A stretch of 63,717 nucleotides of DNA, filler included, from Globobulimina sp. (GCA_003354225.1; 14 parts of 14 records of this genome joined end to end with filler, not necessarily neighbours in it); one strand, 5' to 3'; positions 1 to 63,717 are shown, counted from the first letter of the whole stretch. Notes: generated from the sequence alone by a model not told the origin. Translations and numbers: made by a program.

Positions 1-176
1 GCTTACAATAGGGGTACAAAGGTCAATATACCACATTTAAAAAACAACAAAAAAAAGTGACAAAGGGATAAGATACACAAATCCAAAGATATTGACTCAT
101 ACATTTTGAAAAAGTGATATGATATACATTTAATACAATGAAAAGAGTTGCTTATAATGTTCGTGATCATAGACAG

Positions 177-812
177 TCATAGTATGGGAACAGTAAATCC
201 AATGGCAACACCAACCAAAAGTAACCATAATATATTCCATACAGATTTGTTTACATGTTTTCCATTTTCATTTGCATCATTTATTTGTTCCAAACACTCA
301 ATGATTTGTCTTAATTGATCCATCTCCTTCGATGTTTGCTGAATCAATTCGATTTTTGTTAGTTTGATATGTTTGATTCTCTGTTCCATGGCTTCCGGGT
401 CTGCGAATCTGGCACGGATTACTGGCTCGTATTGTTGTTCGTGTTTGCTTCCAAATGAAAAAAATGATAAAAATGAAACAAAATATGATTTTTCTGATGG
501 GTTATTTTTCATTGTTTGTCCACTTAATTCAACAATCCGCTGTCGTAATTTATCAATTTCTTTTGCTGTCGAGTTTATGAGTCTTAATTTGCTATGTTCG
601 AATTCAAACAATGCGTCAAATAATTCTTCAAATTCTTGTATTTGAATAACTGCCATAATGGCTTGTTTGCCCACGTCTCTTTTTGTAATATCTTTCTTTT
701 CTTTTTCAAGAAATTTTCCATGATGCAATTTCTTTTCTGATAAAAAGCTTGTATCGGATGATTTAGCTTTATGAATCCATGTCGGTGGTTCCCATTTTTC
801 AGACGTTGCCAT
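177..812 (-). CDS. Hypothetical coiled-coil, tail-anchored membrane protein
   Basis: ORF with an internally duplicated helix (KLRLINSTAKEIDKLRQRI / KIELIQQTSKEMDQLRQII) and a C-terminal hydrophobic segment (ILWLLLVGVAIGFTVPIL). Confidence 0.6.
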   Translation of the reverse strand: MATSEKWEPPTWIHKAKSSDTSFLSEKKLHHGKFLEKEKKDITKRDVGKQAIMAVIQIQEFEELFDALFEFEHSKLRLINSTAKEIDKLRQRIVELSGQTMKNNPSEKSYFVSFLSFFSFGSKHEQQYEPVIRARFADPEAMEQRIKHIKLTKIELIQQTSKEMDQLRQIIECLEQINDANENGKHVNKSVWNILWLLLVGVAIGFTVPIL

Positions 813-991
813 GTCTTGCACTTTTCAGAAAACAGTTTTTATTTCTTGAAAAAAACTCAAAACTGGAAATAAAACAACCATAAAATATATGCTTAAAAAA
901 ACAAAAAAAAATCACACACCACATATATACTTTTATAAATAAATTTAATTAAAATGTCTTATAACACTCCATCAAAGATCACGTAAACGAT

Positions 992-3900
992 TTATCTACG
1001 CGCATTTCGATGCAGTTTAGAACCGCCATTATTATTCATATTATTTCCGAAATTGGCATCTCTCACATTCCGATTGTTTAAATTCGCCATAAAGTTTGCA
1101 TTATTTTTATTCGCTGCGAACATTTTCTTAAAATTCTCCATCTGATCAATTGGAAGAATCAACGCATTCTGAGGCAATCCCTGTTGTCTTAATTGCAACT
1201 GAATATTCTGCGGTAACTGCCCCAACGATGACATCCGATTCGACCCCATCAGCGGTGCCTGATTGGTCGCCGTATAATATTGCGGCACTGTACTAAGTGG
1301 AATAAATGGCGGCTTCAATTGAAGCGGCGCTGTCTGCAAATTGCCGCCAGAATTCACATTGATCAAATTCATGGGATACCTCATCTGTGCATTCATATTA
1401 TTCTGTGTGCCATCATTAATATTTGTGGCTACATTACTTGCCTTCTGCTCATTTTCCAATGTTTTATTAACTTTCTCCTCCTCAGGACTCACCACATTAA
1501 CTTTCCCTTTGTCCTCACTGTGATTTGCCTTATTTTTATTTTTGTCTTTCTCTCTGTGTATATTCAACGAATGACACATTTCCTTATTACTATTCAACAA
1601 ATAATTCAATCGCAAGTATTGATGATTTAGGCCGTCCACAGGGTTCAATGAACTGGTCGAATGATGCTCGGAACTGGTCGAATGATGCGAGATATTGGAG
1701 GTTGAATACACAAAAGGCGACGGTGGGAAGTTTGGCAATGACGTATAACTAAAAGTAGGCGACATAGGCAACGAACTCAATGAGGCAGCGTCATTGAAGG
1801 AGTGTGGACCGTTACGTACACCAATACTGCCCGTCGCGTACGGATTGGACCAGGCGGGGTTCAGCCCATTGTGTACACTGTGCACTGGCGTCATTGAGGG
1901 CGCGTCGCTTCTTTCGTCAAAGCTGCGCACAGAATTGGCCACTTCCACGTAATTATTCATCCGGTTCTGCAACACTTTGTTGTGTGTATAATGCACAGAG
2001 TATGGGCGGCCATGGTTGATGCTCATCATTTGGCCGGCCATGTTTGCCGAATTTGCCCGCAACATTGGCGTCAGCGGCGGCACAGATAAACATTTGTCGT
2101 CTCCGTAGCTGCTATGAATGGAGTCTTGATACGAGGACGTCGGCGTGACACAGATGACATTATGCGTAATGAACTCTGATTTGCGAATGCCTTTTTTCAA
2201 TTTGTTGAAGTTTGCTGCGCGACGCTTGTTATACCTTGAATTATAATGCAATTTGTTACAAAATATATAGAATATACACAGTCACAGTCACAGACCTATA
2301 TCGATAAAATTGCCGTCGTGAGCCATGATGATGATGCTTGTACTGCTTGTACTGATTGAAGGAGGCAGATTGCGTGGTTTTATGCGAACGGTCCGAGGAT
2401 TTATGCGATTTGGTGCTCGCGGTCTTGTGCGTACTGGACGAGTTTGTGTCAGCTGATAAGTTCTTGGGCAATGAAGTGGACGAAGAGGATCGATTGCGAT
2501 GCGACCGATTCGTGATTAACATGGCATGCGGAGCTAAGGGCCCTGCTGGTTTGGGCATGGTCAAATTCAATCTCTTATTCAAATCCATGTAGCTCTTCAA
2601 CGGCGAGAATGTATCATTGATGTCTGTAAATAGCGTGGTTTGTTTATATGGAGCGATGTTGGAAGTAATTAAATGGTGCAATGCGCTGCAAAAAGAAGCT
2701 TGATTACTGACATCCATATTTGCTTCGAGCATCACATTGGCGACGGATGCTTTGGTTAAACAGCCCGGATTGTCACAGAAAGTGGACCGCATTTTGTTGC
2801 AATACTGGCAAAATTCCATGCAGCCGATTTTTGGATGGTAAATGATGCAATGAATGTGAGCTTGGCTATGAATGCTGACCTCAACTGCCGGAGCATTGAA
2901 TACTGGCAAATCAATCAATGAATGTGGCAATGCGTTTTGTTTATGATTATGCTTTAATTGCTGGATGAAACTATCTGTCATTCCACTTTGTTTGCAGTGT
3001 GCTGACAACTCCGGAATAGATAATTTAATATCACAGCGCTGTGCTGTTTTGTTTTTATTCTCGTGTTCCGCATGAATAATATCCAACTGTTGGCTGATTA
3101 AATTATTTAAATAAGTATCCAGCTTAAATGGCGCAGGCTGGACCTCTTTGGATTCAATGGATTGTTTGTTTTCAGTCACCGTCACGTTGATTTTGTTGGT
3201 CTGTTTAGCAGGAAAACAGGAATTGCAATACTGGAAAACGCCTAAACCTTCGATGGCAAAAATGAAATGAAAGCAAGTATTGTGATAATAATCCTGTGAA
3301 CAGAGGAAGGGAGAGGCACTGATGTGGTTTGATGATAGTGTTTGCGTGTTATCCTCTGTGCATTTGTTGCAAATCGAGATGTTAATGTCCTTGTTTTTGG
3401 CTTCTTTGTCCAATTGGCAGTCTTGCTCATATTCATATAGATATTGGTTGTTGTGGCTGTATGTTTGCGGTACGGATAAATGTTTATAAGTTATGTTTTC
3501 GAAACATTGTTGCCATAATTGCTCGCCGTGCGGAGTAGGAGTTAGACCGAAATGTTGTAACATTGCATCGATGTTGAGATCGTTATCGGTATCGTTTGTT
3601 TTGGAGGAGGTGGTGGATGAAGTTGGCGAGGCCGGCGCTTGTGACTGGGATTGGGGAGGTATGTGTTGGTGTGGATGGTGATGTTGATGCTGTGGTGTGA
3701 TTAGTGAATAAGGAGAGGAGGTGATGTAATTTGTGGCTTTATTTACGATGGTGACAAACTGTGGTGGTCCGACGGTGGTGGATTGAGGGTACAGATTTGG
3801 TTGAAAGTGCATGTTATTTGATGGGTTTGGTGCAAGTTGTTGTGTATTAAATGCATTGTACATTTGATTTTGATTCATTTCTATATATTATTATTGTTGT

Positions 3901-4158
3901 TATTGTTTTGTGTGTATATTAAAAAAAAAAGATGTGTATTGCTCAACGACTAGGATATGATGGAATTGTTGGAGTGAATTGATTAGCGTTATTTGCGATG
4001 TTTGGTGGCATTATATTTGTGGTATGATATCCATTATTATTTGGTGGATTTGGCAATGAGTGTTGTTGTTGTTGTTGTTGAATGTTGACAGCATTTGAGT
4101 TTGGGTGCGTTGGATTCGGTGTTAAAAACAATGGGAATTGAGTGGGATTATTATACAT
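992..4158 (-). CDS. Large low-complexity (N/Q/S/H/P-rich) protein, 3 exons
   Basis: ORFs 3943-4158, 2256-3878 and 992-2251 join in frame through short GT-AG introns (about 3881-3947 giving PSQMNQ; about 2235-2295 giving YRYRYNKR). Confidence 0.65.
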
Positions 4159-4290
4159 GTTTACGACGACATGCCACTTGCAAATGTGTGAAATAAAAGT
4201 TTTGATTAGTAAGCTTTAAAACTAACGCAGTTCGGCCTTCCAAATATAATAATCTTTATATGCTATTGCTAGAGCAAGATGCCTGCTTGG

Positions 4291-4422
4291 AAGAGCATCC
4301 GGTTTTCAACGTCAGATTTTTATTGTTTCTGAGAAACGAAGGCAAACCTATATTAGTCACCAGAAACGGTTTGCTTACACCTTACCCCAATAAAAATCTG
4401 ACGCTGAAGACCGGATGCTCTT
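4291..4422. mobile_element. MITE-like inverted-repeat element (132 bp)
   Basis: 35-bp inverted repeats 4291-4325 / 4388-4422 (33/35 match) plus an inner GCAAACC/GGTTTGC repeat; non-coding. Confidence 0.6.
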
Positions 4423-4465
4423 ATTGTATATAATAAACCCGACACCATCGCGAGGTGTCTCTCTT

Positions 4466-4565
4466 NNNNNNNNNNNNNNNNNNNNNNNNNNNNNNNNNNN
4501 NNNNNNNNNTTAATTAATTAANNNNNNNNNNNNNNNNNNNNNNNNNNNNNNNNNNNNNNNNNNNN
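4466..4565. other. Artificial contig linker (N44-TTAATTAATTAA-N44), first of 13
   Basis: Identical 100-bp spacers with stops in all six frames at 4466, 9030, 13594, 18157, 22720, 27282, 31840, 36396, 40951, 45506, 50060, 54614 and 59166. Contig lengths never increase along the window (4465 to 4452 bp). Confidence 0.98.
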
Positions 4566-5528
4566 TTTTGGTTTGGCACATCGCAAAATATAAACATAGC
4601 ATTTAGTATTTTAGTGATTGGCATAGAACTCGGTACATTAGCATCACGTTTAGCATTTCCACCATTGTATCATTTGTTGAATAGTGTCACATTGCCCTTT
4701 TTATTGGCTTTATTTTTCCCTTTGATATCAATAATAATTAATATTTGTATGCGGATAAAATTAAAAAAATCAAAACGTATATTTCCAGAGTATTTTGTAG
4801 ATGATAGTAGATCTGAGGAATTGTTTACTAATTCAATATCCATAGTAAAACAAGTCAGTGATTTGTCAACAACAATATGGTTAGTTATATTTATTGTTGT
4901 TTTGGTAAATGTTGTCATTAATATATTATATTCGAGTTTTGTTGATCCATTGCATGAATCATTCAAATTCAGTGAGTATGGCGCTGATATGCTGTTGTCA
5001 GTATGCGGTGTTTCAGTGATCATATTTTCCTTTCCGGCCGCCTTTATGATGGATTATTTTGGCGGTGCTGTTTATTGGTTATTATGCGTATCATTTATGT
5101 TTACCTCAAGTATGGGATTGTTAGCTTTTGCTGCGATACTGGAACACGATAATAATGATATAAAACAGATGAATATGTATGGTATAATATCCATTTGTGG
5201 CTTTAGTATATTGTTGCCATTCGCTATTATTATATTTACATTACAAGCCATTGTATCGCCACCACAATATTCGGAATTGATTGCTTCCATTTCTACTACG
5301 CTGTGGTGGACATTGTCTATTATTGTTACGAATTTGTTTGGATGGATAAGGGATACATATGGTAATTACTCATATTCTGTATTATCTATGTTTATTATGT
5401 GTGTATTGACATTAATTATTTCTATTTTATTGTTTGTTATTGATAAAAGAAAAGATGGTCAATTAACTAAATGTAAAAAAAGAAATAATACTAATGATTA
5501 CGGACAACCACTGTTAATAAATGATTGA
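4566..5528 (+). CDS. MFS transporter (MFSD1-like), 5' truncated
   Basis: Multiple TM helices, MMDYFGG loop motif, LFGWIRDTYGNY, and a C-terminal dileucine-like QPLL. Confidence 0.7.
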   Translation, partial: FWFGTSQNINIAFSILVIGIELGTLASRLAFPPLYHLLNSVTLPFLLALFFPLISIIINICMRIKLKKSKRIFPEYFVDDSRSEELFTNSISIVKQVSDLSTTIWLVIFIVVLVNVVINILYSSFVDPLHESFKFSEYGADMLLSVCGVSVIIFSFPAAFMMDYFGGAVYWLLCVSFMFTSSMGLLAFAAILEHDNNDIKQMNMYGIISICGFSILLPFAIIIFTLQAIVSPPQYSELIASISTTLWWTLSIIVTNLFGWIRDTYGNYSYSVLSMFIMCVLTLIISILLFVIDKRKDGQLTKCKKRNNTNDYGQPLLIND

Positions 5529-5644
5529 TATCTATGGACTTTCGGAAATTATAACCAGAGTGGTCCTGAGTGGAAAAGTCACTCTGTTTTGCTTACTATT
5601 TAAAATCAAACTTTGTCGTACTTTAAGTTCAGTAGTCTTGCAGC

Positions 5645-6241
5645 ATGGACGTACTTGAAAATAAATCAAGCAATGAAACAAATGATCGATATTTTATGAT
5701 TATATCTGGTCCCAATTCGGAAACGAGGAGAAAAGATAAAGAGACATGTAAATTGATTTATAACTTACTGTCAATGAGGATAGCTGCAGTTCATGGTATT
5801 GATCATAAGAACACAGAGTTGGCTCTATTTGGAAACATGAAAACAAATGAACGCTATTATTTTATTCTTTATATCAATAATGGAAATCCCGGAGCATTAT
5901 ATTTGATAAATGTGTCACAAAAACCACAAATGGTTAATTGTGGACCACTTAGTTTTCCATTTCAAGAAGTTGCAATATTAACTTCATTTTGCAAAATGTA
6001 TTATGAAAATGCTATGAGAGACGAAGGTATATCAATGCCATGGCTAAGAAATCATAATCACAGTAAATGTCAAAGAAAACGGAAAAAGAAACGTCGTTGT
6101 TATCATTGCAAAAGAAAAAAATCAAAAACCATCAAATTACGAATATGTTCACGATGTCAAAATGCTCGGTATTGTAGTAGACATTGCCAAAAAATTGCAT
6201 GGAAGAACCAACATAAAAATAAATGTTTGTGTTTGCCTTAA
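5645..6241 (+). CDS. MYND zinc-finger protein
   Basis: C-terminal CYHC...CSRCQNARYCSRHCQKIAWKNQHKNKC is a canonical MYND signature. Confidence 0.85.
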   Translation: MDVLENKSSNETNDRYFMIISGPNSETRRKDKETCKLIYNLLSMRIAAVHGIDHKNTELALFGNMKTNERYYFILYINNGNPGALYLINVSQKPQMVNCGPLSFPFQEVAILTSFCKMYYENAMRDEGISMPWLRNHNHSKCQRKRKKKRRCYHCKRKKSKTIKLRICSRCQNARYCSRHCQKIAWKNQHKNKCLCLP

Positions 6242-6264
6242 TTTAATTAATCTCGCTGTAAAAC

Positions 6265-8780
6265 TTAAATGTAATCTGTTTGCATCATCTCAACGAACTT
6301 TAATTCTATTTCTTCAAAAGTTGGTCTATTTTGCGGTTCAAATTCCCAACATAGTTTAACTAAATTTTCAAACGATTGATTGCATTTTATTTCAAACCGT
6401 GGCAATTGGCCATTTTCTATGCATTTCCATACTTTCTGTGTTTGTTTTATGTCTGAATATATAATTTTGCCGCAATGTACAAACTCATATAATATATTAC
6501 CAAATGAATATACTTCGGATTTTGTGGTATATTCATATATTTTATCCTTATTTGTCCCAATTGATTCAGGCGCATAATGTCTCGTTGATCCTCTTCTTAC
6601 TTTGTTTGCATTTTCAACGGTCGCACTACATCCAAAATCAATGATAATTATCTCAAATGCATCTAAGCTATAATTATTAAGACGAACCATCAAATTTGAA
6701 ACAGTAAAATCACGATGCATTATTCCAACAACATCATTGATATAATTGCCTGCATTTGCTAATTTTGAAAAAGCATGAAACCAATACTTCGGAATGTGTA
6801 CATGAACATTTTCGTTATACCATGTTTTGAAGTCTTTGTCTATAAATTCTCGCAATGTAAAATCTATATATTCCAATATAAAAAAACATGATTTATTTGT
6901 ATATCCGGCACCAAACATTTTTATAACATTATTATGTCCACAATCTCTGGATAAAGCTAACAATGTTCGCAACTCATTGTGATAACCTTTAAACTGACTG
7001 CCATAATCTTTAATCATCACATATGACTTCAGAGCATATTTACATTGTTTTTTGATCCAAAATATTGGTTCAATGCCGCCTTGCCGGCCTTTTCCTATTT
7101 TATTTTCTTTATATTTCCCTTCAATTTCAAACTCATTCAAATTTGTAATTGGTTTAATATTCATTGTTTTAAATAACTTGACATTATTTCTAATAATCCT
7201 TTTATATCTTTCTTCTTCATTTTGTGTTTGATTACTTTTTTTATCACTAAATTCTCGGTATGTTATTTTGTTTTTTCTATGATATTTTAATACATTTAAA
7301 TCTAAAATTTGCTTTAAATATTCTTCATTTGTTTTATTTACTCCCCTCCGGAATATATTGCGTATTTTTGTGGAACTACACTCTTTTTCTGGTATATTCT
7401 CCATATCAGCATGGCATATAATTAAATTTTCTTTGTATTTCTGAATTGCGTCAAGTTTCTGAAATTCACCAATATCTTTTAAATTATTTCGATTTACAAC
7501 ACATAAAACAGTGCCACACATCACTGCATTTTTGAACTTAGCAATATTATCATCGCCAGTGACCGTGATTAATTTCACTGTGTGGTGTCCAAATTTGTTC
7601 GCTATTAATTCTTTTAAATTTGCTGTTGATTTTGCAGCGCCAACATTTTTATTCTGATTACATAGCCACGAATTAATTATAACCCATTCCATATCTTTGC
7701 ATGCAATTTCACACATTTTTATGCGATGCTTTGCAATCTTTTCAATCTTATTTTTATTTCCATTACATTTCTTAATTAAAGCTGAAAAATGAGTGACTGT
7801 GATAATGACACAAACTATATTATATTTTATATGTTTACGCGATAATAAATATCGTTTTGCTTCGTTGAGTAAAAATATATGATTATTATGTATGGGAAAA
7901 AATGATCCACACATTGAGAGTACAACATTTTCATCACAATTGTTGTTTAACTTCATATCAGCAAACTCATTCAATAATATTTGATTATATTTGTTATTAT
8001 TTGTGCTTGTGAGTGATGGTAATATACATCGGAATGTTTCATTGTGTTTAGTGTTTCCGGAACCAAATAAGCGATCTAATTTAATTCGTTTATCCCACAA
8101 AATTAATTTATTATCCTTCTCATTGCTATCAATGACCAGTGCAAAATATATAATATGATGCATTGGTATGTCACCTCCTTTATCAATGGGTGTCCAATCC
8201 ATTAAATTTATTTCTATGATACAATCTTGCATACGATTGCTGTATCCGATCAATACATTTTGTGCATCAAACCCTAATGTTTTGTCCCATAATAAACGCT
8301 TATAAATATCTAAACTTGTTCGGAGCCTTTTTTTTTTACTTTTTTTATCGTTTGATTTTGCGATGGATGCATGGTCAGTTGTTGTTGTTTGCTGTTTGAT
8401 GAAATTATAAATTTTTTGTAATGTCTCAGTACTGGACTGATGAGCAAATATATAATGTTTTCCATCGTTTGATGTTTGAAATCCGGAGTCTAATAATAAT
8501 TGAATGCAGATTGGAGCATTTGCAAATTTTTTAGATATTTGTTCAACGTTTAATATTTTAAATTTTTGTTTGGTTGGGTTTTTTAAAATATTTTCAATAA
8601 TTAATGGGAATAATTTCAATGTACATGTTGGTTCATTATGATTGCTAAAATGATATGCAATGTGTCAGGCAAAAACGTTTAAAATTAATAGATGTATCCA
8701 TACATTAAATCAGATAGCACTGCTAAATGTTTATCAAGTGATGCGTTACTATCACAAACAATGCTTTTGTTGCTCGCCAT
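6265..8780 (-). CDS. Multidomain protein: PUB-like, MJ1316/DUF504, HIGH-type nucleotidyltransferase (NMNAT-like) and protein kinase
   Basis: First exon MASNKS.. (ATG 8780) spliced through a GT-AG intron of about 8645-8703. PUB-like: IIENILKNPTKQKFKILN..LLDSGF. MJ1316: RLRTSLDIYKRLLWD..IGY..DIPMHHI..LWDKRIKLD. Nucleotidyltransferase: GSFFPIHNNH, VTGDD, SSTKIR. Kinase: GKGRQG, YALK, HRD, DFG, YAPE. Confidence 0.8.
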
Positions 8781-8815
8781 CGAAAACACGTCTTAAAAAA
8801 AACATAAAAAAAAAC

Positions 8816-8890
8816 ATTTAACCTTGATTTTTCTCTAACAAATCACAAATGATTAAAAAAAGTTGATCATGAGCAAAATCAAGGTTAAAT
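8816..8890. repeat. Short inverted repeat upstream of the kinase-fusion gene
   Basis: ATTTAACCTTGATTTT (8816-8831) / AAAATCAAGGTTAAAT (8875-8890), 16-bp perfect arms. Confidence 0.55.
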
Positions 8891-9302
8891 TAGCTACATG
8901 TTTAGAGTTAGAATCATTTGGTATTTGTACGGTTGATGGTAGTCGAAATGTATAAATTTAATTACACACAATCAAGAACTCACGTTACTGCATATCACAC
9001 AATTAAGGGATTTATTAAATTAAATTATGNNNNNNNNNNNNNNNNNNNNNNNNNNNNNNNNNNNNNNNNNNNNTTAATTAATTAANNNNNNNNNNNNNNN
9101 NNNNNNNNNNNNNNNNNNNNNNNNNNNNNGTTTGGAACATATTAATTTTAAACACAACTTAAGGTATCAATTTATACACATTTTATTGAAACACCAACAC
9201 AAGAAACAATGAATAAATATATCAACACACGAATGGCACGATGGGAATTCAGGTAGTAATTGATCTGCGTTCCAATACTCAGTATTAAACATCAATAGGA
9301 TT

Positions 9303-9570
9303 GATTTTTTAGTTATTAGTATGTCAATTATATAACATCCCAAGGTAACAAAGTCATCAATGATCATCCATTGATAAACAAATTGATGAATCTCATCAAT
9401 ATGCAGCAAGGCACTATTGACAGGCCGAGGGCGTAGCCCCGAGGTCTGTCAATAGTGCCGAGCTGCATATTGATGAGATTCATCAATTTGTTTATCAATG
9501 GATGATCATTGATGACTTTGTTGCCGAGGGATATTGGTTATATAATTGACATACTAATAACTAAAAAATC
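9303..9570 (+). repeat. Long imperfect palindrome (~130-bp arms) with GTA triloop and GA mismatches
   Basis: 9347-9407 pairs perfectly with 9462-9522 (61 bp). The outer arm 9303-9336 pairs with 9537-9570. The tip is GGGC-GTA-GCCC at 9429-9439. Confidence 0.95.
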
Positions 9571-9584
9571 CATCATTGATCATT

Positions 9585-9660
9585 GATTTGTAACTATGAT
9601 TAATATTTCATTGATGATATAGCCATAATCATTGATGATTCATTGATGATTCATTGATGA
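9585..9660 (+). repeat. Left 76-bp inverted repeat (contains TCATTGATGA x4)
   Basis: GATTTGTAACTATGATTAATATTTCATTGATGATATAGCC...TCATTGATGA; 76/76 to the reverse complement of 12365-12440. Confidence 0.95.
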
Positions 9661-9733
9661 TGAATCCTTGATGATTGTTTCGTTATTTATTGTGATATTG
9701 TGTTTCTTGCCTTCATCTTCAGTCAGCAGCTGC

Positions 9734-9771
9734 AAACGTCAGGTATGATTATGAAAAACGTCAGGTATGAT
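9734..9771 (+). promoter_or_regulatory. 16-bp direct repeat (22-bp period) upstream of the recombinase ATG
   Basis: AAACGTCAGGTATGAT at 9734-9749 and 9756-9771, about 60 bp before ATG 9831; the regulatory role is inferred. Confidence 0.4.
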
Positions 9772-9830
9772 AATTAGTGAAAAACACCGCTTAAGCTCTC
9801 ATCACTATCCGTTGTCCCCAAAGGCACACC

Positions 9831-12254
9831 ATGTCACTCCACAGAAAAAGAGGATCGAGCGTCAAATTGTCGATCTCCAAACTTAACCTAAGTCGCGACG
9901 ACAAAGTTATTAACGCATTCGACGCATTCAGGAAGAATCCGTATACGCATGAAAGTGGACCATATGCTGGATTAAAAGCAGTGAATACAAATATGGTATT
10001 ATTTGAATGGTGGAAAGCCACACCGTTTAATATTCGATTAAACACATTATGTGCTCATATGAGGATATTACGGAAGCGATTAAGTGCCGTGAATTATAAA
10101 AAAGACTCATTTTTAATCGCGGATTTAGAATACGAAGAAGATGACATTATCGATAAAGAAAATGTATATTATACGCATAGTAGCTATTATTCTATGTCAA
10201 CCACAACGTGTGCCGCATTAATAAGAAAGTTTACGGAATGTATTAAAGAATGGCGCTCATTGAATGTCAATGCAGTGGCTACACCTCAATGGGTTACAAA
10301 TATCGACGCACCAAACGTTGACGATAGACGATGGAGTCAATTGACCCAAACTATTGATGATATGAAAAAGATTTGTTTGCGGATTCGTGGGCCTACAAAA
10401 CCCAAATCAAAACCTATGGCATCTAAAGGTACAAAAACGTTTCTCTTTTTTTAAAAAAATATACTAAAAATATACAAAAACATATATACAGATTTAAAAT
10501 CTATACAAGAAGGAGCAGCGAAGAAATATTGGCCGAAAAATGGCGAAAAATGGATACCGAGAAACCTAAATAAATTAAAGATGACTCGTATGATGACAGT
10601 AAGCAGTGAAAGATCAGGAAAACAATGGAGATTACGTACGCAAAACGATCATGAATATGGCACAATGAATGGAGTAAATTATGTAACGGTTTTTGAGCCA
10701 ATTGGCACAAAAACGAACAAAACCGCCGACCAAATACATACACAACGAATGGAAGCACCGAGCATCGATGAAAATGAGTTCAAAACTGGGCTCTATACAG
10801 TGATGAAATTATGTGATAAATTACGTCCTATTTTGGGTATGTTTTAATATGCTTTTTTAGTTTGCAGTATATTTAAATTGATTTTGTACCGTTTCTAAGG
10901 TGTCCATACAACAAAAGAAGTATCAAATGCGTGTTGGTTACGAGCGAAACCATTTATTATTAGTGATAAAGGGAAACAATGCGCCTTCGACAATGCACCA
11001 ATCGGACCGTCGGGATTGCAAAGTATGATGAATGAGATTGCAGACGATTTTGGAGTGCAAAATGTGACATTATATGCTATGAAGAAAACAGTCGCCACGT
11101 TGGCACGTCGAGTTGGTGTAAATCCAGAAACAATTCAAAAAGTTACGCATCACTCAACAATGGAAACAAATAAATATTTTCATAATGAAAATACAAAGTT
11201 GCAGAGTAATAAAGAAATAAATGATATGCAGAATAGAATAATTTATAATAATAATAATAACACAAATTCACATAAGATATCACCCGATATTCCTGTTATT
11301 AAACCACCCATTTTACCACCAACAACAGCATCAAATCTCGCTCCTTATCAACGACCAAATTTATCTCATAATACACCAACAAATTTACCAACAAATACAC
11401 CAACAAATACACCAATAATTATGCCAACAAATTATAATAATCAAGAACAGAAACAATTTATTAGTCAAAATATTCATATTCAAAATAATTTAAATCATTT
11501 ACAGCAAATATGTGCAAATAATAAAAAATATACAAAAACTCATCCGGAGTTTAATCATACATTTGACGTATTGACCAGTGGCAAATATTCGACATGGCAT
11601 AGTAATCCGATATTATTTACAAATAATTATTATAAATTGATTATGAATGGTTCAAAATATAAACATTTATCATATTGTAATGGAACATGTATGCAAAGAT
11701 GTAATGGATACAATGGATTTAAAAATGAATATAATTATTGTAACGGATTAGATTTGAATCAAATTAATGCAATCAATCAAAACAATTTTAATCAAAACAA
11801 TCAAATCAGAAATATTCAACAAGTCGGAACCAATCAAAACACTCAAAATAACACAATTAATTTTAGTCAAAATAATAATAATTTATGTAATCAAAATAAT
11901 CAAATTATTCAAAATAACAATCAACGATTTGGAATCAATCAAAATAATGCAAACAATATAAACACTCAAAACAAAGAAAATAATTTAATATATGGCAATG
12001 TTATAAATAATGGAGGTGTTCATGGCATAAATAATGGATTTAATGGATTTATCAATAATAATCAACCTGCAAATAACAATTTATATGTCAATAAAAATAT
12101 ACTTGATTTAAATAATATAAATACAAATATCAATGGATTTGGTGTAAATAATGGATATACAAATAATAATGGTAATGGTTATGCCAATACCAATGGAAAT
12201 GGTGCTACCTCGCAATGTTCCAATGCGCGTTGGAGCCCATTAAAGAAATATTAA
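9831..12254 (+). CDS. Crypton-type (DUF3504-like) tyrosine recombinase with Asn-rich tail, 3 exons, ~765 aa
   Basis: Exons 9831-10428, 10492-10836 and 10900-12254 join in frame through two 63-bp GT-AG introns. Motifs: LCAHMRILRKR, SKPMASKDLKSI, ERSG (box-I Arg), KTNK, RP, WLRAKP, FDNAPIGPSGLQSMMNEIA, TLYAMKKTVAT, IQKVTHHSTMETNKYF. Confidence 0.75.
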
Positions 12255-12364
12255 TGTTTGACTTTTTATACTTTATTTTTTTATGGGGGTTACTATATAT
12301 TATACTAAAGGTTTTTTGTACTTTTTTGGTTTTTGCGTTTTATAATTTTATCAATGCATATGAT

Positions 12365-12440
12365 TCATCAATGAATCATCAATGAATCATCAATGATTAT
12401 GGCTATATCATCAATGAAATATTAATCATAGTTACAAATC
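12365..12440 (-). repeat. Right 76-bp inverted repeat
   Basis: Exact reverse complement of 9585-9660; followed by TGATCA at 12441-12446. Confidence 0.95.
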
Positions 12441-12722
12441 TGATCAATGGAGGAAACATATGAGTTTGGCAACGTTTTTAATAATACATTCAGTTTCTGT
12501 TCATCTTCGGATAGTTTCTCGTCATCTGAACTGAATTTAAATTTGTGCGGAGCAATAACATTCGCGATTGATTTGCCTTTTTTCCACGACACCTTAAAGT
12601 CCGACAGGGGATATAATAGTGCCAAGGAGGCGGTATCTCTGATAAATCGGTTGTGATTGGCGCTGATTATGCGATAGAAATCAGCGTGGTTCTGATGGAA
12701 CTCTCTGACGAGCCACATCCTA
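12441..12722 (-). mobile_element. Penelope-like retroelement remnant (post-RT linker region)
   Basis: WLVREFHQNHADFYRIISANHNRFIRD..LLYPLSDFKVSWKKGKSIANVIAPHK resembles the PLE segment (FvtxYhp..i..ii.k.w..l..d..lf..p.vayrr.knl.dll) between RT and GIY-YIG; recognised by eye only. Confidence 0.45.
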
Positions 12723-12734
12723 ACCAACGATATT

Positions 12735-13391
12735 ATGCGGGACTTGAACAACAAATCCGTAACCTCGGACGAGTCCACATTGGATTTGTGTAAATATGAT
12801 GATACACCGCCGGACCCAGCCATCATTCCTCCATTTGACCCATTCCATTCCTACCCAATCTCCAACAACACCTCCACCTATGTCCCAACTCAGGCATCCA
12901 TATTGGACATATCCTCCAATCCTATGCTCCCACCAATCATTCAGCCAACAATTTCCCCGGCGATCTCCAACCAACCAACACATCCCGCTCATAGTCGGCA
13001 AACAAGATCCACTCAGTGCCTCAAAGACATTTGTATCACTGACATTAAAATGTCAGACCAAGACCTGCGTAATAAACGTATCAAATTACGCACCATCATT
13101 ACACCACCACCACCAGCTACCAAATCTCGCTCTGAGCCCCGAGCTATCCCAACACCAAAAGTTAATGCTTCCCTCAGAATCAGCCAATTGAAAGCAAAGA
13201 GAAAGCCAAGAAAGCGCCGTGTTTTCCGCAAACCTACGGCACCACAACCAACCGGTTCCCGTATAACAAGAAAGAATTCAAAGTTATCTCAACAGTCTAT
13301 CTCTCAAATAATAGCAGCCAATGAAGCAGAAACAAAAAGGATCAAACAATTGAAAAAGAAACACAAGAAAAAGCAACAAACAAAGAAGTGA
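12735..13391 (+). CDS. Pro-rich / basic hypothetical ORF, possibly element-derived
   Basis: 218-aa ORF, more GC-rich than its flanks, with a K/R-rich C-terminus. Confidence 0.35.
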   Translation: MRDLNNKSVTSDESTLDLCKYDDTPPDPAIIPPFDPFHSYPISNNTSTYVPTQASILDISSNPMLPPIIQPTISPAISNQPTHPAHSRQTRSTQCLKDICITDIKMSDQDLRNKRIKLRTIITPPPPATKSRSEPRAIPTPKVNASLRISQLKAKRKPRKRRVFRKPTAPQPTGSRITRKNSKLSQQSISQIIAANEAETKRIKQLKKKHKKKQQTKK

Positions 13392-13693
13392 ATCCCCATC
13401 GTATCCTGCTTGGCTTTATCTATTCTCATTTCATTTTATCTTATTTTATTCCATTTTATTATTTTGCCCATTCTATATTCAGCAAATTCCGACCATTTCT
13501 TCCCTTCCCAGTTGTTCTCAATTCATGACTGGCTAGGTGTTATTTTCTGGTTTTATTATCAATAATTGTTTTATTTTTATTTTGTATATTCCANNNNNNN
13601 NNNNNNNNNNNNNNNNNNNNNNNNNNNNNNNNNNNNNTTAATTAATTAANNNNNNNNNNNNNNNNNNNNNNNNNNNNNNNNNNNNNNNNNNNN

Positions 13694-14777
13694 CGACAAA
13701 TGCTGTTTGATAATTAACATCTGTCACTGGATTATATTCAACGATGTCATATCCAATTACCATATTACTACTTTTATTGCAATGCAACTGCTTCATAACA
13801 ATATCCAGTCCAATAAATAACTCCTTAGTCGATAATCCCATTGGCTCCACATGCGACACTCCAGCGGCAAAACACGGCTCCAACACATCAATATCAATGG
13901 AAACATAAAAACTTGAAATCCCGTTTTCTTTACATTTACTCAACCATCGGTTTGTAGTTTCAAAAATTTGCTGATAATAATCGCCACCGGTACCATAACC
14001 AAACAATTGCTCCATATGCAATTGCTGTATTTTATCCTTATACTTATCCAATGTTTGCGATTGTTCCTTTGTCATACATCGGATACCAATTTGTAACAAT
14101 TGATGGATGGTATTTGATTCTAATAAATTATTAAATACTGAGGCATTCGAATATTTGTTATAAAATGACCCAGGATACAGATCTGGATGAGCATCCAAGT
14201 GAATTACTCCGATTTTCTCTCTTTTGACAGGTTCAGATTGTTTTAAACCGCATAATGCCGAATATGTTATGGAATGATCGCCACCTAATATTATTAGTGG
14301 ATGTGGAAAATATCCAGCAGTTCTACTCGATGTGGTGTTTATATTATCAATGTTTTCAATCAGTTTACTTATATTTTCGTGATTTGTTTCAATGTCATCA
14401 TTGCAAAGCAAATTGCCACAATCAATGAATGCAGTTTCTGTGTTAATAAATTTGTTGTCATTGCAAAAATATGCATCAAATGAACCAGAAGAACATAAAA
14501 ACGCTTTTCGTACAATATTTGGTGCCTGTTCAGGTCCTGTCATATATGAACTATTTATACCATCACAAATTCCAATCAAAGGAAGTCTACCAACACAATA
14601 TTCGGAGTGATCATTGCAGCTTTTGATTATTTCGTCCACATTATTTGTACCGATGGCGTTTGCTGTTGTATTTAACTTCAACAATGAAGCTGCGCCATCA
14701 AATTCTGGTCTAATTGAGGTGAAAGTTCTTTTCAAACCAGTATGTACATGACATTGTCGAAAAAGTTTTGTTAACAT
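13694..14777 (-). CDS. Ureohydrolase (arginase/agmatinase family), probably mitochondrial, 3' truncated
   Basis: GGDHSIT, HLDAHPDL, SIDIDVLEP, GVSHVEPMGL and DIVEYNP motifs; Arg-rich N-terminal presequence-like start. Confidence 0.88.
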
Positions 14778-15213
14778 TTTTTATGAGAGACTTCAAAACA
14801 CTAAGGATGTGTAGCGGTGTTGGCCCACGTGTATTGACCTAATTTTCATTGTGGTGATCGATCGGACTTCAACTTTTGGAGTCATTGTAATGTGACTAAT
14901 ACTCACTCATTTTGGTGTTGTTGATGCAAAAATAAATTAGGTATTTTTCAAAAATATACATTTAATGTTTTTAAGAATATCAGACTCGTCATGGGAATGC
15001 ATTATCTCCAATAATTATGTAGAAACTTTTACTTTTCACATGATGTAGCTTTTTAAACACCATAAAAAAGATTTGTGATAGAGACTGGAAATCAATATCA
15101 TCCATATATGGCTGGTTGTTTCCTTATATGGTTTAAATCAAATGGCAAGATTAAAAAATAAAAAGGTTTGACTAACAGTACAGACATAATGAAAGAAATT
15201 AATACAAATATAT

Positions 15214-15275
15214 AAATATAAACGTGCGCATACACTAAAGTATACAAATATAAACGTACGCATACACTAAAGTAT
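15214..15275. repeat. Two-copy tandem repeat (~31 bp)
   Basis: AAATATAAACGT(G/A)CGCATACACTAAAGTATA repeated in the 3' region of the lectin gene. Confidence 0.6.
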
Positions 15276-15299
15276 ATATATTCAAAAACCTACAAAAAG

Positions 15300-18156
15300 T
15301 CACAAGATTACTTCTGAATCATTACATTTCAATTGATTAACACATATTTCCTGCCATGTCATAGCATCCGGTATTTGCATAGCTTGTCCATCCAACACAT
15401 TCCCATTCAGATCAACACACCAACAAATATTATGATTACATTGACAACCATCATACAATAAACTATCACCTTTTCTACACAGTGGCAAATACCCATCTTC
15501 CTGAGTTAATATATACATTTTCTGTTCATCTGCGCATGACACCGTGTTCTCCAGATATTCAGCAGCATACCATTTGATATAACACGAAGTTGGCTCGCCG
15601 TGCAGTATCTGCGCATCCACATTATGCGCATAAATAACCAATGTATCTTGATTATACGCCTGCGAGTTAACAAACTCTGGACACAGAGTCAACTTTAAAT
15701 CCACAATGAGATTTACTTGCATTATTAACGAATTAAATTGCATCTCATAGCGCAGTGCATGCGATGCAGGGACAGTCGCGATGCCTTCACATGAAAGACT
15801 ACCGAAGGACACTCGCTCCCATTGCTGTTTATCAAAATTAATATCTATATCGTCTTCCAGTGCATCCACATTCCTTTCGACATCGAACCAGGAAAGAATA
15901 GGAATGAGATTCAACGATCTTATATTGGTGAACTCGATGCTACCATTTGGACCGGGCCGTGTATACTTTATACGGAATAATTGATCCATTCCTAATACAT
16001 TGGCCGTTGTTATAGATTCTGTTTGCTTTGTACTAAACATATATGTATTTGAGATATACAGACAAGTAAATGCTAGGTGTTGATATTCATTTTAATTTAT
16101 TTGCTGTATACTAAAACCTAGAATTTAATTCACAGCTTGAATACATATATTGCAGCATACGTTAATGTAACACTTGATATTGAGGACCATAGCACATTTT
16201 CAGTCTGTTCAGTGCCACTGGAAAGTCTAAAAACGGTTCGCAACCCCAGCTGGTAATTTTGCTCCACTCTGCATTCTATCTCTGATTGTCCCATTCTGCC
16301 TTCATTTTGACACAACTGATCCGGCATCACTGAGTTTGGAACATTCATCTTAAATATTTGGGTGTGATATTGAGGTCGCAATTCAATCACTTCCGTTTTA
16401 CAAACTGGTGCTTTAAATATTGAATTCAATGAAGAATCAATATATCCGCCACCAATCCAATTCACTGTAATAAAAACCTGCGATTCTAAGCCAACAGAAA
16501 CTGAATCAATACATAATGCGTCAGAAAGATGGTCATTTCCAATTGTGATCAAAGCATATTCGTCAATAAAACGTTTCTTATTTATTTCCCATTTTCGCTT
16601 ATGATCTGGGTACCATTTGCCAGACAAACATACATATTTAGATACCAATTTGTCTCTGTTTTCACAATTTGTATCCATCCACCCGCCATTCCGTGATGTA
16701 CCATCCATATATACACAGTCAGCCGCTCTTAAGTTGCTCGTTCCGCCCGATTTCCAATTGACATAATCAACAAATGAGCCATCAATCCATTTCCAATCGC
16801 AATTATAGGCATACGGGTTCGTATTATGTTCCTTCATATAACAACCATTGTAATCGTGATTGTTGTACATCGAATTTATGTCGAAATCAATGAAGCCAAT
16901 CCACGCAGCATCATCATTCCCGATAAAGCCATGGATTAAAAAGTTTTCGTCGACAGAATGGATGGATGTTAACCAGGTTCCATGTTTATCCATGCAATGT
17001 TTATTGGCATCAAACCAATTTATTGCATGCTTTTTAATGTTAACATCGATATTACGGATATTTGCTTCACTTTCTTCTTGAATACGTCTCCTTTCTTTCT
17101 CATTTGCATACTGGCCATGCCAATATTTTTTTTTACCATGATATTTTTTCTTATAATTCTTGTTTGTATCACGTTTTTCATTTTGATCATACTTTTTGTC
17201 ATGTTCATACTGCTCTGTCTGCTCATATTCGTCAGATATTGTTGACTCTGTCACGTTTTCCTCACTTCCAGTGGTCTCATATGGATATTGCTCATATTGC
17301 TCATATGGTAGAGGTGGCTCAGTTGTTGTTGTTGCTGTTACTGGATACATCTCATCAGGCTCATATGCATCCTGTTGATACTCAGACGTATATTCTTCAA
17401 CAACAAATGGTAACTTATACTCATCATTAAATCCTGCAAAGATTACAAAAATATTCAGAAACATACTGTTAGCAAAGCCAGCATAAATAATTATTTCTGA
17501 GCATTGTGAGACTAATTTGCGGTGCCTGTTTGTTAAAAATGCGACTAAATATTGACCAGAGCCCAGCACAGAGATGCTATGAATGTCTGTGTTTTGTCCG
17601 TCAATCTTAACACCAAAACGTAGCATATCTTTCTCCCCAAAATATATTTGATTATTGCTAAAACCAACCGCTTCTAGTTTAATACCAATAATTTCCCCTT
17701 CAATATCCCTCGAATAAAATGCATATTGATGCGTAAGCATTACATTTGCAGCAACAACGTGTCCCAATTGATCTAAATCGACATATCCAACCTGTACATG
17801 ATCTAAGTATTCGAACTCTGTCGCGTCGTATACATTTTGCGCTGACAGTTTGCCCATAATGACGGCATACACATTGCCTCTCATATCCAATGCAGATATG
17901 CCAGATTCTGGATGAATGCAGGTGTGTGCTACGGTTTTGTACACACCGCGGATACGAAGTTGTAGTGTGAACCTGGAATATATTTCAAAATAATCGTCAA
18001 AACATCGAACTAACGATCGATGCATTGATAATGATCGATATGTGTACTGACATTTTTTTGCTAAAATTACACCATCTCCAAAATGGTCGTAATAAAAATC
18101 GTGTATACCGTATTTGACAGAAATTGTGTTAGCTATGGGTATGGATTCAGACGTCT
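15300..18156 (-). CDS. Extracellular protein with C-type lectin and thyroglobulin type-1-like domains, multi-exon, 5' truncated
   Basis: C-type lectin: NWFDANKHC..LTSIHSVDEN..AWIGF..WKWIDGS..NW..DCV..W.D..C..YVC. C-terminal GYLPLC..CWCVDLNG. ORFs 16130-18025 and 15300-16040 are separated by an intron-sized gap. Confidence 0.75.
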
Positions 18157-18264
18157 NNNNNNNNNNNNNNNNNNNNNNNNNNNNNNNNNNNNNNNNNNNN
18201 TTAATTAATTAANNNNNNNNNNNNNNNNNNNNNNNNNNNNNNNNNNNNNNNNNNNNACGATAAA

Positions 18265-18576
18265 TTGTATCAAATTATTTTTAAATGTGTTGCCAGAGCT
18301 GATGTATTAAAGCAAGATACTGCTAATTATAACGCAGACATATCAACGAAGCAAAAGAATATTAATAAAACACCAACCACTGATAAAACAACACCAACCA
18401 CTAATGTAACAACACCAAGCACTGATGTCAGTAATAATCCTCTTACACCAGATTCAGTTGCAAATAGTAATATTTCTATTGTTGCTAGAAATTCTATGCA
18501 ATTTCGAACAAAAAAACTAGCCAAAGATGAAGTCATTTTGGCTGTTATTATTCATGAAAGTGATGAAACACATTAA
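18265..18576 (+). CDS. C-terminal fragment of a Thr-rich hypothetical protein
   Basis: ORF at the contig edge with T/P-rich repeats. Confidence 0.35.
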   Translation: MYQIIFKCVARADVLKQDTANYNADISTKQKNINKTPTTDKTTPTTNVTTPSTDVSNNPLTPDSVANSNISIVARNSMQFRTKKLAKDEVILAVIIHESDETH

Positions 18577-18773
18577 TTGTAAAATGCCTATTTTTTTCTT
18601 GTTGTTTGTTTAATTGTTTGTTTCTTATTATATATTAATATAATTCTTCCTCGTATCAATAGTAATATAATTTCTGTGTCATTTTTTTTGTTTTCTTAAG
18701 TTTAGTTTTTAATTTCTGTGTCATTTTTTTGTTTACTTAAAAAATTGTTTTGAATTTGCTAGCTGAGTTTACC

Positions 18774-20609
18774 ATGTCACTTTCCCCCAAAAGCTGTACT
18801 AATATCATGAAAACAATGCATCATTGCCAAGTCATATTATCTTACTGGTGTCGATCACTTGACATTGATTATGCTCAACTATCAGATATAAACTCAATTC
18901 TGTGTAAAACCATAATATCATACCGAGGACCTGGTGATATTATAGCATTCTCGTCAAACGGCACATTATCCTCAATTGAAATATATAATTCCATCACTCG
19001 CAACCAAGAAGAAGAAGACTTTGACATTGCAGATAATCTATGTATCAAAGCAGTGCATATCGACATGCAATTACAACACAGCAACAAAAACAAGCTAAAC
19101 AACAATAACAAGACATGGCATCCAACCTTATGTTCAACATTAGATTACCAGTACCTTTACAGAATCGGTGGTTGCGATGCATTAAAAGGCCTATTTGGTG
19201 AAAGCAGCAACAAAGTGGATATATTCAATATGCATAACATGACGCAAATGTCCCTACCACCAATGACACAAAAACGCGCTAAATGCTCCGCGACGATATT
19301 ACCGCCGACCATACCTTACCATGATTATAAAGACAACAACCATTTGGATAGAAAGCAAAACTGTGTGCCAGATATCATGCAGTTATTCAAAAACATCAAA
19401 TCTCCCATGATTGCCGCATCCGCACCATGTCCGCCAATAACTGCAATGGCCGAAACCTTAAAGAAAAGGAAATTTATCCCTCGCACACCGCCGCCAAATA
19501 AACCAATCCCTGACTTACCAAAGAAAGCACCAATACCAATATCTGCGCCGATGGCAGCACCCTTACCCTTACCCTTACCGTTACCGTTACCGTTACCGTT
19601 ACGATTGCCATTGGCCAACAGCGCATCGCCACCAATTGCTATCAAACCGTCACGTTCGTCGCCAACAACTACGCCGCCATCATGTCCAGCAGTCGCAAGC
19701 AACGGTACTCCGGTAACATTGGCTGAGATAACCCGAATAATTCCATATAAGAAACAAGATTTATATCCAGATTATTGTGTGTTTGTCACAGGTGGCTTGA
19801 ATGGGACTACATTGCATAAGAAATGTGAAATATTTTATCCCTTTGAAGGTATACTTATACTTAATATCTCCTGCGCAAATAACAACATTTCATGGTTTTA
19901 TCCTCCTTTTGCAGGTAAATGGAATGGTGTCATGTCGATGAAACAAGGTCGCTGTGGACATATCACCCAATATATGGGTGCCAGTCAATGGCGGTATTCA
20001 TTGCATAACGGTGATGCTGTGGGCATAGACTATTCAGAATGGAAAGATATCTCCGATTTAAGCACAAAAGTGTTTGTCTGTGGCGGCAAACGGGAGCATG
20101 GCAATGGAATCACTTCCTGCGAAGCGTTTGATATTGAGGCGAATAAATGGAATATGTGCAAACGAGCACCATTTACAAACCACGGCTATCAGTCTGGCTG
20201 TTGGTGGACCAGCAAACAATGCATTGCTATGGCATCGGACCCAATGGACGGGAATAAAGTTGCTATTTATAAGCCAGATGTGAATAAATGGAATACGTTA
20301 AACAATGATCCATTCAATGCTTCGTCGTATGCATTGAAAGGAAAAGCAAATAATGAGAGCAGCAGTTTAATTCATTTCTATCCATTGATTGGCACATTGT
20401 GGCTATTTAAGCGCGAATATTTGTATATTATGGGCGATGATTATAAATATAAATCATTGGAGATTTATGATGATAGAATAGGTAAATGGATTGCAGTTGG
20501 CATCACGTACAATGTTGATAGTGACGACTCTTCCATACATGCAAAATATGATAAAATACTTGAATTGACAAACTATAAACAGTTTGATGCGTTTTTATCT
20601 GTTTCATAG
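18774..20609 (+). CDS. Kelch-repeat protein with Pro-rich insert
   Basis: YRIGG, FVTGG, VFVCGG repeats with downstream W; (PL)n encoded by TTACC(G/C) repeats at about 19563-19602; probable 66-bp stop-free intron at 19849-19914. Confidence 0.8.
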   Translation: MSLSPKSCTNIMKTMHHCQVILSYWCRSLDIDYAQLSDINSILCKTIISYRGPGDIIAFSSNGTLSSIEIYNSITRNQEEEDFDIADNLCIKAVHIDMQLQHSNKNKLNNNNKTWHPTLCSTLDYQYLYRIGGCDALKGLFGESSNKVDIFNMHNMTQMSLPPMTQKRAKCSATILPPTIPYHDYKDNNHLDRKQNCVPDIMQLFKNIKSPMIAASAPCPPITAMAETLKKRKFIPRTPPPNKPIPDLPKKAPIPISAPMAAPLPLPLPLPLPLPLRLPLANSASPPIAIKPSRSSPTTTPPSCPAVASNGTPVTLAEITRIIPYKKQDLYPDYCVFVTGGLNGTTLHKKCEIFYPFEGILILNISCANNNISWFYPPFAGKWNGVMSMKQGRCGHITQYMGASQWRYSLHNGDAVGIDYSEWKDISDLSTKVFVCGGKREHGNGITSCEAFDIEANKWNMCKRAPFTNHGYQSGCWWTSKQCIAMASDPMDGNKVAIYKPDVNKWNTLNNDPFNASSYALKGKANNESSSLIHFYPLIGTLWLFKREYLYIMGDDYKYKSLEIYDDRIGKWIAVGITYNVDSDDSSIHAKYDKILELTNYKQFDAFLSVS

Positions 20610-20693
20610 CAACAAATCATTCGCAATTTTGTAATTAAGATTTTTCGTTGTAGAAATCCGATATAATTTAAAAAACTGTCAGTGTAAATTATA

Positions 20694-22037
20694 ATGTCTA
20701 CCTCCGACCAACACGCCTTGGAAGCACTGCAAAGTGCGTGGAAGTTTATAGACTCGCAAGATGAGGGCATTATTGATTTTGAAGAATGGAATAATTCAAT
20801 CCAACGTTTAAATTGTGGTTTAACACCAAAAGAAATTAAAACATTATTCAAATTAATTGATGTGGACAACAGTGGGCATATCGACCAAAGTGATTTTATT
20901 CTCGCAGTCAACCAGCATAATAATAATTCTTTAGCCATTATTTTACAATCATTCACTGCCAATATTTGCAACGGAGCCGATGCGCCTAAAGCAGAAAACG
21001 ATGATGATGAGGAAATGCGAAAATGGCATAAGGTATTTGAGTCAATATTTGATGGCTTATCCGCCATATCTCAAGAAATTTGGGTAAAAAAAATGTTATC
21101 CTATAACATCACGAATGTTTCTGATGAGGATTTGCGTTTATTTCATGCAGTAATGGACAGTCAATTTCGTTCATACTTTGATTTCGATGAATTTTACGAA
21201 ACATTCACTATTCAGACATTACATCATAAAGAAATGGATACATTGCGAGATAAATTAAAAAATGTTTTATTACCACCACCGCCAAAACAGACCAAAAAGA
21301 AAAAAGAAAGCAAGGAAATGTCAGTACAGACAGACAAAATCCATAAAGCAGAGATTGTGAGCAGTATTGATGTAGAAATTGACGATTTAGAGAGACATAT
21401 TTTTGAGGAAGAGAAATATTTAGAAATCATGGAAGTGACTGACAAATTGAAAAAAGAGAATAATGTCTTGTTTGAGTGGCAAAACGCAAATGTTTGGACG
21501 GAATATCAAGTGATAAATTGGTTGAATGAGATTGGAATTAAAGAAGCAAAATATATTAATATGTTTGCTGCGAATAAAGTAAATGGATATATGTTATTGA
21601 ATGAATTTGATGAAAGTTTACAGAAATTAAATATTAATATGGATGGAAGTGATGTCGAATTGATTGAGAAATCAATATTGATTTTAAAAAATACATTGTC
21701 AGCAAAGGAAGAGGAAGAAACAAAACAAGAACAGAAAGAGAAAGAAGTTGGGAATGATGATTTAAAATTTTATAAAAGAAAATGTCAACATTTAAATCAA
21801 CAGTTATTTAAAATGAAAAAAATCGAGGAGATGTTTAAAAAAAATAGACGCGAAACTGAATCGAAATTAAAACAGTTGGAATGTAATTTATATTTTGGTT
21901 CGTTGAGTCAATCACATTTAATACAGAAATTTGATATTAATCAATTGTTTGAAATACAAAATGCATATCAAAAAACATTAATTAATGTTCAACATTGCAT
22001 TAAATCAAAAGTAAATAGCATCAATGCACAAAAATAA
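20694..22037 (+). CDS. EF-hand + SAM-domain coiled-coil protein
   Basis: EF loops DSQDEGIIDFEE and DVDNSGHIDQSD; SAM-like WTEYQVINWLNEIG..YINMFAANKVNGYMLL. Confidence 0.8.
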   Translation: MSTSDQHALEALQSAWKFIDSQDEGIIDFEEWNNSIQRLNCGLTPKEIKTLFKLIDVDNSGHIDQSDFILAVNQHNNNSLAIILQSFTANICNGADAPKAENDDDEEMRKWHKVFESIFDGLSAISQEIWVKKMLSYNITNVSDEDLRLFHAVMDSQFRSYFDFDEFYETFTIQTLHHKEMDTLRDKLKNVLLPPPPKQTKKKKESKEMSVQTDKIHKAEIVSSIDVEIDDLERHIFEEEKYLEIMEVTDKLKKENNVLFEWQNANVWTEYQVINWLNEIGIKEAKYINMFAANKVNGYMLLNEFDESLQKLNINMDGSDVELIEKSILILKNTLSAKEEEETKQEQKEKEVGNDDLKFYKRKCQHLNQQLFKMKKIEEMFKKNRRETESKLKQLECNLYFGSLSQSHLIQKFDINQLFEIQNAYQKTLINVQHCIKSKVNSINAQK

Positions 22038-22199
22038 ATGTAATAAATTTAATTCCATTCCTTCATTGAATCTACTTTGCTGCAAAACTTTTGTATTTTT
22101 GAATAATGGCAAAGAGAAAAGCACATTCATCGGAAAACGGGGATCGATCACATTACTTTCTAATCTTTGCAACATATTTGAAACATATGAGTGCTGATT

Positions 22200-22719
22200 T
22201 TAAAAATATTCTTCGTATGACAGCAAACGCACCGAACAGATGTTTCCACGCAAAGACATTGCCATTTTATATTTCACTTTCTGATTCACGCGGATTTTAT
22301 TCCATAATACAAATTCTTTATCATTAAGTATTTGAATAAGTCGCTTCCTTTTTAAATCCAAAACCATTGACACTTTATCCCCTGAACCAAAACTCATATG
22401 TTCATTATGTAATGTTTTTTCTTTTCGTTGCACATTTATTCTGTATCTACCATTATTTCCAAACATATACATTCTATATTGGAATTTTTCCGGTGCTTTC
22501 CTTAAACCTTCCACTTTGCTCACAATTCCAAATAATAATTGCGCGCCCTTTGGAATTGTAACAATATCAAATGTCCATTTCACACATATTACTGAATTGG
22601 ACCAAATCCATTTGTGCCCATAGATTGTTAAACATTTGATTCTACGATTTAGTTTATCAACAATTGACAACTTATCCTTCGATACATATGATTGTAAACT
22701 TGAACTAAATTCAGCGAAA
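22200..22719 (-). CDS. SPRY/B30.2-like domain protein, 5' truncated
   Basis: TIYG..KWTFDI..LLFGI..FGSGDKVSMVLDLKRKRL..YKMAMSL beta-sandwich pattern. Confidence 0.6.
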
Positions 22720-22819
22720 NNNNNNNNNNNNNNNNNNNNNNNNNNNNNNNNNNNNNNNNNNNNTTAATTAATTAANNNNNNNNNNNNNNNNNNNNNNNNN
22801 NNNNNNNNNNNNNNNNNNN

Positions 22820-23369
22820 GTGCAATGTTTTTAATATCAGTAAAATATGGTATTACATATTGTCGATATATATATGAAACTTGCGCCAGCTCATCTTTTT
22901 TGGCAGAATCGTAATTTGTGATCAATTTATGTATAAAGTTGAAGGTTAATTCTGTCGCTTTATCGCGTCCAGACGAGTCAACCATACATAATCCCCATAG
23001 AGATTCTATTTGCTGTAATGCTATCTGGATTTTATGATTACTGATTAAATACATTAAAAAACCTATGCGATTGCTTATTTCTTCAAAATAACTCTCATCA
23101 AATATCTCAGCGCTATCATTTTTATTGATATTTTTTACGTTCTGTTTAAAATGTTCAATATCATGGAAAAAATGTGTTAATATTTTGGCATTGGATACTA
23201 AGTGATCGATTATTGTCCAACGCAATGGTTGATAATCATAAAATGATTCATTATTCGCAGTGTCTGGATATGTCTCTAATATTTCAGTCACAATCTGTAG
23301 TGATGCTGTTACATTTTCATGATTTTGTAGATTGATCACGCACTGATTTAATCTTTGCATAGGATCCAT
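22820..23369 (-). CDS. USP9/24/34-like helical N-terminal region, 3' truncated
   Basis: EEISNRIGFLMYLI..LQQIESLWGLC resembles the 'V..RL.FL....L...q...lW.cL' segment of large USPs; head-to-head with the next gene. Confidence 0.45.
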
Positions 23370-23440
23370 GACGAACAAATGCAAAGCGCGTTTCCAAAAT
23401 GTAACAGAAAACGCTGCTCCACTAAGCCAAAAAGCCAATA

Positions 23441-24863
23441 ATGTCAGTAGCACATTGGAAATTCATGCCTGCTATATCAGCTTGGTGGAATCCTGCCAAT
23501 TACTTAGACGCTAAAATGGCTGAAAGTAAACTTATCCACCATTATATAAATGAAGATATGTTTCATATTGAAATCAATGATATTCCCATCGATTACAATC
23601 CAGATTCAACCAGCACAAAGCGACCATATTTTGCTCTCAATTATAAACACAATAATTCTTCACAATTTATCCATACTCTTTCTCTCAATGTAAACTCCAA
23701 ATGGTTGCAACAGTTACACAATACATTCATTCTTTTAATATATCCTTATTAATATTTACTATACAAAAAAAAGACCGAATCCAAAGCGTTTTCCTTTTGC
23801 GGAAACCAAACGTGAAAATTCCGACAATTTCGAATCACGAATTACAAACAAACCATCATGCTCCAATGGTGACTCTTTATTAACTCTCCAACAAATAATC
23901 GAATCTGCGCATAAACCGAACCAAAACACTGAAATATGTCCGATTGTCCTGGCACATGGATATGGTTGCGGTGCTGCAGTATTTTTGCCATCGATCAATA
24001 ATATATATTCAACGCTATCCAAATATAATTCAGATAAATCCAATGTAGCTCCGATACATATCATTGATTGGCTAGGTAATGGATTAAGCAGTCGACCAAG
24101 ATTTAATTGCAAAAACAGCGCAGAAACTGAAGAGTTTTTCATTGAGAGTTTGGAAGCGTGGAGAAAATCAATGAAGATAAATAAAATGATATTATGTGCG
24201 CATTCATTAGGTGCATATTCATCCATTCTCTATGCATTAAAGTATCCGCAATATATCGATCATTTAATATTAATATCTCCCGTTGGTTTGCCAACCAAAC
24301 CAAAAGAATGGGATAAAAGAATAAATAATAGACAGATTTCGTTGAGTTTTAAGTTATTAATAAAGTTTTTTTTGTTGTTATGGGACTATGGATATACACC
24401 AAGTGATATATTGAGATGGATGGGACCGAAAGGCAAAGATTTTTTGCGTTTTATTGTGGATAAAAGGTTATTCCGATTGGATGACAATAGTACGGATACA
24501 AAGATATTGAAAGAATTAATGAGTGATTATTTATATCATATTTTAGCAATGAATGGTGGAGGAAGTGGCGAGTATGCATTGAATAAGATTTTAATGGCAG
24601 GGGCCTGGGCATATAATCCATTGTGTGTTCGAATTAATGGATTGAAGGAATTACAGAGAACATATGGATTTGAGGTCGATTTTATGTATGGATCAAACGA
24701 TTGGATGAAAAGTGAACACGCATTGAAATTAAAAGAGAATGATATAATCGATTGTAATGTTCATATTGTAAAAGATTGCGGACATCAAATGTTGTTAGAA
24801 AATGCTACCGGTTTTGGTGAACTACTTGCGACCATTATTGCTAAAGGACAGCTGAGCAATTGA
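23441..24863 (+). CDS. Alpha/beta-hydrolase, ABHD4/ABHD5 (CGI-58)-like, with one intron
   Basis: VLAHGYGCG, IDWLGNGLSSRP, FIESLEAWR, AHSLG nucleophile, LILISPVG, SGE, YGSNDWM, GHQMLLEN. Confidence 0.85.
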
Positions 24864-25037
24864 TTATTTGCATGTTTTTAGCTTTGCTCCAAATGAATCC
24901 GTTTTTGCATGATCACGATTCTTCGCTATTTGTTCGGCAGAGGGAACATTAATGTTTTGATGTAAAAAGTTTTTTCTCAGCTTTGCAAAAGTTTAAACAT
25001 TTCTTTCTTTTCATCCACAGAAACATCAATCCTAAAT

Positions 25038-26563
25038 ATGTTATCATCCGCTAACAAGCCACGTTCAAAGAAATTAACCATTAAAATATTAATCTGTGCA
25101 TTAGTTGTAACACTTTTATTTATTGGTTTCATTGCAGTGCGTTTAAATGAATCAAGTGATGAAGGTGCAGCTCATAGTGGTCGTAGATTAGCAGTTATGT
25201 ATTGTTTCTGTCACAAACGTTTAAAGAACTCTTGTTGAGAACTCTGGTTGGTATACACACAGGAAATAACTCGACCAGATACGTGTGCAGATCGTGGTTG
25301 CTGTTTCAATCGGGATTTTGAATTAGTGCCAAAGTTTAATTGTAGAGAATTATTCACTGTTAAAGATTGTGTAGCTTCTGACATATTATGTGTCTGGCAA
25401 TGCGATAGAAGGCGATTAGCAACGGCACAACTTGCTAGTTTTGTTGATTTTGATGATGGAACCGGAGTAAATGATGAATTTCCTAAAACATTACAAAAAG
25501 ATGACGGCACTATCCCTGACGTTACAGAAAAGGAAACAGTCTCTGAAGCTATTGCAAGATTAATGTATTGGGGCACTTATTGGGAATGGAGTGAATGTGG
25601 TGACCAATATGAATATCCATTGACAAAGGCTGAGGCAATACGCATACTTAAAGATCCACGCTTACAACGTGTTACTATGGGGTCTGAACGCTCCGACCAA
25701 GTGATAACATATCCGGAGGTCAAGACAAAAGATTCGGACGGTGATGTTTCTAAAGGTGACAGACGAAGGGATTTATTAACAGTATGGCTTCCAGATGGCC
25801 GTAGCCAATCATTTTCATTAAATCAATATCCGCGGAATGTAATTGGTATTTTAGTGACTGATTCTGGTTCATGGTGTACAGGTACATTGGTATCAAGTCG
25901 GGTGGTATTAACTGCAGCACATTGCCTATATGATACAGGTTGGTTGTGTTGTAATTCTTTATTTTGAAATATTAATCACGAATTGTAAAAGGCACTAACT
26001 CTTGGACTGGAGGCTGGACATTTTATCCAGATACAAGAAGTGATACAACATTTGGTGGATCGTCAGGTGTTGGATATAGATGGTCTCGAGCAAGGGTTAC
26101 AAAACGATGGGTTGATCAGACAAAAAGTGGTGTACCATCTACTTATGATACCTGGAGTAGCAGTCGCGATTGTGATTATGGAATGGTTGTATTGAGGGAT
26201 ATTCCTGGTGGATGGATGTCTTTTGGTTATGATAATACATTACCATCAGATACATTTAATACTTATGGCTATCCAGGAGACCAACCTAATGGAACTAGGT
26301 GGTTTCAATATTGTGAACATGGCCAATTATTTTCACAACAAACAAGATCACAAGACGCTGATACTCCAGATTGTGATGTGGCTGGTGGACAAAGTGGCTC
26401 TCCAAATTATTTATATTGGTCTGCCACAAATAGAAGAATTATTTATGCATTAACATCTGGCCAAACATCTGCATATAATGTTTATTCAAGAATTGATAAA
26501 ACAAAATTCAATTTTATTTGTAGTTCAATTTTAGATCTTACCGGACAAGATGTTTGTCCTTAA
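25038..26563 (+). CDS. Membrane-anchored trypsin-like (V8/glutamyl endopeptidase-like) serine protease, 3 exons
   Basis: N-terminal TM helix; CTGTLV..VLTAAHC, CDYG, GYPGD, GQSGSP triad motifs; introns at about 25194-25262 and 25938-25991. Confidence 0.85.
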
Positions 26564-27412
26564 ATTTTTCTGTGTGGATTGGTAAGTATTTTTATGTTTT
26601 TGTTGTGATATTTTTATGTGATTTTGTGTGGTTTGTGTGTTGGTCTGTTTTTGTTGTTGTTTGTTTGTTTGCTTTTAATTTTGTATACTTTTAGACTAAA
26701 AATCTTGAAATGTTTCTGTTGCAGAAACGTCAATATCGGTCATAAGAGAAACGTAACACTGTTTTGTTTGAAATTTCTATATTCGGAGGTGAAATTTCCA
26801 TGTATCATCATATCCATTTATCTGACAGTTTTTGTTTGAAATGACAAATATTGATTCGACACTAGTACCAATCACATTAAATATCTGACGATAAGTTTTT
26901 AAATTCTTCCAATAATGCATTAAATGTAGTTATAGTGCTCAAATTGTGTAATAATAATATAAACATAAAATCCTTTATTTCACTCATTTGGAACCAATGA
27001 ATTACATTTCCAATATTTGGACACTCCGATTAAAGTCCTGACAAACAAATGTCACTTCTTCTTCGCATAGTGAATCAATTTCCGAATCTGTTTTAATTTA
27101 TTATCATGCCATTTTCAAAAAGTGACCCGTATACTGCACTTTGTATATACACTAAGTTAACTCGTTTGTTTGGTAATCAACGGAATGACATTATTTGCAG
27201 AATAAGCGTTTAAACGGATTTTGTCGGACCTACAAACATTCAATCATTGATTCCATTCTTATGTCAGAATGAACTTGTTTTNNNNNNNNNNNNNNNNNNN
27301 NNNNNNNNNNNNNNNNNNNNNNNNNTTAATTAATTAANNNNNNNNNNNNNNNNNNNNNNNNNNNNNNNNNNNNNNNNNNNNAGTTTTATTAAATTTATAT
27401 CACTCCAATACA

Positions 27413-28267
27413 ATGCATAATAACTTAGTGCCGACCGAGTTGAATCGATCAGATCAAACACTGCCGCTATTAAACGATATTGGAAATAGTTATAAACGAA
27501 ACAGGAAAGTTACCTATGCAATAAATGTGAGTCAGACACCGGCGGTTTTGGGCATGGAAGCAGTGAGCTCGGATATAAAAGATAATGAGATGGACTATAA
27601 TGTGTTATTTAAAATGAATAAAAAATTGCAAGAAATATGGCAAAAAGTATGTTCTGATGATAATCCAAATATTGCTCAATTATCTAAGTTGCAAACATTG
27701 TTTGCCGAGACATTTTCGTCAATCACAAATTTAAAACATCAGATACCGCACTTAGTAAAATTAGAGGTGTGCTATTTACAATCATTTGAAATATTTGAAT
27801 GTGACGCATTAAATAATGATTTGGTAATTAATATATTTCAATTTGAAAGGTTTTGGAGATGGTTGCAATGTCTTTGTTATTTAATATTTAAATTTAAAAA
27901 GTTGTATAAAATACGTGATGTTAAGTCTGATAATAATAATCAGTTTGGAATGTTAATAGGAAAAGAGAATGCGAATGGTATTTTATGTGAGGTGGACAAC
28001 ATTAAAAATGGTGCTTTTATATTGTATATTGATGCAAACAATGTTGGTCAATTAAATTTATTGTATAGAGATTTTAATAATAATTTGATGGAAATTGTGA
28101 TCAAATGTAAATTCTGTACTAGTAATAAAAAAGAAAAATATTTTACAATTAACGAAAACAAAGATTGTCCGATATCATTCATTAAAAGAACGACTAGATT
28201 AAAATTCTTTTATTGCTCGATGAGAAAATGTTTAATGAAAAAGAAAATCCTTTTAAAACGATTATAA
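27413..28267 (+). CDS. Hypothetical protein with degenerate C-terminal SH2-like domain
   Basis: FERFWRWL followed by GMLIGKENANGIL..GAFILY..GQLNLLY. Confidence 0.4.
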   Translation: MHNNLVPTELNRSDQTLPLLNDIGNSYKRNRKVTYAINVSQTPAVLGMEAVSSDIKDNEMDYNVLFKMNKKLQEIWQKVCSDDNPNIAQLSKLQTLFAETFSSITNLKHQIPHLVKLEVCYLQSFEIFECDALNNDLVINIFQFERFWRWLQCLCYLIFKFKKLYKIRDVKSDNNNQFGMLIGKENANGILCEVDNIKNGAFILYIDANNVGQLNLLYRDFNNNLMEIVIKCKFCTSNKKEKYFTINENKDCPISFIKRTTRLKFFYCSMRKCLMKKKILLKRL

Positions 28268-28734
28268 TTTATAAATTAACACATTTTTGTATTGTTCCAT
28301 GTATATGTAATGTGACTAATGTCTTTAGCGAACCCTTTATGGCTTTCTGTGTGAATTCTTCTTTCTTTTTTGTTGTTTCTTTGCTGAACCTTGTGTCTAA
28401 TCTAATGTTATGTATTTGTATTAATTATTCACAATTTGAAGCGGTTCACATCACTACTAAAACGTGTATAGAGTTTTTTTTTCAAAACATAGTGTTTTTT
28501 GGTATTTATAGCTAAAATCTGTACTCCGAAGCAGCCGGACTTATAATATCGCTGAACATAAAAAAGCATACAAATGAATTAAAAATACGAACATATTAAA
28601 GTGCAACAAAAAAAAACACAAAAGAACAAACAAACTGTATATTACACACATGGCAAAGTCCATAAATAAAATATGATATTTTATTTATAAATTGCCATTC
28701 ACAAAAAAAGAAGTCACGCATCTTATGAACAATA

Positions 28735-30265
28735 TTACTCACAAAGAGTCATATAATTACTTTGATTTTTATCAAAATCATCATCACCAAGCTGCATTAA
28801 ATTATTTTCCGGCAAATCATTTACTTTTGAGTTTGACCGTGAATTTATATCTTGGTCAATGGCAGAAAAAGATGTTAAATTATATCCAGTTAATGCACCA
28901 TAATCAGTATTATTTGTAATCTGTGAAACAAAGGTAGTATCCGCAAAATTATTGGACTTTGTCGATGTTAATGATAGCAAATATGTTCTTTCCTTTGAGA
29001 CCATTTTTTTAAATGGTTCCACTAATATTGACCCAATAATTAAACACGTTGGCTTATACAATAAAATTGGGATTAAATACATGCCGACATTTTCATTCCC
29101 TTCAAATATAGTTTCAATCAAAGGGATCCCCAAAGAAATAGTCTTCGATGCGCCTGCATACATAATTGCAATGCGATCATAAATGGTAAATGCCATAAAT
29201 GACGAATTTGCTTTATTTGCAACACAACATCGAAATATTTTGGATAAATACCATATGACAATATATGAATGTGTATGTAGCAATATTATAATACTGATAA
29301 TTGCGGAAATATCAACTGTCGATGCGTCGATGCCTTGATAGAATGATTCCGATAAAGCACAAAATACCATATATAATAACGCAAACTCATTAATTTTACG
29401 TATATATGGCTTCCATTTTTTTAATCTTTTCCTGCTCGATCTGCCGCCCGCTATGCGAATAATTTGTGCCAGGAAAAATGGTGCAATCACCCGCAAGCTA
29501 TTAAAAATATTTCAATTACATTCAGCTTTGATTATTGTAGTCAACAATAGTGGAAACACACCTTAATTTCATGAAAACGTCAACCATATCAAAACTGGCA
29601 GAACTGCCCAAAAATAATAATATTAATACAGGAGTTAAAAATATACCAATTAAATTAGCCAACGTGCAATTAATAGCAGCCGCTGCTTCATTGCCATGTG
29701 CATTATGTGTGAAGACAACAGCCGATGCCGCAGTGGCAGGCAAACAGCACAGTATAATAGTTCCATCGATTAAGTTGGTTAATGTTTGAGAGACCATATG
29801 GTTTGGCACAATATATTGTGAAATTAATTTGATTGAAAATCCAATGATGGGAAAATATAGAAATACAATTAAATGAGTAAATAAATTGAGTTGCCAGAAT
29901 AAACACGCTCGCTTTAAATATTGTATTTTTATTCCTAAGCCAATACCAAAAAATAATATTATTGTGACAATCCACGAAGATGTTATTTTGGGGTAAAAGG
30001 GTCCTTGATTGTGCCCAATTGGCCATTGAGCTGACAATGGAATGACCATTGCTAACCCAATTAACATGAAATATTTATCCATAAACTTGGAAAATCTAGC
30101 AAATGTTTTAGAATATGTGTTAGAATTTGATAGTTGAGATAGATGAATTGATGCTATTTCCTTTTCTTTTTGGACCGTTTGTAACGCTGAAGATCCACTT
30201 TTCTGCTGTTCATCTTGTAGAATGATAATATTTGTTTGATTATTATTGGTTAATTGTTCTTCCAT
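28735..30265 (-). CDS. Sodium/bile-acid symporter family (SLC10A7-like), 2 exons
   Basis: CLPATAASAVVFTHNAHGNEAAAAIN..NLIGIFLTP and KTISLGIPLI; short intron at about 29496-29560. Confidence 0.85.
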
Positions 30266-30340
30266 TGTATTCGTCGTGAAGTTTTATAATCGAGTTTTTG
30301 TGAAAAGTTTTCAGAGCCAACATATCCTTCTATTTTAATC

Positions 30341-31696
30341 ATGAGCACGCAACAAACACAATCCGCTCAACAAACTGATATCGATCAACAAACTGATATC
30401 GATCAAATTGTAGTGCAAATATCAACAGGTGACCTTAACACGCTCCATGCCACTAAAGAAGCAAATGGAGCAGGATTTACATCACAAACCAGTGGAGCCA
30501 CTGCATTCATAGAAAATATATTACATGAAATTCATGCAAATGTTGCAGACACATCAGATGATAATATATTTGATGACCAAGAACATATTTTAAAAGTAAA
30601 AACCGGTACAACTAAAACAGACGATATTTGTATGCAATATCAGACGTCGACGGACCATGACGCAGAAGATGTGTCCGCTGCGGAACAACACCCTGACACT
30701 CTCAGATGGTTTAGAATGGGAACAGATCGCTCCGTGGATCGATCTGTTACACCCTCAGATACATCCAAACATGACTCGAGTTATATGCCTCTGCCAAGCC
30801 AAGAAGAACAATACGAAGAGTTTGTATTACATTTGCGCCACGCGGCCAGTTACAAAGCGGAATACGATATATACCAAGTATTAGCGTACAGAGCAAAGAT
30901 CTCATTTGGGCAAAAGATCTATTTTAAGCCATTCAAGGCATTGCGTGGCATGATCAGCGATTCGTGGAGCGAGCTAGAGATCCGATGGTTAAACTCCTTT
31001 CAGCGAGTCTTGAGTCAGGCAATCGTCTGTTTTTGTATTCAGACGTTAGGGGTTACCGCCATTTTAATCACCCAATTTAGCGCGTACTTCTCCGATAAAA
31101 CAGATTTTGCGCAATGTGATTATCACCCGGACCGATGGAAAACCGATTGGCATTTGAAGTTATTGGCGTTTTTATGGACATCCTTCATAGCGTTGGGTGT
31201 CAGTGGTTGGGTATACAGGGCCCGGCATAGCGGCTTTTATCCGGTTTTATTGTTTCTAAAAGCCGAACAGTATCCGAATTTTGTGTCCATTCCAATATTA
31301 CAAATAGGTTTATTGACCAATTACTATGTGGTGGCATCCTCAGTGATCGGCTCATTTATATTAATATATCAAACAGAGGGTGGCACGCAAACAATTGATA
31401 TGATTTTGCAAGCGGTGGCGCTGTTTTTTATATTGGAATTAGATAATAAAATTGTCCATGCTCGCGATTTTCTATCCATTCGGAAATACTTTGATGTTTA
31501 TATTAAAAATGGCAAACATCAGAAACTGCCGCAAAGTATATTGCCTGAGAAGCAAAGTGTGTTTATGAAACCGTTGAGGAAATGTAAAGGGAATTCGTGT
31601 TTATCTGCGACGTTATCCATTGTAGGTTTTGTGTTGTTGGTGACTATGACCGTTGGGGCTTTTCTCGCGCCATTGATTATTATGATATGTTGGTAA
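30341..31696 (+). CDS. Multi-pass membrane protein of unknown function
   Basis: 451-aa ORF with about 5 TM segments and DMILQAVALFFILELD. Confidence 0.65.
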   Translation: MSTQQTQSAQQTDIDQQTDIDQIVVQISTGDLNTLHATKEANGAGFTSQTSGATAFIENILHEIHANVADTSDDNIFDDQEHILKVKTGTTKTDDICMQYQTSTDHDAEDVSAAEQHPDTLRWFRMGTDRSVDRSVTPSDTSKHDSSYMPLPSQEEQYEEFVLHLRHAASYKAEYDIYQVLAYRAKISFGQKIYFKPFKALRGMISDSWSELEIRWLNSFQRVLSQAIVCFCIQTLGVTAILITQFSAYFSDKTDFAQCDYHPDRWKTDWHLKLLAFLWTSFIALGVSGWVYRARHSGFYPVLLFLKAEQYPNFVSIPILQIGLLTNYYVVASSVIGSFILIYQTEGGTQTIDMILQAVALFFILELDNKIVHARDFLSIRKYFDVYIKNGKHQKLPQSILPEKQSVFMKPLRKCKGNSCLSATLSIVGFVLLVTMTVGAFLAPLIIMICW

Positions 31697-32072
31697 AATA
31701 TATAGCTGAGATTATTTTATACTTTTTTTTGTGAATCTTTATAAAATATGCTTTTTTTTGTGCAAAATTTTGTTTGTGTCAATTTGTTTTGTGTTTAAAC
31801 ATTGTGCATTTAACGTCTTTTGATGATTTGTGATTTGTTNNNNNNNNNNNNNNNNNNNNNNNNNNNNNNNNNNNNNNNNNNNNTTAATTAATTAANNNNN
31901 NNNNNNNNNNNNNNNNNNNNNNNNNNNNNNNNNNNNNNNAAATAATCTGATCTAAGAGCTAAAAATAAAAATATTTATATATTTCGCATCATATTCCGAC
32001 AATATATATCAACAACATACACAGTCAGCGAATATGCTAAATATCACAGGCCTTTCTACAATTTATAAGTCA

Positions 32073-33386
32073 TCACTTTGGTATTTGTATCGTTAAAGGT
32101 ATTGGACTTTGGTATATGCCACACACTGATTGTACCGATTTGTGTTTCTTTGGTTCAGTTCCAGAGGGCGCAGATTCAAACGATTGCTGCGGTGAACATG
32201 TAGGACTGAATGAGTGTGCACTCAGCATAACACCTTTACGATTATTATCGTATACGATCGTAGTTGTTGTGGTATTTGCTGTTGTTGCTATATCACCATC
32301 GCTTGGTGTATTACCGGTACCTGTTTCGTCACAAATACTCATCATCTCATCGCAAATACTTATTACCCAATATCCGAACCCTTCATTGGAATATTTATCC
32401 TTCTTTGTATACCATGTTCCTTTAAACTGATTTTGATTCACGTTCCATTTCAAGCGCACTTTAATAATGTTGCCATTCTCATAAATCTGATCCAAGGCCA
32501 TACGTTTGCTGTCATTTGAATATATGCCTTTGATGTCGTATGTGCCATTACAATCTGACCCTTTTCCTGTCACCGCCGCATTATTATTATTATTATCATC
32601 ATCATCATCATTTATACAAAATTGTAAATCAAGATTTAGCATCGTATGCTGTATCATATTCTTATCTTTTGCGCCACGATGACCCCAATATTTACCATCA
32701 ACGGGATCCGACTTATAATTATTTATTCCTTTCACTTTTGCGCCATTATTATATATAAATTCTTCCCTTGCGACGCCGAATGCGGTTCTTACTTTCTTCA
32801 GTTTGCCGTTTTTTTGTTGCCGCGAAATCCACCACAAGCAACATAAAAATAGGAAAACGGGGATGGTGATACCGATGATTAATAAACTATGGTTTTGCGA
32901 TCTTTTTTCGTGTAAATGGAATGAAACGATAACGTTTCTGATTTGAATGGTATTTGTTACGGAGTTAATAATTTCTTTTGTGTTTGTTGCAAATGAATTT
33001 TTATACACTTCAAGTTTTTCCTGCTTTGTGATTATACTTAATTCTATATTTAACGATTGTGATTTATTCGCATATTGTAAATCATCTTTATTTACAGAAT
33101 TATCTTTTATTGATTCAAGTTTGCTATCTGTCTGTTCTATGATTGATGTGATATGGGAATATATCACGCCATATGCCATTGTGTCGGCAGTTTTATTCCA
33201 GATATAATATATATTGAATGTAACATCATATTCGTAGGCGTTGTGATCGGTATCTCCTGTTTTTGTATTTTGTATTTTAAATTGTAATGATTGTCAGGTT
33301 TCACACATACCTAATAATTGTCGACCAGCTCGAGCGAATGCATTATTTATTAGAAAGAAGTATATTAAAACATGAAACAACAACAT
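32073..33386 (-). CDS. Type I single-pass membrane protein
   Basis: Short first exon MLLFHVLIYFFLINNAFARAGRQLL (signal peptide) with a GTATGT donor; TM LLIIGITIPVFLFLCCLWWI. Confidence 0.6.
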
Positions 33387-33562
33387 GATGATTGGCGAGG
33401 AACTGAGAGATGCAGTATTCAAATCAAAGGATGTCTTTTAAAGTGCGTACGTTTTTCGAGTACGTAGGATGTCTAATACTGACTGAGGTACGTTTTTCGA
33501 AAAACTTGACTTCAACAACTTATACATTTAACAGACACAAATTACACAATTAAATAGTCATT

Positions 33563-35326
33563 TTACTTTAATTGCTCAACATAATCATGTTCAATATTAC
33601 TATTACTACGTCCAATTGACAATGATGGTTCTTGAGCAGTTAATTCTTGTTGTTCTTCATTAAAAGCATTGTTTTGCATATGATACATATCAGCACGCAA
33701 TGGATGGTATACATATTCATATAAATATGCTGATAAACTAATAAATGCACAAACTGATACCCATGAACCTGTTAAAAAAGCTCCTTTGGCAATTCCGCAA
33801 AGTTCAATGAAAAAAGTTCCTAAATATGGTGCTGTTCCTGCAAATAATAAAGCTCCCACTTCATTATTGTATATTCATTATATTAAACATGAAATAACAA
33901 ATATATAAACATATAAAATAACTATTAAATGCCACACCAAATATCCTTGTTCTTGTGCGTGGATCGAGTAACAATGTATCAATGTACCAAAAATACACTG
34001 CACCACAAGTTATATTTGGGAAAAATATCATAGGAAGCGATAAAATCAAATCCTGCCATGGCTCAGTAGTGACAGTAAATCCATACCAAATAAATGGTGC
34101 TATAATCATAGTTGAAACACCTGATATAATCAAGAAGCTATGTATGATAATTCACAAATAATTATAAATAAGTTGCACATACAAAGATATACATATTTCC
34201 AAACCGAAGAGGTCCATATTTATCCGTACAAAATCCAACGGCAACAATGACTGTGCCACTAAATACCATCAAATAGGCATTGAACTGATACGATTGCTTA
34301 TTGCTCCAACCACGCATGCTCTCACTTTGTAAATAATCCGGCAAAAATATATTAAATAAAAACGGTGTTAATTGATTGAGTGCAGTTGCCAGTATCAAAA
34401 TAGTTGTAATCTTACAATTGCTGCAAAAAGCAATAGAGAATGCATTTTCTGATATCTCTCTACCATTTGCAACAGATCTCATGTAACGACTGGAATCACT
34501 GAATGCAAACCATTTATCTGTGTGACGACGTGTGATATGCATCAAATTATGCAAGTCGTTATTTTCCTGCACCATTGCTGCAAAAACTGGTGTCGGTTTC
34601 AGTACGTATTTAGAATACCAAGCAACAATCGCTAATATTATGCCAATCCAAAAAGGTATTCTCCAGCCGAATGAATGTATTTGTTGCTCTGTCAATGTCT
34701 GATTGATTGTTATTTTAACCAACGTTGCAAACATTGCACCCACAGATGATATTACTTTATGTTTTTATATTGTAAATTGGAGCAATGATACTAAAATAAA
34801 TATATGAAATACCAATGAGTGACATCCATAACGCTCTCCTATTTGTTGGCGCAATTTCGTAAAGATATACAAACACAGAAGATATTTCGCCACCAGTTGA
34901 CAATCCCTGAATTAATCTAAATAGTAACAATATTAATGGAGCAGCAATACCAATGGTGTTATATGATGGTATGCAGCCTGTTAAAAAGGTGCAAATTGCC
35001 ATGGTCATAATTGACACTCTAAATGCTTTCTTGCGACCGTATATATCAGATATATATCCAAACAAAGCTCCTCCAAATGGTCGGGTACTAAATCCTACCC
35101 AAAATAGGCCATATACCCAGGCATCGTATTGAACCTCGGTTAGATTTGGTGGAAATAAAGCTTGTCCAATCTCATGTGTAAAAAAACCCAGTACACCAAA
35201 ATCATAAAATTCAAACATTGAGGCCATACATGAAATGAAGATTATTTTCCAATTTTTTAAGATAGGGAATCTTGTGGGGATTTTATTTTCTTTTTCATCG
35301 CCAGAGCTATCGGAAACCAGTGACAT
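33563..35326 (-). CDS. MFS metabolite:H+ symporter (ProP/MHS-like), 4 exons
   Basis: EFYDFG, RPFGGALFGYISDIYGRK, RLIQGLSTGGE, GWRIPFW across ORFs 34757-35374, 34162-34743, 33864-34133 and 33563-33859. Confidence 0.85.
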
Positions 35327-35403
35327 GTTTCGTTCACTTAGAGCAAAACTAAAGTTTTTTAATGATGATTGCAAAAAGATTAATTGTTAGTTATTTATTG
35401 ATA

Positions 35404-35616
35404 CTTTCCCTGTAGATTGGTTCAGACGGTTCAGTTTTGAGATTTTCAGATTTTTAAAAGTACTCTCAACAGTAACCGTCTCAAATATAATCCGCCCTTA
35501 TGCATACTCATACAAACCGATACAAACGCCAAATTATACGCGTTTAAAATAAAAAAAATCCAAACCATTATACAAAATCTCAAAACCAATCCTTCCAAAC
35601 CAATCTACAGGGAAAG
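35404..35616. mobile_element. Tc1/mariner-type MITE (213 bp) flanked by TA
   Basis: TA|CTTTCCCTGTAGATTGGTT...AACCAATCTACAGGGAAAG|TA with perfect 19-bp termini, plus an inner GTTTTGAGATTTT/AAAATCTCAAAAC repeat. Confidence 0.7.
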
Positions 35617-35695
35617 TATGTAATTACCAAATAAATTATCATTATAATAAATATATGTATAAAAATATATGTATGTACAATCTCATCTGTTATAT

Positions 35696-36395
35696 TTAAT
35701 GTTTTTCTGGTTGATCCTCTTTGTTTTGACCATTTTTATCACTTTCATATTGGGCATCATCACTGTCATCAGATGTGCCTGTAACAACAGTGGTATTTAA
35801 ATCTTTTGGTTTTATAGAATACGCCCTTGCAAAATGGTAACCAGCACCACCGTGTTCATACATATCCAAGCCAACAACTTCTTCATTTCTATCAATCCGC
35901 AATACTTTAAACCATTTAAGTGCGAAAAACAAAACTCCACTCATAACCACTGTCCATACTGCAATAACAATAGCAGCCATACATTGAATACCAAACCGAT
36001 ACACGCGACTTAAATTTGCAACTTCTTCTGAATATCCACCAAATAAAATAGCTTCTCGATCATACGCAAAAACACCAACAGATACAACTCCCCAAAAGCC
36101 GCCAACACCATGAACGCAAAACGCATCTAACGGATCATCAATATGCCAAAACTGCAATAAATTTGATGCTGCCAAAAATAACAACCCACCCACTGCCCCA
36201 ACACATATTGAAGCCCAGCCATTAATCACTGCACAAGGTGCAGTTACACTTACTAATGCGGCCAATGTGCCATTCAAAACTATCGAAATGTACCAACTGC
36301 CAGTTGTTATCCGTCCAACTGCCGCCGTTACGCTCCCTGCTGATGCCGCAGCCACTCGTGGATGCGAACTGGGCCTGCGACTGGGTGGAGAGGAA
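35696..36395 (-). CDS. amt: Ammonium transporter (Amt family), 5' truncated
   Basis: LNGTLAALVSVTAPC, IDDPLDAFCVHGVGGFWG, LR..EEVVGLDMYEHG. Confidence 0.92.
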
Positions 36396-36635
36396 NNNNN
36401 NNNNNNNNNNNNNNNNNNNNNNNNNNNNNNNNNNNNNNNTTAATTAATTAANNNNNNNNNNNNNNNNNNNNNNNNNNNNNNNNNNNNNNNNNNNNATTCG
36501 CTGAGTGCCATGACGAAAGCAAAATGTTATGTTTCTAAATGACAAAAGTTTTTTTTTCTTCAATTATCAAAGCGTTCATTGAAGAAATTAACTAAAAGCA
36601 AAAACCCTATTGTATATTACATTATTGTATTGTAT

Positions 36636-37271
36636 TCAATCACTATCATGTTCATCATCACTGTCACTGTCAGTTTCGCAATCACTCTTATGATCCCATG
36701 ATTGCTCAACAATAAGTTTTATTTGTTTGTCGTATTCTACTCTGTTATTAACAAATAAATCGGCAGCTTTAGCATTGCAAACACATTTTAGATTTGGATT
36801 TGGATTCTCCAATAAAGATTTCATTGCTTCCAACACTGTCCCAACACTATAGATTGGCGACCAATTATGATACCAATCAAAACACATTGCACCATTCTCA
36901 TAAATATTTGGATGAAACATCTTGCTCGAAAAGCTTGCTTTGGGTCCTTTATTTGGATAATCCTCAGTGAATAATAAACTTACTTTAAATATACCACCTT
37001 CTAAATCTGTGTCATCAGCTCCAAAAATCACAGCTTCCCAATCCATTAAATTGTGATCTAAAGGAGCAGCTATTGCATTTTCCACTGGATTCTTTTGCAA
37101 ATTTAGAAAATCTTTCATTAATCTTCGTTCTGCAGAGCTTGCTGCTGAAATATAATAAAATTTTAGACATATTTTCTGTACTCCCTCAGGAATAATAATA
37201 TCGTACTCTTTTTGCTGCCATCTAAAATATCCAACGATCAAACAACAAATTCTATCATGAGCCAGAGCCAT
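36636..37271 (-). CDS. Ubiquitin-conjugating enzyme E2 (Rad6/UBC2-like) with N-terminal extension
   Basis: AERRLMKDF, WEAVIFG, YPNKGP, FHPNIYENGAMC (active Cys), NWSP, acidic tail. Confidence 0.9.
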   Translation of the reverse strand: MALAHDRICCLIVGYFRWQQKEYDIIIPEGVQKICLKFYYISAASSAERRLMKDFLNLQKNPVENAIAAPLDHNLMDWEAVIFGADDTDLEGGIFKVSLLFTEDYPNKGPKASFSSKMFHPNIYENGAMCFDWYHNWSPIYSVGTVLEAMKSLLENPNPNLKCVCNAKAADLFVNNRVEYDKQIKLIVEQSWDHKSDCETDSDSDDEHDSD

Positions 37272-37420
37272 TTTCTTGACATTTTCTTGACTGAACAGCT
37301 TCGAACAAAAACAGTATTTCCAATGGAAAAATACAATGCGAAACATAATATTACAACTAATATTTTATACATATTTATTAATAAAGTCATTTCTTAGTTT
37401 ATATTATTAATAATTATAGG

Positions 37421-38878
37421 TCAATTATTGGGATTTACCACAACGTCATGATTCCATTTATTTGTATAACTATTTTGCTGCGTTTTTGGTTTATAAAAGA
37501 GCTGTTGCACCAATTCCGCCCTTCCATTACGAAACACAGACTCGCAATATGCAAAATAAAATGCATACGTTTTAAACAAGACCTCATCGTAATTATTATT
37601 AAGTGTCCTCAATTCCTCCCAATTGCGCTCAAACTGCAGCCTCCATTTTGCGAGTGTTTTGGCATAATGCTGTCCATAAAATTCCTGATGTACCTTAACA
37701 AAACCTTGCTCGTCGGCCACTTGCCAGACCCAATCCGCATGCACTAAACAGCCATTCGGGAATATATACCGAGAGATATAATTAGATCCGGTGCAAGCTG
37801 AGGACCGCTCAGTTTTGAACCATTCCGGATGGATATCAGTGCGCGTAATATAATGTAATAAAAAGTACGAGTCCGGCTTCAAAACATTCCATATTGACTC
37901 GAAAAACTCCGTCAATTTGTGGTATCCGACATGTTCCAACATACCAATCGATACAACCCGATCAAAATAGTGTGCTCCATATTTCTTTTCCAAATCTCTA
38001 TAATCCAAATAATCAAAAAATATCTCCTTATTTGCCACCTGATTCATGTATGTTTTCTGCATAAACTCCAACTGCGACGAAGATATTGTTATTCCCACCA
38101 CAAAGTTGTCAGTTTTGTTGTTAATATACGACGGGAAATACCCCCAACCACAGCCGACATCCAATACATTCAACTTTGACTCATTACGCTTAGCCTGCAA
38201 AATATTTGTTTTTTTGATGATAATGTCCCATTTGTTATTTTGAGCTTGTTCCAAAGAATCATTTTCATCGTTGAATATGGCGCAGGAATAACCCGTTAAT
38301 TTTTCGCCTAAAAAAGATTGATAGAAATCATTGCCAAGATTGTAATGATGGGAAATGGATTTAATATCTTCTTCCTTGGAATGGGACATTCTTTGCAAAA
38401 CAGGCAAACGTAAAATATATTGATACCATGACTTGAAAGCAAATATATATTCCATCAGCACGCCTTTCTTTTGCTCTTTTCGCCGCATTCTGTTCCGCAT
38501 GAAGTGATATATTGTTTCGGTTAATAGATTGGGATTATTTGGGTCATTCTGGATGGACCAATAGCCCATAAAATAAGCCTCGCCTAAACCAATATTGCCG
38601 CCTGAAATGGCCAAAGTGCGGTAAAATTGTGTCGCGTTATTTAATATTATGCTGGCGGAACAGTCAAGATCTGCTGCTGCATTTTGCCAAACTCTTTTGC
38701 CAAATTTGCGGATTTCATTGCGAGTGGGATAGGTTACACACAATACGCCATAATCAAAGGTGTTGAATGATCGATTGATCATAAACTCAAATATCTCATT
38801 TTGCTGTTTGTATCCTTGGTAGATAATGATTGATAATGTTACACATAATAGACTCAAGACAGTGCGGCAAAGAGACAT
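37421..38878 (-). CDS. cfa: Cyclopropane-fatty-acyl-phospholipid synthase (SAM methyltransferase)
   Basis: GLGEAYFMGYW, HYNLGNDFY, YSCA, LEQAQ, LDVGCGWG, DYRD, SIGMLEHVG, YIFPNG, HYAKTL; N-terminal TM. Confidence 0.9.
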   Translation of the reverse strand: MSLCRTVLSLLCVTLSIIIYQGYKQQNEIFEFMINRSFNTFDYGVLCVTYPTRNEIRKFGKRVWQNAAADLDCSASIILNNATQFYRTLAISGGNIGLGEAYFMGYWSIQNDPNNPNLLTETIYHFMRNRMRRKEQKKGVLMEYIFAFKSWYQYILRLPVLQRMSHSKEEDIKSISHHYNLGNDFYQSFLGEKLTGYSCAIFNDENDSLEQAQNNKWDIIIKKTNILQAKRNESKLNVLDVGCGWGYFPSYINNKTDNFVVGITISSSQLEFMQKTYMNQVANKEIFFDYLDYRDLEKKYGAHYFDRVVSIGMLEHVGYHKLTEFFESIWNVLKPDSYFLLHYITRTDIHPEWFKTERSSACTGSNYISRYIFPNGCLVHADWVWQVADEQGFVKVHQEFYGQHYAKTLAKWRLQFERNWEELRTLNNNYDEVLFKTYAFYFAYCESVFRNGRAELVQQLFYKPKTQQNSYTNKWNHDVVVNPNN

Positions 38879-39603
38879 TCTACGATTTGATGTGTAGTCA
38901 GCCGAATGTTTTCTGTGTACAATTTTCAACCTTTAAAAATTTGGTTTTTTTACATAAAAACGGACTTAAACTGTGCCTAAACAGAAACAGACATTTTTAT
39001 AAGAGGTTTATATTATGTTTATATGGATGTATTTATGTGTTGGAATAATTTTGAATTGGTTTAATATGCTAAATATATCATATATGCCTTTGTTGGTTTA
39101 ATAAATTAATTTTGATACATTTTAATTTGCGTAGACAGCAAATGGTGATTTAATTGAAATACATAATTTACTAAAAGGAAATAATTGCACTGTATGTTGG
39201 CAACAAATAATTTATTTATGATTTGTTGATTTAAAATTGTTTGAATGTGTGTAAATCCGTGGATGATATAAATCAGATTAATAATAAAAATACGTGAGTT
39301 AAATAATTTGTATTTTTTACCAAATTTAAACTTCAAAATCAAATGGTATGGAACCGAATGTATTAATATTAATGATGGAACAATTAAAATTTAAACCAAT
39401 TTAAAATTATAACGCAATAAATACATCGATTTTGTGATTTGAAATTCCTCTTATATCAATTCCTCGATCTGCTATATTTGTTTGCAAACAAACAAAGCAC
39501 ATGAAACAGAGTGTGTGTTCTTTGTTCGATGTTGATTGGAAATATTGCTCAATGTGTAAAACCTAAGTCAACTGAAAGTCGCATCTTTTTTAGTGAAGCC
39601 AAC

Positions 39604-40507
39604 ATGTCCGCAGTAGTGTTTACCGCATTCTTATCCATTGCATTTGCAGCTGAATATGTATACACACCGCATGGCCGTCGATTAAAACAATGCGTTCATG
39701 TCGCCGAAGAATATGAAACAATATTACATGACCGAGCAAATGGCGTTGACGTATTTTATCCAAAAACGAACCGAACCATATTCAAACCAGCATTGCCAGA
39801 ATGTATTGAAGAAGCCAAAAACATTCGTGATTTAAAGGCATGGCAAGGTATATTTGTATACTATGCATTTTCATTTGTATTATACACATACAACAAATTA
39901 TATATATGTAGATAATGCGTATGATAATAAAACGCCAGAATTAGGAACATTTTCCAGTGTATATAACTTACCGAACGAATCGCCGCCAAATGGAGGTCAA
40001 TTGTTATATTTTTTTATTGGAATGGTAAATGTTGGCAGTTCGTTGGGAGAAACCATTATTCAGCCGGTAGTTAATTATGACCATTCTGGCCAATTTCCAG
40101 CTGGATGGAGCATGGAATCATGGAATTGCTGCCCATCGGGACAGACCCACTCATCGCGAAATATAAAATTATCGGCGAATGCAATGGGAATACCCACTCA
40201 GTTAATCGCGGATGGAAAGAATATTAATATCACAATGAGCTATGGAGGACAGAGCACCACATTGGTTCAAGCACAATCTGGGAGGACCTTTAAATGGATT
40301 GACGCGACTTTGGAAGAATACACTGTCAAATCATGCGATGCGTTTAATAAGAAACCATTTAATTTTACGTTGATGAAAATCAATGATCTCACAGGAAAAG
40401 CATATACTCCAAAATGGGTGATTCAGGATAATCAGGCTGTTAAATGTAATGGGAAAACTACTTTATATGATACCTTCAATATCGGTATTGTTGGTAATGG
40501 ACAGTAA
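39604..40507 (+). CDS. Secreted beta-rich protein, 2 exons
   Basis: Signal peptide MSAVVFTAFLSIAFA, YVYTPHG..CVH, YFFIG..IIQPVV..SWNCCP; intron at about 39848-39911. Confidence 0.65.
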
Positions 40508-40619
40508 TTGACAGCACTAGTAATATTATTATTATTATTATATAAATATTGTGTATCTTAGTTACTCAGTCCGTGCAACACAGATCCACTACGGAAAGTT
40601 AGTGGTAACTCCTTGTTAT

Positions 40620-40654
40620 GATTAGCATTCTTAAAGTTTTGAAGAATGCTAATC
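40620..40654. repeat. Short hairpin between convergent genes
   Basis: GATTAGCATTCTT-9 nt-AAGAATGCTAATC. Confidence 0.5.
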
Positions 40655-40736
40655 GTTGAGCATTGGCAATTTTCTCACCTTGAGCATTGATATTAATTAA
40701 AAAATCTAAAATTAATTATATTGTTTACAGTACTGA

Positions 40737-40950
40737 TCAAGTCATATTGTTACACTGTGGACAGCATATCTGAAATTGAACGGTGGTGAAATTAATAAAA
40801 TATCCATCGGGTGGATCATTGGGTCCATCGCATGCACTATGATCTGGTTGACATTTATCCACAGCAACAGTATGTGTGGCTACGTCAGGCCCTTCACATT
40901 GATCATTATAATAACCTTTGAATTGATATCCATTCACGGTGCCATTACAA
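40737..40950 (-). CDS. C-terminal fragment of a Cys-rich protein
   Basis: Edge-truncated ORF with several Cys residues. Confidence 0.4.
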
Positions 40951-41351
40951 NNNNNNNNNNNNNNNNNNNNNNNNNNNNNNNNNNNNNNNNNNNNTTAATT
41001 AATTAANNNNNNNNNNNNNNNNNNNNNNNNNNNNNNNNNNNNNNNNNNNNGTCCATTAACACACGATATACACTATTGTTACCGTTGTTGTTGTCGCTTT
41101 GTGTATGGTATAATGAATTGTCAATTTGATTCCTTTTTTGTTTTGTTTTATACATTGTGTACATAGATGAGATGATAGCACTAGATGTGTAGATGTATTT
41201 ATGTAACTTGTTTTTTCCTCGTTTTCGTTGAGATTTATTGTCCATCGGAAGCATGCTTTTTGAAAAATGCAAGGCTACTCACGCCGTTGTGATATAAAGG
41301 ATAATGTATCATTAATGTGTGTCACTTTAGTTTAAACTTGTTCCGTTTAGA

Positions 41352-42729
41352 ATGGCAGAGGAAACACTAACAGAGAAAGTTAATTAATTTGTTTATTTGT
41401 ATTCAACAAGAATGGAATATATAAAAATGTACTAACGGTCAGCTATGGAAGTTAGCATCATATTCAGCATACGATTTACTTGGCTTTGGATCAGGATCAG
41501 CATCAAACGCAACTAATAAAAGTACAACAAACAACGCTAATGATGATCATAAGAAGAAAGAGAAAGTGAAACCGAAATCCATCTGGCCATCATTTGTTAA
41601 AAGTAAATCAGATAAATGTTGCTGGGGTCAATATGATGAGCCGGATGCATCCCAATTCATTGTCCGTGGCCAACATTATTTAAATAATAAAATCAAAAAA
41701 AAATCAAAAAAGTCTTTATTTACATTGGCTAATTTAGAATTATATGACTGTGCTGTAAATGAGTCATATCATATTGTTACACATAATAAAAGTTGGTATC
41801 ATAAATATCATAAACAATTACCAAACGATACATTTTATTTAATATATAATTTGCAATTGTCTTCGCTGAATACATCTGTTGTGGCTACCTTTGTGTTAAA
41901 AACCAATCAACCACCAAACACAAACACAAACACACATAAAAACCATCAAAATAAACTCAAACACCTACTCATCAATGACCAGAACTTAATTGATGAAATG
42001 TTAAATGATTTAAGTGATTCATCTGAGTCTGATTCTGATTCTGATACTGATAAAATAGTAGCAATTGACAAACCGGACAACCACAACCAAAGTTAATTAA
42101 TTAATATTTCTGCGATTCTGCGTCAATGCAATAAATACAATAAAATAAAAATAGAAAAACAGACGAAAAATGATGAAAATATAGAAATAGAAGAAAAAGA
42201 GATGGAGGAATTAGAGAAAAAAGAAGAGAAACAATCCTCAGACAAAGTAATCAAATTTACGGAGGAAGACATAGAGAATATGCCAAATATCGAACAAGTG
42301 ATCCATTCGGATAATATCGTAAATGATAACTCATGGTATCCCAAATTAGGGTATAAACCCTATGATAATTTGGTGTGGGATAAGTTTTTGAATGGGGATG
42401 AATTATTTATCAATCAGAGATTAAAAACTATTCCAAGAATCGTAGAGGGTTCGTGGTATTTCACCTTTCCACAACGACCAGCATTGCTTGGCATGAAAAC
42501 ACCACAAAGATGTTATAGGGGCTCAAATTATTTAGAAATTGATTGTGAAGCTGATAACTCAATGCTTGTTGCACAAATAGCCAAAGCGGCCTATCATATC
42601 AGCACATATTTAGCGGTTGATATTGTGATTACTATTGAAGGACAACAAGAAAACCAATTACCAGAACGCATACTCGGAGGCTTTCAAATTCGATATGCAG
42701 ATACTACAAAAGCTATAAAATTAACTTGA
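41352..42729 (+). CDS. DUF1336 / EDR2 C-terminal domain protein, multi-exon
   Basis: W..PDASQFIVRGQHYL..K.K.S; RLKTIPRIVEGSW; YLEID; IEGQ...LPERILG. Confidence 0.8.
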
Positions 42730-42808
42730 TTGCTTAGTATAAATATGTGTTAGTGCTTTCATTCAATTAATCTGTTTCATGACTAGCTAGCTTGACTGTG
42801 TAACTTAA

Positions 42809-45505
42809 ATGGCCAGTTCAGAGCGACGTAGCCGGAAAGAGAGAGGCTATGATAAATCAGCAACCAAGAGGCCAAAACGTGGTGTAAATATAAATGATAT
42901 TGAAAAATTAGGATCACGTACATTTAAAATAATTGATTTAGATAATAAAAATTTTAAAGATAAACTTTTATCAGATATACCAACAAAAGAGGACAAATCA
43001 ATACAAAAACACCAAACCACGCGTACTTTACATAAAAAATGTGATATCTCAGTGCCAGATTTCAAGCCAATTCGTCATGAATTACCAAATAAATCATTAA
43101 ATCCATCACTTAAATCCACAAATCATAAACCTTTTACATTGCCAAATCATTACATCCAATATGTTTCCTGCAGAGATAAAGGCTATGTCTCATTTAAGGA
43201 CTTTTATCATTTAAAGCATCAAGATATCCAATGGTTAATTCATGAAATCTCAAATAAATCACTTTCTGGCTATAATCTCATCGATAACATCAATAAAAAG
43301 TATTCATTATCTACGCTCATACAATCACAGCAATCACAACTGCCTCAAAATAAGAAAGAAACGAGTCTCGATAAAAAGTTAACAATTATCCTCGCACTCA
43401 ATATTTATCCTTGCACACAACAAATATTTAGAGCCACACCCACGTGCACCCCAACACCATTTATGATGTCAATCGACTCTCAAACCTCATTATTTAGTAA
43501 GAATATCACACCGCCACCCAATGGCATTCAATTCCCATTCAATTCAATGAGTTCAATGCATAGAGACAATTCAATGTCGCCGCCCATCAATAGAGAGTAT
43601 AATCATTTTGAGTCCTCCTTTTACAACAATATCAATTATAATTCCATCATTGAGGACATAAATAAAGAAGAAAAAAAGAAGGAACATAATATGGATGATT
43701 GTGGCGATAATATCATCCGAATTAGTAATACAAATTTAACCCGCTTAAGTCTGTCCAAATTGATATATTTTTTAGAATATAAAATGTATAGAATCGCCAA
43801 GTACAAATCAAATCCTTTGCGGTATTTCCCATTAAATCAAGTGTTGATATCCGTAAGAAATTGGGACCCATCCTATGAATCTATTGATGTGCAGAAAATA
43901 TATTTTCATTGGATTAAAACCAGGCGAAATAATGGCAGAATGTCTGAGAAATCTTTAATTCGAAACTTTCAACAGCCGCCGGATACCAATGATGATGACA
44001 GCAACATTGCATTTAGACCGAGAGTGTGCGACGAGAGGCATGTAACGACCCGACGGCAAACCAAAAAACCAAAGACAAATACAAAAGAAGCATACATTCA
44101 GTTACAAGTGTTTTTACACACCATACAAAAACAATATATATTTTGGAAGAAACAGCTGGAAATTGAACAATATAAAAAACAGATGATTTTAAAAAATATC
44201 AAAGATACACAACACGTATTGCAAAATAATCAATATATAAAAGATAAATTGTATATTATTGATAGTATGAATCGACCAAATATTAAATATAATCAATTAT
44301 TTAATACATTTTCGTCCAAAATATTAGCCACAGCCACAATGTCATTGAGTAATAATAATAATAATATCGTAGCATTAACTAAACATAATATGGATACATA
44401 TAATAATAATTTTAAAGATATAAGCCCTTATAAGAAAGTATGGAAATCTGTTTGTAATGGAATTATTGTGCCGAAAACTAATGTAATTATTGATAAAATC
44501 CAAGAATTCGCAAATAATATTAAAAGTTTAGAGACTGATATTGTATGTAATAAAATGGGGATAACTTTGAATCAATTAAATATACATAAATCAATAAATA
44601 ATAAATATCATTGGGAAATAAAACCGAATTCGCGTCCGAATAATGATAATGATAATGATATAGATATAGATTATAAGAGATATAATACCATAAAGCATAG
44701 ATTATTGCATTCAATGTCTTATATTAATTATAAAAAAGATAATAATATATTGGATGAGGTGAATGCCGTCTCGATACCATCCATTTCAAGGAATGGTGAA
44801 TTACAAATTAAAACTTATCATCCATTAATTAAACATATTGATGATATTCAACAACCACAACACCAAAAACAACCAAAACAAACCAATACAATGTTTGATC
44901 AGTTTACAGTACCAATTCAACCAATTATTACTCATTACAATGCCAATAAAAACGATAATAATACACCAAAAAAAATAAAAAGTTTAATCATCAATAATAG
45001 GAATATTAATATTAATAACAATCATAATCACAATAAAATGAGTGGTAGGAAAAGAAAGAGTTATTATGATCCATCATCATCATTAACATTATCACCAGCA
45101 CCAAAGCGGCAAAAATTAATAAAAACACAGTCTTTGAGTGAGCTAACAAGACAAAAGAAAAAATTGCCGCATATTCAACATATCCCGGCAAATGGTCTGA
45201 GTCTCAAAAAATTTGCCAAAACTAGCAATTTATATGAAATGCAATCAATGCTCGAACAAAACAAACACAAACAGCAATATATTCAATTGCAACAAAAATC
45301 GCACTTTCAAAAATTAAAAAACAAACCAACATTAAAACCAATCAAAAATATGAATAATAAACCCAATAAAACGAATAATAAAAATACTATAAGCCCTCCT
45401 TCCTTTTCCCAAACAATGACACCAATGCATGCGCGGACACTCTCTGCCAATGCTCACACCGCAAAAAGCAACACCAAAACAACAAAGACAAAAACAAAAA
45501 CAACC
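42809..45505 (+). CDS. Enhancer-of-polycomb (EPC/Epl1)-like protein, 3' truncated
   Basis: ISVP..FTLPNHYI; IYFHWIKTR..SLIRNFQ..D..IAFRPR; Asn-rich tail. Confidence 0.6.
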
Positions 45506-45606
45506 NNNNNNNNNNNNNNNNNNNNNNNNNNNNNNNNNNNNNNNNNNNNTTAATTAATTAANNNNNNNNNNNNNNNNNNNNNNNNNNNNNNNNNNNNNNN
45601 NNNNNA

Positions 45607-47166
45607 TTATGCAGTTTAAAACAAAAAGAACTTGCGGACTTGATCGGAACAACCCAATCTGTAATTAGCCGGCTTGAAAATTCAGACTATTCATTAAAAT
45701 GTTATTCCGGCACCAAATGTGAAACCGGTGTATTATATTGGGACATTGGATGGGATGCAATTGAATGTATATCCGCCATTGGTCCCGGCCAAAGTATTAA
45801 GTCCACCAATATCCGCGTTGGTGATTATGACTGGTACGCCGAACTATTCCCCAAAGGCGAGTTACAAAAAAATAACAACAATATCAGTATTTTAAATGAC
45901 GACGGCGTGCCATCCCATACCTCCGCACCATCCATCACCGCAGCACCGGCCCTATTTCTGTCCATTTACAAAACCACCAAACGCGTTCAAATGAGGTTCA
46001 CCGTTCAATTGTTTTCGCCTACAACGAAGCGGTGGTCGTCGCCCGTTATAAGCTCACTGCGTGTGTTTGAGCGCAATAATCATGGCTGGGGATGGAAGGA
46101 ATGGATGGATTACAATGACCTGAAGCGTGATTACGAATATAATCACAAATTGAAATTAAAAATCTCCATTGATGTGTATGGCCCGGTGGTGACGCAAATT
46201 ATTAACGACAAGATCTCATTCAATTTGCAGTCCGAATTAAGCAAGAAAATGGCGCAGTTATTTAACAATGGCTGCACGCATTGCGATGCTATCATTGTGG
46301 TGTCGGGTTATACGATGTATCCAAATAAATGCAAGTTATTGTTCCAGCACACTCCGAAAAATAAGAAGAAAAACACTTTGGATGATAGTTCGAGGAAACG
46401 TAAGTTGGACAATACGGAGGATGCTGATATTAATTTGCCGCCGCATAAACGAAGGAAATTGAATTGCATCGATATTGAAAATAATAATGTGTCATCGACG
46501 AGCATTACAAATCGCAATAATAATAATAGCGGGGAGGAGATTGAGAAGTTGTCAGTGCTCGGTATTGATGAGGAGAAAAGAGACAAAAATGGCACAAAAT
46601 TCGTGTGTTTGGAGATCCCGGTTCACCGCTGTATTTTGGCGAATTTTTCGGCATATTTTGCGAGTATGTTTTCGCATAAATTCCGCGAGAATGTGGATGG
46701 CAAAATTTATATTGGAAAGCAGTTGGAAGAGGAGAGTGAGGGGAAAGCGGTGGGAGTGGGATATGAGTATAATGACTTTGATAATGTGGACCCGTATGTT
46801 ATGAGAGTGTTATTGGAATATATTTATTGCGAGTCTATTGATGTGAGCGTGGATAGATATTTGTTGTTGTTGTTGGCGGACAGATATCAAATTGAGCGGT
46901 TAGTTATGTTATGTTTACAAGATTTAACCAATGAGATGAATATCAATAATGTCACTACGATATTGTCGATCGCGAACAAATTTAATGAGAAGTATTCGTG
47001 TGCAAATAAAGTTAAATTGATTTGTTTGGATTTTATTTGTAAGAATATATCATTTGTAATGGAAACAGCTTCGTATAAGAATTGTATTAAAAATGATAAA
47101 AATATAACTCAAGAAATATTAACTGCTTTTGCAAATAATCATAAAAAATCTATTCATTCAACTTGA
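45607..47166 (+). CDS. MATH + BTB/POZ (SPOP-like) protein, 5' truncated
   Basis: WYAELFPKG, GWGWKEW, HRCILANFSAYFASMF, LLEYIY, LLLADRYQIERL. Confidence 0.85.
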   Translation, partial: LCSLKQKELADLIGTTQSVISRLENSDYSLKCYSGTKCETGVLYWDIGWDAIECISAIGPGQSIKSTNIRVGDYDWYAELFPKGELQKNNNNISILNDDGVPSHTSAPSITAAPALFLSIYKTTKRVQMRFTVQLFSPTTKRWSSPVISSLRVFERNNHGWGWKEWMDYNDLKRDYEYNHKLKLKISIDVYGPVVTQIINDKISFNLQSELSKKMAQLFNNGCTHCDAIIVVSGYTMYPNKCKLLFQHTPKNKKKNTLDDSSRKRKLDNTEDADINLPPHKRRKLNCIDIENNNVSSTSITNRNNNNSGEEIEKLSVLGIDEEKRDKNGTKFVCLEIPVHRCILANFSAYFASMFSHKFRENVDGKIYIGKQLEEESEGKAVGVGYEYNDFDNVDPYVMRVLLEYIYCESIDVSVDRYLLLLLADRYQIERLVMLCLQDLTNEMNINNVTTILSIANKFNEKYSCANKVKLICLDFICKNISFVMETASYKNCIKNDKNITQEILTAFANNHKKSIHST

Positions 47167-47183
47167 TCATGATCATGCTCTTA

Positions 47184-47358
47184 GGGGTTGTTCTTATGTG
47201 CAATATAAATTTGGACCTGGACCTACAACAATATGGATCACAGACAGCAGATAAACACAACGTTAACAAAAAAAGTCTCTAGTTATTGCATTTTATTGCA
47301 ATTAAGGATACCTAGGTCCTAGGTCCAAATTTATATTGCGCAATATAAGAACAACCCA
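47184..47358. mobile_element. MITE-like element (~175 bp), PIF/Harbinger-like termini
   Basis: GGGTTGTTCTTAT..GCAATATAAATTTGGACCT / AGGTCCAAATTTATATTGC..ATAAGAACAACCC inverted arms (~40 bp, small indels); flanked by TTA and TAA. Confidence 0.6.
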
Positions 47359-47518
47359 TAACTCAATAAGCTTAGTTAAAATGGAAACAAATATTACACT
47401 CGCAAATCGTATATATAATCACAAAATCTACGTTTACAAAAAAGTGTGTACTGTTTTTATGCAAACCCGTTTTGAAGTGATCTAGTCAGCAAATAATACA
47501 ACGTTTCCCTCAAAGCGA

Positions 47519-48538
47519 ATGCAAACCCAAAAAACGAACAAAACAAAATGGTGTGTATTCTGCCACATAATATCCAAATCATCAGACCACACTCCAAATC
47601 GTAACAAAACAAAAAAGTCTAATCTCCAAGATAGATCACCAATCTACAAAGCCATCCGTCCATTTTTAATCGGCGGAGTATCCGCTTCCTCTGCGACATG
47701 TTGCATCCAACCCATAGATATGGTCAAAGTGCGTATTCAATTGCAAGGCGAAGGCACCGGCACCAATGTGACCACCAATCCAATCAAAATAGCCACCCGT
47801 ATAATCGCCGAAGACGGTGCCCGTGGACTTTATAAAGGTTTATCCGCCGCCATATTAAGACAATGTACGTATGGTTTAACGCGTTTAGGTGTATTCCGTA
47901 CCATCACTGATTATATCACGCCGGAAGGCGGTACGGCCGCTGATATCACATTCACACAAAGATTAGGCGCCTCCTTAACGGCGGGTGGTATCGGCGCATT
48001 TATTGGGACTCCGGCGGATGCTGCCCTTGTACGGATGCAATCTGATACAACTTTGCCATTGGAACAACGCAGAGGTTATACCAATGCATTCAATGCATTA
48101 TTTCGCATGGCCAAAGAGGAGGGATTGAAAGGCTTTTTTAGTGGCGCTACGCCTACGATATTTCGCGGATTATTAATAAATGTGGGCATGTTAACTACTT
48201 ATGATCCATTTAAGAAATATTTAGGTGATTATATGGGCGGATATGACTCGCAAAGTACACGTTTTGTATGCGGTGCGTTATCGGGTTGGTGTGCTGCGAC
48301 TGTGTCATTGCCAGCGGATTTTATTAAAACTAGGTTACAGAAAATGAAACCAAATGTGGACGGAACTGTGCCGTATAAGGGATTATTTGATTGTATTGCA
48401 AAGACTGCGAAAAATGAAGGACTTTTAGCATTCTATCAAGGATATCCAACTTTTGTTATCAGGATTACACCGCATATTATGTTAACTTGGGTGTTTATGG
48501 ATAATTATAAAGTTTTTTTAAATAGTTTTAATGTGTAA
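47519..48538 (+). CDS. Mitochondrial 2-oxoglutarate/malate (dicarboxylate-tricarboxylate) carrier
   Basis: Three carrier motifs PIDMVKVRIQ, PADAALVRMQ, PADFIKTRLQ; RQCTYG..RLG; RITPH. Confidence 0.9.
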   Translation: MQTQKTNKTKWCVFCHIISKSSDHTPNRNKTKKSNLQDRSPIYKAIRPFLIGGVSASSATCCIQPIDMVKVRIQLQGEGTGTNVTTNPIKIATRIIAEDGARGLYKGLSAAILRQCTYGLTRLGVFRTITDYITPEGGTAADITFTQRLGASLTAGGIGAFIGTPADAALVRMQSDTTLPLEQRRGYTNAFNALFRMAKEEGLKGFFSGATPTIFRGLLINVGMLTTYDPFKKYLGDYMGGYDSQSTRFVCGALSGWCAATVSLPADFIKTRLQKMKPNVDGTVPYKGLFDCIAKTAKNEGLLAFYQGYPTFVIRITPHIMLTWVFMDNYKVFLNSFNV

Positions 48539-48760
48539 TTGATAATTTTTGACTGCTTTTGTTAGTATTTATCATATTTTGTCTTTTTAGCCTGCTTTTG
48601 GTTTTGAATGCATATGTTGTTTTATCCTCGCACATTTGACACGATTGGTGAACAAAATCTTTTTATTCTCATATTTAAAAACTTTGAGTTGATCGAATTG
48701 AAAGCTGTTATAACGTTAACTAAAAATAATAATTTACACAATGGTTCAAAACAAACGTAC

Positions 48761-50059
48761 TCATTCAAACTCATATTTCAATTGTAATATTTTTTTATCA
48801 TTTGGATATTTTTGTGCATACACATATCCACAAATGATCGTATCATGAAAATACAATTCCAATATAATTTTATTTCTTTCTTTATCTTGTTTTGGCCAAA
48901 TAATACATGCGGTTGCCATTAGTTTCATATCTTTGTTGTTGTCATTTATGAAAAAAGTGTTGGAATTATCATTGTACTGATTGCATTGATATATTTTTAC
49001 TCGAGTGTGCTTTTGGATTTTATTGGATGTATTCCTGGCGCCAACAATGATTATTGGTTTACCATCAATAGCTATGATTTCATTTTTATGCACAATTGGT
49101 TTGAATATCTTGCTGTAACATTCCCGTCTATGATTGTAATGTTTCTGTTTCTCAGCATTTGATAAATTTAATACCATTTTCTTATTCATCCACGATTTGC
49201 TGAAAGTAATTGTAACATTAAATTAGTAAAATGGAGCTATGCACATTGTTATTTATCTGACATTCATAGCTCCCTTTCACTAAAAAGAGCACAATTGTAA
49301 GCTACCTCAAATATTTTGAATTTACAGAAGTTCCATAACATTTTGATAACATTCGAGCAACCACAAATTTATCAAAGTGTCCAAATAATGCGGCTCCCTC
49401 AACCACTGATATTATGGGCCTTTGTGGCCGGATTATTTGATATTTTGCGCCGAACATTAAATTCATTTTATATTCAAAATACGGCGACGCACATAACCCA
49501 CCAACCAGACAAATATATTTACACTGCACCATTTCCTCCTTATTTAATATATAAGTCACGTGAGACACAATTGGTTCGATCACTGCCGCAAACAATACAT
49601 TTATCCATATATTATATGATATTTGTAGATATTCACCGTTTAAACAAATATCATCCGAACAGTATCTACATTGACCCATAATATCCTGCAGATAAACATC
49701 ATTTATTTCGCATTCTTCCTCTAAAAAAGATATAAACTCATAAGTTAAATCAACATTATGTTGCTCTTTATTTCTGTCACTATAAAATGAATGTTTTGAA
49801 GCTCTGAAATTGTTTAATAATTCATAGTAAGAATGGCAATGTTCAATTGCAAATTTATGCATCCATTCTACGCTGAAAATGTTCTCTAATAATTTTACAA
49901 ATTCATCGTCAATATAACAACTTCCCCAGGCACCACCCGATGGCGCCAAAAGCATTTTTATTCTCATTGGGGCGATTAATTCGTGCCAGGATGTATCCAC
50001 TGTACCACCACCCGCATCGATTAATAAATATTTACCTCCCACCGAAAATAATGCCTCTG
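48761..50059 (-). CDS. Atypical Hsp70 (HSPA12-like), 5' truncated, with intron
   Basis: LIDAGGGTVD, SGGAWGSCYID, LVGGLCASPY, VVEGAALFG, ARMLSKCYG. Confidence 0.8.
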
Positions 50060-50282
50060 NNNNNNNNNNNNNNNNNNNNNNNNNNNNNNNNNNNNNNNNN
50101 NNNTTAATTAATTAANNNNNNNNNNNNNNNNNNNNNNNNNNNNNNNNNNNNNNNNNNNNCTAACAAACAAATAACAAAATAAACCTAATATTTTATTATC
50201 AAAAACAACACACGAAAATTCTAAATTTAAAAGATACAAAACAACAAAAAAATGTATAATATATATATACGAAAGATATAAA

Positions 50283-53200
50283 TTAATAATGATTATTTTC
50301 CTTTGCCCAAGCTTCAATTTCTTGATCAATGCGATCATTATTTGATTGTGAATCCAATGTATGCGTAATATCAATATCCGAGTTTCTTCTCCGTTCTTTA
50401 TGAAATGTATTCGATTGAACAGCAAAATTTAATACATCTTCAATCACAATTGGATTAATATTATGTGTATTTAAAATGCGTATAAATCGATCAATTTGCA
50501 TCGAATTAATTTTATAATTGTTCCCATGCTCTGTTTGTAAAATTTCAATTTCCTGTTTAATCAATTTATAACCTCTCTGGAATTCATCCCTTCGATCATG
50601 CCAAAATTCATAATGCGATGAACTCATAACCTCTGCATCATTGTCATTTGGTGTTGCAGTCAATGTCAATGTGCTCACTTTATTTTTAATGGCTTCTCCA
50701 CTCAAATTAATATGCATTAACTCTGCACCTTCTGCGGCTTCCATACTCCTCGACTTTAACAGTTCCAATGATGCTGGATATTCTGTATGATATTCAATAT
50801 CAAATTGATCACAATCTAATTCATTATAATGCGCAAATATTTTCCCACAAATCTCTTTTTTATTCATTTTATATAAATTATAACAATATAATTCATAATC
50901 ATCCTCGATATTAAATTCATTAGTTTTCATCAAATTATCTGGCAAATCTTCTTCATGCAAATTTTGAACAATACGAATTAAAAAATCATCATTCCGCAAG
51001 GTAACAAATCCTAACTCAAATGTAGTAATATCAACATTTTCATACAAATTAACAATTTCCTGTGTTAAATTTTCTTTCATTCCTTTATGTCGTTGAATAT
51101 GACGTCTTTCTTCATGGCTCAGTTCAGAGTTATCATAATGTTTCACCTCTAAATAATAGTCAACATTATGTACTTTGCCCTTTTTATCGCGATTTATAAA
51201 ATAGATGATCAACGCACCGCAAATTGATGCAAAACTGGTGCAAAAAGCTAAAATTGTATTTGGTGATAATATGCCAATAGCAGATGAATATATTACTTGT
51301 ATTATTAATTGAGGAATGTTCTCCGTTAACACCGTAGTCAGTACTCTGATATTCTGCAATTCATTTAATTCAAACGAAGATAAACCAGTTTCAAACAAAG
51401 ACATTCCAAATATCCCAGACGATAACAAATCTAATGCGGGAATACAACCGCCTGAGAATATCACTAAAGTTATAAATATGGTCATATTGGATCCCAGCCA
51501 TATGCGGCAGCGAATGTTAGGTCGGGTCAAACGCGGTATTTGTGCGGCATAGTAAACATTTGCACTGTATGGTATTAATAAAAATATTAAGCCAGCAACG
51601 GCAGTTGAAAGTATTACGAGATTGCCTTTTCCAGTTTCATTGTTGGAATAATATAGAAACATTTCAGAGGTTAAGTTGATGTCACTCACAATGTCATAGA
51701 TCTGAATGCCATAAAAAATAATTGCAAACCAGTTCGCACAATCAACGGGTGTCAGAATATATTGATATGTGCTATATTTGTTATACAACCAGGCCAATAG
51801 GCCAACCATTACACAAATCGCTAAAAATGCAGTCATGATCGAAAATGTCGTCTTGAAGGATTTGGATATTGTTTCTTCGGAGCTTGCCGCAGTTAATGAG
51901 CTGGAATTTGCTACACTGAAATTTAATATTGTGCTGTTAAAATAGCTTCGAAATGTTTTTGTCACATTTCTGTGCTACTGGATATTTCTCGAAGTGGTTA
52001 GTAAATAAAATTCATACACATTTTGAAAATATAATTCAGAGCGTATATATAATGCGTTTGGATTATAATTGTATACGTTCTCCACTGTTAACGCAGAATC
52101 ATCACTAATATTGATACGATTTAGTTTTTCAATTTTGATCCGAAAATATTCTAATTTTGGTAGATATTTAACATGCAAATAATGCGATTCAATGACATTT
52201 GAAATGTATACTAAGGCATTATTATTTTCATAATTCACCACAAATTCATACTCATTGTGAGTTAAATTGGTCAGCACATAAATAATCGACACCGAACTAT
52301 CATAATTATGCTCCGTTCTATTCACAACCATAAATGCATCATTTTCAACCGGTGCTGCAGTTGGTGTTGAAGTGGGCGCATATGAATCAACGCAGGCTAT
52401 TAACACATGGAATATTACATTATCTACATTGGAATGACTCCATTCTGCAGTTAAATCTTGAATGGGTGGGAAATGTGTATTTGCTGAATACGACAATGAA
52501 TCGTACCCTGAACCATGAATAATCCATCTGCCATTATAAAATTTTACATTTTGTCCGTCCGGATCCTGATATATTTCCCATAACGGCCGCCCAAAATGCG
52601 TCCTAGATTCAATATATGTATACAGCCCATTAAATTCAGCCTCATCAAATTGTCCATTTGCGTCATCTACACTCACCATCAACGACAAACAACTTGGGGT
52701 GGGAGCTAATGTGGGATGCAATGTTGGCATAAATGATGGGTTTTTGGTGGGTGATATGGTCGGTAGCGAAGGTTGCGCAGTGGGAGTGAGAGTGGAAATG
52801 GTTGGCGACACTGATGGGTTTTGAGAGGGTGATTGTGTGTCTCTGGTAGGCCGCAACGTGGGCGCTAATGTAATCAGATCCATATATTCAATCAAATCCG
52901 TTGGCTCAAAGGTTGCGTTTGTTCCACCAAATGTATATAATACATCATCCAATATAACAACAGCGGTATCCTTAATAGAATACAGCATTTTAGTGGTTGG
53001 TGCTGTTGCTGTTGGATCGCCATTGATGTTCATTAGAGACATTATATTTAAAATCGAGCCGCCGACACCATTCTGACCACCGATTACAAGAATGAATTCG
53101 TTATATGTCACAGTTCGAGAGTACAAAACAGGCGATACCAACATACTGAAATTCTGCCATTGTTCGTTTGCGATGCCATCAATGCTAATTCGCTCAGTGC

Positions 53201-54460
53201 TAGTTTCTACCACATTGCCTGGATAAATAATAAATGTCCCATAAAAAACGAAAAGAAAATGAAATAACATAAATATACCTCCCAAAGCATATAACATCCG
53301 ATCAAATGGATGCACCACACACGACAAATAATACCGTGCATGATTTAGCTCATTATTTATTGTCAACCATGTGTTCTCCGATAAACTATATACTTGCACT
53401 GTTTTTATACCACTGCGAAGACCGCCGCCTACAATGTAGAGATGCTGCTCGAAAGCAGCAATACACGCCGAATCCCACACATTTGTGGCCAGTGGAAGCC
53501 ACGGTGAAGTTAAGAGTGGTTGGCTTAAATCAAAAGTAGATAATGTTGCGCCATCTGCATTAATCATATAAATAATTTCATCCAATTGAGAGTAAGTTTG
53601 GCTGTAACTTATTATGCTCGTTGTCACAATTCCAGCGCTAAGAACCTTCACTTCCGACGGGATTCCGCCATGGAATCCGGTTGGGTTTTGACTGCCGCCT
53701 TATATTCGTATTATAATTATGTGGAAATGAACAAAAACAAATCCTTGCACAGTGCAGCTGTGTGCATACCTATTAAATATACGACACCGTTCCATAAACC
53801 AGCAGCCATATGAGATTCAGCGGTTGGCAGAACATAACCAAGTGCAGAATAATCAATCCACGGTCCGAACCCTAATAAGCGTCTTCTATGCAAACAGTCG
53901 CTATTATTGACTCCGTAGTGACTGTGGGAGCTAATTATAAACGGTTTGTTGCTGAATAATAAAGCATTTTCATGTTGGATGTATAGATTATACTCATTAT
54001 ACTCATTGTTTGTGATGTTGAAATTCATAAATTCGTTCATTTGACAGGTGATGGAATATGCTGAGGATGTATTGGTTAAACTAATATGTGTTTTTGTGAT
54101 GGTGAGAAGCAATTTGTTGCTGGATTGATAATTAATATTATGTGATTTTATAGGTTGACAAGTCGGTGATAATATTTTGTAATTATTAGATAGTATTGAA
54201 TAAGAAATATATAGTTTTTCGCTGGTGTATAATTTTAAGGCAAATTGTGATGATAAAGTATGTGGTATTTGAACATTGCTTGATTTCCATACTGAATGAA
54301 ATGATAAATGAGTCTCAAATGAATAGTTTGTTTCTGTTGAGATGTTAGTTTGACTGTACGAAACAAACGAGTTTTGTGAACATGGATTGCCACTCACAAC
54401 GAATGATAATGAATTAAACAAAACCAACAATGTTAACAGTACTGTTTGAGTGGACATCAT
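50283..54460 (-). CDS. Large receptor-like protein: signal peptide, kelch repeats, PT-rich stalk, multi-TM region; multi-exon
   Basis: ORFs 53717-54469, 51975-53651 and 50283-51965; LYIVGG/LYALGG/LYTFGG kelch motifs; PTxxP repeats; ENIPQLIIQ in the TM region. Confidence 0.7.
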
Positions 54461-54887
54461 GTTCCACAAGAATATTATTAATTATTGTTGAAAACTGTTA
54501 AGTGGAACATGTTTAAAGGGTTTGGCAAATCCTCCAAAAGAAAGAAAAGCAAAAAAACAGGCAGAAAAGCTGATGACGACAAAGATTTCTATCGACCACA
54601 ACCAGTGTCCTTANNNNNNNNNNNNNNNNNNNNNNNNNNNNNNNNNNNNNNNNNNNNTTAATTAATTAANNNNNNNNNNNNNNNNNNNNNNNNNNNNNNN
54701 NNNNNNNNNNNNNGTGTAATCATCAGGGTATTGAATATGTTTATTGTGATAATTAAATATTAGTTTATTTAGTTTCTCAATTGATTCAGAAAACCTCAGC
54801 TAAACGCAATCACCTAGTCTCACAAGAAAGAAGCTAGAAACGCTACGCTTACTCCTTAAATCGCCCTCAATCAACGTCAAAGCCCAA

Positions 54888-57836
54888 ATGGCCGACGATG
54901 AAAAAGTCTATGTCACTGGAACGCACGTTCCTGAAAATCAATATCATCACCCCCCTGACCCGCAATTCAAACACGTGATAATACCAAATAAAATTTCATC
55001 CGCGGCAGGAAGGGGTTTATTATCAAGTGATAGCGTTGCTGCTATAGCAGCCCTATTAAAATCGAATACAATCCATCCATATGGAAACACAAAGGGAATG
55101 AATGTCGATTTCCAGGGCATCAACGACGCATATTTCAAAGCCGTGGCTTACGAAGAGGCGAATCCAGAGCATCACAAAGTGAATCACAATGACATCACAG
55201 CATTATTATCAAACGTAATTTGGTTTTATCCCGAATTGACAACACGCCGACTCCGCCTATGGAATGCACGAAAAGAAACTTATGATATTCCATCAATGAT
55301 CGCTAACTGGGATTTCCCGAATCCCCCACAAGAGCAAGTAGTCAGACCACGGGGTGAGGAGTCCGGCAGTGACGGTGATGACTCAGTTGATGAGAGAGAA
55401 CTGGTGGAGCCATCCGTCCCTCGATCTGGAGATTCGGATTATTTCGCGATCCATGAGGAACGAGTTGAGATTAAAAGAGATGACACAAAATCCGATGAGT
55501 CTGACAAAGACCCAAATTTAGCAAGGATCCGTAAAATTAAATATTCACAATTTGTATTAGCTGACAAGTCCGATAATTATGAATCACAATTTATGAATTT
55601 ATTGAAATCAGTCATAAATTATAGGTCTGATTTGATCAAAAACATTGCGAATCACCGTAAGAAATCATTGATTTATAATGATGTCAAAGGCGAATTAAAT
55701 GCATATAATCATAGAATGATGCAATATTTAGTCAGTTTCAGAGTGTATCATCATTTGGTACCAGCATCGCATAAATTTGGTCGGCTTTTATGCCTCAAAG
55801 GCCGAGAATTACAAACAAGTGTTATTCATATTTATGTCAAACAATTCGAATTCTTACAAAAGAAAGGATTTATAAACAAGAATGGTGAAAGAATCAAATC
55901 ATATGAATCGCTCAATATTATCCCCAAAGAAACGTATAAATTCAAACAAGGGAAAGTGCAATTTATCCCAAAACAGAAAGTCAGAGAACGCGCATACACT
56001 GACTGGGATGAATTGGAATTATTCCAACCACACAAAAAGAGGAAAGTGGATCATTCTGTTTTGGATTTAGAGGATGATGATGAATATAAATATCCCATTT
56101 CAACGCCTCCGCCACATTCAGACAAACATGTACATACTCCGCCACCTTCCAAATATCTCCGTGCTATTATGCAGAAACAGGACGATTTAGCCTTAAGTTT
56201 AGGCATTTTATCATCAAAGAACTCGTCGATTAGATCACCACAACAACAGTCAGTGGACGATATGCTAAATTCCGACAAACGCGGAGTTACACGATGGAGT
56301 CACGAGCATTATGTAAATAAAACAGTGCTCGGTTTCGAATTAATTGCGGAGGAAACACGTACACATCAACAACATTCCCTCCATCAAGACTTATATCAGA
56401 AAATGGCGAATAAGAAGCGGGGAAAACAGATTGTCGATGAAATTCAAGGTAAGTTGGTCTGTCTCCTTCTGTCATGTGAGTCGTTTGAACAATACGCTTG
56501 TTCAAAATCTATTGTATGACTTTGGATGTCCTTTGTTTCTGAAACATGCACAGAAACGTTTCTTTGGAGAGAAACGTTTGTGTAAAAAAACTGTTTTTTC
56601 TCTCCTTTTTATCCACATTTATTGATATCAATGACCGAATTTGTAGCTACGACGAATGGTAATTACCTAACATAGTCGACATAGCTTACAAAGGTCAATA
56701 TGTACACAACAAATCTCACGATGCTATCCATTGCACCACAAGCACAAATTGAGATTATTTTGTTTTGTCTATAGTTCAATGAATAGAACAACTATAAATA
56801 AAAACCTTTGCATAAAATTTATATAGATTCTGATTCCGAAGGTAGTGACTCATCAAATCCTCGCAAGAAACGGAAGAAACGAACACGTTCAAAATTGGAC
56901 AAACGTTTCGATTCCGAATTGGAATTATTACTCTTTATTTGGAGGGTAAATCCAAATACAATCTCTGAAATTATGCTAAATCTCATCCGATACGCAGAGA
57001 ATACGCAAAATTTGATACGAGCGAGAATTACAACAACAATTAATAATATATTCAAATGTAAAGATAACATTTTTAAATTCATTACCGAAGTACACCGATT
57101 GATTACAATTTGGTCATTACATATATCCCATTCGAGGAAGACAATCGTAGCAAATCTAAACCATTTATACTCAAAGAAAAAGATTAAATGTAATGCTTTG
57201 AGAGAATTTGAATGCTATTCCCGAATGTTATCCGTAGCAACAAATGATTGGCGAGAATTTGAGAGAATTATCAAAATTTTAGTCGATGATCCACAGATTG
57301 ATGCACAATTATTTTATAATTTCGTAAATAAAGTATTTAACAGATCATTCAAACAAAGATCATCGATTGTTATGGATGTACAAAATACACATTTACGGCA
57401 ACAATTAAATTTAGAGAAAGTGAGTGGAGATAAATCGGATGAATTATGGATGCAACACATGTTTCGTGATTATGAGCATATCAAATTATTAAAGGATCAG
57501 AGACATTTATCTGACACTAAACCGTCAGTGATGGAGGAATTCGGAGCAATCCCTAAAAGCAAATTATCTGTAAAACGCACGGGATTGACTCCACAGGAAA
57601 GAAAAACAAGGACCAACAGATTACATCGTTGGATGGAGACTACACGCTCCAGATTGAAAAGTAAAAAACACAAAGGCGAATTGGATAAAATGTGTGCAGC
57701 TCATCATATGGATGAGGAAAATTGCTCAGTCAGAAGTGGTTTATCCTGCAATGCTGGGAATCAACAGAGACTACACATTTGTATTTGCGGTTCAACAACG
57801 CATAATAATTGTATAAAATTTGTGATACAATTTTAA
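54888..57836 (+). CDS. Gag-like protein (ORF1 + ORF2, probably joined by intron 56449-56826)
   Basis: Donor CAAG|GTAAGT (56449) and acceptor ATATAG (56826) join in frame (EIQDSDSE). The C-terminus is CAAHH..C..C..HICIC..H. Confidence 0.55.
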
Positions 57837-57917
57837 ATTTCATTCCCTTGATTTATATTGATATACTTTTTTCTTTCAAATTCTCAAACTTTTTCACTAT
57901 AAACTAACCCGCTATGT

Positions 57918-59073
57918 TTGTATACAGAAAAAGTGATTCCCAAACTCAAAGCAATCGACTCTGAGTGTGCCGATTTACTCCAAGAATTAGTACAACTTTG
58001 GGAACATCCACCGATCATAAATCAACATTTTAATATCGATCTTTTCCGTGACTACTTAACCGATCACCCAAATGGTGAAATTGAAATTAAATTAATTGAG
58101 GATGGCTGTCCTCTATATTTACATAATAGAAATCCGTCGAAACTATGCAAACACGTTTCCAATATTGTCAGGGACAAAAGAGAACTACGTGCAATATTAA
58201 CAAGATTAGTGAAAGAAGCAAAAAATGCATATATTACTAAAACAGACAAACAATTACATTATAATTTGAATTTATTGTGTGTCCCGAAAAGAAATAATGA
58301 TACACAATTAATGACAGACATACGAGTGGCAAGACATGGTTCATTCGCCACCCGTAGGACTATAGCAATAAATGAGATGATAAATAAATCAAACTGTAAA
58401 ATGCCAACGCTTCCTAACATTCGCAAATATGTGACCTTATTGTTAAAATATGATTATGTTTCTCTGCGTGATTTGAAGATGCTTTTCGTCAATTAAATCT
58501 TGCTTCGATTGACTCAGAATATATTCAATACTGCCTTTTTGGTCTTTCTTTCAAAGATTTAAGACAAGCATACGGCATTGCTTCAGCCGCAGCAAATTGC
58601 CAACAGTTCGCACAGATTTTAATTTGGATTTTGCGTAATAAATATCTTCATAGCAACCAGATTGATAATATTTTAGTCCACATAGATGACTTTATATTGG
58701 CTGGTTCGAGCAAAGAAGAAGCATTAATGTTAGGCAATAAATTTGATATAATGTGTGAAGCTTTAAATGTCACTGTATCACACGCCAAGGATGAAAATGG
58801 CATAAATGAGGGCATTGTACATGGCATTGGATTCAATTTAAAAACAAAACATGTATATATCCCAAGAAAATAAATATAATGAATTAGTCTATGGATTAGA
58901 ATTAATGATAAAATATCGATATGCGACTGGACGAGCGCTGGAATCTATTTGTGGTAAAATTATGCATTGGTCACAATTGAGGAAACCAGCAAAAGTTTTA
59001 TGTTATCGTTTATTAAGGCTAATACACGAAAAAATCCGTGCAAGCCCTAAACTGAAAAACAAAATATTGTATA
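57918..59073 (+). pseudogene. DIRS-type reverse transcriptase with two single-base frameshifts
   Basis: VPK..R..., DL(K)DAFRQL (frameshift at about 58477), LRQAYGIASAAANCQ, LVHIDDFIL, K..., HGIGFN, IP(E)NK (frameshift at about 58864), LESICGKIMH. Confidence 0.8.
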
Positions 59074-59270
59074 CAGTAGTGTTCCCGATAAGAGGTACGC
59101 ATATTAGTACTAATATTATATATTATCTAATCATATATTTACGAAATGGTGGAGCTGTCAAGGGCNNNNNNNNNNNNNNNNNNNNNNNNNNNNNNNNNNN
59201 NNNNNNNNNTTAATTAATTAANNNNNNNNNNNNNNNNNNNNNNNNNNNNNNNNNNNNNNNNNNNNCTAAA

Positions 59271-59981
59271 CTCCTAGTAAAGCAACTACGTTACACTTCG
59301 TTTGCTTTTTTACCCAGGAGGATATATTATTACGGGGAATAATATATTATTTTGCCGGAACTTACACGAATGGGGGCGGCTTAGTCAAACGAACAAGACG
59401 AATCGTAATTAATTAAATAAACATTTTAAATATCATTTTAACTACATAACATCTTTGGATATCATTTTTAATATCATTGACTTTAGTTCTCCTATTTCAT
59501 CACTTTGGCTCTTTAATAATTCAGCTTGGTTCCTTAATACATCAGCATGGTTCTTTAATATATCAGCATGATTGTTTAATAATTCAGATCTCCAAAACAT
59601 CTTTAATTGCATGAAACTCGGAAAAAAAATAATTAACTAATTCATAATCATCTAAACCTCCAACTGGAATAAATGGCGTATACGTTTTGACGCGTGTTGT
59701 AATGGGAATGCGTAATTTTTTATTGAACCATTGCGCGGGAACTCTAAAAAGACCTTGTTTAATTATTTTGCTACCTGCGTTAGTCTTAACCGACAAAGGT
59801 TTACAAATGCCAATGATAAGTCTGCCATAATGATTTCAATCTCATCATCTATTATTTCACTGGCCCCTATGGACTGTAATATATTATAGCCCCCCTCAAT
59901 CTAGGCCCTATAGACTAATTCTAATATGAATTTACCCCCCTGTCGTAGTCCATGAATAATATATATTATTCGGACTACGAA
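59271..59981. mobile_element. Possible non-autonomous hairpin-bearing element with decayed coiled-coil ORF
   Basis: Branched hairpin at 59271-59320 with two GNA loops on the minus strand; related AATAATATA(TA)TTATT palindromes at about 59337 and 59954, the latter within a TCGTAGTCC/GGACTACGA stem; 21-bp repeats at 59521-59587. Confidence 0.35.
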
Positions 59982-60102
59982 AAGCTTCATTTTGACAAAT
60001 ATTAAAAACGGACAAATAAATATGTTACAAACACAAAAACTATTTAAAAGCGATATAAAATGAATGTCAATATTTAATTAAAATGTGTTACATCCATATG
60101 AT

Positions 60103-61776
60103 TTATAAAAAAACTTTGAATTCTTTGAATTGTTTATAACTGAGCGTATGTTTAAACCTATTAAAACTATCGATAATCAATGCAAACACTTGCAGGCAAC
60201 ATTCATCATACAAATCCAATAATTCTTTAAATTGAGCCGTCGCATTATGGTTATTTGCCAACCATCGGTTTAAAATCTGTTGATTACACATTACTTTGGT
60301 TAGTTGTTTCCGTCCATGATATGATATATTAATTTCCAATTCAGATTGTGGTTTAATATATTTATTAAATATTTTCACCGCTTTCATTTTAAGAGAATAC
60401 AGCAACACTTTCTCATCCTCGCCATGACCATATTGTGCATCATTTGCATACACAATTTCTGATCGTGGCACATCAGCGGGAAAACTTATTTTTTCATACA
60501 ATGAAGAGCCGGGAATATCGGCAATTAAATCATATTTACAATGCGATTTCACATAATTCTGATACTGTATGACTTCAATTAAAAATAATAAGGTTTCTAT
60601 ACTAAATTCTGAGGATAAATGCAACATAAAAGCGTGAAAACCATTTTGTTTGCTGAGAACTTTAAAAAACAATTCTTTATTCTGATTGTTTGTATATTGC
60701 GCAGAAATACTCGTCGATGATAAATTTGGATTATTATTGATTGAGCCGTTTTGTCCTCTGGTGATTTGCAAGAATTTCACAGAAGAGATGGACTCATCAA
60801 TGCCAAACGACAAACGTTTCCGAACAATTTGATATTGGTTATATTTCACAATAGTTTGCACTTTTTTATTTACCCAATATGTAGAAATTAAGCACGCAAC
60901 GAACTGGCACGTCCAACTGGAAACATATTCGGTGACTGGAAATATCATCTCTTCGAATATGTCACTTTGCCATAACACAGTGGAACAAGCAAATAATAAT
61001 AAATTGGCAGTATTCTCCACAGCCAAGGCAATGAAAATATATTTCAATTCTTGAACAATGAAAAATTGATCAGCAAACTTGCTCGCTTTGGATTTACAGA
61101 AAACAATGATTAGAATCAGAAATGGTATTATTTCAACGAAAGCTGCCCATAATTGCAGACACGCCCAATACGTCTTATTGTCTTCGAAATTAAACCATTG
61201 CAATAAACCGTTGCAATAAACTAAAACATTGGTAGTTATCAATAAACACGAAAGCATGATTGAGGGCAAAATAAAGCGTATAAATATCCAACGTGGAGAG
61301 CCGAATGTTTTTTTATTCATTAAATACCAGTTTTGCTGCGTAGATGACGCATTTAATAGGACTTTCCATTCATTATTTAATATATTTATGGTCCAATTAA
61401 TGTCATAAAATAAAATATAAAAACGCCAGAGTCGAATGTATAGCATTATTATTAAGAGGTAATCGTCAATGCATAAGAATATATTGAAGGTTAATGAGGT
61501 TGTGTCCCATAATAAATATGCATTATACATTATTGCGCCATAAAATAATTTAAATAGAAATATTGAGATTTCACAATGAGTGATACTGTTTCTTCGTTTT
61601 CGAAATACAATGTGATGTCTTTGTTGATAATATCGGGAGAAATGATAGGATAAAACGGGTGCATAAAATACAACAAACAATGCGGAAGATGCTAGGCAAC
61701 AGATCGTTGCTATGAATTTTATATTGTCATCTGTTTGTAAAGTCCAAATGGTTTGGAATTCGTGAAATTTACTCAT
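60103..61776 (-). CDS. 7TM-RGS protein
   Basis: Multiple N-terminal TM helices followed by RGS motifs FMLHLSSEFSIETLLFLIEV, IFNKYI..LEINIS, DSFNRF. Confidence 0.85.
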   Translation of the reverse strand: MSKFHEFQTIWTLQTDDNIKFIATICCLASSALFVVFYAPVLSYHFSRYYQQRHHIVFRKRRNSITHCEISIFLFKLFYGAIMYNAYLLWDTTSLTFNIFLCIDDYLLIIMLYIRLWRFYILFYDINWTINILNNEWKVLLNASSTQQNWYLMNKKTFGSPRWIFIRFILPSIMLSCLLITTNVLVYCNGLLQWFNFEDNKTYWACLQLWAAFVEIIPFLILIIVFCKSKASKFADQFFIVQELKYIFIALAVENTANLLLFACSTVLWQSDIFEEMIFPVTEYVSSWTCQFVACLISTYWVNKKVQTIVKYNQYQIVRKRLSFGIDESISSVKFLQITRGQNGSINNNPNLSSTSISAQYTNNQNKELFFKVLSKQNGFHAFMLHLSSEFSIETLLFLIEVIQYQNYVKSHCKYDLIADIPGSSLYEKISFPADVPRSEIVYANDAQYGHGEDEKVLLYSLKMKAVKIFNKYIKPQSELEINISYHGRKQLTKVMCNQQILNRWLANNHNATAQFKELLDLYDECCLQVFALIIDSFNRFKHTLSYKQFKEFKVFL

Positions 61777-62070
61777 TTTCAAAGACAGCATTGTCGACTT
61801 AAGTTTTTTTTTGACTTAAAAAGATTTTCCACACACAAAGTTTCAATTAAAACGATTTTTGACTTAAAAAGGTGGATATCAATTAAGCGTCATCATTATT
61901 GAAATCAGACGCATAAAATTCACAGCATCAATGATATTGACAATGTTGTGTTTGAGATTTAATTTGAATGCACGATAGAATTTTCTATAACTTTCATTAT
62001 TGTAATTGTCTTACATTCAATACACAACAATGGATATATTTACATTCTATACTTTGTATCATTGACTGAT

Positions 62071-62268
62071 TCATTGTATGATTGATGTTTTCTGTGAGTG
62101 TTTTATCCCAATGTCGTTTTTTGCAGTGCTCTGTTTTCCTTCTCCAAATCCTATTTTATAACCTTTGTCATATCCAAATTTATGAACTTGATAAAATAGT
62201 ATTGGCACAATTGTACAGTGAATAGATAGCCAACGCAACATTACCAGTTTCCTTGCACGAGCTGACAT
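62071..62268 (-). CDS. Small hypothetical protein with one hydrophobic segment
   Basis: 65-aa ATG-initiated ORF with GYDKGYKIGFGEG repeats. Confidence 0.3.
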   Translation of the reverse strand: MSARARKLVMLRWLSIHCTIVPILFYQVHKFGYDKGYKIGFGEGKQSTAKNDIGIKHSQKTSIIQ

Positions 62269-62404
62269 GGTTCAGTAGTTTGGGTGGAAGCGTTTTTAAT
62301 TATAATTGCAATACTCAAAACAAACAAAAGTAGTCACAGTCTGATGAGAAGGACAATTCATCGTAAAATTCCCAAATTACCAATGGGCTCTGAAATACAC
62401 ATTT

Positions 62405-63030
62405 TCAACATTCAAAACATAGCATTTTATCATGCCATTGCTTACTGCATAACAAACAAAATGAATAATTGCATTCCTCACAATTGACCTGTAACATTGT
62501 TCTGAAACATTCATAACAAATTCTATTCAAATCATCCTCATTCTGATTGTCCACCATATCATTTATTTCTATTTCTTTGCTTGTAAGCTTCGCTATTTCA
62601 TCCATTGATATTCTTAGTTGACTGCATAAATCGCAGAATACATCGCCACAGAATCTACCTAAATATTTAATATTATATTGTAGAAACAACAAAATATTCC
62701 AAATTCCAATATAGCTTTAAATGAATATACACAGATACAGTGGTGCTTTCGTGTAATCATTCCGAATATTTTTAAACAATCAACATCCTGACAATACTGT
62801 CGTCGATAATTTGGAACCCATTCTGTAGTTCTTGTGTCTTTACCAAGCTCCAAATATCGTTCAATATAATTTATTTTTATGTTACTGGAACAATTCCTAT
62901 TTTTGCATGCTATGCACTCAATATTTGGGTCATCTATGTCTGCTTTGATCTCATCTTTCGTATTACCGATAATTAGCGGTCCTGCGATTTCTTCCAAATG
63001 AGTCGCAGAAAATGTCAATAAACCACCCAT
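62405..63030 (-). CDS. FYVE zinc-finger protein with IBR-like C-terminus, 2 exons
   Basis: EWVP..C..C..F..TRKHHC|RFCGDVFCDLCS..RICYEC (intron joins HHC-RFC), then CEECNYSFCLLCSKQWH...C. Confidence 0.7.
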
Positions 63031-63097
63031 TATCAATTAAATGATCTAAGCTCTGATGAAAACCTTTCAAGAACGCTTTAGTAACAAAATCTATAGT

Positions 63098-63717
63098 CTA
63101 TAATCTATATTTATTTCCATCAATTCTCACGGACCAACTAGTATATGCCGCAGGGCATATTTGATTCACAAATGGCACATTCTTATCAGTTGGCGATAGC
63201 ATTATTAGCTTATTGTTTATACAAATTCTGCCACACCCTCCATTCCCACCATATGACGAGAATGATCCTTTCAATTTCATTCCACCGCCTCCTATGGCTT
63301 TAATCTTACCTAAAACACATTGTTTCTCACCAAGAACATCAATGAATATCGATCCTCCACATCCACCGCCACTGCCCGCTTCTGCAGCATTTCCACCACA
63401 ACACAAAATTTCACCATTATTGATCAAATTATTTGTGATCAAACAAAGAGCGCCACCGCCTCTGCCTCCACCACACCAAAAACTTGACCCACCACCACTT
63501 CCAAGGTACAGTTCACTGATTCTTCCATCACCATATACATTCCCTGCGTATCCTATATGTTTTTGTTCGTCATCAATTTTATTATTTCGTTTCCGTTTTC
63601 TTGCCAATACGCCATCACTGCCATTTGTACCGTATGATGCTCCTCCAGCTACCATCCCGCCTCCACCTGCGCCAGTATTTGATCTTACATTTTGAATAAT
63701 TGGTCCTTTCTTATCAT
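63098..63717 (-). CDS. Glycine-rich domain protein, 5' truncated
   Basis: GGGASYGT.G..YG..LYLGSGGG..GGRGGG..GSGGGCGGSI..GGNGGCGRI. Confidence 0.7.
   Translation of the reverse strand, partial: DKKGPIIQNVRSNTGAGGGGMVAGGASYGTNGSDGVLARKRKRNNKIDDEQKHIGYAGNVYGDGRISELYLGSGGGSSFWCGGGRGGGALCLITNNLINNGEILCCGGNAAEAGSGGGCGGSIFIDVLGEKQCVLGKIKAIGGGGMKLKGSFSSYGGNGGCGRICINNKLIMLSPTDKNVPFVNQICPAAYTSWSVRIDGNKYRL

Follow-up and report, generated by a model that had tools for sequence, protein, structure and literature searches.

Eukaryotic mobile elements that depend on a tyrosine recombinase only are few and little understood, with ends that are difficult to define. Among the described systems closest to the locus reported here, the yeast 2-micron plasmid that encodes Flp is a circle with 599-bp repeats, and the bacterial Tn916/Tn1549 elements excise as a circle, with the integration site created where its two ends join. 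Sections of two published accounts (PMC3212892, PMC13465315) describe Cryptons as lacking terminal inverted repeats and carrying 4-6 bp terminal direct repeats, and a section of the latter gives DIRS elements inverted terminal repeats (PMC13465315). The 2011 Crypton survey makes no mention of Rhizaria (PMC3212892).

The locus lies in a window of 63,717 nt, meaning the whole stretch of DNA that was analyzed. It consists of a recombinase gene and the motif-packed inverted repeats around it, which likely represent a DNA element of a new kind, mobile or invertible and driven by its recombinase. The more specific reading, a new recombinase element of Foraminifera whose terminal inverted repeats bear iterons, is given roughly even chances. 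A literature search, mostly by title or abstract, brought up no account of such an element from Foraminifera or other Rhizaria; in one paper on Reticulomyxa and tyrosine recombinases the mention was incidental. The features of the locus are collected in the table.

Table. Features of the recombinase locus, with positions counted along the window
Feature	Position	Strand	Description
Imperfect palindrome (foldback repeat)	9291-9581	.	290 bp, GC-rich centre ~9432-9437, 11 ATTGAT/ATCAAT hexamers
Left inverted repeat	9574-9660	+	perfect over 9585-9660; outer CATTGATCA at 9574-9582 beyond a 2-nt indel
Left iterons	9629-9661	+	three tandem 11-nt TCATTGATGAT at the inner repeat end; TRF period 11, 3.0 copies, 100%
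Exon 1	9831-10428	+	N-terminal helical (core-binding type) domain, residues 1-199 and first base of codon 200
Intron 1	10429-10491	+	63 nt, GT..AG, GC 0.17, one in-frame TAA
Exon 2	10492-10836	+	first half of catalytic domain: Arg240 (SERSG), Lys273 (GTKTNK)
Intron 2	10837-10899	+	63 nt, GT..AG, GC 0.24, two in-frame TAA
Exon 3	10900-12254	+	second catalytic half (Tyr373, Lys376, His399, Tyr407) and 350-aa Asn-rich tail
Right iterons	12360-12396	-	tandem 11-nt; TRF period 11, 3.4 copies, 96% matches
Right inverted repeat	12365-12449	-	perfect over 12365-12440; outer TGATCAATG at 12441-12449

The window is assembled from 14 pieces of 4465 to 4452 bp each, joined by N44-TTAATTAATTAA-N44 linkers, so the DNA to the left of 9130 and to the right of 13593 is no neighbour of the recombinase locus, which sits inside the piece 9130-13593 (4464 nt). 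Searches within the window found no related DNA or protein in the other 13 pieces. The flanks of the piece are unique and its termini do not overlap, and it is therefore not a small plasmid; it contains no tRNA gene and no Rfam family, which leaves tRNA-targeted integration without a sign. The host genome is taken with moderate confidence to be foraminiferal and nuclear, and the locus to be a recombinase-encoding DNA element. Elsewhere in the window, a mitochondrial carrier gene is 83% identical to its counterpart in Ammonia and 64% to that in Reticulomyxa filosa. A viral origin was rejected, as viral contigs hold neither a relative nor an iteron array. The public sequence data used below are Logan contigs (k=31) from three runs of one sample, X1, X2 and X3. 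Next to none of the stretch is present in X2 and X3, which makes coverage among the three runs very uneven, and the depths quoted are sums over look-alike contigs, not copy numbers.

By its predicted fold, the encoded protein is a two-domain, Cre-like tyrosine recombinase. The AlphaFold model, built on a 24-row alignment (pLDDT 85.9, pTM 0.75), is matched by VIA-align to Cre with Z 16.5 (277 residues, rmsd 4.5, model residues 12-451); the Cre matches span both domains, with 277-285 residues aligned over model residues 10-456. Other recombinases follow with Z 13.6 (XerH), 13.3 (XerA) and 12.0 (IntI4). Foldseek bears out the tyrosine-recombinase assignment made in the earlier note, all seven of its matches at E <= 0.001 being tyrosine recombinases. 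A family profile searched against the PDB returned such enzymes in 9 of 11 matches at E <= 10, the best being XerA (E 0.0027), and in that alignment Y-S-x-R falls on H-x-x-R and G-H-S...K-Y on G-H-x...Y. PF00589 matches five of the 24 family members (best E 4.2e-5) and also the first 99 residues of exon 3 (E 0.019, under the family cut-off). The read-through protein, used as a single query against Pfam and the PDB, gave no recombinase match. The word-indexed protein search returned 15 candidates for the catalytic part, none at E <= 0.01, and P0018 as the sole match for the family profile.

The family is tiny and has so far been seen only in Foraminifera, with 23 matches among 1.84 billion representatives and foraminiferal transcripts as all six of the named ones; ten members align only or mainly over the exon 1 part. 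A locus search with a three-row alignment retrieved one related locus, L001, a 5'-truncated copy that covers read-through residues 253-463 only and adjoins ordinary host genes. Flanking inverted repeats are absent from L001 (the best of 23 pairs has 39 nt at 72%), as is the motif cluster. Language-model look-alikes of the closest homologue, which include DUF3504/QRICH1 and oomycete core-binding-domain clusters, serve as leads only.

The earlier note had joined three ORFs through two 63-nt GT-AG introns into one frame of 765 aa, and this structure holds. The gene occupies 9831-12254 (+), its three ORFs (9795-10454, 10455-10847 and 10899-12254) lie in one frame, and the spliced frame has 765 codons and ends at a TAA stop (12252-12254). 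The intron calls are based on homologues and on features of the sequence itself. Of the 23 other rows in the family alignment, none has residues opposite the intron 1 stretch, where the pLDDT is 44, and the intron 2 stretch (pLDDT 54-63) corresponds to an exact gap in the closest homologue, P0002, and to a longer insertion in L001. Both intron-coded stretches are missing from the proteins that derive from Bolivina argentea and Nonionella stella transcripts, and several genomic-derived family fragments end just past a conserved K-x-K-P-M ahead of intron 1. Exon GC is 0.28-0.38 against 0.17 and 0.24 in the introns, and other window genes have GT-AG introns of ~50-70 nt. One X1 contig carries an extra T at 10852, inside intron 2, which would shift the frame were that stretch coding. 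The Asn-rich tail named in the same note is confirmed as well, with 27.7% Asn after residue 415.

A reading without introns, in which TAA is translated as an amino acid within one continuous ORF, is scarcely credible and was rejected. It could appeal to both interruptions being multiples of three and to their three in-frame stops all being TAA, but the same codon also terminates the recombinase gene, and a 799-codon ORF and many long window ORFs are open under the standard code. It is further opposed by the homologues that lack both stretches, by the low model confidence there, by the GT..AG ends and low GC (0.17-0.24), by TGA and TAG also occurring in other short window introns, and by the 1-nt length change of the second stretch in the X1 contig.

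The predicted catalytic set is R240-K273-Y373-K376-H399-Y407, and the first Arg, the Lys, the late His and the nucleophile Tyr are kept in every alignment row that covers them. The complete R-H-R-Y tetrad is not found: Arg240 and Tyr407 are present, and the H-x-x-R site reads Y373-A-M-K376. In the family this site is mostly Y-S-x-R, with one row having N-S-I-R, and Lys stands for the second catalytic Arg in the window protein and its two closest relatives, P0002 and P0003. The Arg-to-Lys change may reduce or abolish strand exchange. The gene could alternatively be a domesticated, recombinase-derived host gene, such as a DNA-binding regulator, that no longer exchanges strands, with the repeats as relics or present binding sites. 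This explanation is possible but rather unlikely. It draws on the Lys being common to the window protein, the Bolivina transcript P0002 and P0003 of L001 (44-51% identity), on Tyr replacing the first His in most rows covering that position, and on L001 standing amid ordinary host genes without repeats. Family transcripts are also full-length in two foraminifera and intron positions are conserved, which a host gene family fits as well as a transposon does. Against domestication, Lys is the most conservative substitute for Arg, and at this position it supports partial activity in some type IB topoisomerases. The published record points both ways: Crypton-type recombinases have been domesticated repeatedly, and most of the tetrad is gone from domesticated DUF3504 proteins, according to sections of the 2011 survey (PMC3212892). 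The window protein, which retains its nucleophile Tyr, first Arg, Lys and late His, departs from the latter pattern.

The perfect 76-bp inverted repeats of the earlier note were recovered exactly (arms 9585-9660 and 12365-12440, 76 nt, 100% complementary), as was their continuation across a 2-nt gap, with BLAST aligning 9574-9660 and 12365-12449 at 97.7% over 87 columns. A perfect inverted pair of 76 nt is expected by chance at ~1e-36 in a piece of 4464 nt. Such 76/76 identity would be unexpected of relic repeats, and the arms of the neighbouring palindrome are only 89-91% alike, which again speaks against domestication. The gene and its short untranslated flanks (170 nt upstream, 110 nt downstream) fill the 2.7-kb segment between the repeats, and the repeats abruptly cease to match at 9660/9661 and 12364/12365, their inner edges. 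Inspection of the repeat ends (9574, 12449) revealed neither a target-site duplication nor short direct repeats at the termini.

Each repeat holds five or six copies of ATTGAT(G)A in one orientation, three of them in tandem at a spacing of 11 nt, or one helical turn; further copies in the left repeat start at 9609, 9581 and 9574. With shuffle controls, a 21-nt double iteron has 4 matches against 0.02 expected, and 12 of the 17 window matches to CATTGATSA lie inside 9354-12449. The hexamer ATTGAT reaches 53-58 per kb in the repeats and 38 in the palindrome, as against 2.9 in the window and 2.6 in the gene interior.

Logan contigs cover the inner left junction exactly (9631-9840), along with 9969-12394 and 12420-12712. 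These contigs bear on the explanation that the inverted repeat is an assembly or amplification chimera, in which the left repeat was copied in reverse behind the gene. The fragmented assembly with its pieces of ~4.4 kb, the uneven coverage of the three runs and the length of the repeat, 76 nt being close to common k-mer sizes minus one, would fit such an artefact. It is nevertheless very improbable: the X1 contigs, from a run that may be the assembly source, span these three intervals with junctions free of differences, the similarity runs past the perfect 76 nt and across a 2-nt indel, the iteron structure inside the repeat is shared with the palindrome, and the outer flanks are mutually unrelated, so that two separate chimeric joints would be required. 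In X1, an outer repeat variant with a 1-nt deletion at 9590 accounts for a word depth of 39 of 68, and one contig matches the repeat as far as 9617 and departs from it thereafter. The X1 contigs (k=31) thus suggest that the outer repeat sequence is present in other contexts of the same sample. This apparent recurrence favours the transposon reading and counts against domestication.

The hairpin noted earlier beside the left repeat is real, but the gap to the perfect repeat is 10 nt, not 15, and the hairpin overlaps the extended repeat. Its arms are 91% complementary over 9334-9431/9438-9535 and 97% over 9299-9336/9537-9574, and BLAST pairs 9299-9580 with 9574-9291 at 88.9%. Folded as single-stranded DNA, it reaches -144 kcal/mol (z = -29 relative to 100 shuffles), and its ATTGAT density is 37.8 per kb. 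The further proposal that the hairpin is an integral part of one element is not sustained, as the X1 contigs suggest that the palindrome is probably a multicopy repeat in its own right, bounded near 9291 and 9581. The palindrome bins have summed word depths of 231 and 95 in X1, compared with 9.7 for the gene; they include at least three variants, and loose contig ends fall at 9291 (X3) and 9581 (X1). The palindrome would then be a more abundant foldback repeat that shares the motif, probably a non-autonomous relative situated at, or inserted into, the left end. It lies ~250 nt upstream of the gene. A telomere-resolvase (protelomerase) reading was provisionally set aside, given the weak structural match to TelA (Z 6.3) and an apparently multicopy, variable palindrome.

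In the window and the k=31 contigs, which are orientation-blind across a 76-nt repeat, neither a second full copy nor an empty site, a circle junction or an inverted form was seen, and the contigs of the three runs contain no joints that skip the element. Both contig joints that were reported are unrelated to excision or inversion: one is a foldback within a palindrome variant of X3, the other steps back 38 nt in the PT-repeat coding region. The gene interior has a depth of 9.7 in X1 with three 50:50 single-base variants (9841, 9954, 9968), and the flanks have 3.6-6.1; the X1 contigs thereby hint at two near-identical interior copies, the depths not being copy numbers.

Recent activity, excision at a TGATCA/TT core and flipping of the gene, as put forward in the earlier note, are putative. 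In the proposed mechanism, the recombinase would bind the iterons, pair both ends and exchange strands through Tyr407. Cleavage at the outer ends, as in bacterial elements of the Tn916/Tn1549 type, would release the segment in circular form with its two ends joined (TGATCAATG-spacer-CATTGATCA); this junction would be a classical two-arm recombinase site, through which the circle could integrate elsewhere. A crossover within the identical repeats would instead invert the 2.7-kb segment, and the exchange would keep the repeats identical. Were inversion the only outcome, the locus would be a fixed cassette of the Flp/FRT kind and no transposon, its recombinase flipping its own segment. Two identical sites stand inverted around a recombinase gene, recombination between inverted sites is established to yield inversion for Flp and Cre, and the abrupt loss of identity at both inner edges fits as well. 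A fixed cassette is still improbable, because the entire gene with its untranslated flanks lies inside the segment, and flipping it would alter no obvious junction of coding or promoter sequence. Structurally, Flp also matches less well (Z 7.0) than Cre or Xer, the piece with its unique, non-overlapping ends is not a small plasmid, and the outer repeat sequence seems to occur elsewhere.

The transposon reading can be carried further, to an autonomous member of an undescribed, Foraminifera-restricted superfamily of tyrosine-recombinase transposons, with 11-nt-iteron terminal inverted repeats and a working Tyr/Lys variant of H-x-x-R, that mobilises the 290-bp ATTGAT foldbacks. In this full form the reading is tentative and on balance unlikely; if true, it would supply a tyrosine-recombinase counterpart of the transposase/MITE partnership. 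Long iteron-bearing inverted ends together with an intact gene would offer a defined substrate-enzyme pair for excision, integration and inversion, and the pair could show whether a working recombinase tolerates Lys in place of its second catalytic Arg. Builders of recombination tools would also have an interest in a compact Cre-like enzyme that brings its own site. If the gene proved to be domesticated, it would be a further case in which a recombinase was tamed independently outside animals and fungi.

The label Crypton-like, given in the earlier note, applies loosely, in that a eukaryotic element encodes just a recombinase; it fails on the terminal inverted repeats, the lack of DUF3504 and the R-Y-K-Y tetrad. 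Cryptons (CryptonF, S, A, I) are likewise eukaryotic, have a tyrosine recombinase as their sole protein and may contain introns, but here inverted repeats of 76-87 nt are present, terminal direct repeats were not found, and R-Y-K-Y takes the place of R-H-R-Y. PF12012 (DUF3504, CryptonA) matches none of the 24 family members at E <= 0.1, and GCR1_C (CryptonF) gives no match at E <= 1. Crypton-derived structures fit worse than Cre, with Z 11.3 for QRICH1 and 6.6 for Ndc10 against 16.5. DIRS, Ngaro and VIPER elements are also eukaryotic and have a tyrosine recombinase, but they carry reverse transcriptase/RNase H and an internal complementary region or split direct repeats. In the 2.7-kb segment of the present locus the recombinase gene stands alone: the scanned ORFs of the 4464-bp piece gave no RT or RNase H domain, and no other Pfam domain was found between the repeats or in the scanned flank ORFs 12699-13388 (+) and 12425-12850 (-).

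Flp/FRT of the yeast 2-micron plasmid resembles the locus in joining a eukaryotic recombinase gene to identical inverted repeats, here possibly flipped, but the piece has unique flanks without circular overlap and the Flp match is weak. Tn916/Tn1549 elements similarly place a recombinase gene within an element ended by inverted repeats, and Tn1549 Int is a clear structural match (Z 11.3; Foldseek E 5.9e-4). Those elements are bacterial and conjugative, with Xis, transfer genes and short imperfect end repeats, none of which occurs here. Cre/loxP and Xer provide the best structural matches over both domains, and the model shows no extra arm-binding domain. From Cre and Xer the protein differs in its sequence (identity ~8-16%), its eukaryotic host, its introns and 350-aa Asn-rich tail, and the change of the H-x-x-R His and Arg to Tyr and Lys. 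Where Cre/loxP uses one 34-bp two-arm site, the protein here has 11-nt iterons in arrays as its putative sites.

The window is made up of 14 pieces, arranged in descending order of length from 4465 to 4452 bp and joined by N44-TTAATTAATTAA-N44 linkers (4466-4565, 9030-9129 and then every ~4.56 kb), so genes on different pieces have no neighbour relation. An arrangement of this kind resembles complete contigs from a fragmented assembly, ranked by size. The recombinase gene, its inverted repeats and the palindrome all lie within the piece at 9130-13593 (4464 bp). The ends of this piece do not overlap in either direct or inverted orientation, its flanks have no second occurrence anywhere in the window, and it contains no tRNA genes or Rfam families. 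Genes on other pieces are of ordinary eukaryotic kinds (kinase, C-type lectin, Kelch, RGS, arginase and mitochondrial carrier). Compared with the foraminifer Ammonia the carrier shows 83% protein identity, and compared with Reticulomyxa filosa 64%, which marks the host as a foraminifer. Under the standard code the long ORFs of the window stay open, and introns in other genes are GT-AG, roughly 50-70 nt long and contain TGA, TAA and TAG. A separate 799-codon intronless ORF is an unusual fusion of PUB, MJ1316, cytidylyltransferase-like and protein kinase domains. The coordinates of all features are collected in the table.

Features of the window and density of the ATTGAT motif
Feature	Coordinates	Description	ATTGAT per kb
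Whole window			2.9
PUB/MJ1316/kinase ORF	6268-8664 (minus)	799 codons, intronless	
Palindrome	9291-9580	88.9% (BLAST); arms 91% and 97% complementary	38
Inverted repeats	9585-9660 and 12365-12440; extended to 9574 and 12449	76-nt arms, 100% complementary; BLAST extension over a 2-nt indel, 97.7% across 87 columns	53-58
Direct repeat AAACGTCAGGTATGAT	9734-9749 and 9756-9771	16 nt, two copies, 22 nt apart	
Recombinase gene	9831-12254 (plus)	three exons	2.6
Intron 1	10429-10491	63 nt, GT..AG, GC 0.17 (exons 0.28-0.38)	
Intron 2	10837-10899	63 nt, GT..AG, GC 0.24 (exons 0.28-0.38)	
Cys island	11502-11771	~90 residues of lower bias, in Asn-rich tail	
Right-flank ORFs	12422-12850 (minus) and 12696-13391 (plus)	overlap on opposite strands	

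The earlier note had joined three ORFs into one spliced gene by means of two introns, and this model holds. The ORFs share a common frame interrupted by TAA codons only, and removal of both introns leaves 765 codons and a stop. Residues opposite intron 1 are found in 0 of 23 homologue rows of the family alignment, and the Bolivina protein P0002 has exact gaps at both intron-coded stretches. Several genomic-derived family fragments end just behind the conserved K-x-K-P-M that precedes intron 1, and P0003, like the copy at the related locus L001 from which it derives, contains a longer, unspliced insertion where intron 2 sits. In a contig of the public sequencing run X1, intron 2 carries a C>T change and one extra T in the T-run at 10852, giving 64 nt in the reads. 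The AAACGTCAGGTATGAT pair lies ~60-100 nt upstream of the start codon and may be a promoter element; an X1 variant contig has small insertions there (9732, 9736).

The first 99 residues of exon 3 match PF00589 at an E-value of only 0.019, and the read-through protein, in which the intron stretches are translated, has no match in Pfam or PDB. When the first 456 read-through residues were compared exhaustively with 1.84 billion representatives by phmmer, only 23 proteins matched at E <= 0.001, with 15 at <= 1e-10 and 2 at <= 1e-30. Ten of the 23 were traced to their origin: six come from EukProt foraminiferal transcriptomes (one Bolivina argentea, five Nonionella stella), one from an NCBI contig and three from ENA contigs. 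The top match, P0002 (519 aa), aligns over residues 6-455 with 44% identity. When the family profile was searched against PDB, 9 of the 11 sequences at E <= 10 were tyrosine recombinases, led by XerA (E 0.0027), with the family's Y-S-x-R aligned over H-x-x-R and its G-H-S...K-Y over G-H-x...Y. PF00589 is detected in 5 of 24 family members (best E 4.2e-5) and DUF3504 in 0 of 24.

In spliced numbering, the active-site set consists of Arg240, Lys273, Tyr373, Lys376, His399 and Tyr407. Tyrosine replaces the first histidine in most family members, whereas the change of the second arginine to lysine is confined to the window protein and the two family members nearest to it, P0002 and P0003. That these three divergent proteins have the Arg-to-Lys change in common favours the main rival explanation, a domesticated recombinase-derived gene, as does expression of the family in two species. 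The final 350 residues of the window protein are 27.7% Asn and lack conservation. The island within this tail has five Cys (C-x3-C-x3-C ... C) and no Pfam match, and may form a small module that binds metal or DNA; the tail of another family protein, P0014, likewise has a Cys cluster.

An AlphaFold model built on the 24-row alignment reached a pLDDT of 85.9 and a pTM of 0.75, with low-confidence regions that coincide exactly with both intron-coded stretches. All seven Foldseek matches in PDB at E <= 0.001 are tyrosine recombinases (Tre/Cre, Tn1549 Int, XerH). In VIA-align comparisons with single chains, Cre scored highest (Z 16.5 over 277 residues, rmsd 4.5, both domains), followed by XerH (13.6), XerA (13.3), IntI4 (12.0), the Crypton-derived QRICH1 (11.3, 143 residues), Tn1549 Int (11.3), lambda Int (9.5), Flp (7.0), Ndc10 (6.6) and TelA (6.3). 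The Cre and Foldseek matches, together with the XerA profile match, bear out the tyrosine-recombinase assignment made from sequence inspection. The gene is intact and spliced, and encodes a Cre-like tyrosine recombinase whose family is so far restricted to foraminifera.

The gene is surrounded by real, identical, iteron-bearing inverted repeats, as had been read from the sequence, including their extension over the 2-nt gap; the chance expectation for a perfect 76-nt inverted pair is about 1e-36. Besides the gene, the segment between them consists only of 170 nt upstream of it and 110 nt downstream. Each repeat has CATTGATGA four times in one orientation, with three of the four in perfect 11-nt tandem units; an outer CATTGATCA is present as well. 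For the 21-nt double unit there are 4 matches where 0.02 would be expected. CATTGATSA has 17 matches across the window (4.7 expected), 12 of which fall within 9354-12449. The hairpin that had been placed 15 bp from the left repeat is present, folding as single-stranded DNA at -144 kcal/mol (z = -29), but it stops 10 nt short of the perfect repeat and so reaches into the extended repeat. This foldback repeat and the inverted repeats are unrelated in sequence apart from the shared motif; since ATTGAT is dense in both, they have a recognition-type motif in common. Neither a target-site duplication nor a short direct repeat at the termini is seen at 9574 and 12449.

Read evidence was taken from Logan contigs (k=31), for which all figures are word depths rather than copy numbers and the coverage of the sample is very uneven. 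X1 contains 90% of the sampled words, and two other runs of the same sample contain next to none; no RNA run is among those listed as containing the stretch. The contigs support three of the four repeat junctions (9631-9840, 9969-12394 and 12420-12712). Summed X1 depth reaches 231 and 95 in the palindrome bins, where the gene has 9.7; the palindrome occurs in at least three sequence variants, and contigs depart from the window sequence at 9581 (X1) and 9291 (X3, a second run). On these grounds the palindrome appears to be a multicopy repeat in its own right, about 290 bp long, contrary to the earlier view of it as part of one element with the repeats and gene. An outer-repeat variant with a 1-nt deletion at 9590 accounts for a depth of 39 of 68 in X1 and one X1 contig tracks the repeat as far as 9617 before diverging, so repeat-like ends seem to be present elsewhere. 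A single 2427-nt contig spans the gene interior at depth 9.7 (flanks 3.6-6.1), and three single bases towards its 5' end vary at 50:50. Two near-identical copies or alleles of the interior would fit this pattern.

On the left flank (9130-9284), the sole X1 contig (698 nt, depth 6.1, one mismatch at 9249) does not enter the palindrome and continues for 110 letters unlike the window; it could represent another allele, an empty site or an uncertain assembly path through the multicopy palindrome. The Logan contigs, which at k=31 are blind to inversion across a 76-nt repeat, gave no joint that bypasses the element. On the right flank, neither ORF has a Pfam match. The minus-strand ORF enters the right repeat and has its stop codon there, which may mean that the element inserted into a gene or beside one.

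The one related locus retrieved, L001 (9074 bp), has a 5'-truncated copy at 5751-6659 that covers read-through residues 253-463 without an exon-1 equivalent. It shares 45% protein identity with the window recombinase, and 70% DNA identity over 296 nt (window 10905-11197). Its neighbours are a GRAM/VASt gene on one side and a 508-codon ORF of no clear family on the other, with a pterin dehydratase gene also near. No flanking inverted repeats (best of 23 pairs, 39 nt at 72%) or motif cluster were found at L001, so the repeat-bounded architecture is seen in 0 of 1 related loci, that one being a truncated copy. A copy without repeats is a further point for domestication. Viral contigs contained no relatives or iteron arrays.

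The recombinase is predicted to bind the iterons and recombine the two ends, with two possible outcomes. If crossover took place within the repeats, the segment would be inverted, from which continued identity of the repeats would follow. Cleavage at the outer ends would instead free the segment as a circle, with its joined ends forming a two-arm site TGATCAATG-spacer-CATTGATCA. Elements of the Tn916/Tn1549 type excise as circles. The balance leans towards a transposon over inversion, because the outer repeat sequence seems present elsewhere and inversion would alter no obvious junction.

Full-text literature searches found no description of a tyrosine-recombinase element in Foraminifera or Rhizaria. 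Among known systems, a DIRS-type retroelement is ruled out by the absence of RT from the ORFs scanned, and a 2-micron-like plasmid is made unlikely by the unique flanks and the weak Flp match (Z 7.0). Language-model look-alikes of P0002, which serve as leads only, include clusters from diatoms, a DUF3504 cluster from cnidarians and a core-binding-domain cluster from oomycetes. The earlier label "Crypton-like" is apt in that the recombinase is the sole protein encoded, there and here. According to passages of PMC3212892 and PMC13465315, Cryptons lack terminal inverted repeats and end in direct repeats of 4-6 bp; the terminal inverted repeats present here fall outside the structural definition in those passages. 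The label also fails on sequence in the two groups compared, CryptonA (DUF3504) and CryptonF (GCR1_C), neither of which gave a match. The feature is real and well-defined, and represents a new lineage and structural variant of eukaryotic tyrosine-recombinase elements with putative activity.
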